A stretch of 64,000 bases of DNA from Opitutales bacterium (GCA_965197745.1 CBDANS010000006.1:768001-832000); one strand, 5' to 3'; shown: positions 1 through 64,000, numbered from the stretch's first letter. The notes: generated by a model not told the origin, from the sequence alone. A program made the numbers and translations.

Positions 1-188
1 CCTTCCAACCAATCTGCTTTAGGATAGCCAATGACAAATTCCGCGCGCTCGAGGTGCGGGCGATATTCTGCTTCCGGGGTTTTTTGATCTATAATTGTCA
101 ACTCAGCCCAGCCGGAGACTGTATCTTTTATCTGGTTTACCTGCTCTTCGTTTTGATAGGCAAATGCGTAGAGAATATTGGTGGCCAT
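1..188 (-). CDS. Partial CDS (N-terminus; runs off window edge), possibly D-2-hydroxyacid dehydrogenase family
   Basis: Own translation from ATG at 188: MATNILYAFAYQNEEQVNQIKDTVSGWAELTII...HLERAEFVIGYPKADWLE; resembles the N-terminal domain of D-2-hydroxyacid dehydrogenases. Confidence 0.4.
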   Translation of the reverse strand, partial: MATNILYAFAYQNEEQVNQIKDTVSGWAELTIIDQKTPEAEYRPHLERAEFVIGYPKADWLE

Positions 189-249
189 GGATAGCTAAAA
201 ATTTAAGTAAAATTTATCTAAAATTGAAAGGTAACTTAAATAGACTGCT

Positions 250-1056
250 CTAGGAAGCAGGTTCATCAATCACCGGATTGGTAAGGGTGCCGATTTTTTC
301 AATTTCGATGGACACAGAATCCCCAGCTTTAAGCCAGAGTGGAGGTTTCCTCGCCATTCCAACTCCATGCGGTGTGCCGGTAAGAATAACCGTTCCGGGA
401 AGCAGGGTGGTACTTCCGCTGAGAAACTCGATAAGCGCGGGAACATCAAAAATCATATCCTCGGTATTCCAATCCTGAACCGTTTCTCCATTGAGAATGG
501 TTTTTATCTTGAGTGTATTGGGGTTGGTAATTTCGTCGGTTGTAACGAGGCAGGGACCCAGTGGAGCAAAGGTGTCAAAAGTTTTTCCCCGGCACCATTG
601 TCCGCCCCCCGCTTTCAACTGCCAGTCCCGAGCACTGACATCATTCCCGCAGGCATAGCCCAGGACGTAGTCGAGGGCCTTATCGCGTGACACATTTTTG
701 CATGTTTTGCCAATGACAACGGCCAGCTCACACTCGTAATCTACTTCATTACTTTTAAGCTTAGTGGGAAGCTCGATCGGCTCGCCGGGATTGAGAAGGG
801 CATTCGCTCCCTTTACAAAAAGAACCGGGTGATCGGGCACCTTTGCGCCCCCTTCTTCGGCGTGCTTACGGTAGTTCAATCCAATGCAAAGGAATATCCT
901 GGGTTTGATCGGAGCCAATTGTTTTACGATATCAACTTTATCATCGCTAACCATATGCTCACCATAGATGTCGCCACTTATCTCATAGTAGGCGCCATCC
1001 TTTTGCACGGCATGGCCGATTATTCCATTTACGTCTTCATATCGGATGATTTTCAT
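250..1056 (-). CDS. Fumarylacetoacetate hydrolase (FAH) family protein
   Basis: CIGLNYRKHA, DYECELAVVIG, NDVSARD, GKTFDTFAPLGP, TGTPHGVG motifs. Confidence 0.93.
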   Translation of the reverse strand: MKIIRYEDVNGIIGHAVQKDGAYYEISGDIYGEHMVSDDKVDIVKQLAPIKPRIFLCIGLNYRKHAEEGGAKVPDHPVLFVKGANALLNPGEPIELPTKLKSNEVDYECELAVVIGKTCKNVSRDKALDYVLGYACGNDVSARDWQLKAGGGQWCRGKTFDTFAPLGPCLVTTDEITNPNTLKIKTILNGETVQDWNTEDMIFDVPALIEFLSGSTTLLPGTVILTGTPHGVGMARKPPLWLKAGDSVSIEIEKIGTLTNPVIDEPAS

Positions 1057-1295
1057 ATCTTTAAAGATTCAAAAAGCTGATTGATCGTGAAAATATTAAC
1101 CTGATACACCCTATTTCAGAGGATAAAGGCGACATCCAAAAGAGTGTGAATGATTCCCGCAAGTATAAATATGCATTTTCTGGCTTGTTGATAATTTATG
1201 GTGGAGCGTTCCACCTTAAAGATATAAACGTGAGGACATAATTATTTCACGTTATTTAACTTAGACATTCTATAGATTAAGATGATAATTCCGCC

Positions 1296-2189
1296 ATGGC
1301 ACCGACTATTGATGCGCATATTTATATGTATCCTCCCGAGGTATTTAAAAATCCACGTCTTTGGGCAGAGGAGATGGGTGAACCTCACTGGGCGGACTGC
1401 GTGGATCCAAGTGGGAAAAAATCCCTGCAGGGCTGGGTCGATATCGATCAACTCCTGCGCGATATGGATAGTGCCGGCATCGATAAGGTCGTCATGCTCG
1501 GCTGGTACTGGCAGAAAGAGGAAACCTGTGAAGAGCAGAACCGTTGGTATCTCGAGTGGATAAAAAAACATCCCGACCGATTGATAGGTTTCGCCACCAT
1601 TCATCCCCTTGCAGGGGACCGCGCCCTGGACGAAATTCGAAATTGCGTCGAACAAGGCCTCGTCGGGTTGGGTGAATTTCATCCCCAGGCACAGGGTTTT
1701 GACTTGCGGCATCCCGACTGGTTAAAAGTGGTTGAGCTATCGATTGAACTGAATCTACCGGTCAACATTCACGTCACGGAGCCAGTGGGACACGCTTATA
1801 CTGGTCGTGTTGAGACACCGCTCGCCGATTACCCCTGGCTGGCGAAAAACTATCCCGAAGCACGGTTCATTTTCGCTCACTGGGGTGGTCTCTTACCCTT
1901 CTTCGAGTTAAATGCAAAAATAAGGAGAGTAATGAAAAATGTTTATTACGATTGCGCCGCCTCACCTTTATTGTACAACCCCGGGATTTACCGCGCCGTC
2001 GTCGATGTTGTCGGCCCTGAAAAAATTATCTGGGCGACCGATTACCCCCTCCTCATTTATCCCGGCAAAGATGATAAACCATCATTTGAAAGAGCCCTCC
2101 ATGAGATCCGATCATCCGGTTTGCGTGACGAGGAACTGGAATTGATCCTCGGAGGAAATATATCACGACTATTAAATGTTCACCGCTGA
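1296..2189 (+). CDS. Amidohydrolase family (Amidohydro_2) protein
   Basis: IDAHIY, GEFHP, NIHV, FAHWGG, YYDCAA, ATDYP metal-ligand motifs. Confidence 0.88.
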   Translation: MAPTIDAHIYMYPPEVFKNPRLWAEEMGEPHWADCVDPSGKKSLQGWVDIDQLLRDMDSAGIDKVVMLGWYWQKEETCEEQNRWYLEWIKKHPDRLIGFATIHPLAGDRALDEIRNCVEQGLVGLGEFHPQAQGFDLRHPDWLKVVELSIELNLPVNIHVTEPVGHAYTGRVETPLADYPWLAKNYPEARFIFAHWGGLLPFFELNAKIRRVMKNVYYDCAASPLLYNPGIYRAVVDVVGPEKIIWATDYPLLIYPGKDDKPSFERALHEIRSSGLRDEELELILGGNISRLLNVHR

Positions 2190-2379
2190 GGCGCTGAGAT
2201 TTTAATTTAGGGTTTTCTTTTCTCGTTTTTATAACTTTTTCTCTGCGCTCTCCAAGTCTTTGCGGTGAATAATTAACGATAACGGGCGAGGTGCCGAGAT
2301 CACTGAGAATTAAATTATAAACAATACTAAAATCAAAATTCTAAAAATATACTCCGCGTTCTCCGCGTCTCTGCGGTGA
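2179..2379. repeat. Doublet of imperfect palindromic repeats (CACCGCnGAG...CTCnGCGGTG type), left copy
   Basis: TTCACCGC (2179) pairs with GCGGTGAA (2262); second unit 2281-2379 ends in CTCCGCGTCTCTGCGGTGA. Confidence 0.75.
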
Positions 2380-2400
2380 TAAAAAATATTATACGCTTAA

Positions 2401-2922
2401 CTACGAATCATCACGGGCGAGTTCGATTTCGACGTGAGGATTCCCCCGCAAAAATATTCTTTTGGTTAAAGAAATATCAGTGATTGTTATACGAACTTCG
2501 AGGTAACTCGGATCATGGGCTTTAAAAAAATACTCATTCTCATCCACCTCGACAAGCTCAAGCAACAGAGGGTCAGTGTTTCCAGCAAAGGTGGATAAAA
2601 AGCAGAGTTTGAGCTTTTCCGCTCCTGGAAGAAAAGTCCAATGGTGCACGGAAGCAATAAGGTCTGCGCTCCCCTTAACCATGCCTTCAGGTGTCTGTCG
2701 GTAAATGATGTCATATGTCACCGGGCCAATGGGCGTACGGATAGCTTTCCCCTGCCATGTGCCTTTTATCTTTTTAATAAATTCATCGTGAACACTTGTC
2801 TCAGGCGCAGTATAATTTCCAAGCATACAGCGATCGGCGGCAATCATACACTTCGCGCCCACTGCGAGGATGGACATCACCAGCAATATCAGAGCGTCAG
2901 AAGTTAATTTATTTAAACCCAT
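2401..2922 (-). CDS. Hypothetical secreted protein
   Basis: 173-aa ORF with hydrophobic N-terminus and GTWQG beta-barrel-like start; no family recognised. Confidence 0.6.
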   Translation of the reverse strand: MGLNKLTSDALILLVMSILAVGAKCMIAADRCMLGNYTAPETSVHDEFIKKIKGTWQGKAIRTPIGPVTYDIIYRQTPEGMVKGSADLIASVHHWTFLPGAEKLKLCFLSTFAGNTDPLLLELVEVDENEYFFKAHDPSYLEVRITITDISLTKRIFLRGNPHVEIELARDDS

Positions 2923-3000
2923 TTTAAAGCGCTTGATAATTTATTGTGCAATCGCCACGAATAGGGCGACATCTAATTGCGGATTGTTATTAGGTATACT

Positions 3001-3190
3001 AACCGCTGAGACGCTGAGGACGCAGAGTTTTAATTTAGAGTTTTATTTTCTCGTTTATATAGCTTTTTTCTGTGTTCTCTCTGTCTCTACGTTAAAAAAA
3101 CTAACAGCAGAGGTGCAATGGTAGCTGAGTTTTATATTTTAATGTTATTTTCTGCTCTTCATCTCTGCGACCTCCGCGGCTCCGCGGTGA
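3001..3190. repeat. Doublet of imperfect palindromic repeats, right copy (degenerate direct repeat of 2179-2379)
   Basis: ACCGCTGAG start and shared AT-rich core TTTAATTTAGnGTTTTnTTTTCTCGTTTnTATA; second unit ends in CTCCGCGGCTCCGCGGTGA. Confidence 0.75.
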
Positions 3191-3220
3191 TTAAACCACG
3201 GTAAAAACCAGAACTGTAGT

Positions 3221-3269
3221 TTGGAAATTATTTCTTGACGTTGCTAATATATTGGAAATTATTTCCAAT
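3221..3269 (+). promoter_or_regulatory. Probable autoregulatory operator of the RpiR-family gene
   Basis: Perfect palindrome ATTGGAAA-TTA-TTTCCAAT (3251-3269), direct copy TTGGAAATTATTTC (3221-3234), TTGACG -35-like hexamer at 3235-3240. Confidence 0.6.
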
Positions 3270-3272
3270 TCT

Positions 3273-4106
3273 ATGCAAGTTGAAGAAACCAGTGGCTCCC
3301 TGCTGAGGATAAAGGCCTTGTATCCCCAATTTACGGGAAAGGAAAAGCTGGTTGCCGACCATGTCCTGACCCATGACGACATCATTCATCAGACAATCAC
3401 GCAGTTGGTTAATGAGAGTGGGGCCAGCTATGGTAGTGTCGATCGGTTTTGCAAAAAGATGGGCTATTCAGGGTTTCAGGACTTTAAAATCCATTTAGCG
3501 GAGGCCCTGGCATTACGAAAAGCGGATCGTCAGAGTGATAAGTCAGGAAACATTTTAGGTAAGACCGCAGCTCGGGCCATTGAAGATATAAAAAACACTT
3601 TGCAATTATCATCGGAAGCGAGAATCGAGGAAGCGGCGCAAGCGTTATCGCAAGCCCGTTATGTGATGATTGCTGGTTTAAGCAGTTCAGCCGGCACGGC
3701 CAGGGGGATTGAATACCGCTTGAATCGCTATGGCATTCGGTCGACTTGTATTATCGATAATCACATTCAACGCCATCAGGCAGCTACCCTGGGCGAAGGA
3801 GATGTGGTCCTTTTACTTTCGTTTTCAGGAAGCACGAAAGAAATACTGGCGACGGGTAACATCGCGAAAAAGTCAAAGGCGACAATTATCAGTCTCACCA
3901 ATTATATCGAATCTCCTGTTTCCGAAATAGCCGCCATCTCTCTTGTCACGGGGATCGAGAGTGATCCTCTGGAAGCAGAAATTCCTTCGAAGGTCGCGGT
4001 TGAATTCGTGATCACCCTGCTTTTCGACAAAATAGCGAGCCTGATGAAGAACTCACGTCAATTCCTAACCAAGACCTTCGAAGCAACCGCGGACAGACAA
4101 TTATAG
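3273..4106 (+). CDS. MurR/RpiR family transcriptional regulator (HTH + SIS)
   Basis: RFCKKMGYSGFQDFK HTH motif, SFSGSTKE SIS motif; ATG 3273 preferred over TTG 3252, which lies inside the palindrome. Confidence 0.92.
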   Translation: MQVEETSGSLLRIKALYPQFTGKEKLVADHVLTHDDIIHQTITQLVNESGASYGSVDRFCKKMGYSGFQDFKIHLAEALALRKADRQSDKSGNILGKTAARAIEDIKNTLQLSSEARIEEAAQALSQARYVMIAGLSSSAGTARGIEYRLNRYGIRSTCIIDNHIQRHQAATLGEGDVVLLLSFSGSTKEILATGNIAKKSKATIISLTNYIESPVSEIAAISLVTGIESDPLEAEIPSKVAVEFVITLLFDKIASLMKNSRQFLTKTFEATADRQL

Positions 4107-4152
4107 AAGCACCCAAATTAAGGGAATTATATACATAAGTAACCAGTGCAGC

Positions 4153-4305
4153 CTAATTTTTTGACCGCTTATTATTATATTTCCATTCATTGGGTTTTTT
4201 AGGCGACGTATTGAAAACAGCTTTAATAATGTTCTTCGGTGTATCTTGTATTTTATCAGGCATCTCCAATTTATTGTATTTTTTTGGAACTTTTTTCTTA
4301 GTCAT
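4153..4305 (-). CDS. Small basic protein (50 aa) at the IS end, below the ORF-track cut-off
   Basis: Own translation MTKKKVPKKYNKLEMPDKIQDTPKNIIKAVFNTSPKKPNEWKYNNKRSKN; same strand as the transposase, stops 7 bp from the TIR. Confidence 0.55.
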   Translation of the reverse strand: MTKKKVPKKYNKLEMPDKIQDTPKNIIKAVFNTSPKKPNEWKYNNKRSKN

Positions 4306-4340
4306 TGGTTGTTTTTAGTGGTTGACTTGGTTACTATTTT

Positions 4341-4852
4341 ATGAAATTTAAATAACCGCCTGAAAAGTAACAGGCACATATTCGTTTTCCCCTTTGCGGT
4401 CGCATCATTATTACTGTCAGCGTGCATCAGAATACCATTTTGATACACAACGAACATTCGACGCATCGTCGGATATCGTATGCTCGGCTTTAATGAAGTT
4501 TTTCACAGAAAATAGCATTCAAATTAAGACTATTGAGAAGGATAGTGGAGTAATATATGCGGAGCATATATATAGTAATAGTCAGGGAATGGCATTCAAT
4601 AAATGGGCTGATTGTGGATACTCTTATTGGGAAACTCCTATTTCAAGCAATCTATCATTAAATGTGTTTGTTCGTAATGATCTTCAAACGGAGAAAACTG
4701 TCGTCAGCGTTAATGTGATTTTTACTCAGAAACGATTCAATAATTATTGGGAAAATTATAAAACAGTGCCCTGTAATTCTACGGGTATACTGGAGCATAC
4801 TATTATGGATCATATTTATAAATACATGGAAACTTATGAACGATCAAAATAA
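4341..4852 (+). pseudogene. Probable lipoprotein passenger gene, 5' end out of frame
   Basis: Lipobox signal (FVFPFAVASLLLSAC) lies in a different frame from the body (RTFDASSDIVCSALMKFFTENSIQIKTIEKDSGVIYAE, ORF 4394-4852). Confidence 0.5.
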
Positions 4853-5381
4853 AAATGAGAAGAAAACCAGATCAATAGATGATATTAGAAAAGCATTAAA
4901 AATTGAAAATTACTCGTTTGATCTTCTAGAAATATCCTTTCAAAAAATTTCTGATAATTCGGATTATCATATTATAAGGATTAAAGCAAGATGGGCAGAA
5001 TCTGATCTTGATCCTGGAGAACTCTCTTACATATGTCATCGTAATATACTACATCAAGCATGGGAATTTTTAACAGCACTTCTTAAGAACGAAAAGGCTT
5101 CAAACAATTCTCCTTATTGCGAAAATGATTTTTGTATCTTTGAAACCAAAAAAGTAACTGGCGTGCGAAATTTATTTCCGTGTGCAAATCAGAAAGGGTC
5201 TCCTTACCCAAAAATATCCTGCTACCGACATCCGGACAAAAGTTCTTTTTACGTTTTGCTGATTGATTTATTACCGTTTTCATCATCTCACTCTGAATCG
5301 GTACCCCACACTTTCCAAATTTCGCCTGCGATGCTTGATCAAGTTCATGAACTGCTATCACAGCATCTTCAATTAAAGTAA
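4836..5381 (+). CDS. Hypothetical IS passenger protein (paralog of 6463-6978)
   Basis: 181-aa ORF; colinear similarity to 6463-6978 from N- to C-terminus. Confidence 0.75.
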   Translation: MNDQNKNEKKTRSIDDIRKALKIENYSFDLLEISFQKISDNSDYHIIRIKARWAESDLDPGELSYICHRNILHQAWEFLTALLKNEKASNNSPYCENDFCIFETKKVTGVRNLFPCANQKGSPYPKISCYRHPDKSSFYVLLIDLLPFSSSHSESVPHTFQISPAMLDQVHELLSQHLQLK

Positions 5382-5454
5382 AAAATTCAGGTTCTTGATC
5401 GGGCAGATCAGATTGTGGAGATTCTTGAGAAGAAATCTCTTTAATTTTAGTCAT
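5083..5454 (-). CDS. Candidate antisense-overlapping protein coupled to the transposase stop
   Basis: ATG overlaps the transposase TGA (ATGA, 5451-5454); similar to 6749-7030. Confidence 0.4.
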   Translation of the reverse strand: MTKIKEISSQESPQSDLPDQEPEFFTLIEDAVIAVHELDQASQAKFGKCGVPIQSEMMKTVINQSAKRKKNFCPDVGSRIFLGKETLSDLHTEINFARQLLFWFQRYKNHFRNKENCLKPFRS

Positions 5455-6373
5455 TTTATTAATTCCTTATAAGTCAGCGTTTTGTTGCACATACCCCTGA
5501 CCATCGCTGACATCTGATCAATTGTATCAAACGACCTGTTATTATGGCGGCCTGAAAATTCTTGCACGTAGCGGTTTAGATGCTTAGGACTCATACGGTG
5601 ATAGGATGCCGAAGAATCCACGCTTGAGCATAGACCAGAATGATTCGATGCCATTGGTGTAAGCCTGTCCCCTGACATATTCACCTAAACTGTTTAACTG
5701 CTTCTGTATTCAATCCTTCATAAGCCCTGTTATCGTCAGAATAGATTTTTACTTTTCCATCAACTTTATCTAAAACAAATTTTTGCAGAGTTTCTTTATC
5801 AGTTGAATGTACCACAGCCGCAGTTACTTGTTTGGATGGCCTATCCTTAATTCCAACAACGGCGGATTTACCTACTACGCCACGTCCTGCATGTTGTTTT
5901 TTGTCTGAATGCTTATTTTTCTCAAGTCCTCCGAAAAATGTCTCATCAATTTCAACTGGACCAGCAAATTCCCTTTCTTGATTTTCCCAAGATTCACGTA
6001 GCCTGTGTGCCAAATGCCAAGCTGTTTTCTGTGTAATATCAAGGTCTCTATGCAACTTCATGCTAGATGTTCCTTTAATGCTTGTAGACATAATATATGA
6101 AGCCAATACCCATACTTGATAGCTCAATTTTGAGGACTGCATGCAAGTTCCTGTTCTAACGGAAAAAAACTTCCTGCATTTGCGGCAACGAAATGACATT
6201 GTCGGATGCTTCACATTCTTTTGAACGTGTTCGCTGTGGCAATGTGGGCAACTTACCTTTTTACCCCATCGTTCTTTAATAAGCCATTCCTTCGCTTTCT
6301 TATCGTCAGGGAACAGCTTCATAACTTTGATTAAGGACAATCCCTTTCTATAGTATTTTCCAGGTGCTTTCAT
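5451..6373 (-). pseudogene. IS1595-family DDE transposase with two frameshifts
   Basis: Zn ribbon CPHC..CRKC, EIDET, YSDD, then GEYVRGQAYTNGIESFWSMLKRG in a second frame (shift near 5686-5692) and YHRMSPKHLNRYVQEF in a third (shift near 5604). Confidence 0.93.
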
Positions 6374-6379
6374 ATTAAT

Positions 6380-6408
6380 ATGTTATTGCATATTAAGTAA
6401 TTAGTCAA
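6380..6408 (-). promoter_or_regulatory. Sigma70-like promoter of the transposase
   Basis: Minus strand TTGACT-17 bp-TAACAT just upstream of ATG 6373. Confidence 0.5.
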
Positions 6409-6462
6409 GACAATTGGTTACTTTTTTTCACTTTTTTATAACAATAAACGAAAGGATAGACC

Positions 6463-6978
6463 ATGGATAATGACGAATCAAAAAATGAAATCAAACTACC
6501 AGAAAACATCTTAAATCTAATAGGTGATGACACATTCTCTTTTTATCTGAACGAAATATCCTTTAAACAACATGATGAATTTCCCAATTTGCACATTCTA
6601 AACATCAAAACAAAACCCATAAGGACTAATGTTGATATTCCAAACCATTGTTACGTAGTTGATCTTAAAAGACTTTATCAATTTTGGCTGGAGATAACCG
6701 ATCGTCTTTATAAACAGGATTCAAAGCATGCTCTCTACGCTGACGTAATCAAAACAATAAGTGATGCACGAAGTTTACCGCTAGCACCAAACGTTGGCCT
6801 TTGTCCTGCCCATGAAATAAAGTGCTTTCAATATGATGATGGGAAATCCTCGTTCCTCCTTGTGTTAACACTTGGAGCATTTGGTCCCATGAAGGAGAAA
6901 CATCTTTTCCGAACATCAAAGCTTCAGCTTCCTGAAGTTTGGAAATCGCTATCAATACATCTTCACTTAAACGTATAA
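6463..6978 (+). CDS. Hypothetical IS passenger protein (paralog of 4836-5381)
   Basis: 171-aa ORF with AAGGA RBS; colinear similarity to 4836-5381. Confidence 0.78.
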   Translation: MDNDESKNEIKLPENILNLIGDDTFSFYLNEISFKQHDEFPNLHILNIKTKPIRTNVDIPNHCYVVDLKRLYQFWLEITDRLYKQDSKHALYADVIKTISDARSLPLAPNVGLCPAHEIKCFQYDDGKSSFLLVLTLGAFGPMKEKHLFRTSKLQLPEVWKSLSIHLHLNV

Positions 6979-7030
6979 AATTGTTCGCTTCTGAAATACT
7001 TTCTTTTCTCTCTATTTTTTGGTTACTCAT
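6749..7030 (-). CDS. Candidate antisense-overlapping protein starting inside the right TIR
   Basis: ATG at 7030 (MSNQKIERKE...) coincides with the single TIR mismatch; similar to 5083-5454. Confidence 0.35.
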   Translation of the reverse strand: MSNQKIERKESISEANNFIRLSEDVLIAISKLQEAEALMFGKDVSPSWDQMLQVLTQGGTRISHHHIESTLFHGQDKGQRLVLAVNFVHHLLF

Positions 7031-7054
7031 GTATATAATTCCCCAAATTAAAGA

Positions 7055-8791
7055 ATGCTCCATAAAACAAAACAAGGTAGCGGCGCTCGCACATACAGTG
7101 AGTTATCACCATTAGATCCGGACATTGAAATTGCACGCAGGGCAAGTCTGGATCCAATCGCTGATGTAGCGCGCCATTCGGGATTAGAACCGAATGAAGT
7201 CGACCCTTATGGCTCGACCAAAGCAAAAATAAATGATCAGGCCTTTAAGCGATTGGATAAGCACCCCGAGGGAAAATTAATTTTAGTCACAGCAATGACA
7301 CCCACACCGGCGGGTGAAGGTAAAACGGTAACGAGCATTGGCCTGGCCCAAGCTTTGGGCAAAATGAAACGCCCTCATATGCTGGCTTTACGTGAGCCAT
7401 CGCTGGGGCCCACATTTGGCCTGAAAGGAGGCGCAGCGGGTGGTGGATATGCCCAGGTTCTACCGATGGAAGATATCAACCTGCATTTTACGGGAGACAT
7501 GCACGCCGTAACAACCGCCCACAATTTGCTGGCCGCGGTTGTCGATAACCATGTATTCCATGGTAATAAGCTGGGGATCGATCCCCAAAAAATAGTATGG
7601 CGCCGCGTCATAGATTTATGCGACCGCCAGTTAAGGCAGTGTGATATCGGACTGGGGTCGAAATTTGACGGCTTTCCCCACCGCTCAGGCTTTGATATTA
7701 CGGCATCCTCAGAGATCATGGCTATCCTTTCACTGACGAAGGACCTCCATGATCTAAAAGACCGGCTTGAACGAATTGTTGTCGCTTACAACCAGGATGA
7801 TGAACCCCTATTTGCATCCCAATTGAACGTCGTGGGGGCGATGATGGTATTACTCAAAGACGCGATAAGCCCGAATCTAGTCCAGACAATTGAAAATACT
7901 CCGGCTATTATTCACTGTGGACCTTTTGGCAACATCGCCCACGGCTGTAACAGTGTCCGGGCCACACAGATTGCTTTAAAACTGACTGATTACGTTGTGA
8001 CGGAAGCGGGATTTGCCGCTGATTTAGGTGCTGAAAAATTTATTGATATCAAATGCCGACTGGCCGGGATAAAACCTGATGTTGCCGTCCTCGTGACAAC
8101 TTGCCGGGCGCTTAAAATGCATGGCGGTGTGCCGAGGGAAGAGATCGACAAAAAGAACCTTGAGGCCCTCGAAACAGGCTTCGCTAATTTGCGTATTCAC
8201 ATTGAAAACCTAAAAAAATTTCATCTTCCCACTGTTGTTGCGGTCAACCGATTTCTCAGTGACAGCCCGGCTGAACTGGACCTCGTATTTAAATTTTGTA
8301 AGGAGCAGGATACCCCCGCGGCCCTATCGGAAGTAGCTGCGTTCGGTGGCGATGGTGGTTTAGAATTAGCGGGTGAAGTTCTGTCGATAATCGAAAAGAA
8401 CGACAAAACGGATTCCCGCTTACACTATCTGTATGATGTTGATTTGCCCATTAAAGAGAAAATTGAAATTATTGCGCGGGAGATATACCGAGCTGATGGA
8501 GTCGATTATCACGAATTAGCTGAGGAGAATATTAATAGGCTGGAGCGACACGGTCTGAATAATTTGCCGGTCTGCATGGCGAAAACCCAGTTCTCGATAT
8601 CCGACAACCCAAAAAAGCTGGGCGCTCCCACGAATTGGCGATTAACGGTTCGTGAAGTCAAGATCAGCAACGGTGCCGGGTACCTGGTAGCTGTTACGGG
8701 GAAAATGCTGCTTATGCCGGGAATGCCCAAACAAGCGGCCATTGAAAAAATTGGCATCGATGATGACGGCAACAGCTATGGGCTGTCATAG
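7055..8791 (+). CDS. fhs: Formate--tetrahydrofolate ligase
   Basis: TPTPAGEGKT, KGGAAGGGY, GPFGNIAHG, VTEAGF, CMAKTQFS, MPGMPK motifs. Confidence 0.97.
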   Translation: MLHKTKQGSGARTYSELSPLDPDIEIARRASLDPIADVARHSGLEPNEVDPYGSTKAKINDQAFKRLDKHPEGKLILVTAMTPTPAGEGKTVTSIGLAQALGKMKRPHMLALREPSLGPTFGLKGGAAGGGYAQVLPMEDINLHFTGDMHAVTTAHNLLAAVVDNHVFHGNKLGIDPQKIVWRRVIDLCDRQLRQCDIGLGSKFDGFPHRSGFDITASSEIMAILSLTKDLHDLKDRLERIVVAYNQDDEPLFASQLNVVGAMMVLLKDAISPNLVQTIENTPAIIHCGPFGNIAHGCNSVRATQIALKLTDYVVTEAGFAADLGAEKFIDIKCRLAGIKPDVAVLVTTCRALKMHGGVPREEIDKKNLEALETGFANLRIHIENLKKFHLPTVVAVNRFLSDSPAELDLVFKFCKEQDTPAALSEVAAFGGDGGLELAGEVLSIIEKNDKTDSRLHYLYDVDLPIKEKIEIIAREIYRADGVDYHELAEENINRLERHGLNNLPVCMAKTQFSISDNPKKLGAPTNWRLTVREVKISNGAGYLVAVTGKMLLMPGMPKQAAIEKIGIDDDGNSYGLS

Positions 8792-8843
8792 CAATTTCCG
8801 CCCTCGGTATATTGGATCACAATACCATAAGCACTGATCACCC

Positions 8844-10085
8844 ATGCCCTACCGTCTTTTACGTTTCGCACTGAACAAGAAATACCCTGAGCCTCGCATG
8901 TTCACCGAGCCTGATAAGCTCAAAAAACATTACGATGTAGTCATTATTGGAGGTGGGGGTCATGGATTAGCAGCAGCCTATTACCTGGCACGCGACTACG
9001 GTATAACCAACGTGGCAGTACTTGAAAAAAACTATATCGGAAGCGGGGGGACCGGGAGAAACACGGCCATTGTCCGCGCAAACTACCTCACTGCTGAAGG
9101 AGTGCGCTTTTACGACCAAAGTGTTAAACTGTTTCAGGATCTGTCAGCTGAATTTGACCTGAACCTCTTTTACTCTGAGCGCGGCCATTTTACCATGGCT
9201 CACAGTGATTCCGCCCTCCGCACCATGCGCTGGCGCGCAGAAGTCAATAAGCATTTAGGTGTCGACAGTATCCTCGTTGACCGAGCATTCATTAAGGGAA
9301 AAATACCGGAGATCGATCTCGATTGCGGAGATAATATGCCTATCGTTGGCGCCCTCTACCACCCGCCGGGTGCGATCGCGCGCCATGATGCCGTGGCCTG
9401 GGGTTACGGCCGCGGTGCAGACAGGCGCGGTGCGGAAATCCACCAGCAGACTACCGTCACCGGCATCGAAGTGAAAAATGATAAAGTAGTGGGGGTAAAG
9501 ACGGACAAAGGCACTATTGAAACACCCCGTGTTCTCTCTGCGGTTGCCGGCTATACACCACGCATTACGCAGATGTTAGGCCTTCGTACCCCCATTGTTG
9601 TTCACCCTCTCCAGGCCTATGTGACCGAGCCAACGAAGCCCTGGCTGAACGCCATCGTCGTCTCGGCTAGTTTTCATTTATATATCAGCCAGTCTTCACG
9701 GGGGGAGCTGGTTATGGGCGCTGCACTCGATCCTTATGAATTGCACTCGACGCGTTCCACCCTGGATTTTGCCGAAGGATTATCGGGCCATACCCTGGAA
9801 CTTTTCCCTTTTCTCTCCGATATCAAGGTTCTGCGCCAGTGGGCTGGATTGTCGGACATGACACCGGACTTTTCACCGATCATGGGGAAAACGCGGATCC
9901 ATGGGTTTTACATCGACGCGGGTTGGGGGACCTGGGGTTTTAAAGCAACCCCGATAAGTGGAAAAACCATGGCTTATACCGTGGCGAATGATGACGATCA
10001 CGAAACCATTAAACCCTTCAACCTTTCTCGATTCGAGCAATATGAACTTGTCGGCGAAAAAGGAGCCGCATCGGTGGGTCACTGA
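8844..10085 (+). CDS. mgdA: N-methylglutamate dehydrogenase / sarcosine oxidase-type beta subunit
   Basis: IIGGGGHGLA, GRNTAIVRANY, ARHDAVAWGY, GWGTWGFKA; context with gmaS and mgsABC favours mgdA over soxB. Confidence 0.88.
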   Translation: MPYRLLRFALNKKYPEPRMFTEPDKLKKHYDVVIIGGGGHGLAAAYYLARDYGITNVAVLEKNYIGSGGTGRNTAIVRANYLTAEGVRFYDQSVKLFQDLSAEFDLNLFYSERGHFTMAHSDSALRTMRWRAEVNKHLGVDSILVDRAFIKGKIPEIDLDCGDNMPIVGALYHPPGAIARHDAVAWGYGRGADRRGAEIHQQTTVTGIEVKNDKVVGVKTDKGTIETPRVLSAVAGYTPRITQMLGLRTPIVVHPLQAYVTEPTKPWLNAIVVSASFHLYISQSSRGELVMGAALDPYELHSTRSTLDFAEGLSGHTLELFPFLSDIKVLRQWAGLSDMTPDFSPIMGKTRIHGFYIDAGWGTWGFKATPISGKTMAYTVANDDDHETIKPFNLSRFEQYELVGEKGAASVGH

Positions 10086-10087
10086 GT

Positions 10088-10354
10088 ATGAAGATTCTCG
10101 AATGTCCCGTTAACGGTCCGCGGCCCATCCAGGAATTTATCTATGGCGGGGAGTACCGCCCTATGCCCGAACCCGATAAAGTCTCCGATGATTCCTGGGC
10201 AGACTATGTCTTCAATCGATCCGGGGAGCCGGGAATTAAGCGAGAATGGTGGTATCATATCGCCAGCGGAACCTGGTTCATCGCCGAACGTGACACCTTG
10301 AATGATGTCTTCATCCGAACTTACTTGCACGGGAAAATGAATAATAATGAGTGA
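10088..10354 (+). CDS. mgdB: N-methylglutamate dehydrogenase / sarcosine oxidase-type delta subunit
   Basis: CPVNGPR..EFIYGGE, EWWYH, RDT motifs. Confidence 0.88.
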   Translation: MKILECPVNGPRPIQEFIYGGEYRPMPEPDKVSDDSWADYVFNRSGEPGIKREWWYHIASGTWFIAERDTLNDVFIRTYLHGKMNNNE

Positions 10355-13259
10355 ACGATTAGAGCAACGGTCAGGAGAATGGATCGACCGTTCGAGAACG
10401 GTTCGTTTTCAATTTGAAGGGGAAACTTATACCGGATTTGCCGGTGACACCATCAGTTCTGCCCTATGGGCCAACGGTGTGCGTGTGCTGGGTCGCAGTT
10501 TTAAATATCATCGTTGCCGCGGTATTTTTGGATTCGCTGATGTCGATTGCAATGCAATGGTGGAATCGGATTCCACAACTAATATCCGCGCTGATCTCAC
10601 ACCGATAGAAGAGGGCATGTCAGTCAGGGCTGTAAACACTTCGGGTAATTTAAAAAAGGACCGCTTGCGTTTTTTAGATTTCTTTGGCGCGTTCACACCT
10701 GTGGGTTTTTATTACAAGGCATTTCACACCCCGAAAAAACTGTTTCCCTTTTATGAAAACCAGATCAGAAAAATCGCAGGGCTGGGAACGGTCAACACAA
10801 ACAAGCCATTGAAGCCGGTTATCAAGGACTACGACTTTTGTGATATACTGATTATAGGATCCGGGCCGTCCGGTTTATCGGCAGCCATTAAGGCGGCAGA
10901 GAGCGGAGCCGATGTGCTCATTGTCGATGAAAATCCTCACCCGGGAGGAACCTTTACCTATCAATATAAAGGCCATGATGCGGAAAATGATTTATTAAAT
11001 CAACTCTTAGAAAAAGTTATAGATCATGAAAATATTGAATTGCGAACCGCTACCATAGCTTCCGGCTATTACGCCGACCACTGGGTCTGCCTCGCGAATA
11101 AAGAACGGATGACAAAACTGCGGGCGCGCGCAGTAGTGGTGGCCTCAGGATGTTATGAACAACCGGCAGTCTTTCACAATAATGACCTACCCGGTGTGAT
11201 GTTGGCCAGTGCTGCATTGCGTTTAATAAACCATTACGCGGTGAAACCTTTTCATAATGTTGTCATTCTCGCAGCTAACACCGATGGGTACCGATGCGCA
11301 ATGGATCTTCATGAAGCGGGTATAAATGTTGTTTCGCTTGTCGATCTTAGAAATGCTGGTGAAAACTCGGAACTCAACAGGAGAGTAAAAGGTTCAGGTA
11401 TCCCCATCATACCCGGCCATTACATCTATGAAGCCATTCCCGGACGAGGAAAACAATCCGTGCGCGGCGCGGTATTACGCTCCGTAGATGCCGATAGTAT
11501 GTCGATAAAGGAATCGGAAAAAATTTTAAATTGTGATGGCATCATCTTGAGTGTGGGCTGGACGCCTGCTGATGGAATACTGCGTCAGGGAAACACGCGC
11601 ATGGAATATAATAACACCCTGGAACAGTTCATTCCTGCTGAATGCGCAGAAGGAGTATTTGCCGCAGGCCGGGTCAACGGTATTTTTGAATTAGATAAAA
11701 AACTGGTGGACGGCCGATGCGCCGGCATTGAAGCAGCAACGTATATAGGCCTGGTTAAAAACAATTCAGAAAAAAGACCCTCATACGATCGATCGTCGAG
11801 AAGCCACCCCTACCCCATTTATGACCACCCAAAAGGGAAAAACTTTATCGATCTTGATGAGGATGTACAGCTCAAGGATATTGTTAATTCAATCAGTGAA
11901 GGTTACGATAGTGCCGAACTTTTAAAACGCTATTCTACTCTCGGAATGGGGCCCAGCCAGGGCAAGCACTCCAATCTCCTCGCCTTGAGGATCCTCGCGC
12001 GCACGCGCGGGGAGACTATGACGGGTAAGCAGATCACCACCGCCCGTCCCTTCACCTCACCTGTCAGCATGGGACATCTCGCCGGTCGGATTTTTACTCC
12101 ACAACGCCGCACGCCACTGCATGGACGACACCAAGCATTGGGCGCGATATTCATGTATGCTGGAAACTGGTTGCGCCCGGAATATTACGCAGTGAAAGAA
12201 TTCAAACGCAGTCAATGTATAGCCGCTGAAGTAGCAAATGTCCGCGTACGTCTTGGCCTAATCGATCAGGGAACACTCGGTAAAATAGAGATCAGCGGTC
12301 CCGACGTAATCACCTTGCTGGAAAGAATCTACACCGGGCGATTCGCTAAGCTGAAAGTGGGTATGACACGATACGGATTAATGTGCGACGAAAGCGGAGT
12401 GATCATCGATGATGGCGTTATCGCTCGTCCAGGAGAAGACCGTTATTATGTAAGCACCACCACTTCGGGCTCGGATGGCATCTATCAGGAATTACAGCGA
12501 CATGTGATTGAATCGGACCTGGAGGTAGTATTAGTCAATGCCACGAGTACCTACTTCGCGATGAACCTGGCCGGCCCCCATTCCCGCAAAGTGTTACAAC
12601 CGCTCACTGATGTAAGCCTCGAGCAGGAAGCATTTCCTTATTTAGGCATTCGCGAAGGCAATGTTGCCGATGTCCCCGCGAGATTAACCCGTGTCGGGTT
12701 TGTGGGGGAACTGGGTTATGAGATTCACCTTCCTGTCGACGGCGCGGTGACGGCGTGGGATGCAATTATGGATGCGGGAAAACCTTATGGAATAAAACCT
12801 TTTGGGGTGGAAGCGCAACGCGTCCTTAGATTAGAGAAAGGCCACATCATTGTTAGCCAGGATACGGACGGTCTTACCCAACCTTTCGAAGCCGGTATGA
12901 GATGGGCAGTAAAAATGGAGAAGCCGTTCTTTGTTGGCCAGAGAAGCCTGAATATTATTGAGAAAATGAAACTCGAACGAAAGCTCGTTGGATTCACTTT
13001 ACCTGAAAATTACACAGGCTCTGAACCGAAAGAGTGCAATCTCGTGATTAAGAACGACAAGATGATCGGCCGTGTCACAAGTATCGGATTTAGTCCAACC
13101 CTAGGAAGGTTAATAGGTTTGGCCTATACAAACGCGGAAGACAGTGAAGCGAGGTCAACCTTACAAATAAAGCTGGATGACGCGTCACTCGTTGAAGCAA
13201 CAGTCGTAAAAACGCCATTTTATGACCCGCAAAATTTAAGACAGAATATTAGTGAATAA
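10347..13259 (+). CDS. mgdC: N-methylglutamate dehydrogenase / sarcosine oxidase-type alpha subunit
   Basis: GDTISSAL..GRSFKYHR, GFYYKAF, LKRYSTLGMGPSQG, C-terminal GcvT folate-binding domain. Confidence 0.9.
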   Translation: MSERLEQRSGEWIDRSRTVRFQFEGETYTGFAGDTISSALWANGVRVLGRSFKYHRCRGIFGFADVDCNAMVESDSTTNIRADLTPIEEGMSVRAVNTSGNLKKDRLRFLDFFGAFTPVGFYYKAFHTPKKLFPFYENQIRKIAGLGTVNTNKPLKPVIKDYDFCDILIIGSGPSGLSAAIKAAESGADVLIVDENPHPGGTFTYQYKGHDAENDLLNQLLEKVIDHENIELRTATIASGYYADHWVCLANKERMTKLRARAVVVASGCYEQPAVFHNNDLPGVMLASAALRLINHYAVKPFHNVVILAANTDGYRCAMDLHEAGINVVSLVDLRNAGENSELNRRVKGSGIPIIPGHYIYEAIPGRGKQSVRGAVLRSVDADSMSIKESEKILNCDGIILSVGWTPADGILRQGNTRMEYNNTLEQFIPAECAEGVFAAGRVNGIFELDKKLVDGRCAGIEAATYIGLVKNNSEKRPSYDRSSRSHPYPIYDHPKGKNFIDLDEDVQLKDIVNSISEGYDSAELLKRYSTLGMGPSQGKHSNLLALRILARTRGETMTGKQITTARPFTSPVSMGHLAGRIFTPQRRTPLHGRHQALGAIFMYAGNWLRPEYYAVKEFKRSQCIAAEVANVRVRLGLIDQGTLGKIEISGPDVITLLERIYTGRFAKLKVGMTRYGLMCDESGVIIDDGVIARPGEDRYYVSTTTSGSDGIYQELQRHVIESDLEVVLVNATSTYFAMNLAGPHSRKVLQPLTDVSLEQEAFPYLGIREGNVADVPARLTRVGFVGELGYEIHLPVDGAVTAWDAIMDAGKPYGIKPFGVEAQRVLRLEKGHIIVSQDTDGLTQPFEAGMRWAVKMEKPFFVGQRSLNIIEKMKLERKLVGFTLPENYTGSEPKECNLVIKNDKMIGRVTSIGFSPTLGRLIGLAYTNAEDSEARSTLQIKLDDASLVEATVVKTPFYDPQNLRQNISE

Positions 13260-13276
13260 AAAAGGAGCTTTCCTGA

Positions 13277-13921
13277 ATGTATCTTAGACGCAGTGCTCTT
13301 CACAGTGAATTAGAAAAACGGAAGCCCGTTTGGGGAACCCTGCACGGAATGGAAGTTCCCTTGCATTATGGAAGTGAACAGTCAGAATCGGCGTCCATGC
13401 GTGAACTGGCACTATGCGATGTAAGCGCCCTGTTTAAACTGGGAATAAAGGGACGAAACGCGGAAACGTGGCTGAGAAATCAAAGCATACCGATCCCTGA
13501 AGAAATTTACGCATGGCAGGAATTTGAGAATGGATTAATAATCCGTGTGGCACAGGACGAATTTTTTCTCGAAGACAATTTTATTGGGGGCAAGATTGCC
13601 GAACTGAGCCGTATCCTCGGTCAGGGTGAAGCGGGTGTCTATCGAGTGGAACGTCAGGATACCGGATTACTATTAAGTGGTAATCGATCACAGGAAGTAC
13701 TGGCCCAAACCTGTTCATACCCATTCAATAATCACAAGGAGAAACTTGTCATGACGAGGGTTGCTCTCGTATCGTGTTCCATCCTACCCATGAATGTATC
13801 GGGAGTTGAGACATATCGGATTTGGTTCAATGCCGCGCACGGCATTTACTTGTGGAATTCACTTACGGAAATTGTGGAAGAACTTGAAGGTAAAACTGTG
13901 GGGGTCGCTGCTTTTATGTAA
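13277..13921 (+). CDS. mgdD: N-methylglutamate dehydrogenase / sarcosine oxidase-type gamma subunit
   Basis: LCDVSALFKLGIKG GcvT-like N-terminus; operon position. Confidence 0.8.
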   Translation: MYLRRSALHSELEKRKPVWGTLHGMEVPLHYGSEQSESASMRELALCDVSALFKLGIKGRNAETWLRNQSIPIPEEIYAWQEFENGLIIRVAQDEFFLEDNFIGGKIAELSRILGQGEAGVYRVERQDTGLLLSGNRSQEVLAQTCSYPFNNHKEKLVMTRVALVSCSILPMNVSGVETYRIWFNAAHGIYLWNSLTEIVEELEGKTVGVAAFM

Positions 13922-14052
13922 GTTGCAAATATAATGGTTAATACATTAAACCTCAATTTCGCGGACGTGACACCCCTGTAAGGTTTTTCTCAAAACTTAA
14001 TAATTCAGAAATTAAATTAAAAATTATAACCCAATATAAATGAGTAGTGATT

Positions 14053-15387
14053 ATGAATGCTAATGAAGCCAAAACGTTTTTAAAGGACCACAAGGTAAAA
14101 TATGTGTTGGCACAATTTGTGGACGTCCATGGTGTAGCGAAAACTAAAGCGGTTCCGGTTGGCCATTTTGACGATATCCTCACCGATGGCGCGGGTTTCG
14201 CGGGATTTGCGGTATGGGGAATGGGGCAGGAACCTCATGACCCTGATTTCATGGCCGTGGGCGATCCTTCCACATTATCACTAGTCCCCTGGCAGGATGG
14301 GTTTGCGAGAATGGTCTGTAACGGAATGGTAAATAATGAACCCTGGCCTTTTGACACGCGCTACATTCTCTCCCAACAATTGAATCGATTTAAAGAGCGC
14401 GGGTGGACGCTGAATACCGGGCTGGAACCCGAGTTCATGCTTCTTTTAAAAAATGATGACGGCACGGTGAGACCCGCTGATCCCAGTGATCGGCTCGATA
14501 AACCCTGCTATGATTATAAGGGATTGTCGAGAAGCCGGGGTTTTATCGAAAAGCTTGTCGATTCTCTCATGACCGTTGGCTATGACGTCTACCAGATCGA
14601 TCACGAAGATTCGAACGGGCAGTTTGAAATCAATTTCACCTATACTGACGCCATGACTACTGCCGATCGTTATATCTTTTTTCGCATGGCCGCCGGAGAA
14701 ATTGCCCGCGAGTTTGGTGTCATCTGCTCTTTTATGCCAAAGCCAATGGCAACGCGAACGGGAAGTGGCATGCACACCCATATTTCTATCAGCGATAAAG
14801 ATGGGAATCAGTTATTTGAAGACGAGTCTGATAAAAATAATTTAGGTCTCTCATCCCTGGCTTATCATTTTATGGGTGGTCTCTTTGAACACGCTCCCGC
14901 TCTTGCCGCATTAGTCGCGCCATCGGTCAACTCCTACAAAAGGTTAGTTGTCGGTCGAGCGCTCTCCGGAGCCACCTGGGCACCCGCCTATATTTCGTAT
15001 GGTGACAATAATCGAACAAGCATGGTACGTGTGCCTCATGGGCGCCTCGAACTCAGGCTCAGCGATTCCAGTTGTAATCCTTATCTCTCAACTGCGGCTA
15101 TCATTGTCGCGGGATTGGACGGGATTGAACGCAATCTTGATCCGGGCAAACCGCATAATATCAATCATTACAATTACTCGCTCGAAGAAATTCAGGCGAT
15201 GGGAATCAAAATTCTTCCCCAGACCTTAAAAGAAGCAATTGACGCACTTGAAAAGGATACATTGTTCAGTGAGCAATTGGGCAGCGATTTCATTAAAGAA
15301 TTTATTATGGTAAAGGATATGGAATGGGTAGAGTACTCACGCCATGTATCCGATTGGGAACTCAATCGCTATCTTGAATATTATTAA
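14053..15387 (+). CDS. gmaS: Gamma-glutamylmethylamide synthetase (GlnT-type glutamine synthetase homolog)
   Basis: [34 protein letters not shown] motifs; directly upstream of mgsABC. Confidence 0.9.
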
Positions 15388-15405
15388 TTTTTCGGGATCC
15401 AATAT

Positions 15406-16296
15406 ATGTGCGGCATCGTAGGACTATTTGCCAAAAAAAAGGAGATGAGGGAATCTCTGGGTAGCTACGTTGTCCCGATGATTGTTTGCATGGGTGATCG
15501 TGGTCAGGATTCAACGGGTCTTGCCGTGTTCAACGAGCAAATAAAAAAAAATGGCCATCGCATAAATTTATTCTCTCGGGATCATGCCTTTCCATGGGAC
15601 CAATTATCTGAGCGACTTTCTAAGGAGGTAAAATGTGAATTCAAGGTCATTGATAACCATGCTATCATCATATCATCGGAAGATACGCAAAAGGTGATCG
15701 ATTGGCTGAGGGAACATTTTCCAGAGCTTTTTGTTCTCTCCACGGGACAAACCATCGACGTCTTTAAAGATACGGGGCACCCTCGTGATATAGCAGAAAG
15801 ATATCAATTTAATGAATTAAATGGCACGCACTGTGTGGGGCATACAAGGATGGCTACGGAATCCGCGGTTACCCCCTATCACTCGCATCCCTTCATTGCC
15901 GGTGAAGATTTATGTCTCGTGCATAACGGTTCACTTTCCAACCATCACAACTTAAGGCGCATGCTTGAAAAGCGAGGCATTCATTTTGAGACCGATAATG
16001 ATACGGAAGCAGTATGCCGTTACCTGCAATGGCGCATGCGGGAAGGCGATACGATTGAAGAGGCCCTGCAACGCGCCTTCGAGGAAGTGGATGGATTTTA
16101 CACCCTGCTTATTGGCACCGAAGACCGGATCGTTCTTGTTCGCGATGCTTTTGCCTGTAAACCTGCGGTAATAGCGGAAACAGATGATTATGTGGCTATC
16201 GGATCTGAATTTCGAACGATGGCCCATCTGCCGGAGATAGAACACGCACAGCTATACGAGCCCAGACCCAAAGAGATTTATTCATGGAAAGTTTAG
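15406..16296 (+). CDS. mgsA: N-methylglutamate synthase subunit A (class II amidotransferase, GlxB)
   Basis: MCGIVG start, HTRMATES, HNGSLSNH, RDAFACKPAV. Confidence 0.9.
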   Translation: MCGIVGLFAKKKEMRESLGSYVVPMIVCMGDRGQDSTGLAVFNEQIKKNGHRINLFSRDHAFPWDQLSERLSKEVKCEFKVIDNHAIIISSEDTQKVIDWLREHFPELFVLSTGQTIDVFKDTGHPRDIAERYQFNELNGTHCVGHTRMATESAVTPYHSHPFIAGEDLCLVHNGSLSNHHNLRRMLEKRGIHFETDNDTEAVCRYLQWRMREGDTIEEALQRAFEEVDGFYTLLIGTEDRIVLVRDAFACKPAVIAETDDYVAIGSEFRTMAHLPEIEHAQLYEPRPKEIYSWKV

Positions 16297-16970
16297 ATTT
16301 GGCCAATCAACCCATCCGAGAAATCAACCAGTATTTTCACCAGCTTGATGCCTCGGACACGCGCGAGATTGAAATCCACCACCCGAACGGCGCGCATAAT
16401 ATCGCGGTTGGCCTCAACGCGCCAGTCAAAGTGCATATTCACGGTCACGCCGGATATTTTATCGCTGGCATGAATAAACAGGCAGAAATCATTATACACG
16501 GAAACGTGGGGTGGAGCGTAGCTGAAAATATGATGTCAGGGGTTGTCAGGGTGAATGGTTTCGCTTCGGAATGCGCAGGGGCATCCGGACATGGCGGTCT
16601 TCTCATTATTAAAGGCGATGCCTCATCCCGCTGCGGGATATCGATAAAAGGTTGTAATATTGTAGTCGGTGGAAATGTCGGACATATGTCCGCATTCATG
16701 GCACAGGCAGGGTATTTACTTGTTTGTGGTGACGCGGATCATGGTCTGGGCGACTCCCTCTATGAAGCGGTAATTTACATAAGAGGAAAAATTCACGGCC
16801 TGGGCGCGGATGCCCGTGAAGAATCGATGAATGAATCAGATTATGCCAAGGTAAATGAACTTTTGGAAATGTCAGAATTCAAATATGATCCCCAAGAATT
16901 TAAACGGGTCGCCTCGGCGAAAACCCTTTACCATTGGTCACCAAACTCCATATCGTCAGCCGTGCTATGA
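16284..16970 (+). CDS. mgsB: N-methylglutamate synthase subunit B (GXGXG domain, GlxC)
   Basis: GAHNIAVGL, VAENMMSG, SRCGISIKG, LGDSLYEA. Confidence 0.9.
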   Translation: MESLDLANQPIREINQYFHQLDASDTREIEIHHPNGAHNIAVGLNAPVKVHIHGHAGYFIAGMNKQAEIIIHGNVGWSVAENMMSGVVRVNGFASECAGASGHGGLLIIKGDASSRCGISIKGCNIVVGGNVGHMSAFMAQAGYLLVCGDADHGLGDSLYEAVIYIRGKIHGLGADAREESMNESDYAKVNELLEMSEFKYDPQEFKRVASAKTLYHWSPNSISSAVL

Positions 16971-18334
16971 ACGACAATCAAAGCCGGGAAGAAAGTTTTT
17001 CCTATAACCAGAAAATTCTGAATTATATTCATCAGGCAGCCGAAAGCGGCGTCTATGATATTCGCGGTCTTGGAGCGAAGCGTCAGTTGCCCACCTTCGA
17101 CGACCTGGTTTTCCTCACTGCCTCGATGTCACGTTATCCCCTGGAAGGTTACCGCGAAAAATGTGAAACCAAAACGGTATTGGGGACACGTCACGCTAAG
17201 AAACCCATCGAGTTGGAAATTCCTATTACTATCGCGGGGATGAGTTTTGGTTCTTTGTCCGCCAATGTTAAGGAAGCCCTGGGTCGCGCCGCAACAGAGA
17301 TGGGAACGTCGACAACAACCGGGGACGGAGGGATGACGCCGGAAGAGCGGCAATCTTCCAAGACCCTCGTTTACCAGGTACTGCCTTCGAGATATGGATT
17401 AAACCCGGACGATTTGCGTAAAGCAGATGCGATTGAAATCGTAGTTGGTCAAGGGGCCAAGCCCGGCGGTGGAGGCATGTTGCTTGGATTAAAAGTGGGG
17501 GAACGAGTCGCGGAAATGAGGACCTTACCGGAAGGAATTGATCAGCGTTCCGCCTGCCGGCACCCCGACTGGACGGGCCCCGATGACCTCGCCATTAAAA
17601 TTCTGGAGTTGCGGGAAATTACCGACTGGGAAGTCCCCATCTATGTAAAGATCGGCGCCACGCGCGTTAAAGATGATGTCAAACTAGCCGTAAAATCAGG
17701 AGCTGATGTCATCGTCCTTGACGGGATGCAGGGGGGGACCGCGGCGACCCAGGAAGTGTTCATCGAACACGCCGGTATACCCACATTGCCCGCAGTGCGT
17801 CTTGCTGTTGAAGCGCTCGAGGAGATTGATATGTATGGTACCGTGCAGCTGATACTCTCGGGGGGAATACGCACCGGAGCTGATGCGGCCAAAGCGCTCG
17901 CCCTGGGAGCAGATGCCGTTTCATTAGGACAGGCGGTCCTCATGGCACTGGGTTGCAACAGCTCTCAATACGTGGATGGAAATGATCAGGTTGACGTCAC
18001 TAAAGAGTACCAGACCCTGGGAACATCTCCGGGTTTTTGTCATCATTGCCACACCGGCCTATGCCCGGTAGGGGTAACGACACAGCTCCCCGACCTGGAG
18101 AAACGCATGCAACCGGAATGGGGCGCACGACGTTTAAAAAATTATCTGCAAACCGTCACCATGGAAATGACGACCCTGACGCGCGCTTGCGGAAACTCCA
18201 ATGTTCATCATCTCGAACGGGAAGACCTTGTTGCTCTCACGGTCGAGGCTGCAGCCATGGCCAAACTGCCGCTCGCCGGCACCGATTGGATACCGGGAGA
18301 AGAAAAACACGATACAGGATGCAGTATTCATTGA
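16967..18334 (+). CDS. mgsC: N-methylglutamate synthase subunit C (FMN glutamate synthase family, GlxD)
   Basis: SRYPLEGYRE, GQGAKPGGGG, RHPDWTGPDDL, CHHCHTGLC; ATG overlaps mgsB stop (ATGA). Confidence 0.92.
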   Translation: MNDNQSREESFSYNQKILNYIHQAAESGVYDIRGLGAKRQLPTFDDLVFLTASMSRYPLEGYREKCETKTVLGTRHAKKPIELEIPITIAGMSFGSLSANVKEALGRAATEMGTSTTTGDGGMTPEERQSSKTLVYQVLPSRYGLNPDDLRKADAIEIVVGQGAKPGGGGMLLGLKVGERVAEMRTLPEGIDQRSACRHPDWTGPDDLAIKILELREITDWEVPIYVKIGATRVKDDVKLAVKSGADVIVLDGMQGGTAATQEVFIEHAGIPTLPAVRLAVEALEEIDMYGTVQLILSGGIRTGADAAKALALGADAVSLGQAVLMALGCNSSQYVDGNDQVDVTKEYQTLGTSPGFCHHCHTGLCPVGVTTQLPDLEKRMQPEWGARRLKNYLQTVTMEMTTLTRACGNSNVHHLEREDLVALTVEAAAMAKLPLAGTDWIPGEEKHDTGCSIH

Positions 18335-18616
18335 AAATTTCTCTTGCTTGGAAGTTTTCCACGGGCGCGTCCTTCTAAAATCGCGCCAGGGACCAGCCGT
18401 CGTCCCGCAGTGGCGGGACTATGGCCGGCAGGCACGATTCGACTGAGCTCGTCGCAGGTCGCGTTCCACCTTTCGTTTCAACTTTTTTACTTTTCTCTAA
18501 AGGAAATTGATTATGAGAAAACAAATGTATTATAGAATTCTAAGTATAAATAAATAATAATGTCTCTCTAAAATAAATCTTGTGCTGCTTGTGCATCTTG
18601 TGGCTATTTATTCTCT

Positions 18617-19648
18617 ATGGCAGAGCAAATTGTAAATAAATTAAATATTGCAGTGACCACTCCGGTCCTTCCGGACGGGAATGTTGCGGAAGAACAATTT
18701 AAAGCGCATATCCGAAATTTGCGAGAAAAGGGATTTGATGGCGAGCCGATCATCGATGGAATTGTAACAGCCGCATTAAACGGCGAAGCTAAATTCCTCA
18801 ATCAAAAGCAGCGGGATCAACTGATCCAGTATACGGGAGATTACCGTGATGAGGATCCCGATATTAACTTGATGGTCGCCACGCTTAGAGCTACCGAGGA
18901 TGAGTTGGACGAAGACTTTAAGACCCTGGATAGTAAAAATTTTACGGCCCTCGTGGTAGCGCCCCCGATGAACGACTCCGATCTCACTGATGATAAAATG
19001 GCAGATATCGTGGAGAAGGGATTTCAGATTACCGGACTGCCCATTTTGCTATACAACACACAGCAAGCTATCTTTACCTGCCGACTAAGCACGGTGCAAG
19101 CGGCATACAAACGCATAGGGGAAAACCTTCTGGGAATAAAAGATACACAAAATACCGATGTCATGACTCGTGATTATTCCAAACTGGTGCGAAGGGCAGG
19201 CAGTAGTGAAGTGCTGCCGATTATTATTGCCCAGGGCATGGATAAGCTTTTAGCCCCGGTGTGGGAAGAACAGAGCGTATTAAGAGATCAGGGGCTTTAT
19301 AAATATGAACCGACTAATATTTCCGGCTCATCTAATGTAAAGGACCTGGCTATTTTAACCGGCTACATGAAACATTATATAAAAAACGGTGATTGGGGAA
19401 AAGTTTTTGAGATTCAAAATTGTCTTAATACAGAATTTATGACGCTTCTCCTATGGAATGTTGTCGCCCTGGGAGGTGAGCAAGGAACGTGGAAGTCGTC
19501 GGTCAACTTTGAAATTCCAGATTATCCAATTGCCACGGTTGAAAATCCCAAAAGCCCGATCAAGACACTTACTGCTGATCAGGTAGCCCAAAAACACGCT
19601 ACCTGTCGTTACATAAAAGAACGTATAAAAACGTTTGCGCCAAATTAG
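18617..19648 (+). CDS. Divergent dihydrodipicolinate synthase (DapA-like) class I aldolase family protein
   Basis: VTTP..DG, ALNGE, VAPP, LLYN, GIKDT motifs. Confidence 0.75.
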   Translation: MAEQIVNKLNIAVTTPVLPDGNVAEEQFKAHIRNLREKGFDGEPIIDGIVTAALNGEAKFLNQKQRDQLIQYTGDYRDEDPDINLMVATLRATEDELDEDFKTLDSKNFTALVVAPPMNDSDLTDDKMADIVEKGFQITGLPILLYNTQQAIFTCRLSTVQAAYKRIGENLLGIKDTQNTDVMTRDYSKLVRRAGSSEVLPIIIAQGMDKLLAPVWEEQSVLRDQGLYKYEPTNISGSSNVKDLAILTGYMKHYIKNGDWGKVFEIQNCLNTEFMTLLLWNVVALGGEQGTWKSSVNFEIPDYPIATVENPKSPIKTLTADQVAQKHATCRYIKERIKTFAPN

Positions 19649-19802
19649 TACGATATAGCGAATTGCGTGTAGGAGCGAATGAACCTGTTATTCGCAGGCA
19701 CAGTGATAATCCCCGTAAATGGAAGATGTCGTTGCGCTCGGAATGATAAAATAACGAATAAGCGCAATATGTTCTAAATATCTTCTTACAACATACAATC
19801 CT

Positions 19803-20272
19803 ATTGTCATTGCGAGGAGCAACGCAACGCAGCAATCCAAGCATATAGTCATTGTGCCTGCGAATACCAGTCTGCGCTCATATCTTTCCAAAAAGGGTTC
19901 GTTTCTTCGATTAAGGCTATCTTCTTTTTTCTTGAACCGGCTTTGATTTGCTTTTCCCGTGCAATCGCATTTTGAATATCATAAAAGGGTTCGAGAAAGA
20001 CCAAAACTGTATATTTCTTATTTATTTGTGAACCCTTCTTTTATTTTATTTTTATGTTCCCATACTCTACGCAATAGATTGCGTGTGACCCCCGTGTATT
20101 GTGTTCCGTTACGTTTATTCGCTAGAATGTAAACATAATATACATTGCGCATATATATTTTATTCGGTTTATATATGATATTGGTTAAATCAATATTTCT
20201 GGAATGGAAGATGTCGGACTCTGCCCTCGGTAGCCGCGTCACCCGTTGCTGCGGGCTCCTCGCAATGACAAT
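19803..20272. mobile_element. IR-bounded GIY-YIG module (GTCATTGCGAG repeat family)
   Basis: Perfect 18-bp IR ATTGTCATTGCGAGGAGC (19803-19820) / GCTCCTCGCAATGACAAT (20255-20272); degenerate related copies near 19725-19748 and 20317-20360. Confidence 0.7.
19849..20152 (-). pseudogene. GIY-YIG nuclease (YhbQ-like), frameshifted
   Basis: YYVYILANKRNGTQYTGVT..RRVWEHK..GFT, stop at 20018, continues in another frame as AIAREKQIKAGSRKKKIALIEETNPFWKD. Confidence 0.88.
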
Positions 20273-20465
20273 GGAATGAACGGGTAGCGTTATTTAATTA
20301 ATTCTGCTTATCCCCTATTGTCATTACAGCGAGACGAAGCTACCGAGCGTAGCGACATCTTTCATTCCAGGGGGATGTCTGTTGCGTAATGCAGGTCTCT
20401 GGACGCGATTGTATACTCTCGGCTGAATGCTACCAAAGGAATATACAAAGCTGAGTCTATTGTAA

Positions 20466-21800
20466 TTATAGAGCTGCTTTCCGCACCTTTAAGAATAAGG
20501 TTGTAGCCATTATCAGTAATCCTGCACCCAGGGTAATAATCGTGAAGACCCAATGGAGATCATGGATTATTAACATGGGAGCGAGGGTCACGAGCAATAC
20601 TTCGAGAGGCCCGATCGCGAGGTAAGTGACCGCAAAGTCACTGAGAACATAAGCTTTATTTTTGGCATCGACAATTCGCAAAAGGGCGATGGCAATGGCC
20701 ATAATTCCCGTGACCCACCCCCAGGTATAGAGCGACTTTTCAAACCAGTATTCTCGAAAAATAATCGGTCCAAGAAAACGAAAAAGCGCCCAACAGAAGA
20801 TGACACCAACAATAAAAAGGCTGATCAGGGGATAAGCATATTTTAAAAGAATGGGTATTTGGATAGAGGATATGCCAAAGACGACAAGTATATCGGTAAA
20901 GGACCCACATAAGCGAAGCGAAGTTTTCTGATCGATGTATTGATACCCTCGAAACGCTTTCAATCCCTGCTTCATGAAAATAGCGACTAAGAAAGCTAAA
21001 GAAAATGTTGGTATGTGGTAGCTGCGCATCCATTCGGAACTCAATACGCCAAGATAATAACCGATTACCGCGGCTGCAGCGATTAGCGCAAAATGAAAAA
21101 TTAACGGATCAATAGTGAGCGGAGAAACCGTCTCTTTACCTAATGATTCACGTTTTTCTTCTGGAACCAACCCGGTGCGCAACTCATTTGGCAATTCTTT
21201 AAATGGCGTGATAAAATGGGTGGCGCCCTTATGTGATCCCCACTTAATCCATGCCATACCACCAACAATTGAACACAAAATTCCCACGGTAGCGGAAGTC
21301 ATGGCGAGCGATTGTGCCTCCTCCCATCCGTGAGCAGTAAATGTACTGCCTACGGCGGCGGCGGTGCCGTGACCTCCAATAAATCCAGCGGCTAAAAGAG
21401 CTCCAAACCCGGGATGCAGCCCAGGCCAGAAAATGCTTAAGAGAGCCAGGGCAAAGAGCATACCCAGTCCCCACTGCCCGAGCATGGTAATTGTCGAGTA
21501 GGCCCACAATTCACCTGCCCTTCGGCTGCTCCTTGAGAAGATGAAATCCTGGGAAGCGAAAGGAAGTGACGCAAAAACGAGCGCGATCAGGATACCGGGA
21601 TAATGCGCAATGAAGTTTGAGAAGGGCAGGATATCAAGACCGCCAGGTCCCAGGATAAGTCCCAAAAATCCCGCAATAATATTCGCGGGCAAGAACAATT
21701 TTTGGAGGGTGACAATCCTGCTGCGCATCCACTGCCCCAAAAGGAGCAGAATCGCCACCAGACCAAAGTCGACAAATAAACCCCATGCCGTATTTTCCAC
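20466..21800 (-). CDS. gltS: Sodium/glutamate symporter (GltS family)
   Basis: LFLPANIIAG, GFIGGHGTAAA, ALLRIVD; multi-pass membrane protein. Confidence 0.85.
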   Translation of the reverse strand: MENTAWGLFVDFGLVAILLLLGQWMRSRIVTLQKLFLPANIIAGFLGLILGPGGLDILPFSNFIAHYPGILIALVFASLPFASQDFIFSRSSRRAGELWAYSTITMLGQWGLGMLFALALLSIFWPGLHPGFGALLAAGFIGGHGTAAAVGSTFTAHGWEEAQSLAMTSATVGILCSIVGGMAWIKWGSHKGATHFITPFKELPNELRTGLVPEEKRESLGKETVSPLTIDPLIFHFALIAAAAVIGYYLGVLSSEWMRSYHIPTFSLAFLVAIFMKQGLKAFRGYQYIDQKTSLRLCGSFTDILVVFGISSIQIPILLKYAYPLISLFIVGVIFCWALFRFLGPIIFREYWFEKSLYTWGWVTGIMAIAIALLRIVDAKNKAYVLSDFAVTYLAIGPLEVLLVTLAPMLIIHDLHWVFTIITLGAGLLIMATTLFLKVRKAAL

Positions 21801-22001
21801 TCGCTTACTTAATAATAATAAACAAAGCGATGGAATAAAATAATGGGGTAAAATGTTTTTACTTTACACTCCTGTCTGATTTACCCTTCTGCCATGCATC
21901 CTCTGTGCCCCTAACACCCCGAGGACATGCAGCCTTTCATAAGTAAGCTTGAAGCATTCTATAATGAGTGATTATGTCAGGGTCATAATCATAGGGGATA
22001 A

Positions 22002-23306
22002 ATGAAAGCACGGTTTGGAATTTCAATAATGCCACTACTCTTTGGCATGGCCCTCATTGCAGTGTTGATCCTTGGGTGGATGTATTTCCAATCTCAGAGA
22101 GCGCTAAGCCAAATCGAGGATGAAAAAGTACATCTCGTCCTGGCCCTTAACGTAAGTCATAGAGATCGACCATTCTTTGTCGAGACGGTCGATGCATTTA
22201 TGAAAGAACACCCAAACATTGAGGTGGAAATTCGGAACATAGCCGGGGTCAGGTTCTATCAAAAAATACTCATCATGATGGCGGGTAAAGTGGCGCCCGA
22301 TTTAATGTGGATGGGACAGAGCTTTGCTGAATTTGCCCATAAGGGGGCGTTTCTCGATATAACTGATCGCCTCAAAGATATCCCGACCGATGAGTTTTTA
22401 CCCCAGGCCCTGAGCTGGTATCGCATGAACGGGCGGCATTACGGGGTGCCCTATGCCATTCATATGCGCATCTTCGCTTATAATAGAAAGCTTTTTGATG
22501 AGGCCGGCATTCCCTACCCCTCGGATGACTGGGACTTTGATGAGTTTTTGGAAATAACTAAAAAATTAACGGTGGATAAGGATGGCGATGGGCAAATAGA
22601 TCAATATGGTTTCCGTGGCGGTTTACACCGTGCAACATTTGGCGCGGAATTTTTTTCTGATGATGGACAGCTGGCACTTTGTAATACCCCTGAAATGTTG
22701 AACTTTTTTCAGACAAGACTGGACTTGGCCTTTAAATATAAAGTTCAACCCTCACTGGAAATGAGAAACCAGGAAGGAAGAAATTCAGCTATTGTTCTCT
22801 ATACCCCCTTTGCCCAGGGAAGATACGCGATAGTCGATTCAGGAAATGGGGATCGTGTCGTTATGCTAGAAAAATGTGCCGATATTGATTGGGATTACGT
22901 CCTCTGTCCCAAAGTAAAACGGCACGCGCAGTGGACATCAAGCGCGGCAATCGTTATTTCTGCCGATACGCGCCACCCCGATGAATCCTGGGAACTATGT
23001 AAAGTATTCATCAGTGATAAATTCCAGAAATCAATGGCCCTTTCCGGAATGCCTACTAATATTAAAGTAGCGGAAGAAGTCATTGCCGAGCACCGGGGTA
23101 CGCCCTCAAATCTAAAAGCAGTACTGAAAGCATACGATTTCCTCTACCCCACTCCGCGCGTTCCCAACTTAAAGGAACTGGAAGCGATATATGTCGATGC
23201 AGAAGAAAAAATATTGTTGCGTATGGCAACTCCCGAGGACGCGTTGAACGATGCGCAAAGAAAGATGACTCTCGCAATCAAGAAATTAAACGAGAGAAAC
23301 CGATGA
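22002..23306 (+). CDS. Carbohydrate ABC transporter substrate-binding protein
   Basis: N-terminal anchor, APDLMW, YNRKLFDEAGIPYPSDDW, DKDGDGQIDQYG. Confidence 0.88.
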   Translation: MKARFGISIMPLLFGMALIAVLILGWMYFQSQRALSQIEDEKVHLVLALNVSHRDRPFFVETVDAFMKEHPNIEVEIRNIAGVRFYQKILIMMAGKVAPDLMWMGQSFAEFAHKGAFLDITDRLKDIPTDEFLPQALSWYRMNGRHYGVPYAIHMRIFAYNRKLFDEAGIPYPSDDWDFDEFLEITKKLTVDKDGDGQIDQYGFRGGLHRATFGAEFFSDDGQLALCNTPEMLNFFQTRLDLAFKYKVQPSLEMRNQEGRNSAIVLYTPFAQGRYAIVDSGNGDRVVMLEKCADIDWDYVLCPKVKRHAQWTSSAAIVISADTRHPDESWELCKVFISDKFQKSMALSGMPTNIKVAEEVIAEHRGTPSNLKAVLKAYDFLYPTPRVPNLKELEAIYVDAEEKILLRMATPEDALNDAQRKMTLAIKKLNERNR

Positions 23307-24208
23307 AAAGAGAACAAGATATTACGGCGTTCGTTTTTCTCTCACCCAATATATTTGGATTCCTCGTATTTACCCTTTTCCCAGTCCTCGCCGCATTTGC
23401 CTTGAGTTTATTTCGCTGGGATATTTTTCACGCCCCTAATTTTATAGGTCTGCAAAATTATTTCGATCTTCTGGGCTGGGTTTTTGAGGATAAAACTTTC
23501 CAATGGATCGATCCTGACTTTTGGAAATTTCTCGGCAATACGGCATTTTATCTCCTGGCCATACCCTTAAGCATGGCGGCCTCTTTATTTCTGGCGATAA
23601 TTTTAAATCAAAAACTCCGGTGTCGGATTTTCTTTCGCACCGTGTTCTTTCTTCCCACTATCTCAGCGAGTGTAGGCTTATTGATCCTTTGGAAGTATCT
23701 TTACAACGGAGATTATGGCCTGTTCAACTTCCTCTTATCCAAAATCGGTATCGACGGCCCGGGCTGGCTTACCGATTATCACTGGGCGAAACCTTCGATA
23801 ATGATGATGATGATCTGGGGCAGCATGGGAGGCGTCGCCATGGTCATCTACCTCGCCGGTCTCCAGAATATCCCTCGCGAACTCTATGAAGCCGCGGAAC
23901 TTGACGGCGCTAACGGTTGGAATCAATTTTGCCATATCACCTGGCCGATGTTGGCCCCGACAACTTTCTTCATTTTCGTTACATCGATAATCGCCGGTTT
24001 TCAAAGCGGTTTTGATGCCGCTTATATATTGACTCAAGGAGGCCCGGCAGGTGCTACAACGACCCTTGATTATTACATATATAATCACGCTTTTGTCTAT
24101 TTCAATATGGGTTACTCAGCAACGATCGCGGTTGTTTTATTCTTTATCGTCTTTTGCGTCACAATGATAAATTGGCGATTTGGAGGGAAGAAAGTTCATT
24201 ATGCGTAA
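23303..24208 (+). CDS. Carbohydrate ABC transporter permease 1
   Basis: LAGLQNIPRELYEAAELDGA (EAA motif), LTQGGP. Confidence 0.92.
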   Translation: MKREQDITAFVFLSPNIFGFLVFTLFPVLAAFALSLFRWDIFHAPNFIGLQNYFDLLGWVFEDKTFQWIDPDFWKFLGNTAFYLLAIPLSMAASLFLAIILNQKLRCRIFFRTVFFLPTISASVGLLILWKYLYNGDYGLFNFLLSKIGIDGPGWLTDYHWAKPSIMMMMIWGSMGGVAMVIYLAGLQNIPRELYEAAELDGANGWNQFCHITWPMLAPTTFFIFVTSIIAGFQSGFDAAYILTQGGPAGATTTLDYYIYNHAFVYFNMGYSATIAVVLFFIVFCVTMINWRFGGKKVHYA

Positions 24209-25427
24209 TATTGAATTAACCCGGTCGGGACGACGACGTATAAGCCATGCGATGAGCTATGCCTTTTTGATTACCGTCGGTGTGACGATGTTATTTCCTT
24301 TTTTCTGGATGCTCATTACTTCCGTAAAATCACGCTATTCAGATGCCCTGAATTTAAACAAACTGCTCCCGGAAACTGTCTGGCAAATTTCCGCCAATGA
24401 TATCCGCGACTGGACTGCACTCTTCAGTAAACTAGAGCGCACAGACAGAATGAACAATTCTTCTGTACTAAAATCTATCTGGACTGCGATGGAACCCAAT
24501 GAACAAGGCAAGATCATCAGTGTGGTAAATCGAGGTAATCACGGAGAAGAGGATAAAAAAGTGTTAGTGACCGGATTGAATCTAATCCTGATTAACCAGG
24601 AACTATGGAAAAATGAAGATGCGGCGGCTGGCCTCAGACCAGAAGAAAAAGCCATTATCACAAGTAATGGTCCACTGATAAAAGGACAAAGAGTTAAAAT
24701 AAATCGCATGATTATCGATGCGCTTTTCCCCGAAGAAATACAGAAAGCGCACTGCTACCACTGGAGAAATTATCGAACGGTCTTTATAGAAATTAATTTT
24801 TATCGCGCGATTTTGAACAGTTTTTTTGTCACCTTGATGATTACGGTAGGCCAGGTATTTACCAGTTCACTGGCGGCATACGCCTTTGCCCGGCTTAATT
24901 TTTTTGCCCGTGATCATATTTTTCTCGGCTACCTGGCAACGCTGATGGTTCCTGGCACAGTTACGATGATACCGGTGTTTATTATTTTACGTGAACTCGG
25001 GTGGATTGATACCTATTACGCTCTCATTGTCCCCCCCCTATTCAGCGCTTACGGGACGTTTATGTTGCGCCAGTTCTTCCTTTCCCTACCCCGCGCGGTG
25101 GAAGAAGCCGCCATCCTCGACGGGTGTAATGCCTTTGGAGTTTACTGGCATGTCATTTTACCGCTCTCCAAACCGGGTTTATCCGCATTAGCGATACTAA
25201 CCTTTATAGGTTCCTGGAGAAGTTTCATGTGGCCATTGATCGTTTCTCATAGCGATGACATGTATACTTTGCCCGTTGCCTTATCCCTCTTCCAATCATT
25301 TTTCGAAATCGAATGGACGCTTTTAATGGCTGGATCGATTATCATGATCGCTCCCATGGTGATTATTTTCATTATCGGTCAGCGCTATTTTATAGAGGGG
25401 ATTCAGCTGGGCGCCGTGAATGGCTGA
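24201..25427 (+). CDS. Carbohydrate ABC transporter permease 2 with large inserted loop domain
   Basis: AAYAFARL, EEAAILDGC (EAA), RYFIEGI; ATG 24201 overlaps the upstream gene. Confidence 0.9.
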   Translation: MRNIELTRSGRRRISHAMSYAFLITVGVTMLFPFFWMLITSVKSRYSDALNLNKLLPETVWQISANDIRDWTALFSKLERTDRMNNSSVLKSIWTAMEPNEQGKIISVVNRGNHGEEDKKVLVTGLNLILINQELWKNEDAAAGLRPEEKAIITSNGPLIKGQRVKINRMIIDALFPEEIQKAHCYHWRNYRTVFIEINFYRAILNSFFVTLMITVGQVFTSSLAAYAFARLNFFARDHIFLGYLATLMVPGTVTMIPVFIILRELGWIDTYYALIVPPLFSAYGTFMLRQFFLSLPRAVEEAAILDGCNAFGVYWHVILPLSKPGLSALAILTFIGSWRSFMWPLIVSHSDDMYTLPVALSLFQSFFEIEWTLLMAGSIIMIAPMVIIFIIGQRYFIEGIQLGAVNG

Positions 25428-25539
25428 ACTTTGCTTCTTTCCTCCCGGCCCGAAAAATAATCCGCGCCACCGTTCCACAACTGCTTAACAGTGGCGAATC
25501 AAGTCGAGCGTAGCACTCCAGTAATTTATCCACCCGCAC

Positions 25540-26700
25540 TTATCGCTTTTTGAAACTGAATAGAAAGAGTATAATACCCAATCCTACGCTAAGAGTGCCG
25601 ATGATACCGAAGGTGGTGGCAATTCCATACCGGGTTGTAAATGGTTGGGCAATAATTGGAGAAAAAAACATTCCCAAATAAGTGCAGGTCGCCAAACCAC
25701 CTATTGCTCGACCGCGAAATTGGAAGGGAGTCACTGTATTCAGCCATAGATTGGCATTAGGCCAGAACCAACCCAGCCCCAGTGAGGTGATGATGAGCCC
25801 GAATAATGTAAACTTAATACCCGCTGAAAAATATAAGATTATGTAGCTCACACCGAGAAATAAAAAGGAACTGAATGCTATTTCTAAAAAACTGAAGTGG
25901 GTTTTTATTTTTCCATAAGTCAAAGAAATACATGCAGACAACAAATTCATACCCGCGAGAATAAGACCAATGTGAGTGCTACTGGTATACAATAAGTCCT
26001 GCAGAAAAAAGGGTATCAGCACGGGGACAAGATAAAAGAATGAGATATGAATAAAGATAAGCGCATAGATTGACACGATGATCAAATAGGGAAGTGTCAC
26101 ATCCTCGAACTTCGACTTTTCAGGATCTTTCTTTTTAATTTGTTGCGGTTCATTGATAAAAAAAATACACGCCGGCAATATAATGACCGCTATCGCGTAG
26201 GAGATAAATGGAGCCCGCCAATGTAGATCCCCCAGGACCCCCCCCAAACTTAGAAATACAACCGCACCAAATCCCATGACGGATGTCTGAAACCCCATCA
26301 TCCTCTGCCTTTCTTCTCTTTCATAATAATCTGCAGTTAAAGCAATACAGGTGGTCAGGATGCCGCCAATTGAAATTCCCAGCAAAGCTCGCCCGATAAT
26401 CAGAGTGAAAAGCGAGTTAAGATATAACCCAGAAGTACCCGCCAGGCCAAAGACAATTAGAGAAGATATGAGTATTAACTTTCGTCCTAATCGGTCGACG
26501 ACATATCCGGCTAGTGGAGCAGTGATCGCGGTGAATAAAAAAGGGGTAGTGAGAAATAATCGGACTAACAATTCAGCATTGGGTACTCCTTGAAAATAGT
26601 CTGAGACCTTCGGCATCGCTGCGACCACCGTGGTCCCCGACATCACGGTCATACTGCTTGTCGTTAACAAGGTAGCCAGACGTATGGTATTTTTTTTCAC
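25540..26700 (-). CDS. MFS transporter
   Basis: GYVVDRLGRK motif A, GRALLG, about 12 TM segments. Confidence 0.9.
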   Translation of the reverse strand: MKKNTIRLATLLTTSSMTVMSGTTVVAAMPKVSDYFQGVPNAELLVRLFLTTPFLFTAITAPLAGYVVDRLGRKLILISSLIVFGLAGTSGLYLNSLFTLIIGRALLGISIGGILTTCIALTADYYEREERQRMMGFQTSVMGFGAVVFLSLGGVLGDLHWRAPFISYAIAVIILPACIFFINEPQQIKKKDPEKSKFEDVTLPYLIIVSIYALIFIHISFFYLVPVLIPFFLQDLLYTSSTHIGLILAGMNLLSACISLTYGKIKTHFSFLEIAFSSFLFLGVSYIILYFSAGIKFTLFGLIITSLGLGWFWPNANLWLNTVTPFQFRGRAIGGLATCTYLGMFFSPIIAQPFTTRYGIATTFGIIGTLSVGLGIILFLFSFKKR

Positions 26701-26976
26701 TTCAGGAGCCCCAGATTTCTCAAGGGTATAGGTTTAATCTGAGGGTGCTTCTAACCACAGAATCGAAAAAGTAAGCCCTTTGCGACAAATAGGAAAAGCA
26801 CTAAATTGTAAAATTCACTCTTTTTCTCATTCCTGAATAGGGCCTAAAGCCATAATTGGGGTGTTTTTAGTAAAAACCCTGTAAAACGCTTCTTTTAACC
26901 ATTATTATAGGGTATTAAACCTAGACAATTCATCACTATCACCCTATTATTATTCCCATTAGAATGATAAAATATA

Positions 26977-27573
26977 ATGAAGCACTCAGCTAACTTTAGA
27001 AAAATATTTTGCTATAGCCTGTTCTTACTGATTTTCGGGGGTGTAACGGCAATGGCACGCTTAGGGGAAAACTTTGAAGTAATCACTCAACGTCTCGGTA
27101 AGCCGAGTATCGAGATGAGAGACAAGGACACCTATGGATGGCTATTGGATCGCAGTGAGGATCACTATCTTGTTGTTGTCTTTAATAATAAGGGCAAATC
27201 AGTTGCTGAGCAGGTAAAGAGTTTCGACCGGGACCTGGATTCCGTTCAGATTTTGAATTTCTTTGAATCGGCAATTGGAAAAAAGATAAAGGAAAAAGAT
27301 TTTACTCCCGATCGCACCGTTGAATTTGCAGGTTTTAAATTAGACTTTGGTAGAACTGCGGCCACCTATTTGGACAATGCAAGTAATATACTCTATGTTT
27401 GGGAAAGAGGAGCTAACCCTTCGGCCAGTGTTTACAATAAAAAAGGGATTTGGGTCAGCCAGAATAACCGGGATAAATATAAAATGCATTCCCGGAACAA
27501 TTCACTTTTGACCTCAAAGAAACATAGAATGCTCACTTTGGGTAAGTCGACGGTGATAGCATCACAACGCTGA
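26977..27573 (+). CDS. Hypothetical secreted protein
   Basis: Signal-peptide-like N-terminus followed by ARLGE; no family recognised. Confidence 0.6.
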   Translation: MKHSANFRKIFCYSLFLLIFGGVTAMARLGENFEVITQRLGKPSIEMRDKDTYGWLLDRSEDHYLVVVFNNKGKSVAEQVKSFDRDLDSVQILNFFESAIGKKIKEKDFTPDRTVEFAGFKLDFGRTAATYLDNASNILYVWERGANPSASVYNKKGIWVSQNNRDKYKMHSRNNSLLTSKKHRMLTLGKSTVIASQR

Positions 27574-27716
27574 ACAGTACTGTCCCCCTATTGATTAAGC
27601 CGCACGCCTCAGCTCTCTGAGCTTCAGACTTCGCCTAGACAATAATGCATTCGAATATCTATTGGGCCTTGTTCACCGATATCTGGCTTGCCAGCCGTAG
27701 CCCAATGGGCGAAGGC

Positions 27717-27791
27717 TGGTACACCCACCGGGATTCGAACCCAGATCTTTGGTTCCGGAGACCAATGTTCTATCCATTGAACTATGGGTGC
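27717..27791 (-). tRNA. tRNA-Arg(CCG)
   Basis: Reverse complement GCACCCATAGTTCAATGGATAGAACATTGGTCTCCGGAACCAAAGATCTGGGTTCGAATCCCGGTGGGTGTACCA: cloverleaf, anticodon CCG, GTTCGAA T-loop, encoded CCA. Confidence 0.97.
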
Positions 27792-27929
27792 TCACGGCGT
27801 ATTTACTAATCTGCGTAGACAGACAGGAGTCAATGGCAAAGCATGGGATAGTTGAAAAACCTGCACCCGGGTCTAATACCCACTCGATATCCATGCAGAA
27901 ACGATAGATACCCGATTTACGACTTGATC

Positions 27930-27946
27930 ATGAGACTAAATCTCAT
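27930..27946 (+). promoter_or_regulatory. Fur-like 7-1-7 palindromic operator, copy 1
   Basis: ATGAGACTAAATCTCAT immediately after TTGATC (-35-like), 12 bp before the ATG. Confidence 0.7.
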
Positions 27947-27958
27947 AGCAATGGGGTC

Positions 27959-28876
27959 ATGATAAGCGATAGACGTATCCACGCAGCTGTATTATTCATC
28001 AGCGCGATTATCATGGGAATAATCAAATGTCCTGAGACACATGCGAGCAGCACACTTTCATTACAAACCCTGGAAAAAGTGGTTGTCGCTTTAAAGCCGG
28101 ATAAAAATCCCGATCAAATGCTCGAAGAGAAAAGGAACTTGAGTGCATATCTGAGTAAAAAGCTGGCCCGGGATGTGGAGGTATTAATTCCACTCAGTTC
28201 CGCGGTTATCATAGAAGGCTTTGCCAATGGGACCATTGATATTGGCTACCTGAGTTCAACCGGCGCAGTTACAGCCATCGAGAAGAATGCTGCAGATGTC
28301 CTTTTAGCAAACGAAATTGAGGGTAAGCCTTATTATTTAAGTTATTGGATTGCGCTCAAAGACAAACCTTACGACAGCGTAGAAGACTTGCGAGGTCAGC
28401 CAATCGCCTTTTCGAGTCGCACCAGCACATCAGGTTTTATCATTCCCACCTGGGATTTATATAAAAAAGGACTCATCGCATCAACAGAACAACCGGAAGA
28501 TTTTTTTGGTAAAGGGAATGTCTATTATGGTGTCGGTTATGTTTCTGCGGCTGATCGTGTCCTTGAAGGTCAGGCCGAAGCTGCGGCCGTAAGCTATTAT
28601 GTGTTAGACAAAGATAAACATCTCTCAGCTGCCAAGCGCGCCCGACTGAAAATGGTGGCCAGTCAGGGTCCAGTCCCCACCCACGTCATTGTCATACGCC
28701 GATCAATCGATGCCAATGACCGCTCACTTCTTAAGGACGCGCTCTTAGCATTAAATGGCGAAGATCCCGATTTAAGAGATAAAGTTTTTACCACCCGCCT
28801 TATTGTTAGCGATGGAGACAAGCATCTAAAATCAATACGCGAGGCAATAAATTTTGTCTCAAGTATGCATTACTGA
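27959..28876 (+). CDS. PhnD/transferrin-fold ABC substrate-binding protein (possibly Fe3+-binding)
   Basis: AFSSRTSTSGFIIP anion loop of the PhnD family; PYYLSYW, GYVSA and VPTHVIV motifs resemble transferrin ligand motifs. Confidence 0.85.
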   Translation: MISDRRIHAAVLFISAIIMGIIKCPETHASSTLSLQTLEKVVVALKPDKNPDQMLEEKRNLSAYLSKKLARDVEVLIPLSSAVIIEGFANGTIDIGYLSSTGAVTAIEKNAADVLLANEIEGKPYYLSYWIALKDKPYDSVEDLRGQPIAFSSRTSTSGFIIPTWDLYKKGLIASTEQPEDFFGKGNVYYGVGYVSAADRVLEGQAEAAAVSYYVLDKDKHLSAAKRARLKMVASQGPVPTHVIVIRRSIDANDRSLLKDALLALNGEDPDLRDKVFTTRLIVSDGDKHLKSIREAINFVSSMHY

Positions 28877-29635
28877 GTGGGAGATCCTGAGATGACGGCA
28901 ATGAATGCCGAATCAATATCAAACGGTAACGCACCGTCAGCGCCGACCCTGATTCTGAAAGATCTGGGACTGCTTCAAAATAACCGTTGGCTATTTCAAG
29001 GGATGAACCTGGAAATTCCACCAGGGAGTTTTGTCGCGGTATTGGGCGCCTCGGGTGCCGGAAAGACTAGTTTACTGACATCATTGTACGGGATGAGGGA
29101 ACCCTCAGTTGGTAATATCCGTTATCACGATAAAAATAACACCCCCTTCACTCCCGCGATGCTGCGGGGGCGGATAGGCATCATCCCTCAGGGTTTTCAT
29201 CTGACGGAAAATGCTACCGTCCTGAACAATGTCCTATGCGGGCGTTTAAATCGCTACACATTTGTTAAAACCTTATTCGGATTTCCCGCCTCATGTAAAA
29301 CAGATGCATATCGTATCATTCATGATCTGGGAATTGCTGAACATCTTTTCCGATGTGTAGCCGAGTTGTCCGGTGGCGAAAAACAACGCGTGGTGATTGC
29401 CCGAACGCTTTTTCAGAATCCTGATATTTACCTGGCTGACGAGCCGGTCTCTCAGCTCGATGTCACTCTCACCGGTTGTGTCCTTGACATTCTGAAATTA
29501 GAGACAAGAGAAAATGATAAAACCGTATTTTGTGTCCTGCACGATTCTGAGTTAGTCGAACGTTTTGCCGATTACGCACTGAGTCTTAACCGAGAAAATC
29601 CAGAAAAATGGCAGCTGAGAAAAATCAGGACTTAG
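28877..29635 (+). CDS. PhnC-like ABC ATPase
   Basis: GASGAGKT, NVLCGRL, LSGGEKQRV, LADEPVSQLD; exact start uncertain. Confidence 0.9.
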   Translation: MGDPEMTAMNAESISNGNAPSAPTLILKDLGLLQNNRWLFQGMNLEIPPGSFVAVLGASGAGKTSLLTSLYGMREPSVGNIRYHDKNNTPFTPAMLRGRIGIIPQGFHLTENATVLNNVLCGRLNRYTFVKTLFGFPASCKTDAYRIIHDLGIAEHLFRCVAELSGGEKQRVVIARTLFQNPDIYLADEPVSQLDVTLTGCVLDILKLETRENDKTVFCVLHDSELVERFADYALSLNRENPEKWQLRKIRT

Positions 29636-30453
29636 GAAAACAACCTCTTGCACTGCCTCAAGTGAAATGGTTTGAGCGGCTGAATGTCCTTAATGTAACT
29701 TTCATAATTTTTCTTCTCGCGGTCATTTTTTCCAGTACCACTTTGCGCGGATCGAGCCGCGATCTCGATTACCTCGGCAATCTTTTTCGATTTGCAGGAC
29801 AATTTGTTCCGCCCGATTTTTCTGTTCTCGGACAGACTCTATTATCACTCCTTGAGACCGTAGAAATTGCGGTGATGGCTACCTTCTTCGCGCTCATTCT
29901 CTCTTTCATATTTGCTCTTGGCGCGGCACAAAATATTGCTCCGCGGTGGCTGGTAGGAATTACACGTATGATCTTAAACGCAATCCGCACCATCCCCAGT
30001 TTAATCTGGGCATTAATCGCGGTTGCTATCGTTGGAGCCAATTCACTCGCCGGTGTAATCGCGCTGACTTTTTACAGTATAGGTTATCTCGGTAAATTTT
30101 TCAGTGAAGCTTTTGAATCCAGTGATGTTGAAACTGCCAGGACGCTGCGGTCTATCGGCGCCGATCCGATCCAGGCATTTCAGTTTGGACTCTGGCCCCA
30201 TGCCAAACCGCTTATCTGGAGTTACTCGATTTGGATGCTTGAATATAATATTCGTTCCGCTTCTATCATCGGTTATGTGGGCGCAGGTGGCATCGGCCTT
30301 CAACTTCACACCTACCAGGAATTCCACCAATGGGATAAATTCGCCACGGTGCTTCTATGCATCCTGATCGTCGTTTCATTGCTGGATCTGCTCGGGGAGG
30401 GGATTCGTCGCAAAATTTCCAAGAAAATCAGCCGACAGCCTCTTGCCGAGTGA
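29608..30453 (+). CDS. PhnE-like ABC permease
   Basis: PPDFS, RTIPSLIWAL, GKFFSEAFE, EYNIRSASIIGYVGAGGIG. Confidence 0.92.
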   Translation: MAAEKNQDLGKQPLALPQVKWFERLNVLNVTFIIFLLAVIFSSTTLRGSSRDLDYLGNLFRFAGQFVPPDFSVLGQTLLSLLETVEIAVMATFFALILSFIFALGAAQNIAPRWLVGITRMILNAIRTIPSLIWALIAVAIVGANSLAGVIALTFYSIGYLGKFFSEAFESSDVETARTLRSIGADPIQAFQFGLWPHAKPLIWSYSIWMLEYNIRSASIIGYVGAGGIGLQLHTYQEFHQWDKFATVLLCILIVVSLLDLLGEGIRRKISKKISRQPLAE

Positions 30454-30539
30454 TATTCAATATCGATGGCTGAACCCTCTTTATGTCAGATATTTATTCA
30501 ATTTATGAAGAAATATTGAAATAATTGCTTAAAATCCGC

Positions 30540-30599
30540 TTGACTTGAGACTGAATCCCATTTTTTCATGAAAATACAAGATACTGAGACTTAGTTTCA
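30540..30599 (+). promoter_or_regulatory. TonB-receptor promoter with Fur-like palindrome copies 2 and 3
   Basis: TTGACT (30540-45) followed by TGAGACT-G-AATCCCA (30546-60); TGAGACT-T-AGTTTCA (30585-99). Confidence 0.68.
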
Positions 30600-30644
30600 A
30601 AATATGCGTGACTCACACGAAAAGAGGCCCAAAGGGTAGCAGCG

Positions 30645-33005
30645 ATGCAAAGAAGTAGGGGAGTTACCATCAGTATAAAGTTAGCTTCACTTGTAGCATC
30701 AGCAACGACGCTGGTATTATCCATGGAAGGGGAGGAATCTCCACCTCAGCAGTTAAGTCTCCGGGAAATCATATCACTTCAAGAATTTGAAGTTATTGGG
30801 TCGAAAGAAAACGTTTTCACCCTCCCGGGTTCAGGGATGTACCTTAATGCCGAAGACATCATCCATTTACAGCACGATGACATTAATCGCATGCTGCGCC
30901 AAGTCCCGGGAGTATACATCCGTGAAGAAGAAGGTTATGGGCTATTCCCTAATATAAGTTTACGCGGTGTCGACACTACACGCAATGGCAAGTTAACCGT
31001 AATGGAAGACGGGGTCCTGACCGCGCCAGCCACCTACTCTGCTCCTTCCGCTTACTACACACCAACAGCGGGAAGGATGTCCGGCATAGAAGTATTAAAA
31101 GGATCCAGTCAGATTAATTATGGCCCCCATACTACGGGCGGGGTAATTAATTATCTTTCAACACCTATTCCCGAACAGAGGGAAAAAGGTAATCTGATAA
31201 AATTGGCAAATGGCAGTGATAATGAAATACGCGCTAACGGTCACATTGGGGATACGGTATCAACCGAGGCTGGAAACTTTGGCTATCTCTTTGAAATATT
31301 TCACCGACAAACGGATGGATTTAAGACAATAGACGGGGCCGGTAATTTTACCGGTAGTGACGACACGGGATTTAAACGATCTGACTATATGTTCAAGGGA
31401 AGCTGGGAACCTGAGACCGATATCTATAATTACTTTGAAATTAAAGTCGGTTACATGGACCTTGAAGCCAATGAAACATACCTGGGCCTCACCACTGAAG
31501 ATTTCAGGATTGATCCTTATCGTCGCTATGCGGCTACACGCAATGATGTTATAAATACAAATCACACACAACTCCATTTAAGACACATCATCGAATTAAG
31601 TCCTGAAGCTAAGGTGACAACCACCACTTATTATAATAAGTTTCACCGCAACTGGTTCAAACTCCATGATATTCGTGACATTGATACGGATGGCAACGGT
31701 ATAACGGAAGGTGACGAGGATAGCCTAGCGACAAGTGCGGTTTCGTCATCTCTTTCCAGTGCACTCGCCGGGAATCTCAACAGCCAGGCCCTGGAAGTAT
31801 TGAAAGGTGAACGAGCGGGGAAATTGCGTATTCGCAATAACAACCGTGATTATTACATGGCCGGCATCCAATCAAAACTGGACTATGAATTTAATACTGG
31901 TAAGGCGCGCCACAATCTAGAACTTGGTTTTCGCTTTCATCAGGATCGTATCCGACGATTCCAGTGGCATAATTTAATTCTACAGGACAGTGAAGGTAAC
32001 TTTATTAATGATACTCGCAGCGCCAATGGATCTGACGGCAACCGTCGCCAGGAAACCCAGGCAATAGCACTTCACCTTAACGATGAAATAAAAACGGGTG
32101 CCTGGACTTTTTCTCCTGGAATCCGTTATGAAACCCTCGACTATAAATATACCGATTTTACCACAGACGGGACCAACCTCCCCGTTGCCAGCGGCACCAG
32201 TTCATTGGACATAGTCGCTCCCGGGTTTGGCATGACTTACGAGCGGAGCGACAATTTAATTTTCTTTGGTAATTACCATCGCGGATTCTCCGTTCCCTCG
32301 CCAAGAAATCATGCGAGAAATGGAAGAGTAGAGGAAACCGCCGACGCCTTTGAGTTAGGGACGCGATTTAGCAGTAAAAAGGGAATTTACGGTGAATTTG
32401 TATTTTTCCATACCCGTTTTGATGATCTTCTTGTCATTGATAATATTGGTGGTGCCGGCACTGGAGAATCAGAAAATGCGGGTAACATCAACTCTACAGG
32501 ACTGGAAGTGCTCTTAGGATTTGATCCCGGTTCGGCCAACAATTGGAGCTTTAATAACCCCTACAGTATTGTTTTCACCTACACCGAAGCTACCCTTGAT
32601 GGAGACATGCAGTCAGAAGACGAAAATTCAATCTTCGCCGGTGGGCTGGAGGGTAATAAAGTCCCCTACATACCTGAATTTCAATTCACTTTTACCGCAG
32701 GATTTGAAATGAAAAAATTCAGATCATATCTCACCGCCACCTATGCCGACGAAACATTTTCCTCTGCCACTAATACTCTTTTTGAATTCAATCCCATCTC
32801 GGAAGAAGAAGACATCCGATTTGGTAAAACGGACAGTTATTTTATTATCGATGTAAGCGCCTACTACGAATTATTCGAAAACGTGGAAATCTTTGGCACT
32901 ATCAACAATCTTTTTGAGGAGGAGTATATTGTCTCTCGCCACCCCCACGGTCCGCGTCCGGGTGCACCGCGCCTGGCCAGTATAGGGGTCCAGTATAAAT
33001 TCTAA
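30645..33005 (+). CDS. TonB-dependent receptor, FecA-like
   Basis: Plug LRQVPGVYIREEEGYGLFPNISLRG, EVLKG..YGPHTTGGVIN, C-terminal NNLFEEEY..RPGAPR..YKF. Confidence 0.92.
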   Translation: MQRSRGVTISIKLASLVASATTLVLSMEGEESPPQQLSLREIISLQEFEVIGSKENVFTLPGSGMYLNAEDIIHLQHDDINRMLRQVPGVYIREEEGYGLFPNISLRGVDTTRNGKLTVMEDGVLTAPATYSAPSAYYTPTAGRMSGIEVLKGSSQINYGPHTTGGVINYLSTPIPEQREKGNLIKLANGSDNEIRANGHIGDTVSTEAGNFGYLFEIFHRQTDGFKTIDGAGNFTGSDDTGFKRSDYMFKGSWEPETDIYNYFEIKVGYMDLEANETYLGLTTEDFRIDPYRRYAATRNDVINTNHTQLHLRHIIELSPEAKVTTTTYYNKFHRNWFKLHDIRDIDTDGNGITEGDEDSLATSAVSSSLSSALAGNLNSQALEVLKGERAGKLRIRNNNRDYYMAGIQSKLDYEFNTGKARHNLELGFRFHQDRIRRFQWHNLILQDSEGNFINDTRSANGSDGNRRQETQAIALHLNDEIKTGAWTFSPGIRYETLDYKYTDFTTDGTNLPVASGTSSLDIVAPGFGMTYERSDNLIFFGNYHRGFSVPSPRNHARNGRVEETADAFELGTRFSSKKGIYGEFVFFHTRFDDLLVIDNIGGAGTGESENAGNINSTGLEVLLGFDPGSANNWSFNNPYSIVFTYTEATLDGDMQSEDENSIFAGGLEGNKVPYIPEFQFTFTAGFEMKKFRSYLTATYADETFSSATNTLFEFNPISEEEDIRFGKTDSYFIIDVSAYYELFENVEIFGTINNLFEEEYIVSRHPHGPRPGAPRLASIGVQYKF

Positions 33006-33026
33006 AACGCGTTTTGTTTTTTTGTT

Positions 33027-34424
33027 CTAAATGTTCAATGCCTGGTCCAAAGCGGCGGCAGCGGCTTCACCCAGAGCTTCACTCATCGTTGGATGCGCAT
33101 GAATACTGGAGTGAATTTCCTCGGCGGTAATTTCCGCATTCATAGCGAGAACGTACTCGGTGATCAGTTCCGTAGCGTCAGCCCCAATGATGTGCGCGCC
33201 GAGAACTTCCCCATATTTTTCTTCAATGATCAGTTTGACAAATCCTTCGGGGTGATTGATGGCAACGGCTTTACCTGTAGCCGCGAACGGGAATTTACCG
33301 ATACGGTATTGCAAACCCTTCTCCTTCACCTGGCTTTCCGTTAAACCAACACTCGCCACTTGCGGTTGACAATAGGTGCAGCCGGGAAATATTTCGACAC
33401 GCTTGGGGTTGCTGTGACTGAACATGCCATTAACCGCTTGCACGCCTTCATAGGTCCCAACGTGGGCGAGCCAAGGCGGACCAATAACATCCCCGGCAGC
33501 GTAGATTCCTTTTATACTGCTCTGGTAATTTTCATCAACCTTGATAAACCCGCGATCCAACTCCGGTTTTACCTTTGGCGATAACAGCCCCTCAAGGTTT
33601 GCTTCAACACCAATGGCCAGAAGTATACTTTCGATTTCGAGCGGATTTCTTTTATCCCCCGTAACCAATTCCAATGCCACCGATTTTTTGCCCACCGATA
33701 TGTTTTCTACTTTTGTCCCTATATGTATTTCGATTCCCTGTTTTTTAAAGGAACGGTTTAGCACTCTGGAAATTTCGTCATCCTCAATCGGGAGAACTTG
33801 TGGTAACATTTCAATTAGTGTCACTCGGGTTCCAAAAGCGTTGAAAAAATAAGCGAATTCTACTCCTATTGCACCAGCTCCAACAATGGCTATACTCTTG
33901 GGTCGCTTCTTTAGCGCTAATGCTTCACGAGAAGTTAAAATTCGCTCACCGTCTATTTCGATACCAGGCAGTCGCCGTGCCCTGCTTCCTGTGCTGACGA
34001 GAATATTGTCTGCGGATAAAAACCTGTCTTGATCCTTTCCTTCAGTTATCTCAACTATGCCGGGAACCGATATGCGGCCTCGCCCGAGATAGTAATCTAC
34101 TTTGTTTTTCTTAAATAGAAATTCTACACCGCGTGCCATATGATCAGAAACCTCACGAGAATGCTTCATCACCACAGCGAAATCTACGGTAATCTCTCCG
34201 GCAGAAAGCCCGAATACGTCGGCATGCTGCATGCTTTCATATAACTCTGCCGATTTAAGAAGCGCCTTGGAAGGGATGCACCCCCAATTCAGACAGGTGC
34301 CGCCTGCACGCTCAATTTCGATACAGGCCACTTTTTTACCCAGTTGACCGGCCCTTATCGCCCCGGCATAACCGGCAGGACCACCTCCGATAACAATGAG
34401 GTCATATTTTGTGGAGTTTGCCAT
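33027..34424 (-). CDS. lpdA: Dihydrolipoyl dehydrogenase
   Basis: GGTCLNWGCIPSKAL disulfide motif, HAHPTMSE. Confidence 0.97.
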   Translation of the reverse strand: MANSTKYDLIVIGGGPAGYAGAIRAGQLGKKVACIEIERAGGTCLNWGCIPSKALLKSAELYESMQHADVFGLSAGEITVDFAVVMKHSREVSDHMARGVEFLFKKNKVDYYLGRGRISVPGIVEITEGKDQDRFLSADNILVSTGSRARRLPGIEIDGERILTSREALALKKRPKSIAIVGAGAIGVEFAYFFNAFGTRVTLIEMLPQVLPIEDDEISRVLNRSFKKQGIEIHIGTKVENISVGKKSVALELVTGDKRNPLEIESILLAIGVEANLEGLLSPKVKPELDRGFIKVDENYQSSIKGIYAAGDVIGPPWLAHVGTYEGVQAVNGMFSHSNPKRVEIFPGCTYCQPQVASVGLTESQVKEKGLQYRIGKFPFAATGKAVAINHPEGFVKLIIEEKYGEVLGAHIIGADATELITEYVLAMNAEITAEEIHSSIHAHPTMSEALGEAAAAALDQALNI

Positions 34425-34521
34425 CTAAGAATAAATTTGACTAATCAGTTAAGAAAACAGCGGGGTGTCCTATTCCTTACTGATAAAAGAGATACAGAGC
34501 AGGGTGACAAACAAATAGTAC

Positions 34522-34920
34522 TCAGATATCAATGATATCGTCGTCATCGTGCTTTTCTGAAAAGTTGCGATGCGCAGTCCTTTTGAATTGCACATTAGCT
34601 GATAAAAACATGTTGGCCATAAGCGATGTCATACTGACAACAAAGGCCCCCCATAATGCAGAGAGATAAGATTCCACATAAAACCCGGGGACTAATTCAC
34701 TGACAAGGAGGAAAAGGAAAGCGTTAATAATCCACAATCCAAATCCCAGGGTAACAATAATAAAGGGGAGGGTAAAAAGGACGAGGAGCGGTTTAAGAAT
34801 AAGGTTAAAAAAACTTAAAAGAAGAACCACGATAATTAAAGTGACCCCCCGGTCATAGTCGATACCTGATGAGGTGTGGGCGGCAATGATTACTCCCAGA
34901 GCAATCAATGCCCAACGCAA
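34522..34920 (-). CDS. YvlD / 'phage holin family' 4-TM membrane protein
   Basis: NLILKPLLVLFTLPFIIVTLG..INA..VPGF. Confidence 0.85.
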   Translation of the reverse strand: MRWALIALGVIIAAHTSSGIDYDRGVTLIIVVLLLSFFNLILKPLLVLFTLPFIIVTLGFGLWIINAFLFLLVSELVPGFYVESYLSALWGAFVVSMTSLMANMFLSANVQFKRTAHRNFSEKHDDDDIIDI

Positions 34921-35048
34921 AATAAATGTTCTTAGCTTATTGATGTTACAACAGGGTAAATCACTGGGGATAAGGGCATTTGTTACCTGCTTTTCTGGAT
35001 CAAGACCTCATGACTCCATCCATCACAAATCGGAGTTCACGAAATTGA

Positions 35049-35504
35049 CTATTGTTTGAAGGCAATGCGGGCCCAAACTTGATTATTATCTGCATTATCA
35101 GGATCAAGTAAAACCAGGCGCAACCAGTGATGGTAGGGAGGGTTAATACGTCTAGGACTTGTCAGATAAAGGCCGTCATCTGATAGTTTCATATAAAGAG
35201 AAAATTCATTAGTCTTGTTTCTGAATAATTCCACATCAAGGCGGGCATTCTTAAAAGCAGAACTGACTACATTCTTATCTTTATCCATAAAATAAATGCG
35301 AAATTTATTTTCCACAATGCGGACATTTACGACCCCACCTTTTTTATTATTAAGATAAAGTCCGAGTTCCAGCAGCTTATTGTCCGCCTCGCCTTCATCA
35401 TCCTGAGCATATGAAGTGGTTGTTGTGAAAAGAAAATGAAAACACCACCCTAATAAACCCAAGGTTAAGAGAATCGTTTGAATACTATTTTTATGTAAAG
35501 CCAT
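35049..35504 (-). CDS. Hypothetical secreted protein
   Basis: 151-aa ORF with signal peptide ending in SYA. Confidence 0.65.
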   Translation of the reverse strand: MALHKNSIQTILLTLGLLGWCFHFLFTTTTSYAQDDEGEADNKLLELGLYLNNKKGGVVNVRIVENKFRIYFMDKDKNVVSSAFKNARLDVELFRNKTNEFSLYMKLSDDGLYLTSPRRINPPYHHWLRLVLLDPDNADNNQVWARIAFKQ

Positions 35505-35645
35505 GTACCAAATGTTTGAATCTATATCGTCGTTTATTAATTAATAAGATAAAGCTCAATTGTTAAAATCACAAATAAAAATTGTTGTCACGGAAAGGTT
35601 TTTAATCCAACCGCGGAATCATCCTTAAAACAGGGCTTCATCCAA

Positions 35646-37028
35646 TTAAGATTTATGGCCCTCTTTTTCGTGTATTTGTTTTTTTAGTATTTTCCATTGA
35701 GCCATGCGCTCGGCTACGGCTTTCTCTGCACCTGCGGATTTGGGATGATAAAAGGAAAGTGGTTTTTCCAGATATTCCTGTCCCGATATGGCTTCCTCAT
35801 AATCGTGGCTGTAACGGTAGTCATGTGCATGCCCTAAGGATCTGTTCGTTTTCGTACTGCTGTCTCTTAACCATAGAGGAACCGCTTGAATGCTATTCTC
35901 TTTTATAGCTTTTTTTGCTTCTCCCAGTGCTTCACAAGCAGAATTACTTTTTGGCGCGGTCGCCAGATAGATTACGGCATGAGCGAGATTGAGTTCACAT
36001 TCGGGCAATCCTATAAAGTCGCAGGCTTGGAAAGCAGCTATGGCCATGGGTAGTGCCTGAGGATCTGCCAGACCCACATCTTCCGAAGCCAGGATAACGA
36101 GCCGCCTTGCAATATAACGCGGATCTTCACCTCCCGCCAGCATCTTTGCCATCCAGTAGAGCGCAGCGTCAGGATCACCACCGCGCAGACTTTTAATGAA
36201 AGCAGATATGGTATCATAATGCTCATCCTCGTTTGCATCATAGCGAATTTGGCGTTCACTGGCAAAAATTTTTAATTCCTTTTCCGTAATCGTGGAATTC
36301 TCAGGTTGACTCATAACAAGTGTTTCAAGAGCGTTCAGGGCACGACGCAGATCGCCGTCACAAAGCAGGGTCAATCCTTCCACGACGGCATCATTCACCT
36401 GACAGTGTCTCCCACCGAGCCCCGCATCAGAATCCGAAAGGGCCACTTTCAGTACTGTCATTACCGCTTCCGGCGAAAGGGGTTCGAGTCGGAAAAGATG
36501 GCTGCGACTCAAGAGCGGTGAAATGACATAAAATCCCGGGTTGTGGGTCGTCGCTCCTATTAACCGTATAGCACCCGACTCAACATCAGGCAGAAGCAGA
36601 TCCTGCTGGGCTTTATTAAAGCGATGAATTTCATCGATGAAGACAATGGTTCGATCCTCAGGGCGGCTTCGTGCAAAACGCAAAATGTCACGTAATTCAG
36701 CTACATTAGATATTACCGCATTAACGCGTATAAACCGACTGCTTGTTTCATGGGCGATAACCTCCGCAATAGTCGTTTTCCCACACCCCGGAGGGCCGTA
36801 AAGCAGGATACTTCCAAAAGAATCGGATCTAATAAGCTGCGGAAGCAGACACTTTTTTCCCAGGATATGATCCTGACCGATAATTCCCGAAAGCTTTTGC
36901 GGACGAATGCGCACCGCCAGGGGATGGGATGCTGCCGATTGATGATCTCTACCCATGGGGGAAAGACTTCTGCTATTTTCTTTTTCGTTCGGGCCCTGAA
37001 AAAGCATCGTTTGATCAGAATCATCCAT
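35646..37028 (-). CDS. rarA: Replication-associated recombination protein A (AAA+)
   Basis: [46 protein letters not shown]. Confidence 0.95.
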
Positions 37029-37090
37029 AAAGGTAATATGGTTTCATCTGGGCTTGCTTGCAAGGGATGAATGATTAAAGTCAACGCGCT

Positions 37091-37909
37091 ATGGAGACTG
37101 CTTCCGGAGTCTCGAGCTCAAAAGCCAAGAGTATGCCTGTGGCTATGACCGTAGCCGGTTCAGACAGCGGGGGTGGTGCGGGAATACAGGCAGATCTTCT
37201 TACTTTTTCTAACCTCAGTGTATTTGGCACCTCGGCGATTACCTGCCTCACAGCACAAAATCCTGATGGAGTGACCGCTATAGAGGCGATGAGCCCTGCC
37301 TTCGTCCTCGAACAGATCAAACAGGTTCAAACCTATTTTCCAATTAATGGGCTAAAGACAGGTATGCTTTTTGACGAAGATATAATTATGGCTGTTTCCG
37401 ATTTTCTTCAGGTTCACCGAAGCGTTGCCGCTGTCGTCGATCCGGTAATGGTTGCGACAAGTGGCGCCGAGCTCTTACGACCCGACGCAGTAAGAGCCAT
37501 TAAAGAGAAGCTTTTACCTTTGGCTACAGTGATCACACCGAATCTCGATGAAATTAAAGTCCTCTTAGGAGATCGCCCTTTTGGTCGTGAAAGCATGCTT
37601 AATGCCGCAAAAGAATTAGTAAGCCAATACGGTGCGGCGGCTCTGGTAAAAGGAGGGCATCTGGAGAGCGATGCGATCATCGATATCCTCCTTGAAACCG
37701 ATGGTTCGGTAACTGAACTTAAAAGCAAACGGGTAAAAGAGATCAATACCCATGGAAGCGGCTGTACTTTATCGGCAGCCATCGCAGCAGAGCTCGCAAA
37801 AGGAAAACCATTAAAGCAATCTGTTGAGTCCGCGCACTCTTACTTGCAGCGGGGGATGCGTTCACCTCTATACCTTCAAGGCCAGTTTTTTATAGGGCAT
37901 GGAGTCTAA
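37091..37909 (+). CDS. thiD: Hydroxymethylpyrimidine/phosphomethylpyrimidine kinase
   Basis: AGSDSGGGAGIQADL, DPVMVATSG, KGGH, THGSGCTLS. Confidence 0.96.
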   Translation: METASGVSSSKAKSMPVAMTVAGSDSGGGAGIQADLLTFSNLSVFGTSAITCLTAQNPDGVTAIEAMSPAFVLEQIKQVQTYFPINGLKTGMLFDEDIIMAVSDFLQVHRSVAAVVDPVMVATSGAELLRPDAVRAIKEKLLPLATVITPNLDEIKVLLGDRPFGRESMLNAAKELVSQYGAAALVKGGHLESDAIIDILLETDGSVTELKSKRVKEINTHGSGCTLSAAIAAELAKGKPLKQSVESAHSYLQRGMRSPLYLQGQFFIGHGV

Positions 37910-39556
37910 TCTCCGTGTCTCATGCCGGGCACCTTTAGGCTGGATCTTAGCACCGATAATTTGGGGTTACCTATTAGGCCGTCATCATCCTTCTATAGAA
38001 GCTTCCATGCTGAGCATAGTGGGAACCTTGTGTGCCCTTATCGCGCTCTGCTCTGCTTGCACCGAGAATGAGTACTTTCACCGCTCATGGGCTATTTTAT
38101 TTCTTTTCGCCGGCACTTTTATGGCGTGGGGTTACTTCAATAGCCGTACAATAAAGATTTCTCCAGAATGGCTTATGCTTCCGCCACGGGAAGCCGAGTT
38201 AACCCTGAAACTCGAGCGTATTTATAAACACGCGGACTCATTTGGACAAATATCAGGCATCGCAAAAGTAGAGCAAGCACCCAAACATTTAAGCGATCTG
38301 CACGGGCAACGTATTTATTTTCAGCTAAGAACTGAAAAGGCAAGCAGCCCGTTGATTCGCACCGCCATTATTCGTGGTCGAGGAGTCCTTACTTTGATAA
38401 ACGAAACATCTGATAAAAGTGATTTTGAAGATTACCTGATACGTAGCGGCATCCACTACATATTAAAACGGGGCCGGGTAACCGGTATTATTGAAAAAGA
38501 ATTTCCTTTTTACCGAATGTGCTTTGAAACAAGCCATTTATTCCAATCCGTTCTGAAAGCAGGGAGCCCCCCTGACAGCGAATATGCCAGGGTATATATT
38601 GCCATGCTCCTCGGTAAAAGGATTGTTTTAACGCAGGCGCAAAAAGAACGCTTTCAAATTAGCGGAACCATGCATTTTTTTGCAGTGAGCGGACTGCATG
38701 TCGGCATTATTGCCATGGTCTTGAATTATTTTTTTTCCTATTACGGTTCTCCAATAAAACGAGGGTAGTAATCGGGCTTCTCCTCCTATTTATCTACGTA
38801 GAAATAACAGGGGCTGCACCGTCAGCAGTAAGGGCATTTTTAATGGTCGCGATTTTCTGGAGTTCTCAACTCCTCTTTCGTCAAGCAACTCCCTTTGCCG
38901 CTCTCCTCGCTTCGGGACTTTTCGTTTTAATCATCGATCCGCGGCAACTGTGGAATGCGGGCTTTCAATTATCTTATGCCGTAGTAGCGGGAATATTACT
39001 CTACGGCTTGCCATTGATGGAACGCATAAACAACGCGCTGATCTTATATCCGGGATTGCCGAGCGAGAGCTATCGGTGGCATCAACATCTGATTAAACAA
39101 TGTGTCCACAAGCTGACGGGACTATTTGCGATCAGCTTTTCGGCAAGTCTGATCAGCAGTCCATTAACTATTTATTACTTTAATCTTTTTACCCCAGGAG
39201 CCGTTTTATTAAATGTTATTTTGGTCACGATAGCCACCTTGGTTATCATTAATGGTGTCATTTCACTTTTCTTCGGCCTGCTCCAAATAACCGCGGTGAG
39301 TGCATTTTTGAATCACGGTTCCTGGGTCTTAATCTGGATTGTAAATGAAACCATCAACTTTTCAGTAGGCATTCCCGGATTTTTTAAGCGCATTGATTTC
39401 GACATAGATATTTTAGGTCCCTTAACTTTATGTGTCCTCTTGGTGTCCTTATTTTTTTGTCATTCAAAAAAGTATATAAATTCACGTATTGCTTATTGGG
39501 TGCCACCACTTATATTATTATTATTCATTGTATTCGGAACGCATCCTCTTAATTGA
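37899..39556 (+). pseudogene. comEC: ComEC/Rec2 competence channel split by a frameshift at a T8 run
   Basis: GTMHFFAVSGLHVG in ORF 37899-38768; GAAPSAVRA and GFQLSY in the next frame; one extra T in 38729-38736 restores a single ORF. Confidence 0.88.
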
Positions 39557-39568
39557 ATAATCGACATC

Positions 39569-39856
39569 ATGAAAAGCTCCTACGAACTCGCGATGGAACG
39601 GCTTAAAGCTTCTGATCCCGATAGTGTTAAAGAACTGACGGAAGAACAAAAAGAAGCACTCTCCGAAATCGACCAACGCTACAAGGCAAAGATTGCTGAA
39701 CGTGAGATCTTTTTAAAAAAGCAACTCGAGGAGATCATCAGTAAAGGTGAAATGGAAGAGATCGAAAATGTAACGAAACAAATGGCCAACGAAAAATCGC
39801 GTCTGGAAGAGGAGAGAGAAGAGGAAAAGAATAAAGTTCGCCAAGCAAATGAATAA
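39569..39856 (+). CDS. Small coiled-coil hypothetical protein
   Basis: MKSSYELAMERL start, highly charged helical composition. Confidence 0.75.
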   Translation: MKSSYELAMERLKASDPDSVKELTEEQKEALSEIDQRYKAKIAEREIFLKKQLEEIISKGEMEEIENVTKQMANEKSRLEEEREEEKNKVRQANE

Positions 39857-39941
39857 TGCGTCGCACCGTTAACAGGTCGCGATACCCAGACCGGCGGAGC
39901 AGATTGTAGAGTAAGAGAACACGCGCGATATTATTTACGTT

Positions 39942-40676
39942 TTAAAGTTCGAACTCTGCGACAAGGATAAGGTGATCCGAAGCCCTGGTGTCATGGACGG
40001 TGCTGGCTATTAACTTAAGCTTTTCGTTATAAAATATGTGATCCAAGGTATAGGGCTTTCGTTTCCAGGTAATGACTTCCGTCTGCGATGTACGATAGCC
40101 GGCAGATTCGATGTGTTTCACCGTCGATTCTCCCGGAGCAATGTTAAAATCCCCACAAAGCACTGCCGGACCCTCGGGCTGTTTAGTATGTTGCGTGATA
40201 ATTTCTCTTTGCTGGGGATAATCATCGCTTGAATATCCAATCATAAAAAAGGCCTGTAAATGAGTATTGAAAATTTGGATCTCATTACCCTCAAAAGAGG
40301 TTCTCGCGCTGATAAGCAGTCGATTTGTGGGTGTCGTTACCTTTCCACTATAGGTAAAATTTAAAGACGGGGCGGGTAAGTCGATAGAGAGGGTATTGTA
40401 TAGTTTTGTTTTGGAGAGAAGAGCCAACCCATAACCAAAAGGGAGTTCATGTTTATCTTCGCAGGGATATTTGAAGTAGGCGTCATATTCCGGCAACGCT
40501 TCCTTGATGCGATTAAAATTGGGGGGTGGGTTAACCTGGACTTTATCAGGTTCTACTTTTTCCACCTCTTGTAAAACGATAAGGTCGGTATCATGTTTTT
40601 TAAGTTCCTCAATAGTCCCTTCAATCTCAACCGGTGGTTCCGATAATTTAGTATTCCACGGTTGCCCGAACTGCAT
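39942..40676 (-). CDS. Endonuclease/exonuclease/phosphatase (EEP) family protein
   Basis: LQEV, NTHL, GDFN, LDHIF, SDH; frame stays open upstream (FRVLTFNM), so the true start may be near 40706. Confidence 0.9.
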   Translation of the reverse strand: MQFGQPWNTKLSEPPVEIEGTIEELKKHDTDLIVLQEVEKVEPDKVQVNPPPNFNRIKEALPEYDAYFKYPCEDKHELPFGYGLALLSKTKLYNTLSIDLPAPSLNFTYSGKVTTPTNRLLISARTSFEGNEIQIFNTHLQAFFMIGYSSDDYPQQREIITQHTKQPEGPAVLCGDFNIAPGESTVKHIESAGYRTSQTEVITWKRKPYTLDHIFYNEKLKLIASTVHDTRASDHLILVAEFEL

Positions 40677-40746
40677 ATTAAACGTTAATACTCTGAACGT
40701 AGCTATGAGCGGGGATTAAATAGTCTTTTTTATGAATTTATTGCAG

Positions 40747-41301
40747 CTATGGGCTCGCCTTACCCGCGACTACAGATTTTACCGGCAGACCAGGTTTCAT
40801 CGCATGCGACCTTCTAAAGTTGTATCGGTTGATATCTTGCATCGATAACGACCCCGGTAAGATTTTATTTATTCGCTTTTGGGAATTGGAGAGAATAAGT
40901 GGCACGCCTTTATCCCCGACCAATTTTGCGTGCGGCCACATATGAATTTTTTTAGTTAAATCTGTTTTTTCCCGGGTATTTTCTGCTTTGAAAACGGCTA
41001 AACGATAATTTTTCAAGATTCTGTTATCATTTATTTTATTCCCCTGGAAAGCATTCGAGGTGACTATTTCTTTATTCATTAAAGAGATACCAGAACGGTA
41101 AAATTGCCGATGGATCACGCCATGTTGTTTAACGTTTTTCGTAGGGACAAGGCGCTTATTAAACACACCTGATTGCACACGCGTGGTCTTAAATCGAGAG
41201 CCTACATGGGAGTAATCAGTATTTTTAAATTGGCCACAAGCGAGCGAAGTAATTAACAAAACCTGGACCAGGATGAGGCTGTTTTTCACTGCATTGCCCA
41301 T
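40747..41301 (-). CDS. Hypothetical secreted basic protein
   Basis: Signal peptide; C-terminal SMQDINRYNFRRSH..PGLPV. Confidence 0.6.
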   Translation of the reverse strand: MGNAVKNSLILVQVLLITSLACGQFKNTDYSHVGSRFKTTRVQSGVFNKRLVPTKNVKQHGVIHRQFYRSGISLMNKEIVTSNAFQGNKINDNRILKNYRLAVFKAENTREKTDLTKKIHMWPHAKLVGDKGVPLILSNSQKRINKILPGSLSMQDINRYNFRRSHAMKPGLPVKSVVAGKASP

Positions 41302-41428
41302 TGTAATTACCGGATAACAGATAGGTATACCTAGGCAAGCATTAATTCCCTTACAAACGATATCATAAAGACGGAATTATAAGAGGATGCCGTTGACTTA
41401 GCTAAATGGATTTGAATATTACTAGCTA

Positions 41429-42229
41429 ATGCGACAATATCACGAGTTACTTAAATTGGTCCTCGATAAAGGCAAGATACGTAAAGATCGAACAGGAGTA
41501 GGGACACACTCGGTATTTGGAGCGCAAGCCCGCTATTCACTAGCGGAAGGATTCCCCTTACTGACCACGAAAAAAGTACATTTTAAATCGATTGCTCACG
41601 AATTGATATGGTTTCTCACAGGCAGCGGTAACCTCCAATATCTTCACGATAATAAAGTCAGTATTTGGGATGAGTGGGCCGACGAGAACGGGGACCTGGG
41701 GCGAATATATGGCGTCCAGTGGATCAACTGGATAACCCCCGACGGTCGTTCGATAAACCAGATTGAGCGTGTAATCGAACAGATCAAAACAGATCCAACG
41801 AGTCGACGTCACCTTGTAAGCGCATGGAATGTTGGCGAACTTGAGCAAATGGCTCTGTTACCTTGCCACGTTTTTTTTCAATTTTATGTCGATACTGATG
41901 AAAATACATTGAGTTGCCATTTATACCAGCGAAGTGCTGATTTATTCCTCGGTGTTCCATTTAATATCGCTTCCTATTCACTGCTTACGATGATGGTCGC
42001 ACAAATCTGCGGACTCAAGCCGGGAGAATTTATCCATACCTTCGGTGACCTGCACATTTATACCAATCACCTTGAACAGGTCGAGTTGCAGCTTTCACGT
42101 GAATTTCGCCCATTACCTCATTTAAAACTCAATCTCGATATCAAAAAAATCAGCGATTTTACATATGAGGACCTGGAACTTCTCGACTACAACCCCCATC
42201 CTTCCATAAGAGCATCGATTGCGATATGA
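41429..42229 (+). CDS. thyA: Thymidylate synthase
   Basis: [33 protein letters not shown]. Confidence 0.98.
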
Positions 42230-42699
42230 GACCCTATAAAGCGATTGCCGCAATGGCGCTCAATCGCGTTATCGGATCCGATAACAAAATACCCTGGCAT
42301 ATTCCTGAAGATTTTAAATGGGTGAAGGAAACAACAACGGGGCAGATTGTGGTGATGGGACGTAAAACATTTGAGTCTATAGGTCGTGCCTTGCCAAACC
42401 GTGAAAACATTGTCCTTAGTCGAAGTCCCTTACATTTTCCGGAGATAAAGATTATTCACGGTCTTAATGAACTGGAGCGCATACCCGCCGGGAAAGAAAT
42501 ATGGATATTAGGGGGCGCTGAAATTTATCGCCAGACTCTGCCCCATTGTTCTGATCTCTACCTCACGGTTATTAAGCGTGAAGTCGAAGGTGACACTGTC
42601 TTTCCTCCTTTTGAAGATTTATTTCATCTAAAAGAGATCCTGCGTGAGGAAAATGAATTCCGCATAGAGCACTATTTAAATACGCACCTGCAGGATTAG
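42226..42699 (+). CDS. folA: Dihydrofolate reductase
   Basis: [39 protein letters not shown]. Confidence 0.97.
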
Positions 42700-42985
42700 G
42701 GACTGCTGATTTGGATGATGTCGGACTTCGTCCTCGGTACGATTGCGGATCGTGCCTGGAGGATATAATATATAAGCAATAGTGATAAGTGATATGGAGG
42801 GCCACGCTCCGACGTGGCTGCTTAGGTTTCCGCATTCACGCGGATACGCTTAAACGAATTTATTTTTTCATTATGACGAAGACGAAGAGGCGGACCCGAC
42901 TTCGTCCTCACGCGACTGCGGGATGGGATTCCGCCGTGGCAAGCAAAGACGAAGATTATGGTGACTAATCTTACCTTAATGTCAT

Positions 42986-43187
42986 AGCCCCAGAGGGGCG
43001 TTATATATTTAGCCCATTGCGTAAGCAATGGGTATAGGAGATATTATAAAACCTGAAGCCCCGGAGGGGCGACACAACATATGTCCCGACCGTACTTGTG
43101 TCGCCCCTCCGGGGCTTTTATGTTGTTTTTACATTTATACCCACAGCTCGCGCTGTGGGCTAAGTTTATCACACCCCTCCGGGGTGA
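42986..43187. repeat. Nested palindromic REP/MITE-like element
   Basis: Perfect 22-bp IR AAGCCCCGGAGGGGCGACACAA (43056-77 / 43096-117) inside outer IR pairs (TTAGCCCA..TGGGTATA / TATACCCA..TGGGCTAA). Confidence 0.8.
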
Positions 43188-43244
43188 AATTTCAATAATA
43201 TTAAGGGACGAAGATTTTCGTGGTCAGTCTTTATCTCAGAGAGA

Positions 43245-46157
43245 TTACTTTCTTCCTCGTACCACTTCTACCCAGTGCTTGGGTTTGAAGCCAAAGGCGT
43301 CGAGAAGTTGGTGACGACAGCTGAATCCACAGGCCACCACTGTGGTATTTTCATCGCGCTCGCGTATGGCGGGGAAAAGCCTGTCTTCACCAATCTTTTG
43401 TGAAAGCTCATAATGTTTCTTTTCATAGCCGAAGGCCCCCGCCATACCACAACACCCTGAACTAATTTCGTTAACGGTAAGACCCTCGACATGTCCAAGA
43501 ACAGCTTTCATTGCCGCGGTACCAGAAGTTGCTTTCTGATGACAGTGGCCATGAATCAGAATGTCTTTACTGGGGGAGAGGAAATCTGGAGAGATATTGC
43601 CCGACTTTATCTCACGGGCAATAAAGACATCAATCATCGTAACATGCTCTTTTATTCGCTCTCCGAGTTCTTCATCATCGATAAGATCGGGAAGGTCATC
43701 GGTCAAAGCCGTGGCACAGCTCGGCTCGCATACGACAACTTCTAAGCCCTCCTTAATATATTTATCGAGCCCGTGGAGCGTTTTAAGGCCATCGCGATGC
43801 GCGAGTTTAAGCAGACCGTGAGAGATGCGCGGGCGTTGACAGCAACCGGCCTGGGCGAGGATCACTTCGTAACCGCACGATTCCAACAGTTCGGTAGCAG
43901 CGCGTCCAATATTAGGTTCGTGATAATTTAAATAGGTATCATCGAAAAGAACCACGCATTTTGTATTATTCCCACTCCCATTACTTTTACTGTGCCGGTT
44001 AAACCATTTGGCAAAGGGTTCACTCGTATAAGAAGGTAAATTACGTCGGGCATCAAAACCAGTTACCCATTCGAGCACTTTTCGAAATAGGAGTGTTCGT
44101 TGAATCCCATTGATCAGAGGGGCAAGAAATCCGGAATTAAATTTTGCTGCTTTAGCTGATGCCGCAATTAATCGGTCGGCCAGCTTCAATCCATGCTTAT
44201 TATAGTAACCCTGCAAAAATTCGCTTTTAAGCTTGGCCATGTCCACATTACTAGGGCATTCCGATTTGCAGGCTTTACACGAGAGGCAGAGATCGAGAAC
44301 ATCATGAAGTCTATTGCTAGTCATCCCGTCAGGGCCCAGTTGCCCGGTCATCGCCAGGCGCAGCGCGTTTGCCCGCCCCCGGGTAGAATGTTCCTCATCA
44401 AGTGTCGCCATGTAGCTGGGACACATCGTGCCGACATTTTTCTTACGACAGGCACCCACCCCGTTGCACATGTGAACAGCCTCAAAAAAGTCCCCATCAT
44501 CGCGGAAATTAAAATGCCCTTCATGTTTTTCCGTTTTATAATCTGTGCCGAACCTGAGGTTTTGATCCATGGGCACAGCATCGACGATATTACCGGGGTT
44601 CATCAGCCCTTGAGGATCAAAGAGTTTTTTAATCTCTTTAAATTGCTTGAATATCTGAGAGCCGAAAAATCTTTCCAGGAATGCACTGCGGACCCGTCCG
44701 TCTCCGTGCTCGCCACTCCACGAACCACCATAAGATTTAACGAGGGCAAAAGTATCGTCGGCAATGCCTTTCATACGATCAATATCATCCTGCTTTCGCA
44801 AATCGAGGATGGGACGCACATGGATGAGGCCAACACTGGCGTGCGCATACATGATAGCCGGCGTCTCGTGTTTTTTACATATTTTAAGAACATTATCGAT
44901 ATATTCCGGTAAAACATCAACCGGGACAGCGGCATCTTCGATAAAGGGTAACGGCTTACGTTCGCCTTTCATGCCGAGCATAAGACCGAGTCCATTTTTC
45001 CGGAGCGTCCAGATACGCTCCTGATCGTCCCCTCCAGGAAATATCGGATAAGCATAACCCAGACCCCTATCGGTCATGTCCTTTGCCATACCCTCGGCGC
45101 GCTGAATTAACTCATCCATATCATCGCCAAAGAATTCAACAATAAGTATCGCTGCCGGGTCCCCTTCAATAAAGGAACATAAAGGAGCCATATCATGGTT
45201 CTTGCGTGCGAGCTTTATCACGGCATCATCCATAATTTCGACGGCCGACGGATTGTGCTTAACAATCCAGGGAACCGCACTTATCGATTCGAGTAATTCA
45301 GAATAATGGGCAACACAAAGAATTTTTTCTTTAGGCAACAGCTCGAGATTGACTTTCGCCTCAAGTAAGGTGACAAGCGTTCCTTCACTGCCCGTTATCA
45401 GTTTAGACAGGTTCCAGCGCTCGGATTGATGAAATTCATCGAGATTATAACCCTGGACACGACGCATTATTTTAGGAAATCGTTTTCCGATTTCCTCACG
45501 GTTTTCCTCTATAATTCTTTGAAACTCGGTGTAAATAAGCGCTTCACGGGTGTCGCCTTGCTTTTTCTCTTCATATTCCTCCGGGGAAAGCTCTTTGCAT
45601 TCCATCACCGCACCATCAGCAAGGAGGATTTTCGCTTCCAATACCTGGTCCACCATTTTGCCAAAAATAATGCTTTTTGTGCCGGATGAATTGTTTCCGA
45701 TCATGCCACCGACATTAGCCCGGTTGGCGGTAGAGGGATCGATTGCGAGGTGCAAACCGTGCTCGGCAATAATTTCATTAAGTTCGTCTCGCACGATTCC
45801 CGGTTGAACACGAACCCACCGCTCCTCGACATTAAGCTCGAGGATCCTGTTCATATACTTTGAGAAATCCAAAATAAGCGCAGCTCCCACCGTCTGGCCG
45901 CCGAGGCTTGTTCCCCCACCGCGTGGTAAAATTGGGATTTCATATTCATGCGCTGTACTTACCGCCGCTAAAACATCTTCTTCGTCCAGTGGTAAAAAAA
46001 CGGCGAGAGGATACTTCTGGTAAATACTTGCATCCGTGGCATAGAGACCAAGAGACATTTCATCAAAGTGAAGGTCGCCACGAACCCGACTCCTTAATTT
46101 TTCAGCAAAGGCATCAACTTCTGAATTCAATTCTGTGGGCTGTGCAGTTTTAAGCAT
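43245..46157 (-). CDS. FAD-linked oxidase + Fe-S/CCG domain fusion (YdiJ / GlcD-GlcF-like 2-hydroxyacid dehydrogenase)
   Basis: PRGGGTSLGGQ, SGEHGDG, CLSCKACKSECP, CCGMAG. Confidence 0.9.
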   Translation of the reverse strand: MLKTAQPTELNSEVDAFAEKLRSRVRGDLHFDEMSLGLYATDASIYQKYPLAVFLPLDEEDVLAAVSTAHEYEIPILPRGGGTSLGGQTVGAALILDFSKYMNRILELNVEERWVRVQPGIVRDELNEIIAEHGLHLAIDPSTANRANVGGMIGNNSSGTKSIIFGKMVDQVLEAKILLADGAVMECKELSPEEYEEKKQGDTREALIYTEFQRIIEENREEIGKRFPKIMRRVQGYNLDEFHQSERWNLSKLITGSEGTLVTLLEAKVNLELLPKEKILCVAHYSELLESISAVPWIVKHNPSAVEIMDDAVIKLARKNHDMAPLCSFIEGDPAAILIVEFFGDDMDELIQRAEGMAKDMTDRGLGYAYPIFPGGDDQERIWTLRKNGLGLMLGMKGERKPLPFIEDAAVPVDVLPEYIDNVLKICKKHETPAIMYAHASVGLIHVRPILDLRKQDDIDRMKGIADDTFALVKSYGGSWSGEHGDGRVRSAFLERFFGSQIFKQFKEIKKLFDPQGLMNPGNIVDAVPMDQNLRFGTDYKTEKHEGHFNFRDDGDFFEAVHMCNGVGACRKKNVGTMCPSYMATLDEEHSTRGRANALRLAMTGQLGPDGMTSNRLHDVLDLCLSCKACKSECPSNVDMAKLKSEFLQGYYNKHGLKLADRLIAASAKAAKFNSGFLAPLINGIQRTLLFRKVLEWVTGFDARRNLPSYTSEPFAKWFNRHSKSNGSGNNTKCVVLFDDTYLNYHEPNIGRAATELLESCGYEVILAQAGCCQRPRISHGLLKLAHRDGLKTLHGLDKYIKEGLEVVVCEPSCATALTDDLPDLIDDEELGERIKEHVTMIDVFIAREIKSGNISPDFLSPSKDILIHGHCHQKATSGTAAMKAVLGHVEGLTVNEISSGCCGMAGAFGYEKKHYELSQKIGEDRLFPAIRERDENTTVVACGFSCRHQLLDAFGFKPKHWVEVVRGRK

Positions 46158-46158
46158 A

Positions 46159-47277
46159 TTATTTATTACTCATTATATTTTCCAAAGCAGCCAGAAATAA
46201 ATTTACATGATTGGTAGAGCTGCTGCAACCCATAAGTCCGATGCGCCAGACTTTACCGGCAAATTCGCCGAGCCCGGCACCGATTTCTATATTATATTCA
46301 TTAAGTAAACGGCTCCTGGTAGAACGATCTTCCAGACTCGCGGGTATTTTAACCGCATTCAGGTGCGGGAGTCGGTACCCTGGGGCAACGACAAATTCGA
46401 AACCCAGTTTCTCCAGCCCATCACGCAAGCGTTCATGATTTTTTTGATGGCGCGCATAACTGGCTTCCAACCCCTCTTCAAGGACGATTCTCAATGCTTC
46501 ATATAGCGCGTAATAGGACGATATGGGTGCGGTGTGGTGATAAACCCGCTCTGAGCCCCAATATTTCTTTAATAAATTCACATCGAGAAACCAACTTTGC
46601 ACCTTACTTTTTCGGCCTTCTACAACAGCCATTGCCTGTGGACTGAATGATACGGGGGACAAACCTGGCGGGGCGCTCAGGCATTTCTGAGAACAACTGT
46701 AAATAGCGTCAATTCCCCAATCATCGACACGCAGCTCGACACCACCGAGAGAGGTCACTGCATCCACAAGAAACAATGCACCGGCTTCATGGACCATTTT
46801 GCTGATTTCCTCCAATGGTTGAAGAACACCCGTTGACGTTTCAGCATGAACGATAGCTACCAGTTTAGCTTTACAGGTATCGAGCGCCTGCTGGACTTGC
46901 TTCGGATCGATGGGTGAACCCCAGGGTGCATCGACACGAATTAATTCGCCACCGCAACGTTCGACAATGTCGCACATCCGGTTGCCGAAGTAACCATTTA
47001 CACCTATGATGACCGTATCGCCCGGCTCAATCAAATTCACAAGACAGCATTCCATTCCAGAGCTAGCGGGCGCGGAGAGAGCGAATGTCATTTCATTCTC
47101 AGTGCAAAAAACCTGTTTGAGCATGGACTTGATCGTGTCCATTATACTGAGAAACGCTGGATCCAAGTGACCAACCAGGGGGGTGGCCATAGCGCGCAAA
47201 ACCCTGGGGTGGGCGTCGCTGGGCCCCGGGCCCATGAGAATTCTCGGTGTAGGTGTCAGTTCGCTGTTGCTATTCAT
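46159..47277 (-). CDS. Alanine/serine--glyoxylate aminotransferase (class V PLP)
   Basis: MGPGPS, HAETSTGV, DAVTSLGG, SQKCLSAPPG, YHHT, WRIGLMG. Confidence 0.93.
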   Translation of the reverse strand: MNSNSELTPTPRILMGPGPSDAHPRVLRAMATPLVGHLDPAFLSIMDTIKSMLKQVFCTENEMTFALSAPASSGMECCLVNLIEPGDTVIIGVNGYFGNRMCDIVERCGGELIRVDAPWGSPIDPKQVQQALDTCKAKLVAIVHAETSTGVLQPLEEISKMVHEAGALFLVDAVTSLGGVELRVDDWGIDAIYSCSQKCLSAPPGLSPVSFSPQAMAVVEGRKSKVQSWFLDVNLLKKYWGSERVYHHTAPISSYYALYEALRIVLEEGLEASYARHQKNHERLRDGLEKLGFEFVVAPGYRLPHLNAVKIPASLEDRSTRSRLLNEYNIEIGAGLGEFAGKVWRIGLMGCSSSTNHVNLFLAALENIMSNK

Positions 47278-47507
47278 AATTACTCTTAAATAGGTGTAAA
47301 ACAGGGGGAAAGTTATTGATTATTGCCAGTAAGACAAGCTGCTTTGTCAGCTTCGGATATGAAACTATTGCATTTAAACGCCTCTTTAGGTCTCTTCTTT
47401 ATTCTTTACCCTCGGCATGCTCATCATTAGAACCTCTGTGTATAGGTGTTTATTAGAAGAAATGCGAATACCTGTCGGGTAAAACCTTAAGTTTTATTTT
47501 TGCTACC

Positions 47508-48704
47508 ATGATCACTTCCACATCATCCAGCGCCAGTAATGATATCGTTGAACGTTGCAGTAATGACGCTCAGACACGCCTTCGCTTAAAATACAATCCT
47601 TATTACCTTGCTTTTGAGGAGCAGAAAGGATCCCACGTCTGGCTTGATGGAAAAGAGTTAATTATGCTCAGTAGTAACGATTACCTGGGATTGAGTGACC
47701 ATCCCAAGGTTATCGAAGCAGGTAAAAAAGCATTGGAGACCTGGGGAGGGGGAACAACCGGATCACGTTTTGCAAACGGTAGCCGTCGTTTTCATGAAGA
47801 ATTAGAAGAGGAACTGGCGGCATTTGTGGGGAAAGAAGCCTGTCATGTAAGCGTCGCCGGTTATATCTCATGTATGTCTTCAGTTGAAGCCTTCGCCAAA
47901 AAAGGTGACCTGATTATAGTTGATCGTAATGTGCACTCCAGTCTTTGGGCAGGAATTGGAAACACAGGAGCCCGCCTCGAAAGATTCGCACATAACAATA
48001 TCAATAATTTGAAGGAAGTACTGAAAAATGAAGCTCCCGAAATAGCAAAAATGCTGGTAATCGAAGGGGTATTCTCGATGGAAGGTCATATTGCCAATCT
48101 TTCCGATTACATAGAGGTCACCCAAAACCAGAACTGTTTCATTGCGATTGATGATGCTCACGGTTTTGGAGTGCTTGGTGAACAGGGTAGGGGTACTGCG
48201 GACCATTTTGGTGTCACCGATCAAGTGGACATCATCTCAGGCAGTATGTCCAAATCGATGGGAAGCACAGGCGGATTTGTCACAGGGTCCAGCGAGATCA
48301 TTGAATATCTCAGGACTCATTCGAAACAAACTATATTCAGCGCGGCATTAAGTCCTTCCCAGAGTGCATGCGCACAAGCTGCTTTAAATATTATTAAAAC
48401 CGAACCGGAACACTATCAGCGCCTTTGGGACAACACCCGCTACTATAATAAAATACTCTCAGACTTAAATCTCGACACCTGGGGCAGTGAAACCCCCGCG
48501 ATACCACTTGTTCTTGGAGAATTAGAGCGCGCTTATTACTTTTGGAAAAAGCTGATGAAGAGAGGGGTATTTACAAACATTATTGTTCCCCCCGCGGTCT
48601 TACCTAACAAGATTCTTATTCGAACTGCCATGTCGGCGCGCCATACCCGGGAAGATTTGGATAAAATAGGTGAGGCGATGTCCTTTGCCGCCAAGGGTCT
48701 TTGA
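47508..48704 (+). CDS. Alpha-oxoamine synthase family, serine palmitoyltransferase-like
   Basis: NDYLGL, GTTGSRFANG, EGVFSMEG, DDAHG, SMSKS (PLP Lys), IFSAA. Confidence 0.85.
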   Translation: MITSTSSSASNDIVERCSNDAQTRLRLKYNPYYLAFEEQKGSHVWLDGKELIMLSSNDYLGLSDHPKVIEAGKKALETWGGGTTGSRFANGSRRFHEELEEELAAFVGKEACHVSVAGYISCMSSVEAFAKKGDLIIVDRNVHSSLWAGIGNTGARLERFAHNNINNLKEVLKNEAPEIAKMLVIEGVFSMEGHIANLSDYIEVTQNQNCFIAIDDAHGFGVLGEQGRGTADHFGVTDQVDIISGSMSKSMGSTGGFVTGSSEIIEYLRTHSKQTIFSAALSPSQSACAQAALNIIKTEPEHYQRLWDNTRYYNKILSDLNLDTWGSETPAIPLVLGELERAYYFWKKLMKRGVFTNIIVPPAVLPNKILIRTAMSARHTREDLDKIGEAMSFAAKGL

Positions 48705-49774
48705 AATCAATACTTTCTCAACAAACCGTCAAAGATTTCCGGCGTGTCCTTTTATCCCGCCCAGACCGTATCGGCGACGTAGTCATTACGACATCATGTT
48801 TTAAGGCCATCCACGATGTCTACCCGCATCTGGAAATTTACTTTCTTGTCAAGGAAGCAAACGCGCCGCTCTTAAAAAATCATCCGTTACTTTCGGGACT
48901 CCTTACCGTCCCCAAAAATATACATTCTGTCGACGACACCGCATCGCATTTAAGTGAGGCAATGCGGAAATTACAACCTGACTGTATTGTCCACTTCCAC
49001 TATGATAATGCGGTTGCTGGAGCTGCGCTGGCTGTGGGCATTCCCTATATTCTGGGGCACAGCAAGAAAATTCAGAATCCGTGCCTGACGCACTCAGTCC
49101 TCGACCGTAAAAAAGAGGGCCTCAACCACGAAGCCAACTATAACTTTGAACTGCTCTCCCTCTTACAGATCACTCAACCTGACAACCTGGAGCCGTGGAT
49201 CACTCCTGAACCCGTAAGCGACGAACGCCTGCTTGAAATTCTTCCCTGGTGGACGCCCGAAACCCCATTTGTCGTGCTTCACATGAGCGCGCATGCCAGA
49301 AAAGCACGCATCCCCACAAAAATATTTGCTGAACTTTCTTCCTGGTTCATCAATGAATTAAATTTTCGGATCGTCCTCATTGGATCTGAAAGCAATGACC
49401 CGGCGATAGAAACGTATATAGGATCCATTGGTGACCATAAAAGAAAGGTCAGTAATTTAATCGGCGTCACTCATTTAGCAGAGACTGCCCGTGTATTAAG
49501 CGAAGCACGTATATTAATTTCTCGGGACAGCGGGCCTGCTCATATCGCCGCGGCATTGCAATGCCCCACCGTAACGATTGTAGGACCTTTAGGAAGACAC
49601 CTGGCTTCTACACGTTGGCGCCCGCTCGGTTCATCTGCATTGATACTGGAAAAACCTGTTCGCCCGCGATTTTTGGAAACTACACGGTCTTATCAAGAGC
49701 GTTATTTTAACGCTTTTACTGCGGAGGAAATTAAAAAAGGAATATGGGCGCGTTTAGAAGGGAGATCCGAATAG
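48701..49774 (+). CDS. Glycosyltransferase family 9
   Basis: RPDRIGDVV, DSGPAHIAAAL, RWRP. Confidence 0.9.
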   Translation: MKSILSQQTVKDFRRVLLSRPDRIGDVVITTSCFKAIHDVYPHLEIYFLVKEANAPLLKNHPLLSGLLTVPKNIHSVDDTASHLSEAMRKLQPDCIVHFHYDNAVAGAALAVGIPYILGHSKKIQNPCLTHSVLDRKKEGLNHEANYNFELLSLLQITQPDNLEPWITPEPVSDERLLEILPWWTPETPFVVLHMSAHARKARIPTKIFAELSSWFINELNFRIVLIGSESNDPAIETYIGSIGDHKRKVSNLIGVTHLAETARVLSEARILISRDSGPAHIAAALQCPTVTIVGPLGRHLASTRWRPLGSSALILEKPVRPRFLETTRSYQERYFNAFTAEEIKKGIWARLEGRSE

Positions 49775-49828
49775 AAGGGGTGAGTAGAAAATCCAGCATA
49801 CAAAAATAACGCCCGCGCGAAAAACCCT

Positions 49829-51037
49829 TTATAGGGTGACAGCATCTTGAAATCGCTGGTAGAGAGTAGCAGCATTTTTACGTGCATCGGTATTTTTCTT
49901 CACCCAACTTTGTCCACTAATTCGGATTTTTTCATATAAATCTCTATTTTCCATCAGATCTGTAATAACCTGTATCCAGGGTGCGTTCTCCGGTAGGTCG
50001 ATAATAAATCCATTTTCTCCCCCCGTTATTACTTCAGAAATTCCAGGATGGGTCGCGGCAATAACCGGCACCCCTGTCGCCATGGCTTCAAGGATAACAT
50101 TAGGGGTACCATCGCGATTACCATAGGAGTCGATCTTTGTCGTATATAGAAAAATATCCGCCCAGGAAAATTGCTCAAACACCGCTTCATTATCTAAAAA
50201 GCCCAAGAGTTTAACATGAGAGGTTAAATTCAGTTCCGCGATTTTCAATTGTATGGATTTTTCCATAGGACCCGCCCCTATGATCCTCGCTCTGAATGGA
50301 ATTCCTCTTCGCATCAACTCCGCATAGATAGCTAACTGTCGTAAATGATCTTTCTTTTCCACAAGCCTTCCCACATTCAGCAGCCGTAGCGGATGTCTGA
50401 GATTGTGCGGTGACTCAATTTTCGGATAAAAATTCAATCCGCGTCGGATTACAGCGACATTTTTTTCAAGAGCACCCATTTCGACCAGGTAACGAAATGC
50501 AGCATCAGTTGTGGTGTGGACAAATCGGGCTTCTTTAAGTTTTTCACGCAATAACCAGTCTCCACCATCTTTATAAATGTCAAAAGCGTGAGCACCCATA
50601 GAAAAAGGGATGTTTGTCAATTTGGATAAAAGCAGGGCAGCCGTAGCGGGCATCGTCGCCCAGGAAGCATGAAAGAGAGCAGGTGGATTCCGGGAAAACT
50701 TCCCGGCATAAACAATCCCGAAACTCAATCCGATAAACGTTTCACCGGCATTGCGAAGTGATGGTAACTTGCGCGTCCTTAAAGCGCGAAATATATCGCG
50801 AAAAGCTGTGGGATTTCGCCCGAGCCAATAAGGTAATAAAAATAACAAAAAGAGCAGCTTCCATTTGGCAAATCGAAGCACGGTAAAATTCTTAAATGCT
50901 TTCTTTCCACCCCATAATGAATAAAACTCAAGTTTTAGGGGAAGCTCTGCCATCGCTTGAATTTCCCTCTGCAGAAAAGTCTCCGTAGCCACCGGAAAAG
51001 TGGTAAATAAATAGAATATTTTAAGGGGCTTTCCCAT
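49829..51037 (-). CDS. Glycosyltransferase family 4 (WcaL-like)
   Basis: FPVATETF, VGRLVEKK, DGTPNVILEAMATG. Confidence 0.9.
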   Translation of the reverse strand: MGKPLKIFYLFTTFPVATETFLQREIQAMAELPLKLEFYSLWGGKKAFKNFTVLRFAKWKLLFLLFLLPYWLGRNPTAFRDIFRALRTRKLPSLRNAGETFIGLSFGIVYAGKFSRNPPALFHASWATMPATAALLLSKLTNIPFSMGAHAFDIYKDGGDWLLREKLKEARFVHTTTDAAFRYLVEMGALEKNVAVIRRGLNFYPKIESPHNLRHPLRLLNVGRLVEKKDHLRQLAIYAELMRRGIPFRARIIGAGPMEKSIQLKIAELNLTSHVKLLGFLDNEAVFEQFSWADIFLYTTKIDSYGNRDGTPNVILEAMATGVPVIAATHPGISEVITGGENGFIIDLPENAPWIQVITDLMENRDLYEKIRISGQSWVKKNTDARKNAATLYQRFQDAVTL

Positions 51038-51089
51038 AAGCCTGTATCACGAAAGATGATCGGGGCAGGTCCATACCCCCGCCTTGTTT

Positions 51090-52349
51090 TCAAAGGTCGG
51101 GATTACTGAATATTAATGAGACATTGGCACCACCAAATCCACTGCTGTTACTCATGACTCGCTTTATTGATTCCTCTCTCGTTTCACGAATAATATTTAA
51201 TCCTTTAGCCTCTGGGTCGAGCGTCTCAATATGGGCTGAACCAGGGATAAAGCCCTCTTTCAGCGCGAGGACGGAAAATGAAGCCTCCATAACACTTGCC
51301 AACGATAAGGCATGTCCCGTGAGCGCCTTAGTGCTGCTTATGGCCGGCTTATTAGGGCTGAAAACTTTTTTCAATGCTCTTATTTCCGACAGATCACCGG
51401 CAAGGGTGGAAGGAGCGTGAGCATTGATATAATTGATATCCCTTGGACTTAACTTTACCGAATCAAGGGCGCGCTGCATAGATTGTGTCAGTCCGTTTCC
51501 CTGGGGATGCGATAGAGCTACATGGTAGCCATCGGAAGCCTGTCCCCATCCGGTAAACTCCGCATAAATATCTGCGCCGCGGTCCCGTGCAGTCTTTTCC
51601 TCTTCCAAAACCATAACGACTGCACCTCCAGTCCCGACAAAGCCATCCCTATTTTTATCAAAGGGTCGTGAAGCACGGTCAGGGTCAAGAGATAAAGTCA
51701 AGACACGCATTCCGGCAAAAGGCATAATACTGAGAAAATTACCATCCTCACCCCCAACGACAAACATGCGGTCCTGTCGACCGAGTGCAATTTCGTCGTA
51801 TGCATACCCAAGAGCATGACCGGACGAAGAGCAAGCGGAAGCAAAACCACTGGACGCCCCCTTTATTTTAAAAGCCGCCACGAGGTTAAAATTCAGCGTT
51901 CCCACAATAGAAGAAATGATCCCCTGAGGAGAGGTTCGCAACACCCCAACCTTGAACATGCGGTTGAGATGATTATAAGTCATAAAAACGGACCCGGATG
52001 AAGCGGTAAAAAGACCGGTTTTAGAATTTGAAATTTCGTTTACTGACAAGCCCGCATCCTCGATAGCCTGAACCATGGCACAATAGGCATACAATCCGTG
52101 GGGAGAGAGACCACGTAGGGTGTCCAGTCGCAATTTATACTGGCCGGGGTAACCCCAATCTTCCGAATCCATGGATTCGGTAACAAATTCCTTGATAGGG
52201 GCCGCCACTTTAACCGGAACCTCATCCTTTTGAAAAGGTGGGAATAGTTCAATACCGTGATTTAACTCACAAAGATTTTCAATGACGGTGGCTTTGTCAT
52301 TTCCAATACTGGTAATAAAGCCCAAACCTGTAACAACTACCTTACGCAT
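51090..52349 (-). CDS. Beta-ketoacyl-ACP synthase (FabB/FabF family)
   Basis: SACSSSG catalytic Cys, NAHA, TKALTGH, SSGFGG. Confidence 0.92.
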   Translation of the reverse strand: MRKVVVTGLGFITSIGNDKATVIENLCELNHGIELFPPFQKDEVPVKVAAPIKEFVTESMDSEDWGYPGQYKLRLDTLRGLSPHGLYAYCAMVQAIEDAGLSVNEISNSKTGLFTASSGSVFMTYNHLNRMFKVGVLRTSPQGIISSIVGTLNFNLVAAFKIKGASSGFASACSSSGHALGYAYDEIALGRQDRMFVVGGEDGNFLSIMPFAGMRVLTLSLDPDRASRPFDKNRDGFVGTGGAVVMVLEEEKTARDRGADIYAEFTGWGQASDGYHVALSHPQGNGLTQSMQRALDSVKLSPRDINYINAHAPSTLAGDLSEIRALKKVFSPNKPAISSTKALTGHALSLASVMEASFSVLALKEGFIPGSAHIETLDPEAKGLNIIRETREESIKRVMSNSSGFGGANVSLIFSNPDL

Positions 52350-52424
52350 CTTTCCTGGATCAAGAGGGATAGTCTCTTAGAGGACTTCCCGATTAAAAGC
52401 GAATGAATTTATAAGGCGATCTCC

Positions 52425-53264
52425 TTAACTTTCATAATCAAAAGTCAAAGTAATGTCTTCTGCGAACACGGCTTTTTCATCACCCACAGTAATAGTTCCT
52501 TCAAAAGTCACTAAGGGGTAGCGAATTCTTTTTAACTTAACTTTAAGGTTAAGGATGTCTCCAGGGCGGCAGATCCGATGACAGCGCACGCCGTCACTGG
52601 AATAAAACATTATGGTTTTAGGATTAACCGGTTGTTCAAATTCCGGTTTTTCGTTTTTGATGAGATAGAGGACGGCCAACTGTCCTAATGCCTCAATGAG
52701 AATGGATGCGGGGAAAACGGGATTGTTTTTAAAATGTCCATCAAGAAAAGCTTCCTCGCCACTGATAGGGTATTTGGACTCGGCCTCATTAAGGCTGATT
52801 ATTGACTCTCTGATAAAGAGGAAAGGATCCTGATGTGGCATAACCGAAGCGATATCTTCAATCGATAAGCGTTTGTTTCGCTGAGGAATGGGTATGCCTT
52901 TTACTTTATAATCAAGGTAAGTTTTAATATCTCCTACGGTCCTGATTTCTCTCAATTCATCATTTGCGATGGAGATATCGAGCGTTTCTTCAACGAGGAT
53001 AATAATCTCGACCATAAGCAGTGAGTCTACCCCCAGGTCTTCGAAAAGGTTGGTGTTATCGTCCCCCTCTCTGAGGCAATGACGCACATCCGGCTCAAGG
53101 AATCTCTCGATGATTCCCATGACAATTACCGGCAATTGATCAAGATTTGCGTTATGCCGGAAATCGATAGCGGCTTCTACGGTTTCCGGTGAACAACGCT
53201 TTAAGGATTCCCTTAACTCCTCTTCATTCTGTAGAGTAAAGGCAGGACTCTTCTTAAGCTCCAT
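52425..53264 (-). CDS. Acyl carrier protein fused to FabZ/FabA-like dehydratase
   Basis: DLGVDSL phosphopantetheine motif; PHQDPFLF, GHFKNNPVFPASILIEALGQ hot-dog motif. Confidence 0.87.
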   Translation of the reverse strand: MELKKSPAFTLQNEEELRESLKRCSPETVEAAIDFRHNANLDQLPVIVMGIIERFLEPDVRHCLREGDDNTNLFEDLGVDSLLMVEIIILVEETLDISIANDELREIRTVGDIKTYLDYKVKGIPIPQRNKRLSIEDIASVMPHQDPFLFIRESIISLNEAESKYPISGEEAFLDGHFKNNPVFPASILIEALGQLAVLYLIKNEKPEFEQPVNPKTIMFYSSDGVRCHRICRPGDILNLKVKLKRIRYPLVTFEGTITVGDEKAVFAEDITLTFDYES

Positions 53265-53801
53265 ATTTTCAGGTATTCTTAAAAGATGCTTTTACAATAG
53301 CAATTTTAAAGTGCAAGCCTTTTCCTAAGATTTTATATGTAAAACATTTACCAATATTTAGGTCTCGATAATCAATTGTCTGATACCAATCCTAATTAAT
53401 CACTCATTTCATTGCATATACGCCAAACCCTGCTTGGCAAGGAGATATTTTGCGATAAAACGCGCCTGAATGGGAAATAACATACAGTATCATATCAGGT
53501 ATGCTGTTATATCCGATAATTAAGATTTAATATATGATTATTTTCACTTATACGATGATTGTTAATTGTCCTGAAATATCGTCAGTAAATCAGACTCTGA
53601 AGAATACCCATTGTTGCAATTGTATCCCAGGTGGAGATATTATTAAAAGTAAACGAGTTAACTGATATATTTTCTATATTCAAAAGCAGATATATAGGAT
53701 CGGGAAATGCAGTAACGGATAGTCAAATTGAATTCTCGCCCCCTCAATCCATCTATTCTAATCCTCAAAAGTGGTGACCCGCACGCGATAAATTACCAGC
53801 C

Positions 53802-55313
53802 ATGCTAAGAATCGGTAATTATTTACTTCTCGGTCTTATATGGGGTGACCTGTTTTTAACCTTAAGCCTCGAATGGTCATTAAATGAACAGTACCAATAT
53901 GGATATCTTGTTCCCCTGATCGGCGCCTATCTGATTTACCTGCGATGGCAGGATAAGCCGACAACAGAGTTTGCGCGGTTTAAAAACCTGACCACGTGTT
54001 TGCTTTTCATTGCAATAGCCTGTCTTTATCCGACGAAAGTCATTCTCGAATCGAATCCTGACTGGCGGCTAATGCATTGGACGCAATCGTTGATCGTCTA
54101 CACGACAACACTGGTTATCCTATATCATTGGGGCGGCCTACCGTGGTTAAAACATTTTTCATTACCGTTTGCTATTCTCCTGTTTTCCGTTCCCTGGCCG
54201 ACACAGTTTGAACAGCCGATAATTCAAGGGTTGATGAGCATGGTTGCGATAATAACCGTAGATACTTTTAACCTCGTCGGTATTCACGCCCTACAAAAAG
54301 GGAATATCATTATGCTGAGTAATGGCTTAGTCGGAGTTGAAGAAGCCTGTAGTGGTGTGCGTTCATTTCAATCTACGCTAATGCTTGGATACTTTCTCGG
54401 TGAATTGTTTCGTTTTAAAACCAACTGGCGCCTCTCCCTCCTGGGCATTGGCGCCGCCACTTCAGTATTGCTGAATATTGTTCGCACCCTGGCACTTACC
54501 TATGCCACTCACATTATCGGTCCACGATTCATGGAACATTGGCATGACCCGGTAGGTTACTTAGTTTCGCTCGCTGCATTCGGCATTCTCTTAGTTTTAG
54601 CTTATTTTGTTAATAATAGGAATAGACACGAAAAGAGATTGAAAAAGGACAAATACAACTATCCCTATATTAACTGGTGGGAAGGGAAATATATTGGAGC
54701 TGCGCTAACCCTTATTATCGGGAGTTTCGTCTTTGTCGAAGCCTGGTACCGTTTGCGGGAAGCAGAAAAACCAAGCCGAGTCATTGCGACTATCGATTGG
54801 AAACAGGCCGCACCGGATGTAAAATATGACAATATTCCCGGGAGAATACGTTCCATTTTGCGGTTTACAGAAGGGGGGAAAGCCCATTGGACGATCGGTC
54901 AAAGAGAAAATTGGATAACCTATTATTTCAGTTGGGATGAAGGGAGTATCTCCTCATTTTCGGACGTGCACCGCCCTGAAGTGTGTCTGCCGGCTGCGGG
55001 CTATACCGGTATAACCCGAACTGACGATTTCAAGTGGTCAAAGGAGGGATTAGAGTTAATTTTAAATACCTACATCTTACAGGATAACGGATTTCCGGTG
55101 TATGTTTTTTTCTCGGTATGGAATGATTATCCCGGTGAAACTATTCCCACCGCCCGCAGCAAGTGGGAACGAATCCAAAACGCCTTAAACGCAAAACGAA
55201 TCAGCGGGAGAAGGTCGCTGGAAATTATTATTACGGGGTTGGACTATGAGGAGGAAGCGCGGAGACGGGTTCTCGCTTATCTCGATAGAGCTGTCAGTGT
55301 AGTAGACCAATGA
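53802..55313 (+). CDS. Exosortase with C-terminal EpsI-like periplasmic domain
   Basis: VEEACSGVRS (Cys), NIVR (Arg), WHD (His); HRPEVCLPAAG. Confidence 0.9.
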   Translation: MLRIGNYLLLGLIWGDLFLTLSLEWSLNEQYQYGYLVPLIGAYLIYLRWQDKPTTEFARFKNLTTCLLFIAIACLYPTKVILESNPDWRLMHWTQSLIVYTTTLVILYHWGGLPWLKHFSLPFAILLFSVPWPTQFEQPIIQGLMSMVAIITVDTFNLVGIHALQKGNIIMLSNGLVGVEEACSGVRSFQSTLMLGYFLGELFRFKTNWRLSLLGIGAATSVLLNIVRTLALTYATHIIGPRFMEHWHDPVGYLVSLAAFGILLVLAYFVNNRNRHEKRLKKDKYNYPYINWWEGKYIGAALTLIIGSFVFVEAWYRLREAEKPSRVIATIDWKQAAPDVKYDNIPGRIRSILRFTEGGKAHWTIGQRENWITYYFSWDEGSISSFSDVHRPEVCLPAAGYTGITRTDDFKWSKEGLELILNTYILQDNGFPVYVFFSVWNDYPGETIPTARSKWERIQNALNAKRISGRRSLEIIITGLDYEEEARRRVLAYLDRAVSVVDQ

Positions 55314-55343
55314 TACAAATGAAAATTTCGACAATGCTTTACC

Positions 55344-57680
55344 CTATTCCTTGCTAAGGTCGTAGTTGTTAAGGTAGACATCCATAGCATTCCAACTGTC
55401 AGCAAATAACTGTTGATCATAGTATATCTTAGCCTGCCAATAATAAACATACCCCGGAACAAATGATAATTGCTTGAGCTTATCGATTGTCCGAAGCGTT
55501 CGGTCCCAACTTTGTTGCGATATTTGCCGCTCTAATAAAGCGGCCCCCAAGACCAGATCATGTTGATTAGCGGTAAACTGCCGTTCTAATTGAACTATGG
55601 TGAGGTGTTCCCACAATTGTGGGATCTGAGGGATGGGCAAGTTATTTAAAACGATTTTACAGGCAGGTACATAATCACCCCTTGCCGCGTCAGTTTGAGC
55701 TTTTATCAACCATAATTCACGACCTAGCTCTGGATATTTCTCAAGGTGATCACTTACCATGTCCAATTCTTTTGTCGCTACCCACTTTTCAAACAAGGCC
55801 TGCTTTTGCTCTTTGGAATAGCGACTCAAATGAGGATAGGCATCCAGTTCCCGTCGAAATGTTTCAACATAATCGTCACCCCTTAATGAAATAAGCATAG
55901 TGTAGCGATATGCGGGGTCGATGGAAGATAATGTTCTAACTTTGGAATGCAATTGAGTAAATGGTTTGGAATAACGCAACATCAAGCGGTAAAGCAGCAT
56001 GGGGTATTCAGTCTTGCGGGCGAGTGCTTCGCGCCAGGCTGAGAGCGTATAACTTGAATTGAAAGGCATCCATGCCAGTCCTTCATAAAATGCTACATCG
56101 GCGGTAATCGGCTCCAAAAAACGCGCGCGTCGGAAATCCGACCTCGCCGCCTGGGCTTTTACACGAAAGTGGACATAGCCGCGAGCGCGGTTAAAATAGG
56201 TTCTCATATTCATTGGTGACCAGAACAGGGAATTGTTAACCGCTTCTTCAAACAAAGCATTGTCGCGCTGCGTCAATGCCCGTTCGATTTTTTCCTCATT
56301 GATTTTAATGGCAATTGAGGAGTGCCATGCCCGAGGAAGCAACCAGGCCATCCCCCATATGAGGCCTGTAATTAAAAAGAGGATCCCAATCAAACGCCAG
56401 ATATACAAGGGGATGAAGGGAGTGGTGAAACTTGAAGAGGGACGTCGCGCCAACGCATATAAAAATGACGCTGCATAAAAAGTTCCCATTCGATGCCCCG
56501 ACACATCAATAAAGGTATGTCCCAAAAAAATAAAAACAGCGGTAGCAGCTATCATTCGATAGCGTGCCTGCTTTATATCGTTGGCGGGAAGAACGTCGGC
56601 AATTAAAGCTCCGCACGCAAAGAGGATAAATACCACTCCTAATAAACCTAACTCAGCCCATACCCAGAACCAGTCGCTTTCAGGATGAAGAATCGCTTGA
56701 AATGTGGCTGATATTTCCCGGTACTGAGGAAATACCACTTTAAAGTTGGTGAGACCAACGCCCAGCAGTGATTGGTCACTGATCATACGAAAAGTATCCT
56801 GGTATATTAACCAGCGGTATCCTTTTTCATGGAACATGCCTTGATCAAATAAAAGAATGACACGTTCCAGAGTCCAACCCCCGTAAAACACAAAAAAACT
56901 ACCAAGGATGATGATTAAGGGTACGGCGAGACGGGCATAATGCATAATAGACCGCGTTTTTTGAGTGCTGAACAGCCAAAAAATGCAGCCGATGAAAAAC
57001 AAAAGAATTCCCGCTTTTGAATGACTATAGATGAACGCGAAAAGAGTAACGAAAGTAATAAATATTCCAAAGAGAATCTGGTAATAGCGGCGCGCTCTCA
57101 TTGCCGCCATCGACAATGAAAAGGATATTACACCTCCCATCGCGAGCAGAATGCTTGTCTGATTACGATTATTAAAGTAACTGAAATTGTGTGCTTCCCT
57201 ACCAAAAGGATAGTTCCAGGCCTTATGGGTTCCGATGATAATTCCAAGGGAGAGAAGGAATATACCTATAGCAAATCCCCAGAGGAGCGTCTTGCGTTGT
57301 GCATGGCCGAGTTCCATGCTGCTGAGAACATAAAGCCATGCCAGGGCGGATAACATTAGGATCAAAGCTTCTAATGAGTGTAACGGCTGTGAGGATAATG
57401 TTATCGGTAAGCTTAATTCGAAATTATACTTTGCTTCAATCCACCAGGTTGGACGTAAAAATTCAGGGATGGGAAGGAAACTTAAGAGTGCGGTAACAAT
57501 CAGACCTAAAACCGCAAAGTTTAAATATTTGCTCAGTCTGTGCTGTGGCGGAAAAAAAATAACGAGCAATCCCGTAACCCCTAAACCAAGGGCTTGTGAC
57601 CAAAGAGTAGTGCCTCCTCCCAGAAGGATAAAAATAAAAATAAAACAAAGACTTAAATAGAGGCCGAGAGATGATGCCAT
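55344..57680 (-). CDS. O-antigen ligase/Wzy_C family protein with C-terminal TPR-like region
   Basis: NRNQT, SKAG, GVGLTNF..FPQYR, HPESDW..AELG. Confidence 0.85.
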   Translation of the reverse strand: MASSLGLYLSLCFIFIFILLGGGTTLWSQALGLGVTGLLVIFFPPQHRLSKYLNFAVLGLIVTALLSFLPIPEFLRPTWWIEAKYNFELSLPITLSSQPLHSLEALILMLSALAWLYVLSSMELGHAQRKTLLWGFAIGIFLLSLGIIIGTHKAWNYPFGREAHNFSYFNNRNQTSILLAMGGVISFSLSMAAMRARRYYQILFGIFITFVTLFAFIYSHSKAGILLFFIGCIFWLFSTQKTRSIMHYARLAVPLIIILGSFFVFYGGWTLERVILLFDQGMFHEKGYRWLIYQDTFRMISDQSLLGVGLTNFKVVFPQYREISATFQAILHPESDWFWVWAELGLLGVVFILFACGALIADVLPANDIKQARYRMIAATAVFIFLGHTFIDVSGHRMGTFYAASFLYALARRPSSSFTTPFIPLYIWRLIGILFLITGLIWGMAWLLPRAWHSSIAIKINEEKIERALTQRDNALFEEAVNNSLFWSPMNMRTYFNRARGYVHFRVKAQAARSDFRRARFLEPITADVAFYEGLAWMPFNSSYTLSAWREALARKTEYPMLLYRLMLRYSKPFTQLHSKVRTLSSIDPAYRYTMLISLRGDDYVETFRRELDAYPHLSRYSKEQKQALFEKWVATKELDMVSDHLEKYPELGRELWLIKAQTDAARGDYVPACKIVLNNLPIPQIPQLWEHLTIVQLERQFTANQHDLVLGAALLERQISQQSWDRTLRTIDKLKQLSFVPGYVYYWQAKIYYDQQLFADSWNAMDVYLNNYDLSKE

Positions 57681-57780
57681 GCTATCTTCTTAAACTCTGT
57701 TCCTGGAGAATCTAATCCTGTCTCACAAGACTTGCTTGTGACCATTCCCCCATCTAAAGAAAGCGGTGTAAGAGGAGGTG

Positions 57781-59872
57781 TTAATTTTTTGTAGGCTCAG
57801 AAGAATAATAATAGGAATACTTTTTATAGTAATAGTAGTCCGGGTTTTGGGTATCGACGAAATTCAATATAAATCCCAAAATTTTACCGCCCCTTATCTG
57901 AAGACGTTCTAAGGATGTTTTTACCTGTCGAACCTGGGTTTTAGTTGAACGCACCGCAAATATCACGCCGTCTACTTTTGCCGCGAAGCTTGAAGTGTCA
58001 TCAGTGGCGAGGATCGGCGCTGTATCAAAAATAACATAATCATACCGCTTTTTAAGCTGCGCAAGAATCTTATCCATACGACTGCTCAAAAGCAGTTCTC
58101 CAGGACGATCCGGGTATTCACCACAAGGCATGAAATCGAGATTTTCGATATCCGTTTTTTGTATCACCTCATCTATTTTTAAACCAGTGTTCACCAATTC
58201 AGCCGGACCCTTAGTATTGCCATTGCTGAACTCTTTATATAACTGTCCACGTCTTAAATCGAGATCGACAAGAATGGTCCGGGAAGAAGCCAGCGCTAAA
58301 GTAATAGCCAGATTGCTCGATAACATCGATTTGCCCTCTGAAGGAACCGAACTGGTGAGGACAATACTTTGCGGTTTTGATCCCTGATCTTCCATAAACA
58401 GAAGCGAGGAACGCAAGGCGCGACAGGCCTCAGCAAAGAGGTGACGATCATCTTTTGGTTTAAGGTGAGACAATCGTTCATCTCCCGTTACTTTTTCGAA
58501 GGGAATTATACCCAGGATAGGAGGTTCGAAGCGTTGGCTTATATCTTCTGCCGAGACGAGACGATTGTCGATGACCCCGATGAGAAAGATCAGGCCAGCG
58601 CCAATCATAAGCCCGGCAAGCCCACCCTGGGCTACTTTTTTAGTCATAGAGCCCCTGACAAAGCGGGCAGCTGTTGCATTTTCCAGAATAGCAAGGGTTT
58701 CCTGATCGACACTAAGGTTGAGGTCGATGGATTGAATCGAGCCAAGCAATCTCTGGTAAAGCGTCTTGGAACGCTCCAGTCGCGAATTCAGGCGCTGGAA
58801 TTCCGCCATTCTGCGGCTATTGTCGAGAGCGGTATGTTCCCACTCTTCAATGACTTTTTCCAGGTTTTCAATTTTAGTGCGTAAAATATTCTTTTGCTCT
58901 TCGATTTTTTCAATCCCCTGTCGGCGATATATTTTCAACAGATTTTCGGTGCGCTCAATTTCCTGATTCAATCCAATGATTTTTGGATGGCGGGTTTTCA
59001 TATAAATTGAATATTCATCTCTCTCCGCTTTGAGTTGTTCCACTTGATTCTTTACCTGAACGTAGTTTCGACTCATATCAAGCGCACTCAGTCTAATTAA
59101 TTCATCGGTCTCTTCACCCTTGGCACTCTCCAGTAAGTGTTGCTCCAGACTCAAAGATTCTAAAAGCCGGGATTGAGTTTTTAAGTCTGCCATCTGGTTC
59201 TTAAGTTTGGCCAGGTATGAGCCCGCGGTTGATACCTGTTCCTGTGTGAAAACAATATTGTTATCCTTCTGAAAATCCACGATAGCGTTTTCACCCTGCT
59301 CAATTTCTTCTTCCAAGCGCAGGAGCTCCTCCGTAATTGCCAATAGGGTGCTTTCAGATGTTTGGGAACGCATTTCTTTTCGGAAATTAATGTACTCCTG
59401 CAGGCAGGCATCAAGAAATGTCTGAGTATACTCTGGTTCTCCCCCCTCAGCGCTTAACATAAAGATCGCCGTCTCAGGTATTCGTGTGGGGTGAAGAGAA
59501 ACCGCTACGGGTCTTAATTGAGGCTTCAAAGCTTTGATGCGATCCCGCTGCCCGCTGCTGCACCTGTGGGCTTTGCATAAGCTGGATCTGAGTACCGAAA
59601 AAATGGCTTAATTCTTCACTGTAAACACCGCCATCAGGCAGTGCTATGCGCCCACTGACGATTAACCTGGCGTAAGAGATATAGCGCGGCTCCCGTTTTA
59701 ATTCATTAAACGCCTGATAGCCGATACCGACGCTGACTGTCAGTATAAGAATCCACCAGTATTTCTTAAAAAGAAATCTGCCTCGAAAAACCTAGGCGTA
59801 AATTGTTTCCGCCCACTCTAACTGTTTTGGGGATTCGTCCCCAAGGGAGTCTTGTTTTAAAAAAGGATCCAT
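57781..59872 (-). pseudogene. wzc: Wzc-type polysaccharide co-polymerase/tyrosine autokinase, disrupted
   Basis: Walker A SSVPSEGKS, DLDLRRG, DTAP, C-terminal Tyr cluster; own translation from ATG 59872 hits TAG at codon 27 (59792-94) and a 1-nt frameshift near 59548. Confidence 0.85.
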
Positions 59873-60800
59873 TTTTCCTTCACGCGAATAATATCGTCCG
59901 GTTTAACTAAAGGGTCAAAATCCCGAATTCCTTTCTCCAGGATATCAGCAACATTAACTTCAATATTCTTTTCTTCATCGGTGAGAGATTTTTTAGCGCG
60001 TATTAATTTTACCTTTCGCTTTTCTGCATATTGAGTAAACCCGCCCGCCCGCAAGATGGCTTTACTCACCGTAAAATCACGTCCGGGTGGAAGGTCGTAG
60101 AGGCCTAGGGAGTTAACAGCACCGACTATGGAAAATTGTCCGCCGGCCTGTTCCAAACGTGGAATGAGAATGAGATCATTGGGTTCCACGGTCATATCAT
60201 TTTCAAAACGTCCGGTTTCAAATATTTTTCCAACATCGACTTCTCTTCGTATTTCGGCATTGCTGTCTCCTGGATCTTTACGAATAATGGTTACTTTCGA
60301 CTTGTCGGCAGCGACTAAAAAACCTCCGGCCCGCAATATAGCGTCACTGACCATTAATACCTCATCAACGGGAATTAATTGAGGACCGGGTCTCCCGACT
60401 TCACCAAGAAGAATAAATCGCCCCCGACTGTTTGTTTCTGTCTGTTGTTTTAGAATTACTGTGGATTGGTAGTAATAATCGACTTCGAGTTTACTCTTGA
60501 TTTCGTAGGCGATATTTTGACTGGTATTTCCGGCTGCGTGAATTAACCCGAGCAGCGGCACATCAATTTCACCGCGGTCATTGACAAAGAGAATATGGGC
60601 TGGTTCCCGATCCTCAACAACCATGTAGCTTAGCCGGTCACCTACATCCAGTGCACGCTTATTATCGAGCAAAGACATCTGATCTAGAGGGGGGGCTCCT
60701 CAGCCCAGCCAATATGTCCGCTTATCCCAAAAGAATAAAGAATCGTTAAGATAAGGAGATAGCCATGAATACCTGTAAAAAGTATATTCTTAAAAATCAT
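59857..60800 (-). pseudogene. Polysaccharide export protein (Poly_export + 2 SLBB), signal peptide out of frame
   Basis: VGDRL..GEIDVPLLG, AILRAGGF x2; signal peptide from ATG 60800 joins the body only if the G7 run (60689-60695) gains one base. Confidence 0.8.
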
Positions 60801-62064
60801 AGCTTAATCCCGTAATGAACCGATTCTGATCATATATGCGTTCTGCGACATTTGAATTCTTACTTACTATATAATAATTGAACTGCCAATTCAGTTTAGG
60901 AGAAATTTTGTAAACCAATTTAGTTTCAAAGATAAAGCGGTTAGAAGATTCAGGCAGCACTCCACCGGAATCTTCAGATTTTTCATATGTAAATGATCCT
61001 GTTACTCTCATATTTCGAATCGCATCCAAAGCAAAGGCATAACCAATGCTTTCAACTGTCGTACTATTAGCAATAAAACCCAGATAGGTCCTTCGCTCAA
61101 TATTTAATGAATGAGAATAGTTTCTATTAAAAGCGTGGCTTAACCTAAGCCTCAAATTTATAGTATCGGTGTCAGCGACATCACTGTTGTCACCAGAATT
61201 ATCGAAGTCTATAATGGTCCAATTTGTATGTAAGGCAAGTCTTATGAAGCGGGAAATCTCCCAATTAAGATAAGGCCCTATCGTATATCCTTTGTTACTG
61301 TTCTGATAGTCTTCCTGGTATTCCGTAGTGTAAAATGAGCCCTCTAGACCCAATGTCATATTAGTGGCAAACATGAAACTACCACTCATCCGAAATGAGT
61401 TTTGCGTACGATCGGTAAAATCAAACTCTGCATCCAAAGGTGCGATATCACTTCGTTCATACCCCATGTTAAATATAAACTGGTTGAGATCCAGTTCAGC
61501 ACCAATGCCTATTCTATTATCAAACCGATTATAGCTCAAAATATCGAAGGATACTTCCTGTGTTTCAGGGTCCACTAATATAGAATCAGTGGGATCAGTG
61601 GAAAAACTCAATTTATCGTAAATTCGAAATTCTATTCCTTTTATCAGTATCTTGAAAGCGATCTCCGTGTCCGGGGTTAATAATAGAAAGTTATTACCTG
61701 AATTCAACTCAGGGTGATCAAAATATTTAAGATAATTAGCCCCTAAATTAAATGATATACTATTAATGGGAGATATATCCCAATTGCCCGATAAATCGAT
61801 TCCCGCAATGAAGATAAAATCTGTTAAGTCATTCGTTCCCGATGCACTGATATTGTCGTTATATTCCAGAGACATCCTCGCTGTCAGGTCCATCGTGATG
61901 GACCCCGCCTTTACGTTTTTACCCTGAGCTCTCGCCATCCCCGTTATAATAACGTTAGGAATCAGCAGACAAATAACGATGACACCGATTCTTTGCCAGG
62001 GGACTATTCCCTTTCTTACCCGGAAAATTAACCAGGTTTTAAATAGTGGGGATAGATGATGCAT
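60790..62064 (-). CDS. Outer-membrane beta-barrel protein of the EPS export locus
   Basis: EYNDNI..DFI start, alternating aromatic strands, C-terminal YDQNR..LSYDF. Confidence 0.82.
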   Translation of the reverse strand: MHHLSPLFKTWLIFRVRKGIVPWQRIGVIVICLLIPNVIITGMARAQGKNVKAGSITMDLTARMSLEYNDNISASGTNDLTDFIFIAGIDLSGNWDISPINSISFNLGANYLKYFDHPELNSGNNFLLLTPDTEIAFKILIKGIEFRIYDKLSFSTDPTDSILVDPETQEVSFDILSYNRFDNRIGIGAELDLNQFIFNMGYERSDIAPLDAEFDFTDRTQNSFRMSGSFMFATNMTLGLEGSFYTTEYQEDYQNSNKGYTIGPYLNWEISRFIRLALHTNWTIIDFDNSGDNSDVADTDTINLRLRLSHAFNRNYSHSLNIERRTYLGFIANSTTVESIGYAFALDAIRNMRVTGSFTYEKSEDSGGVLPESSNRFIFETKLVYKISPKLNWQFNYYIVSKNSNVAERIYDQNRFITGLSYDF

Positions 62065-62320
62065 TTACGCGTGAAGGTGAACGTAAACATGGGATGAATT
62101 TATTGCTGTAAATAATATATTAAAAAGATTTAAAACGCCTCTTTAATATTGCAATATCATAAACAACGCATTATAAAATTGAATGCACTATGAAAGCTCC
62201 CTAACGACAAGACAGCATTTAGTGCTATATAAATTTATTATATATAATATACATTAGAGCTATATAATAAAGTATTAAGTTAGACTCTAATTATTGCCGC
62301 TTTTATAACATTCGCTGAAG

Positions 62321-64000
62321 GTGAAACACAGTAGTATTAATCATTCAATTCCAGCATATGCGAGTATTGGGATTCGATACATTTTAACCAGCTTCATTTT
62401 CATAATTGGGGGTATCTCGTCGGCTGCAGGTAAAGAGGAAATTAACCTGGTCGAACTAAAACCGGCTACAAAATCCGAGTTGACACGTTCCCAAAAAAAC
62501 CTCGCGCGATGGCACATGGACACCACTCTTCTCGTCAGCGATGAAAACAGGATACTTAAGACCATTTCCCTGGATAATCAGAAAGACTATGAGGAATCCG
62601 CCCTTCTCGGCGACGACGAATCCGTAACCTATAGAATAAAAGCAGGTGAGACAACCTTCACTTTGGATCTGGGAGACTTTTATAATATAAACCGCTTTCA
62701 CTTTGAAAGTCTATCCGCTCAGGGAAGGATAGAAATTCAAGTCTCAAATACGCTCCGCGATAAAGATAGTAATCGCTGGATAACAGTTGCCGAACCTATG
62801 GAATTCATACCCGGGAACCCGGTTAACATCGTCTTTCCTATGATTGAAGGTCGATTTGTAAATATTATTTTTTCCATTCAGGAAGAAGGTGAAATCAGCA
62901 GCTTTAATATATTCGGAGACACTACAGTTGCAGAAATAGAAACGCGAGAATATGAAGAGGTTATCCCCTTAGCGTTGGATCCTGCGTCAGGTAAAACAGT
63001 CACCCACGACTATGCTTCACTTCACACGGGGTCGAACATTTCGCATGTCAGCTCAGGTGATCTCGTAAACGCCAACAGTATGATTGATGACGATATTCGG
63101 TCCTATTATGATTTTGCCCAAAACGCCGGAGAATCTGTTCTTGTCCTTGATCTCGAGAATCAATCGGATATAGACCGAATCTCCCTTCTCCTCGACTCTG
63201 GTCAGGGGAAAATGGACTTTTATTTTCTCGATAAACTCCCTGAGACAAATGCCAGTAAAGCGGGAGGTGAAATTCCCGAGGGGTCTCCTGATGATACAGG
63301 TGCTGCCAAACGGAAAATAGCTACAATAATTCTCACTCAAATAACCGGTGATGTCACTTATCGTGTGAATGCAAAGGAACCGGCACAGATCGGACAAAAC
63401 GGGGTAAGAATGAGAGAGGGAGCAGTCGTAGAAACAGGCATTGATTCCACCGCTGTCCTCTTGTTTTCCAACGGATCTACTTTAACCCTATCGGAAAAAA
63501 CAAAAATTGATGTTGATCAATTCACCCAAGAGCCTTTCACAACGGATGTCGAAAGTTTTATCGATGCCGACGAAGAACCCAGCATAAGCATAACAATGCT
63601 TAAACTCAATTATGGGGAAATAGTAGGGGACGTAAAAAAATTAAAAGCAAAATCCATTTATGAAATTGAAACGCCGGTAGGAATAGGTGGCATACGGGGA
63701 ACCAGCTTTATCATCCAGGTGATTGAAGCCATTGATGGCACATTCACCGCCTTATTTGGTGTGAATCAAGGTTTGCTGGAAGTCATTCCATTGGGGCAGG
63801 GTGGAATCAATATTTCCACGAAAAATCAAATAATCATAAACATCGCAGATGACCCCAAGACCGGTGAAAAGTCCGTCATTACAACCGGCACACAAGGCCT
63901 TGATCCCGAGCTTGTCTCTCAAATTGAGCAGACGATAACTGAAGCGATAGATGTATTTAAAGAAAGCGCGGGAGCAATAATACTGATTGAAGGAACTGAC
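62321..64000 (+). CDS. Large secreted protein, discoidin-like domains plus FecR-like domain (partial, runs off window)
   Basis: Own translation from GTG 62321, open to the end: signal region, KNLARWHM, FTLDLG, VLDLE, LLFSNGS, ETPVGIGGIRGTSF; absent from the ORF track because there is no stop. Confidence 0.8.
   Translation, partial: MKHSSINHSIPAYASIGIRYILTSFIFIIGGISSAAGKEEINLVELKPATKSELTRSQKNLARWHMDTTLLVSDENRILKTISLDNQKDYEESALLGDDESVTYRIKAGETTFTLDLGDFYNINRFHFESLSAQGRIEIQVSNTLRDKDSNRWITVAEPMEFIPGNPVNIVFPMIEGRFVNIIFSIQEEGEISSFNIFGDTTVAEIETREYEEVIPLALDPASGKTVTHDYASLHTGSNISHVSSGDLVNANSMIDDDIRSYYDFAQNAGESVLVLDLENQSDIDRISLLLDSGQGKMDFYFLDKLPETNASKAGGEIPEGSPDDTGAAKRKIATIILTQITGDVTYRVNAKEPAQIGQNGVRMREGAVVETGIDSTAVLLFSNGSTLTLSEKTKIDVDQFTQEPFTTDVESFIDADEEPSISITMLKLNYGEIVGDVKKLKAKSIYEIETPVGIGGIRGTSFIIQVIEAIDGTFTALFGVNQGLLEVIPLGQGGINISTKNQIIINIADDPKTGEKSVITTGTQGLDPELVSQIEQTITEAIDVFKESAGAIILIEGTD

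Follow-up and report, generated by a model that had tools for sequence, protein, structure and literature searches.

Four genes pointing in one direction, encoding a binding protein, an ATPase, a permease and a receptor, occupy positions 27959–33005 of the window, that is, of the whole stretch of 64,000 nucleotides analysed. The source is an Opitutales (Verrucomicrobiota) bacterium, the genome of which measures 4.45 Mb and is 92% complete. The genes and the accompanying operator sites are listed in Table 1. Pfam and NCBIfam profiles agree with the initial annotation, which had described PhnD/C/E-like genes followed by a FecA-like receptor. Its remark that no C-P lyase or phosphite dehydrogenase genes lie nearby holds for the 16 ORFs scanned at 22.0–39.6 kb of the window, none of which encodes either. 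In 52 of 53 related loci, the ATPase gene stands next to that of the binding protein, and the permease gene is likewise adjacent in 52/53.

Table 1. Genes and operator sites of the transporter locus, in window coordinates
Feature	Position	Strand	Description
PhnD-family substrate-binding protein, periplasmic	27959..28876	+	305 aa, signal peptide; PF12974 E 1e-45
ABC ATPase, PhnC-like	28877..29635	+	PF00005 E 2e-29; TIGR02315 165 bits, below cut-off 266
ABC permease, PhnE type	29608..30453	+	TIGR01097 247.7 bits, above cut-off 216.7
TonB-dependent outer-membrane receptor, distantly FecA-like	30645..33005	+	786 aa; Plug and barrel
Operator O1 TGAGACTAAATCTCA	27931..27945	.	7-1-7 palindrome; 14 bp upstream of binding-protein start codon
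Operator O2 TGAGACTGAATCCCA	30546..30560	.	upstream of receptor gene; one mismatch
Operator O3 TGAGACTTAGTTTCA	30585..30599	.	46 bp upstream of receptor start codon; one mismatch

The best NCBIfam match of the receptor is FecA (NF041676), at 118.9 bits and far under the cut-off of 1100, and Pfam detects the Plug and barrel alone, with no N-terminal signalling domain. Thus, by equivalog score and by signalling domain, the receptor falls outside the FecA type. Among solved structures, it is most similar to E. coli FecA (E 1.6e-24) and next to the heme receptor PhuR. The same receptor family is present in 22 of the 53 related Verrucomicrobiota loci and TonB in 6/53, so that one or the other occurs in 26/53.

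Operator sites and the iron regulon

The operator motif is a 15-bp palindrome, TGAGAYT-N-ARTCTCA, found once before the binding-protein gene and twice before the receptor gene. The Fur-like boxes reported earlier are thus recovered as operator-like sites at the three positions given in Table 1; they fit 10 of the 14 specified positions of the consensus of the classical 7-1-7 Fur box. No sequence of the 4.45-Mb genome other than O1 matches TGAGAYTNARTCTCA exactly. O1 also has the top PWM score (23.0), and O3 (20.8) and O2 (18.5) are the second and fourth best. The genome's four best matches are accordingly located in the binding-protein promoter, in the receptor promoter (two) and 76 bp upstream of a Fur-family gene that is followed by sufC and sufB. 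Because the reversed-genome control yielded one match at 20.3, single sites are not significant alone.

Comparison with relatives extends these observations. In 27 of the 51 usable loci, the orthologue has an O1-type site within the 260 bp that precede it, a 63-fold enrichment relative to the rest of the loci, and the pattern was not found upstream of 24/51 orthologues, mainly those of Chthoniobacterales. Paired sites also precede the orthologous receptors in loci L001, L002, L023, L041 and L044. Among 27 loci of relatives, 26 have a Fur-family gene followed by sufC, and the motif precedes it in 12/27. When one mismatch is allowed, the motif occurs at 19 sites in five related genomes, versus 3 in the reversed control, and 8 of the 16 sites examined are iron-related. 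Four of these, all in G001, precede the binding-protein gene (one), the receptor gene (two) and the Fur-suf operon (one); the other four lie upstream of feoB (G014), a divergent pair of hemS/chuX and Peripla_BP_2 genes (G014), and FTR1 (G004 and G025). The operator is thus common to recognised iron genes and probably marks a Fur-type iron regulon of Opitutales, to which the transporter locus would belong. The iron link of the locus is, in our opinion, well supported.

There are four Fur-family genes in this genome. The paralogue beside sufCB is devoid of a Cys4 site, and its highest scores, all of them under the respective cut-offs, are for PerR or Irr; for this reason, its sequence makes it possible that control is exerted by peroxide or heme instead of iron itself.

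Fold and pocket of the binding protein

The binding protein belongs to the PhnD family by PF12974 (156.5 bits, cut-off 27) and by TIGR01098 (120 bits, cut-off 112.05), and its score with the PhnD equivalog TIGR03431, 99 bits, is below the cut-off of 261.1. PF12974 is the only Pfam family detected at E up to 0.001. Profiles SBP_bac_1/6/8/11 give no Pfam match, which sets the protein apart from the FbpA/FutA type, and the transferrin profile PF00405 gives none at E up to 0.001. The AF2 model (pLDDT 89.2) shows two lobes in a class II periplasmic binding fold, for which Foldseek ranks the solved structures of PtxB and PhnD as most similar. The best match is PtxB (5o2k; E 1.6e-21, TM 0.66/0.76), and PhnD-type structures are followed in the ranking by transferrin lobes (N-lobe, E 1.2e-12, TM 0.56).

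The residue numbers given in the initial annotation (S99, Y126, STSG 156–159, Y194 and H242) are all correct. Two alignments, one of them of 95 sequences, equate residues D22, Y100, S130-T131-S132, H160 and the capping Y208 of Te_PtxB with D48, Y126, S156-T157-S158, Y194 and H242, respectively. As described in PMC5700983, all of these Te_PtxB residues contact phosphite or its cap, and the STS-H motif consists of Ser-Thr-Ser plus the His that binds phosph(on)ate oxygens. Y194 does occupy the column of the conserved His of classical PhnD and PtxB, as had been claimed, and H242 is indeed a His that PhnD lacks, the column holding the capping Tyr of PtxB or an Asp of PhnD. Both correspondences, His to Tyr and Tyr to His, are unambiguous in the distant member P0166. 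Y126 is an ordinary conserved Tyr of the PhnD family (Te_PtxB Y100) and no new feature.

The pocket residues D48, Y126, S156-T157-S158, Y194 and H242 are invariant in 36 of 36 family members. The STS-H motif is consequently incomplete: Ser-Thr-Ser 156–158 is kept, and the His is Tyr194 in 36/36. Also lost is Te_PtxB Y55, the first of the Tyr residues that bind phosph(on)ate; its position is S81 here and Ser or variable in the family. D48 is not kept in the wider Tyr/His clade, which has Gln or Thr, and is Asn in some close representatives.

Since Y126, Y194 and H242 stand at ligand-contact positions of PtxB, they are expected, by homology to that protein, to converge in one small pocket with the Ser-Thr-Ser loop. 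The same mapping points to D48, rather than Ser99, as the probable acidic residue beside H242. The candidate components of a putative Asp/Tyr/Tyr/His site with an anion site at a helix N-terminus (D48, Y126, Y194, H242 and Ser-Thr-Ser) thus map to ligand-contact positions of PtxB. Direct, transferrin-type binding of Fe(III) by the protein is plausible on these sequence grounds.

The retained anion loop might also suit an iron compound whose carboxylate or phosph(on)ate group would fill it, with pathway and regulation unchanged; possible cargoes are ferric citrate, ferric pyrophosphate, ferric phosphonate and small metallophores. Chelates are the usual cargo of TonB receptors, this receptor is closest among solved structures to the ferric-dicitrate receptor FecA, and the iron-regulon evidence applies equally to such a cargo. 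However, the receptor scores far under the FecA equivalog cut-off (119 vs 1100 bits), and H242 and D48 appear to replace the cap pair Y208/D22, which in PtxB closes a very small pocket. We consider a chelated cargo rather unlikely.

Of the 85 family representatives sampled, 43 carry the Tyr/His signature, and they come from several clades; the signature is thus not unique to this protein but extends over a large part of PF12974 that is so far uncharacterised. The Tyr/His branch of PF12974 is multi-phylum. The evolutionary link between PhnD and transferrins that had been attributed to this protein finds no support in that form, given the frequency of the signature and the sequence comparisons: the profile of the binding-protein family (A1) matches insect transferrin 6wb6 with E 7e-4 over ~70 residues, versus E 1.7e-5 for a classical His-type PhnD against transferrins. 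Since a classical PhnD fits transferrin at least as well, these comparisons give no ground for placing the Tyr/His clade closer to transferrin.

Neighbourhood and distribution in relatives

In a separate metagenome scan with distant Tyr/His-type relatives, a receptor, TonB, ExbB, ExbD, a DtxR-type repressor, imelysin or an FbpA-like protein is encoded beside 11 of 34 Tyr/His loci and beside 0 of 21 His-type loci. The 34 neighbour representatives scanned with Pfam, which stand for the commonest multi-member clusters of the 53 loci, include no phosphonate-catabolism gene; neither in that set nor among the 16 window ORFs scanned is a C-P lyase, phosphonatase or ptxD gene seen.

In a census of 121 Opitutales genomes, each at least 90% complete, the binding-protein family is present in 23. 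Both FeoB and FTR1 are missing in 17 of these 23, and one of them is present in 69 of the 98 others (Fisher p 2e-4, a value that overstates the association, the genomes being kin). Neither PhnJ nor PhnX occurs in 19/23 family-bearing genomes (PhnJ in 1/23, PhnX in 3/23), and genome G027 has PhnX without the family. As for the genome under study, neither PhnJ nor true FeoB or FTR1 was found in its 92% complete sequence. The only FecCD-type system sits behind a cobalamin riboswitch; an SBP_bac_6-type binding protein and a weak Nramp match occur elsewhere, so other iron routes may exist in this genome.

The same genome carries a PhnX phosphonatase cluster ~205 kb from the transporter locus, with no transporter among its ORFs of at least 150 aa, and the binding-protein gene is the genome's only PF12974 gene. 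These facts favour the annotated function, import of phosphonate, phosphite or another phosphorus oxyanion, in which case the receptor would widen substrate access, and co-regulation or chance would account for the iron operator. The intact Ser-Thr-Ser loop, the permease above the PhnE equivalog cut-off and the binding protein's membership in PF12974 and, above cut-off, TIGR01098 likewise count for phosphorus and against iron. The pocket argues otherwise, the STS-H His being replaced by Tyr and the counterpart of Te_PtxB Y55 by Ser or a variable residue, as do the PhnD equivalog score (99 against a cut-off of 261), the 19 of 23 family genomes without PhnJ and PhnX, the occurrence of PhnX without the family in G027, the 0/34 scanned neighbour representatives of the 53 loci with a role in phosphonate catabolism, and an operator common to feoB, FTR1, hemS and the Fur-suf operon. 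Phosphorus import thus appears improbable to us. Iron uptake is preferred over phosphorus acquisition on account of the shared operator, the conserved linkage to TonB receptors or TonB, and a distribution that does not track phosphonate catabolism. The initial annotation's reading is thereby supported in part: its Tyr-Tyr-His Fe3+ site with a synergistic anion is a putative one, and its special role as an evolutionary link lacks support as it was stated.

The cargo could also be another metal or a metal oxyanion (Mn, Zn, Co/Ni, molybdate, vanadate, a lanthanide), or the module could serve a PerR-like oxidative-stress response. The Fur paralogue by sufCB, best as PerR or Irr and without a Cys4 site, agrees with this, the DtxR-type repressors near distant relatives can be Mn sensors, and tyrosinate sites bind other hard cations too. 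Nevertheless, the genes that share the regulon in relatives are specific to iron (feoB, FTR1, hemS/chuX), family presence is anti-correlated with FeoB and FTR1, and the solved structures nearest to the receptor are those of iron and heme receptors, which makes another metal or a stress response improbable.

Proposed mode of iron uptake and its significance

The sharing of the operator with iron genes, the iron-type receptor adjacent to the transporter, and the Tyr and His at positions where phosphonate binders have other residues together indicate that the system most likely imports ferric iron. The module is very probably an importer of the iron regulon. As for the complete scheme, a two-unit iron-uptake module under a Fur-type operator with a binding protein that captures Fe(III) together with an anion, we put its probability at about one half. 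Under iron shortage, the repressor would leave TGAGAYT-N-ARTCTCA and both units would be transcribed; ferric iron would then cross the outer membrane via the FecA-like TonB-dependent receptor. In the periplasm, Fe(III) may be captured in the inter-lobe pocket of the PhnD-family protein by the tyrosinates Y126 and Y194 and by H242, D48 either supplying a fourth ligand or pairing with H242. As in transferrin and FbpA, the oxyanion (carbonate or phosphate) would be bound at the N-terminus of a helix, here by the Ser-Thr-Ser loop that has been retained, and the PhnE/PhnC-like ABC transporter would deliver the iron to the cytoplasm.

The proposed system would work like TbpA/FbpABC of Neisseria and Haemophilus (and HitABC, SfuABC and FutABC), in which a TonB-dependent receptor is combined with a periplasmic binding protein and an ABC importer. 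TbpA/FbpABC is iron-repressed, and FbpA, the "bacterial transferrin," has Tyr/Tyr/His-type ligands and a synergistic oxyanion. The chemistry proposed for the binding protein would resemble that of FbpA, a likeness of working mode and not of family; unlike those systems, the module has a PF12974 binding protein, a PhnE-type permease and the operator TGAGAYT-N-ARTCTCA. In FecABCDE of E. coli, too, an outer-membrane receptor and ABC import are under iron control, and FecA is the nearest solved receptor. However, FecB is a Peripla_BP_2 protein and FecCD belong to PF01032, so that the binding protein and the permease described here come from unrelated families; neither FecIR nor an N-terminal signalling domain was found with this receptor.

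By sequence and fold, the binding protein is akin to PtxB, PhnD, HtxB, AioX and ArrX (PF12974, TIGR01098), which bind phosphite, phosphonates, hypophosphite, arsenite and arsenate. Compared with PtxB, it keeps Y126 as the hinge Tyr, D48 as the cap-pair Asp and the Ser-Thr-Ser loop, whereas the STS-H His is changed to Y194, the capping Tyr to H242 and Te_PtxB Y55 to S81. Unlike PtxB/PhnD systems, the locus combines an iron-type operator with TonB-receptor linkage, and it shows no linkage with ptxD, htx or the genes of C-P lyase. Transferrin and the diatom phytotransferrin ISIP2a have the next-closest fold after the PhnD types, with weak sequence similarity. The proposed Asp/Tyr/Tyr/His and anion composition would be that of transferrin, with the acidic residue coming from a different loop; in contrast to transferrin, there is a single lobe and an ABC importer in place of endocytosis. 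That transferrin and phytotransferrin arose from a common source among the periplasmic proteins that bind phosphonates is already in print (McQuaid 2018, as cited in the review PMC7676907). We suggest, tentatively, that the Tyr/His branch may consist of prokaryotic single-lobe, transferrin-type Fe(III)/anion binders that feed PhnCE-like importers, the living stock of transferrin and phytotransferrin, and that many "phosphonate transporter" calls, in genomes as in metagenomes, may be iron uptake systems.

If this is true, a whole branch of "phosphonate-binding" proteins (43/85 representatives; 23/121 Opitutales genomes) would be iron carriers, and environmental counts of "phnD" would inflate phosphonate use and undercount iron uptake. 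A cytoplasmic iron route would be identified for Verrucomicrobiota without FeoB, FTR1 and siderophore-type ABC systems. The published descent of transferrin from PhnD-like proteins would become testable on a living bacterial intermediate with Tyr, Tyr, His and an anion on a PhnD scaffold. The motif TGAGAYT-N-ARTCTCA, for its part, can be used to explore which genes make up the iron regulon in Opitutales.

The binding protein and its predicted pocket

The four co-directional genes at 27959-33005 of the window encode a PhnD-family binding protein, an ABC ATPase, a permease and a TonB-dependent receptor. The binding protein (305 aa, with a signal peptide) has PF12974 as its sole Pfam match (E 1e-45); among the NCBIfam models, it passes TIGR01098 (120 bits, cut-off 112) but, at 99 bits, falls short of the 261 required by the PhnD equivalog. 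The ATPase ORF starts at the base directly 3' of the binding-protein stop codon and scores 165 bits as PhnC, where 266 would be needed; the permease ORF, which overlaps it, clears the PhnE equivalog threshold of 216.7 with 247.7 bits. A gap of 191 bp separates the permease from the receptor, a protein of 786 aa with Plug and barrel domains. Its top named match is FecA (119 bits, cut-off 1100); of the solved structures, those of E. coli FecA (E 1.6e-24) and of PhuR, a heme receptor, are closest to it. Immediately upstream of the operon, on the opposite strand, lies a tRNA-Arg(CCG) gene. A scan for sigma-70 promoters and terminators returned nothing usable. Further along the window are two consecutive ComEC/Rec2 ORFs, either a split or frameshifted gene or else two genes, and a match to the Rfam small RNA Acido-Lenti-1 in this Verrucomicrobiota host.

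Coordinates of features (window positions unless a contig or locus is named; G000, host genome; L numbers, extracted loci)
Feature	Position	Strand	Remarks
Binding-protein gene	27959-28876		PhnD family
ATPase gene	28877-29635		PhnC-like
Permease gene	29608-30453		PhnE
Receptor gene	30645-33005		TonB-dependent
Operator O1	27931-27945		binding-protein gene
Operator O2	30546-30560		receptor gene
Operator O3	30585-30599		receptor gene
ComEC/Rec2, first ORF	37899-38768	+	N-terminal part, Competence profile positions 1-46
ComEC/Rec2, second ORF	38843-39556	+	Competence profile positions 84-268
Acido-Lenti-1 RNA	42986-43032	-	43.6 bits (gathering score 37)
Fur-sufC-sufB operon	G000:C6:424593-426600 (L067:1399-3353)		outside the window
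Phosphonatase cluster	G000:C6:588000-595500 (L205:5029-12462)		outside the window; genes at C6:590-595 kb
BtuB-size TonB receptor and Peripla_BP_2/ATPase/FecCD operon	G000:C7:558660-563771 (L106:3661-8772)
Contig-end copy 1	G000:C5:492287-495202		reverse complement of copy 2
Contig-end copy 2	G000:C7:2139047-2141962
1188-aa metagenomic protein	L140:4277-7843	+	C-terminal PF12974 domain
SDF/SBP_bac_3 fusion, 738 aa	L025:4693-6909	-	upstream of a PhnD-like operon

The initial annotation proposed a Tyr-Tyr-His Fe3+ site in a transferrin-like importer disguised as a phosphonate transporter. Its residue numbers (S99, Y126, STSG at 156-159, Y194 and H242) are right when checked in the binding protein, and the three metal ligands that it proposes, Y126, Y194 and H242, all map to the pocket of PtxB; Y126, however, is the usual Tyr of the family and not a new feature.

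Pocket residues of Te_PtxB and their counterparts in the binding protein (roles from Bisson et al. 2017, PMC5700983; mapping from the ungapped part of a phmmer alignment to Trichodesmium PtxB, 5JVB, numbered as in that paper)
Te_PtxB	Role	Binding protein	Conservation
D22	partner of cap	D48	invariant
Y55	ligand contact	S81	variable
Y100	ligand contact	Y126	invariant
S130-T131-S132	ligand contact	S156-T157-S158	invariant
Y208	capping Tyr, packs 2.6 A from ligand	H242	invariant

The HMMER alignment has an 8-residue gap right beside PtxB H160. In a MAFFT alignment of 95 sequences, Y194 shares its column with the His of every classical member, and in the distant relative P0166 the Gly-Tyr pairs gap-free with the Thr/Ala-His of two PtxB structures, as does its Pro-Thr-His with the Pro-Gln-Tyr of both. 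Because of these correspondences to PtxB residues, Y126, Y194, H242, D48 and the Ser-Thr-Ser loop are predicted by homology to line one small pocket. Compared with phosphite and phosphonate binders, what is new, judging from the alignments, is the replacement of the His by Tyr and of the cap Tyr (or Asp) by His, together with loss of the first Tyr. Against an iron reading we count that D48 is not retained across the wider clade with Tyr at the His position and His at the cap (Tyr/His type), and that systems for phosphorus oxyanions have this same Ser-Thr-Ser loop and a permease of the PhnE type.

Close relatives (55-74% identity) from Verrucomicrobiota fill the match list of the binding protein, and an exhaustive search of cluster representatives gave 2886 relatives at E ≤0.001, 32 of them at E ≤1e-30. 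Tyr/His residues are present in 43 of 85 full-length tree representatives, and the classical His in 22. In a quick, midpoint-rooted IQ-TREE run, the His-type proteins group in a single nested clade (SH-aLRT 97), surrounded by several clades of Tyr/His types; the Verrucomicrobiota family stands apart, with full support, as a clade of its own that has Asp or Asn at position 48 and no Tyr at 81. Thus, at the level of sequence, the Tyr/His signature is real and strongly conserved, and it belongs to a large uncharacterised branch rather than to one gene. No NCBIfam model distinguishes the clades of this tree, and the source names are "phosphonate transport system substrate-binding protein" or otherwise only "PhnD/SsuA/transferrin family". 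In the main texts covered by a full-text literature search, no bacterial protein of the PhnD family is described as binding iron. One metagenomic protein of the branch has a Tyr/His-type domain as its C-terminal 270 residues and no Pfam match across its N-terminal 900.

The operator and its probable regulon

The palindrome TGAGACTAAATCTCA lies 14 bp 5' of the binding-protein start codon, and two copies with one mismatch lie 85 and 46 bp 5' of the receptor gene. The pattern TGAGAYTNARTCTCA, with at most one mismatch, occurs six times in the host genome versus once in the reversed genome. When a weight matrix trained on 29 sites from related loci was scanned over 4.45 Mb, the top four genomic matches were O1, O2, O3 and a site that precedes a 150-aa Fur-family gene by 76 bp; another 23 bp 5' of that site lies a second, weaker one. 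The reversed genome contains one matrix match at 20.3; the argument therefore depends on site clustering and conservation, not on single scores. Downstream of the Fur-family gene come sufC (333 bits, above cut-off) and sufB; 26 of 27 relatives' loci keep this order, and 12 of the 27 have the motif upstream. This Fur paralogue, one of four Fur-family genes in the host genome, lacks the two CxxC pairs of the Cys4 zinc site and scores best as PerR or Irr, under every cut-off. The regulator acting on the operator may sense peroxide or heme.

Among the 53 Verrucomicrobiota orthologue loci, 51 were usable for promoter comparison. The motif (at most two mismatches, within 260 bp 5' of the orthologue) was found in 27 and, as so defined, is absent from the other 24, which we count against an iron reading; its density is 1.89 sites/kb in these upstream zones versus 0.030/kb elsewhere, and most of the other matches precede receptor genes. 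Five related genomes contain 19 sites at up to one mismatch, versus three in the reversed control. Sixteen of these were examined (all but the G001 sites 1589770, 1820178 and 2208081): eight are iron-related, and the remaining eight precede unrelated or unknown genes. In G001, four sites serve the binding-protein orthologue (one), the receptor gene (two) and the Fur-suf operon (one). In G014, the motif is found upstream of feoB and in the 54-bp promoter region that hemS/chuX shares with a divergent Peripla_BP_2 gene, and in G004 and G025 it lies 31 and 7 bp from the start codons of FTR1-family permeases. Of the 14 positions that the consensus of the classical 7-1-7 Fur box specifies, the operator matches 10. 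We read the palindrome as a putative iron-responsive operator of Opitutales, and membership of the operon in an iron regulon is, in our opinion, very probable.

Gene neighbourhoods and genome inventories

The binding-protein gene is followed by PhnC- and PhnE-like genes in 52 of the 53 loci. The specific TonB-receptor family is present in 22 of 53 by a local profile, which does not match the large neighbours in L006, L014 and others, and in four by tblastn with the window's receptor; a TonB gene is present in six, and one or the other in 26, many of the loci being short. A Pfam scan took in 34 representatives from the commonest clusters of neighbours (singletons lay outside it), and none of these is a phosphonate-catabolic gene. 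An unusual architecture, a fusion of SDF (sodium:dicarboxylate symporter) with SBP_bac_3, forms neighbour cluster 5 in nine Terrimicrobiaceae-type loci.

Metagenome contigs, scanned with an alignment of distant Tyr/His-type relatives, yielded 80 loci: 34 Tyr/His, 21 His-type and 25 without a readable signature. Iron-type neighbours (TonB receptor, TonB, ExbB, ExbD, DtxR-type iron-dependent repressor, imelysin, FbpA-like; classes picked after viewing the annotations) adjoin 11 of 34 Tyr/His loci versus none of 21 His-type loci, and since several of the Tyr/His contigs are near-copies, the 11 amount to about six independent cases. In about ten of the His-type loci (L166-L199), the adjacent genes are those for NrdR and for a TSCPD-domain class II ribonucleotide reductase.

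In the host genome, which is 92% complete and whose nearest relatives place it in the Opitutales of the Verrucomicrobiota, PhnJ, FTR1 and a real FeoB were not found; the FeoB_N matches belong to other GTPases (the best, 51.6 bits, in a 353-aa ORF; a 758-aa ORF is IF-2). The single FecCD-type system was rejected as a siderophore importer because its TonB receptor, which is of BtuB size and convergent with it, sits downstream of a cobalamin riboswitch. There are also a weak Nramp-like match and an SBP_bac_6-type protein. The operon's binding-protein gene is the sole PF12974 gene. Near two contig ends, the same sequence recurs as reverse complement, with identical GTPase matches and mirrored motif matches, probably an assembly overlap or repeat.

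A phosphonate cargo has to be weighed here. The host's phosphonatase cluster comprises PhnX (315 bits, above cut-off), a PhnX-like hydrolase, HAD hydrolases, a class II aldolase and an HpnZ-like dehydrogenase, with no transporter among ORFs of at least 150 aa; a phosphonate importer is therefore "missing" from this genome, which we count against iron. A census of 121 Opitutales genomes with a completeness of 90% or more found the binding-protein family in 23, FeoB_C in 70, FTR1 in 6, PhnX in 4 and PhnJ in 4. Among the 23 family carriers, PhnX occurs in three (all in the host's own family) and PhnJ in one; G027 has PhnX without the binding-protein family. FeoB is present in six carriers and FTR1 in none, versus FeoB or FTR1 in 69 of the 98 other genomes (Fisher p 2e-4, which overstates the association because the genomes are kin). 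This complementarity recurs in several families: in one genus, all three genomes have the binding-protein family and none of the three has FeoB, and in a sister genus the pattern is reversed.

Relation to transferrin and the proposed route

The AF2 model of the binding protein is confident (pLDDT 89.2, pTM 0.81). In Foldseek searches with the model, PtxB, ArrX, AioX, PhnD, GpxB and HtxB took the top ranks (1.6e-21 to 2.5e-15), followed by transferrin and lactoferrin lobes from 1.2e-12, at rank 43 onward. In PDB searches transferrin ranked 19, and a search with a 36-residue sub-range around Y194 matched no transferrin. Transferrin sequence matches were rejected as a mark of special closeness: the His-type control P0215, a classical PhnD, reaches E 1.7e-5 against serum transferrins, whereas the Verrucomicrobiota family profile gets to 7e-4 and other Tyr/His members to 1.5e-4 to 1.5e-3, so that detectable transferrin similarity is a property of the whole family. 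These matches give no ground to single out the binding protein as a special ancestor of transferrins. The idea that transferrin and phytotransferrin share an origin among the phosphonate-binding proteins of the periplasm has already been published (McQuaid 2018, as cited in PMC7676907).

In the route that we propose, the TonB receptor, presumably repressed by iron, would pass Fe(III) to the periplasmic binding protein. There a histidine and a pair of tyrosinates would hold the ion, D48 would serve as fourth ligand or as partner of H242, and an oxyanion on the Ser-Thr-Ser loop would complete the site; the loaded protein would then dock on the PhnE/PhnC-type importer. The binding protein shares the PF12974 family with PtxB and PhnD but lacks the His by which phosph(on)ate binders are defined; it belongs to neither the transferrin nor the FbpA family, although its proposed way of working is like theirs. 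We place the probability that the cargo is iron in some form at roughly 0.7, and direct transferrin-type binding of Fe(III) with an anion at even odds. By analogy with known systems, the operon is thus best read as a candidate ferric-iron route that would work like TbpA/FbpABC or FutABC.
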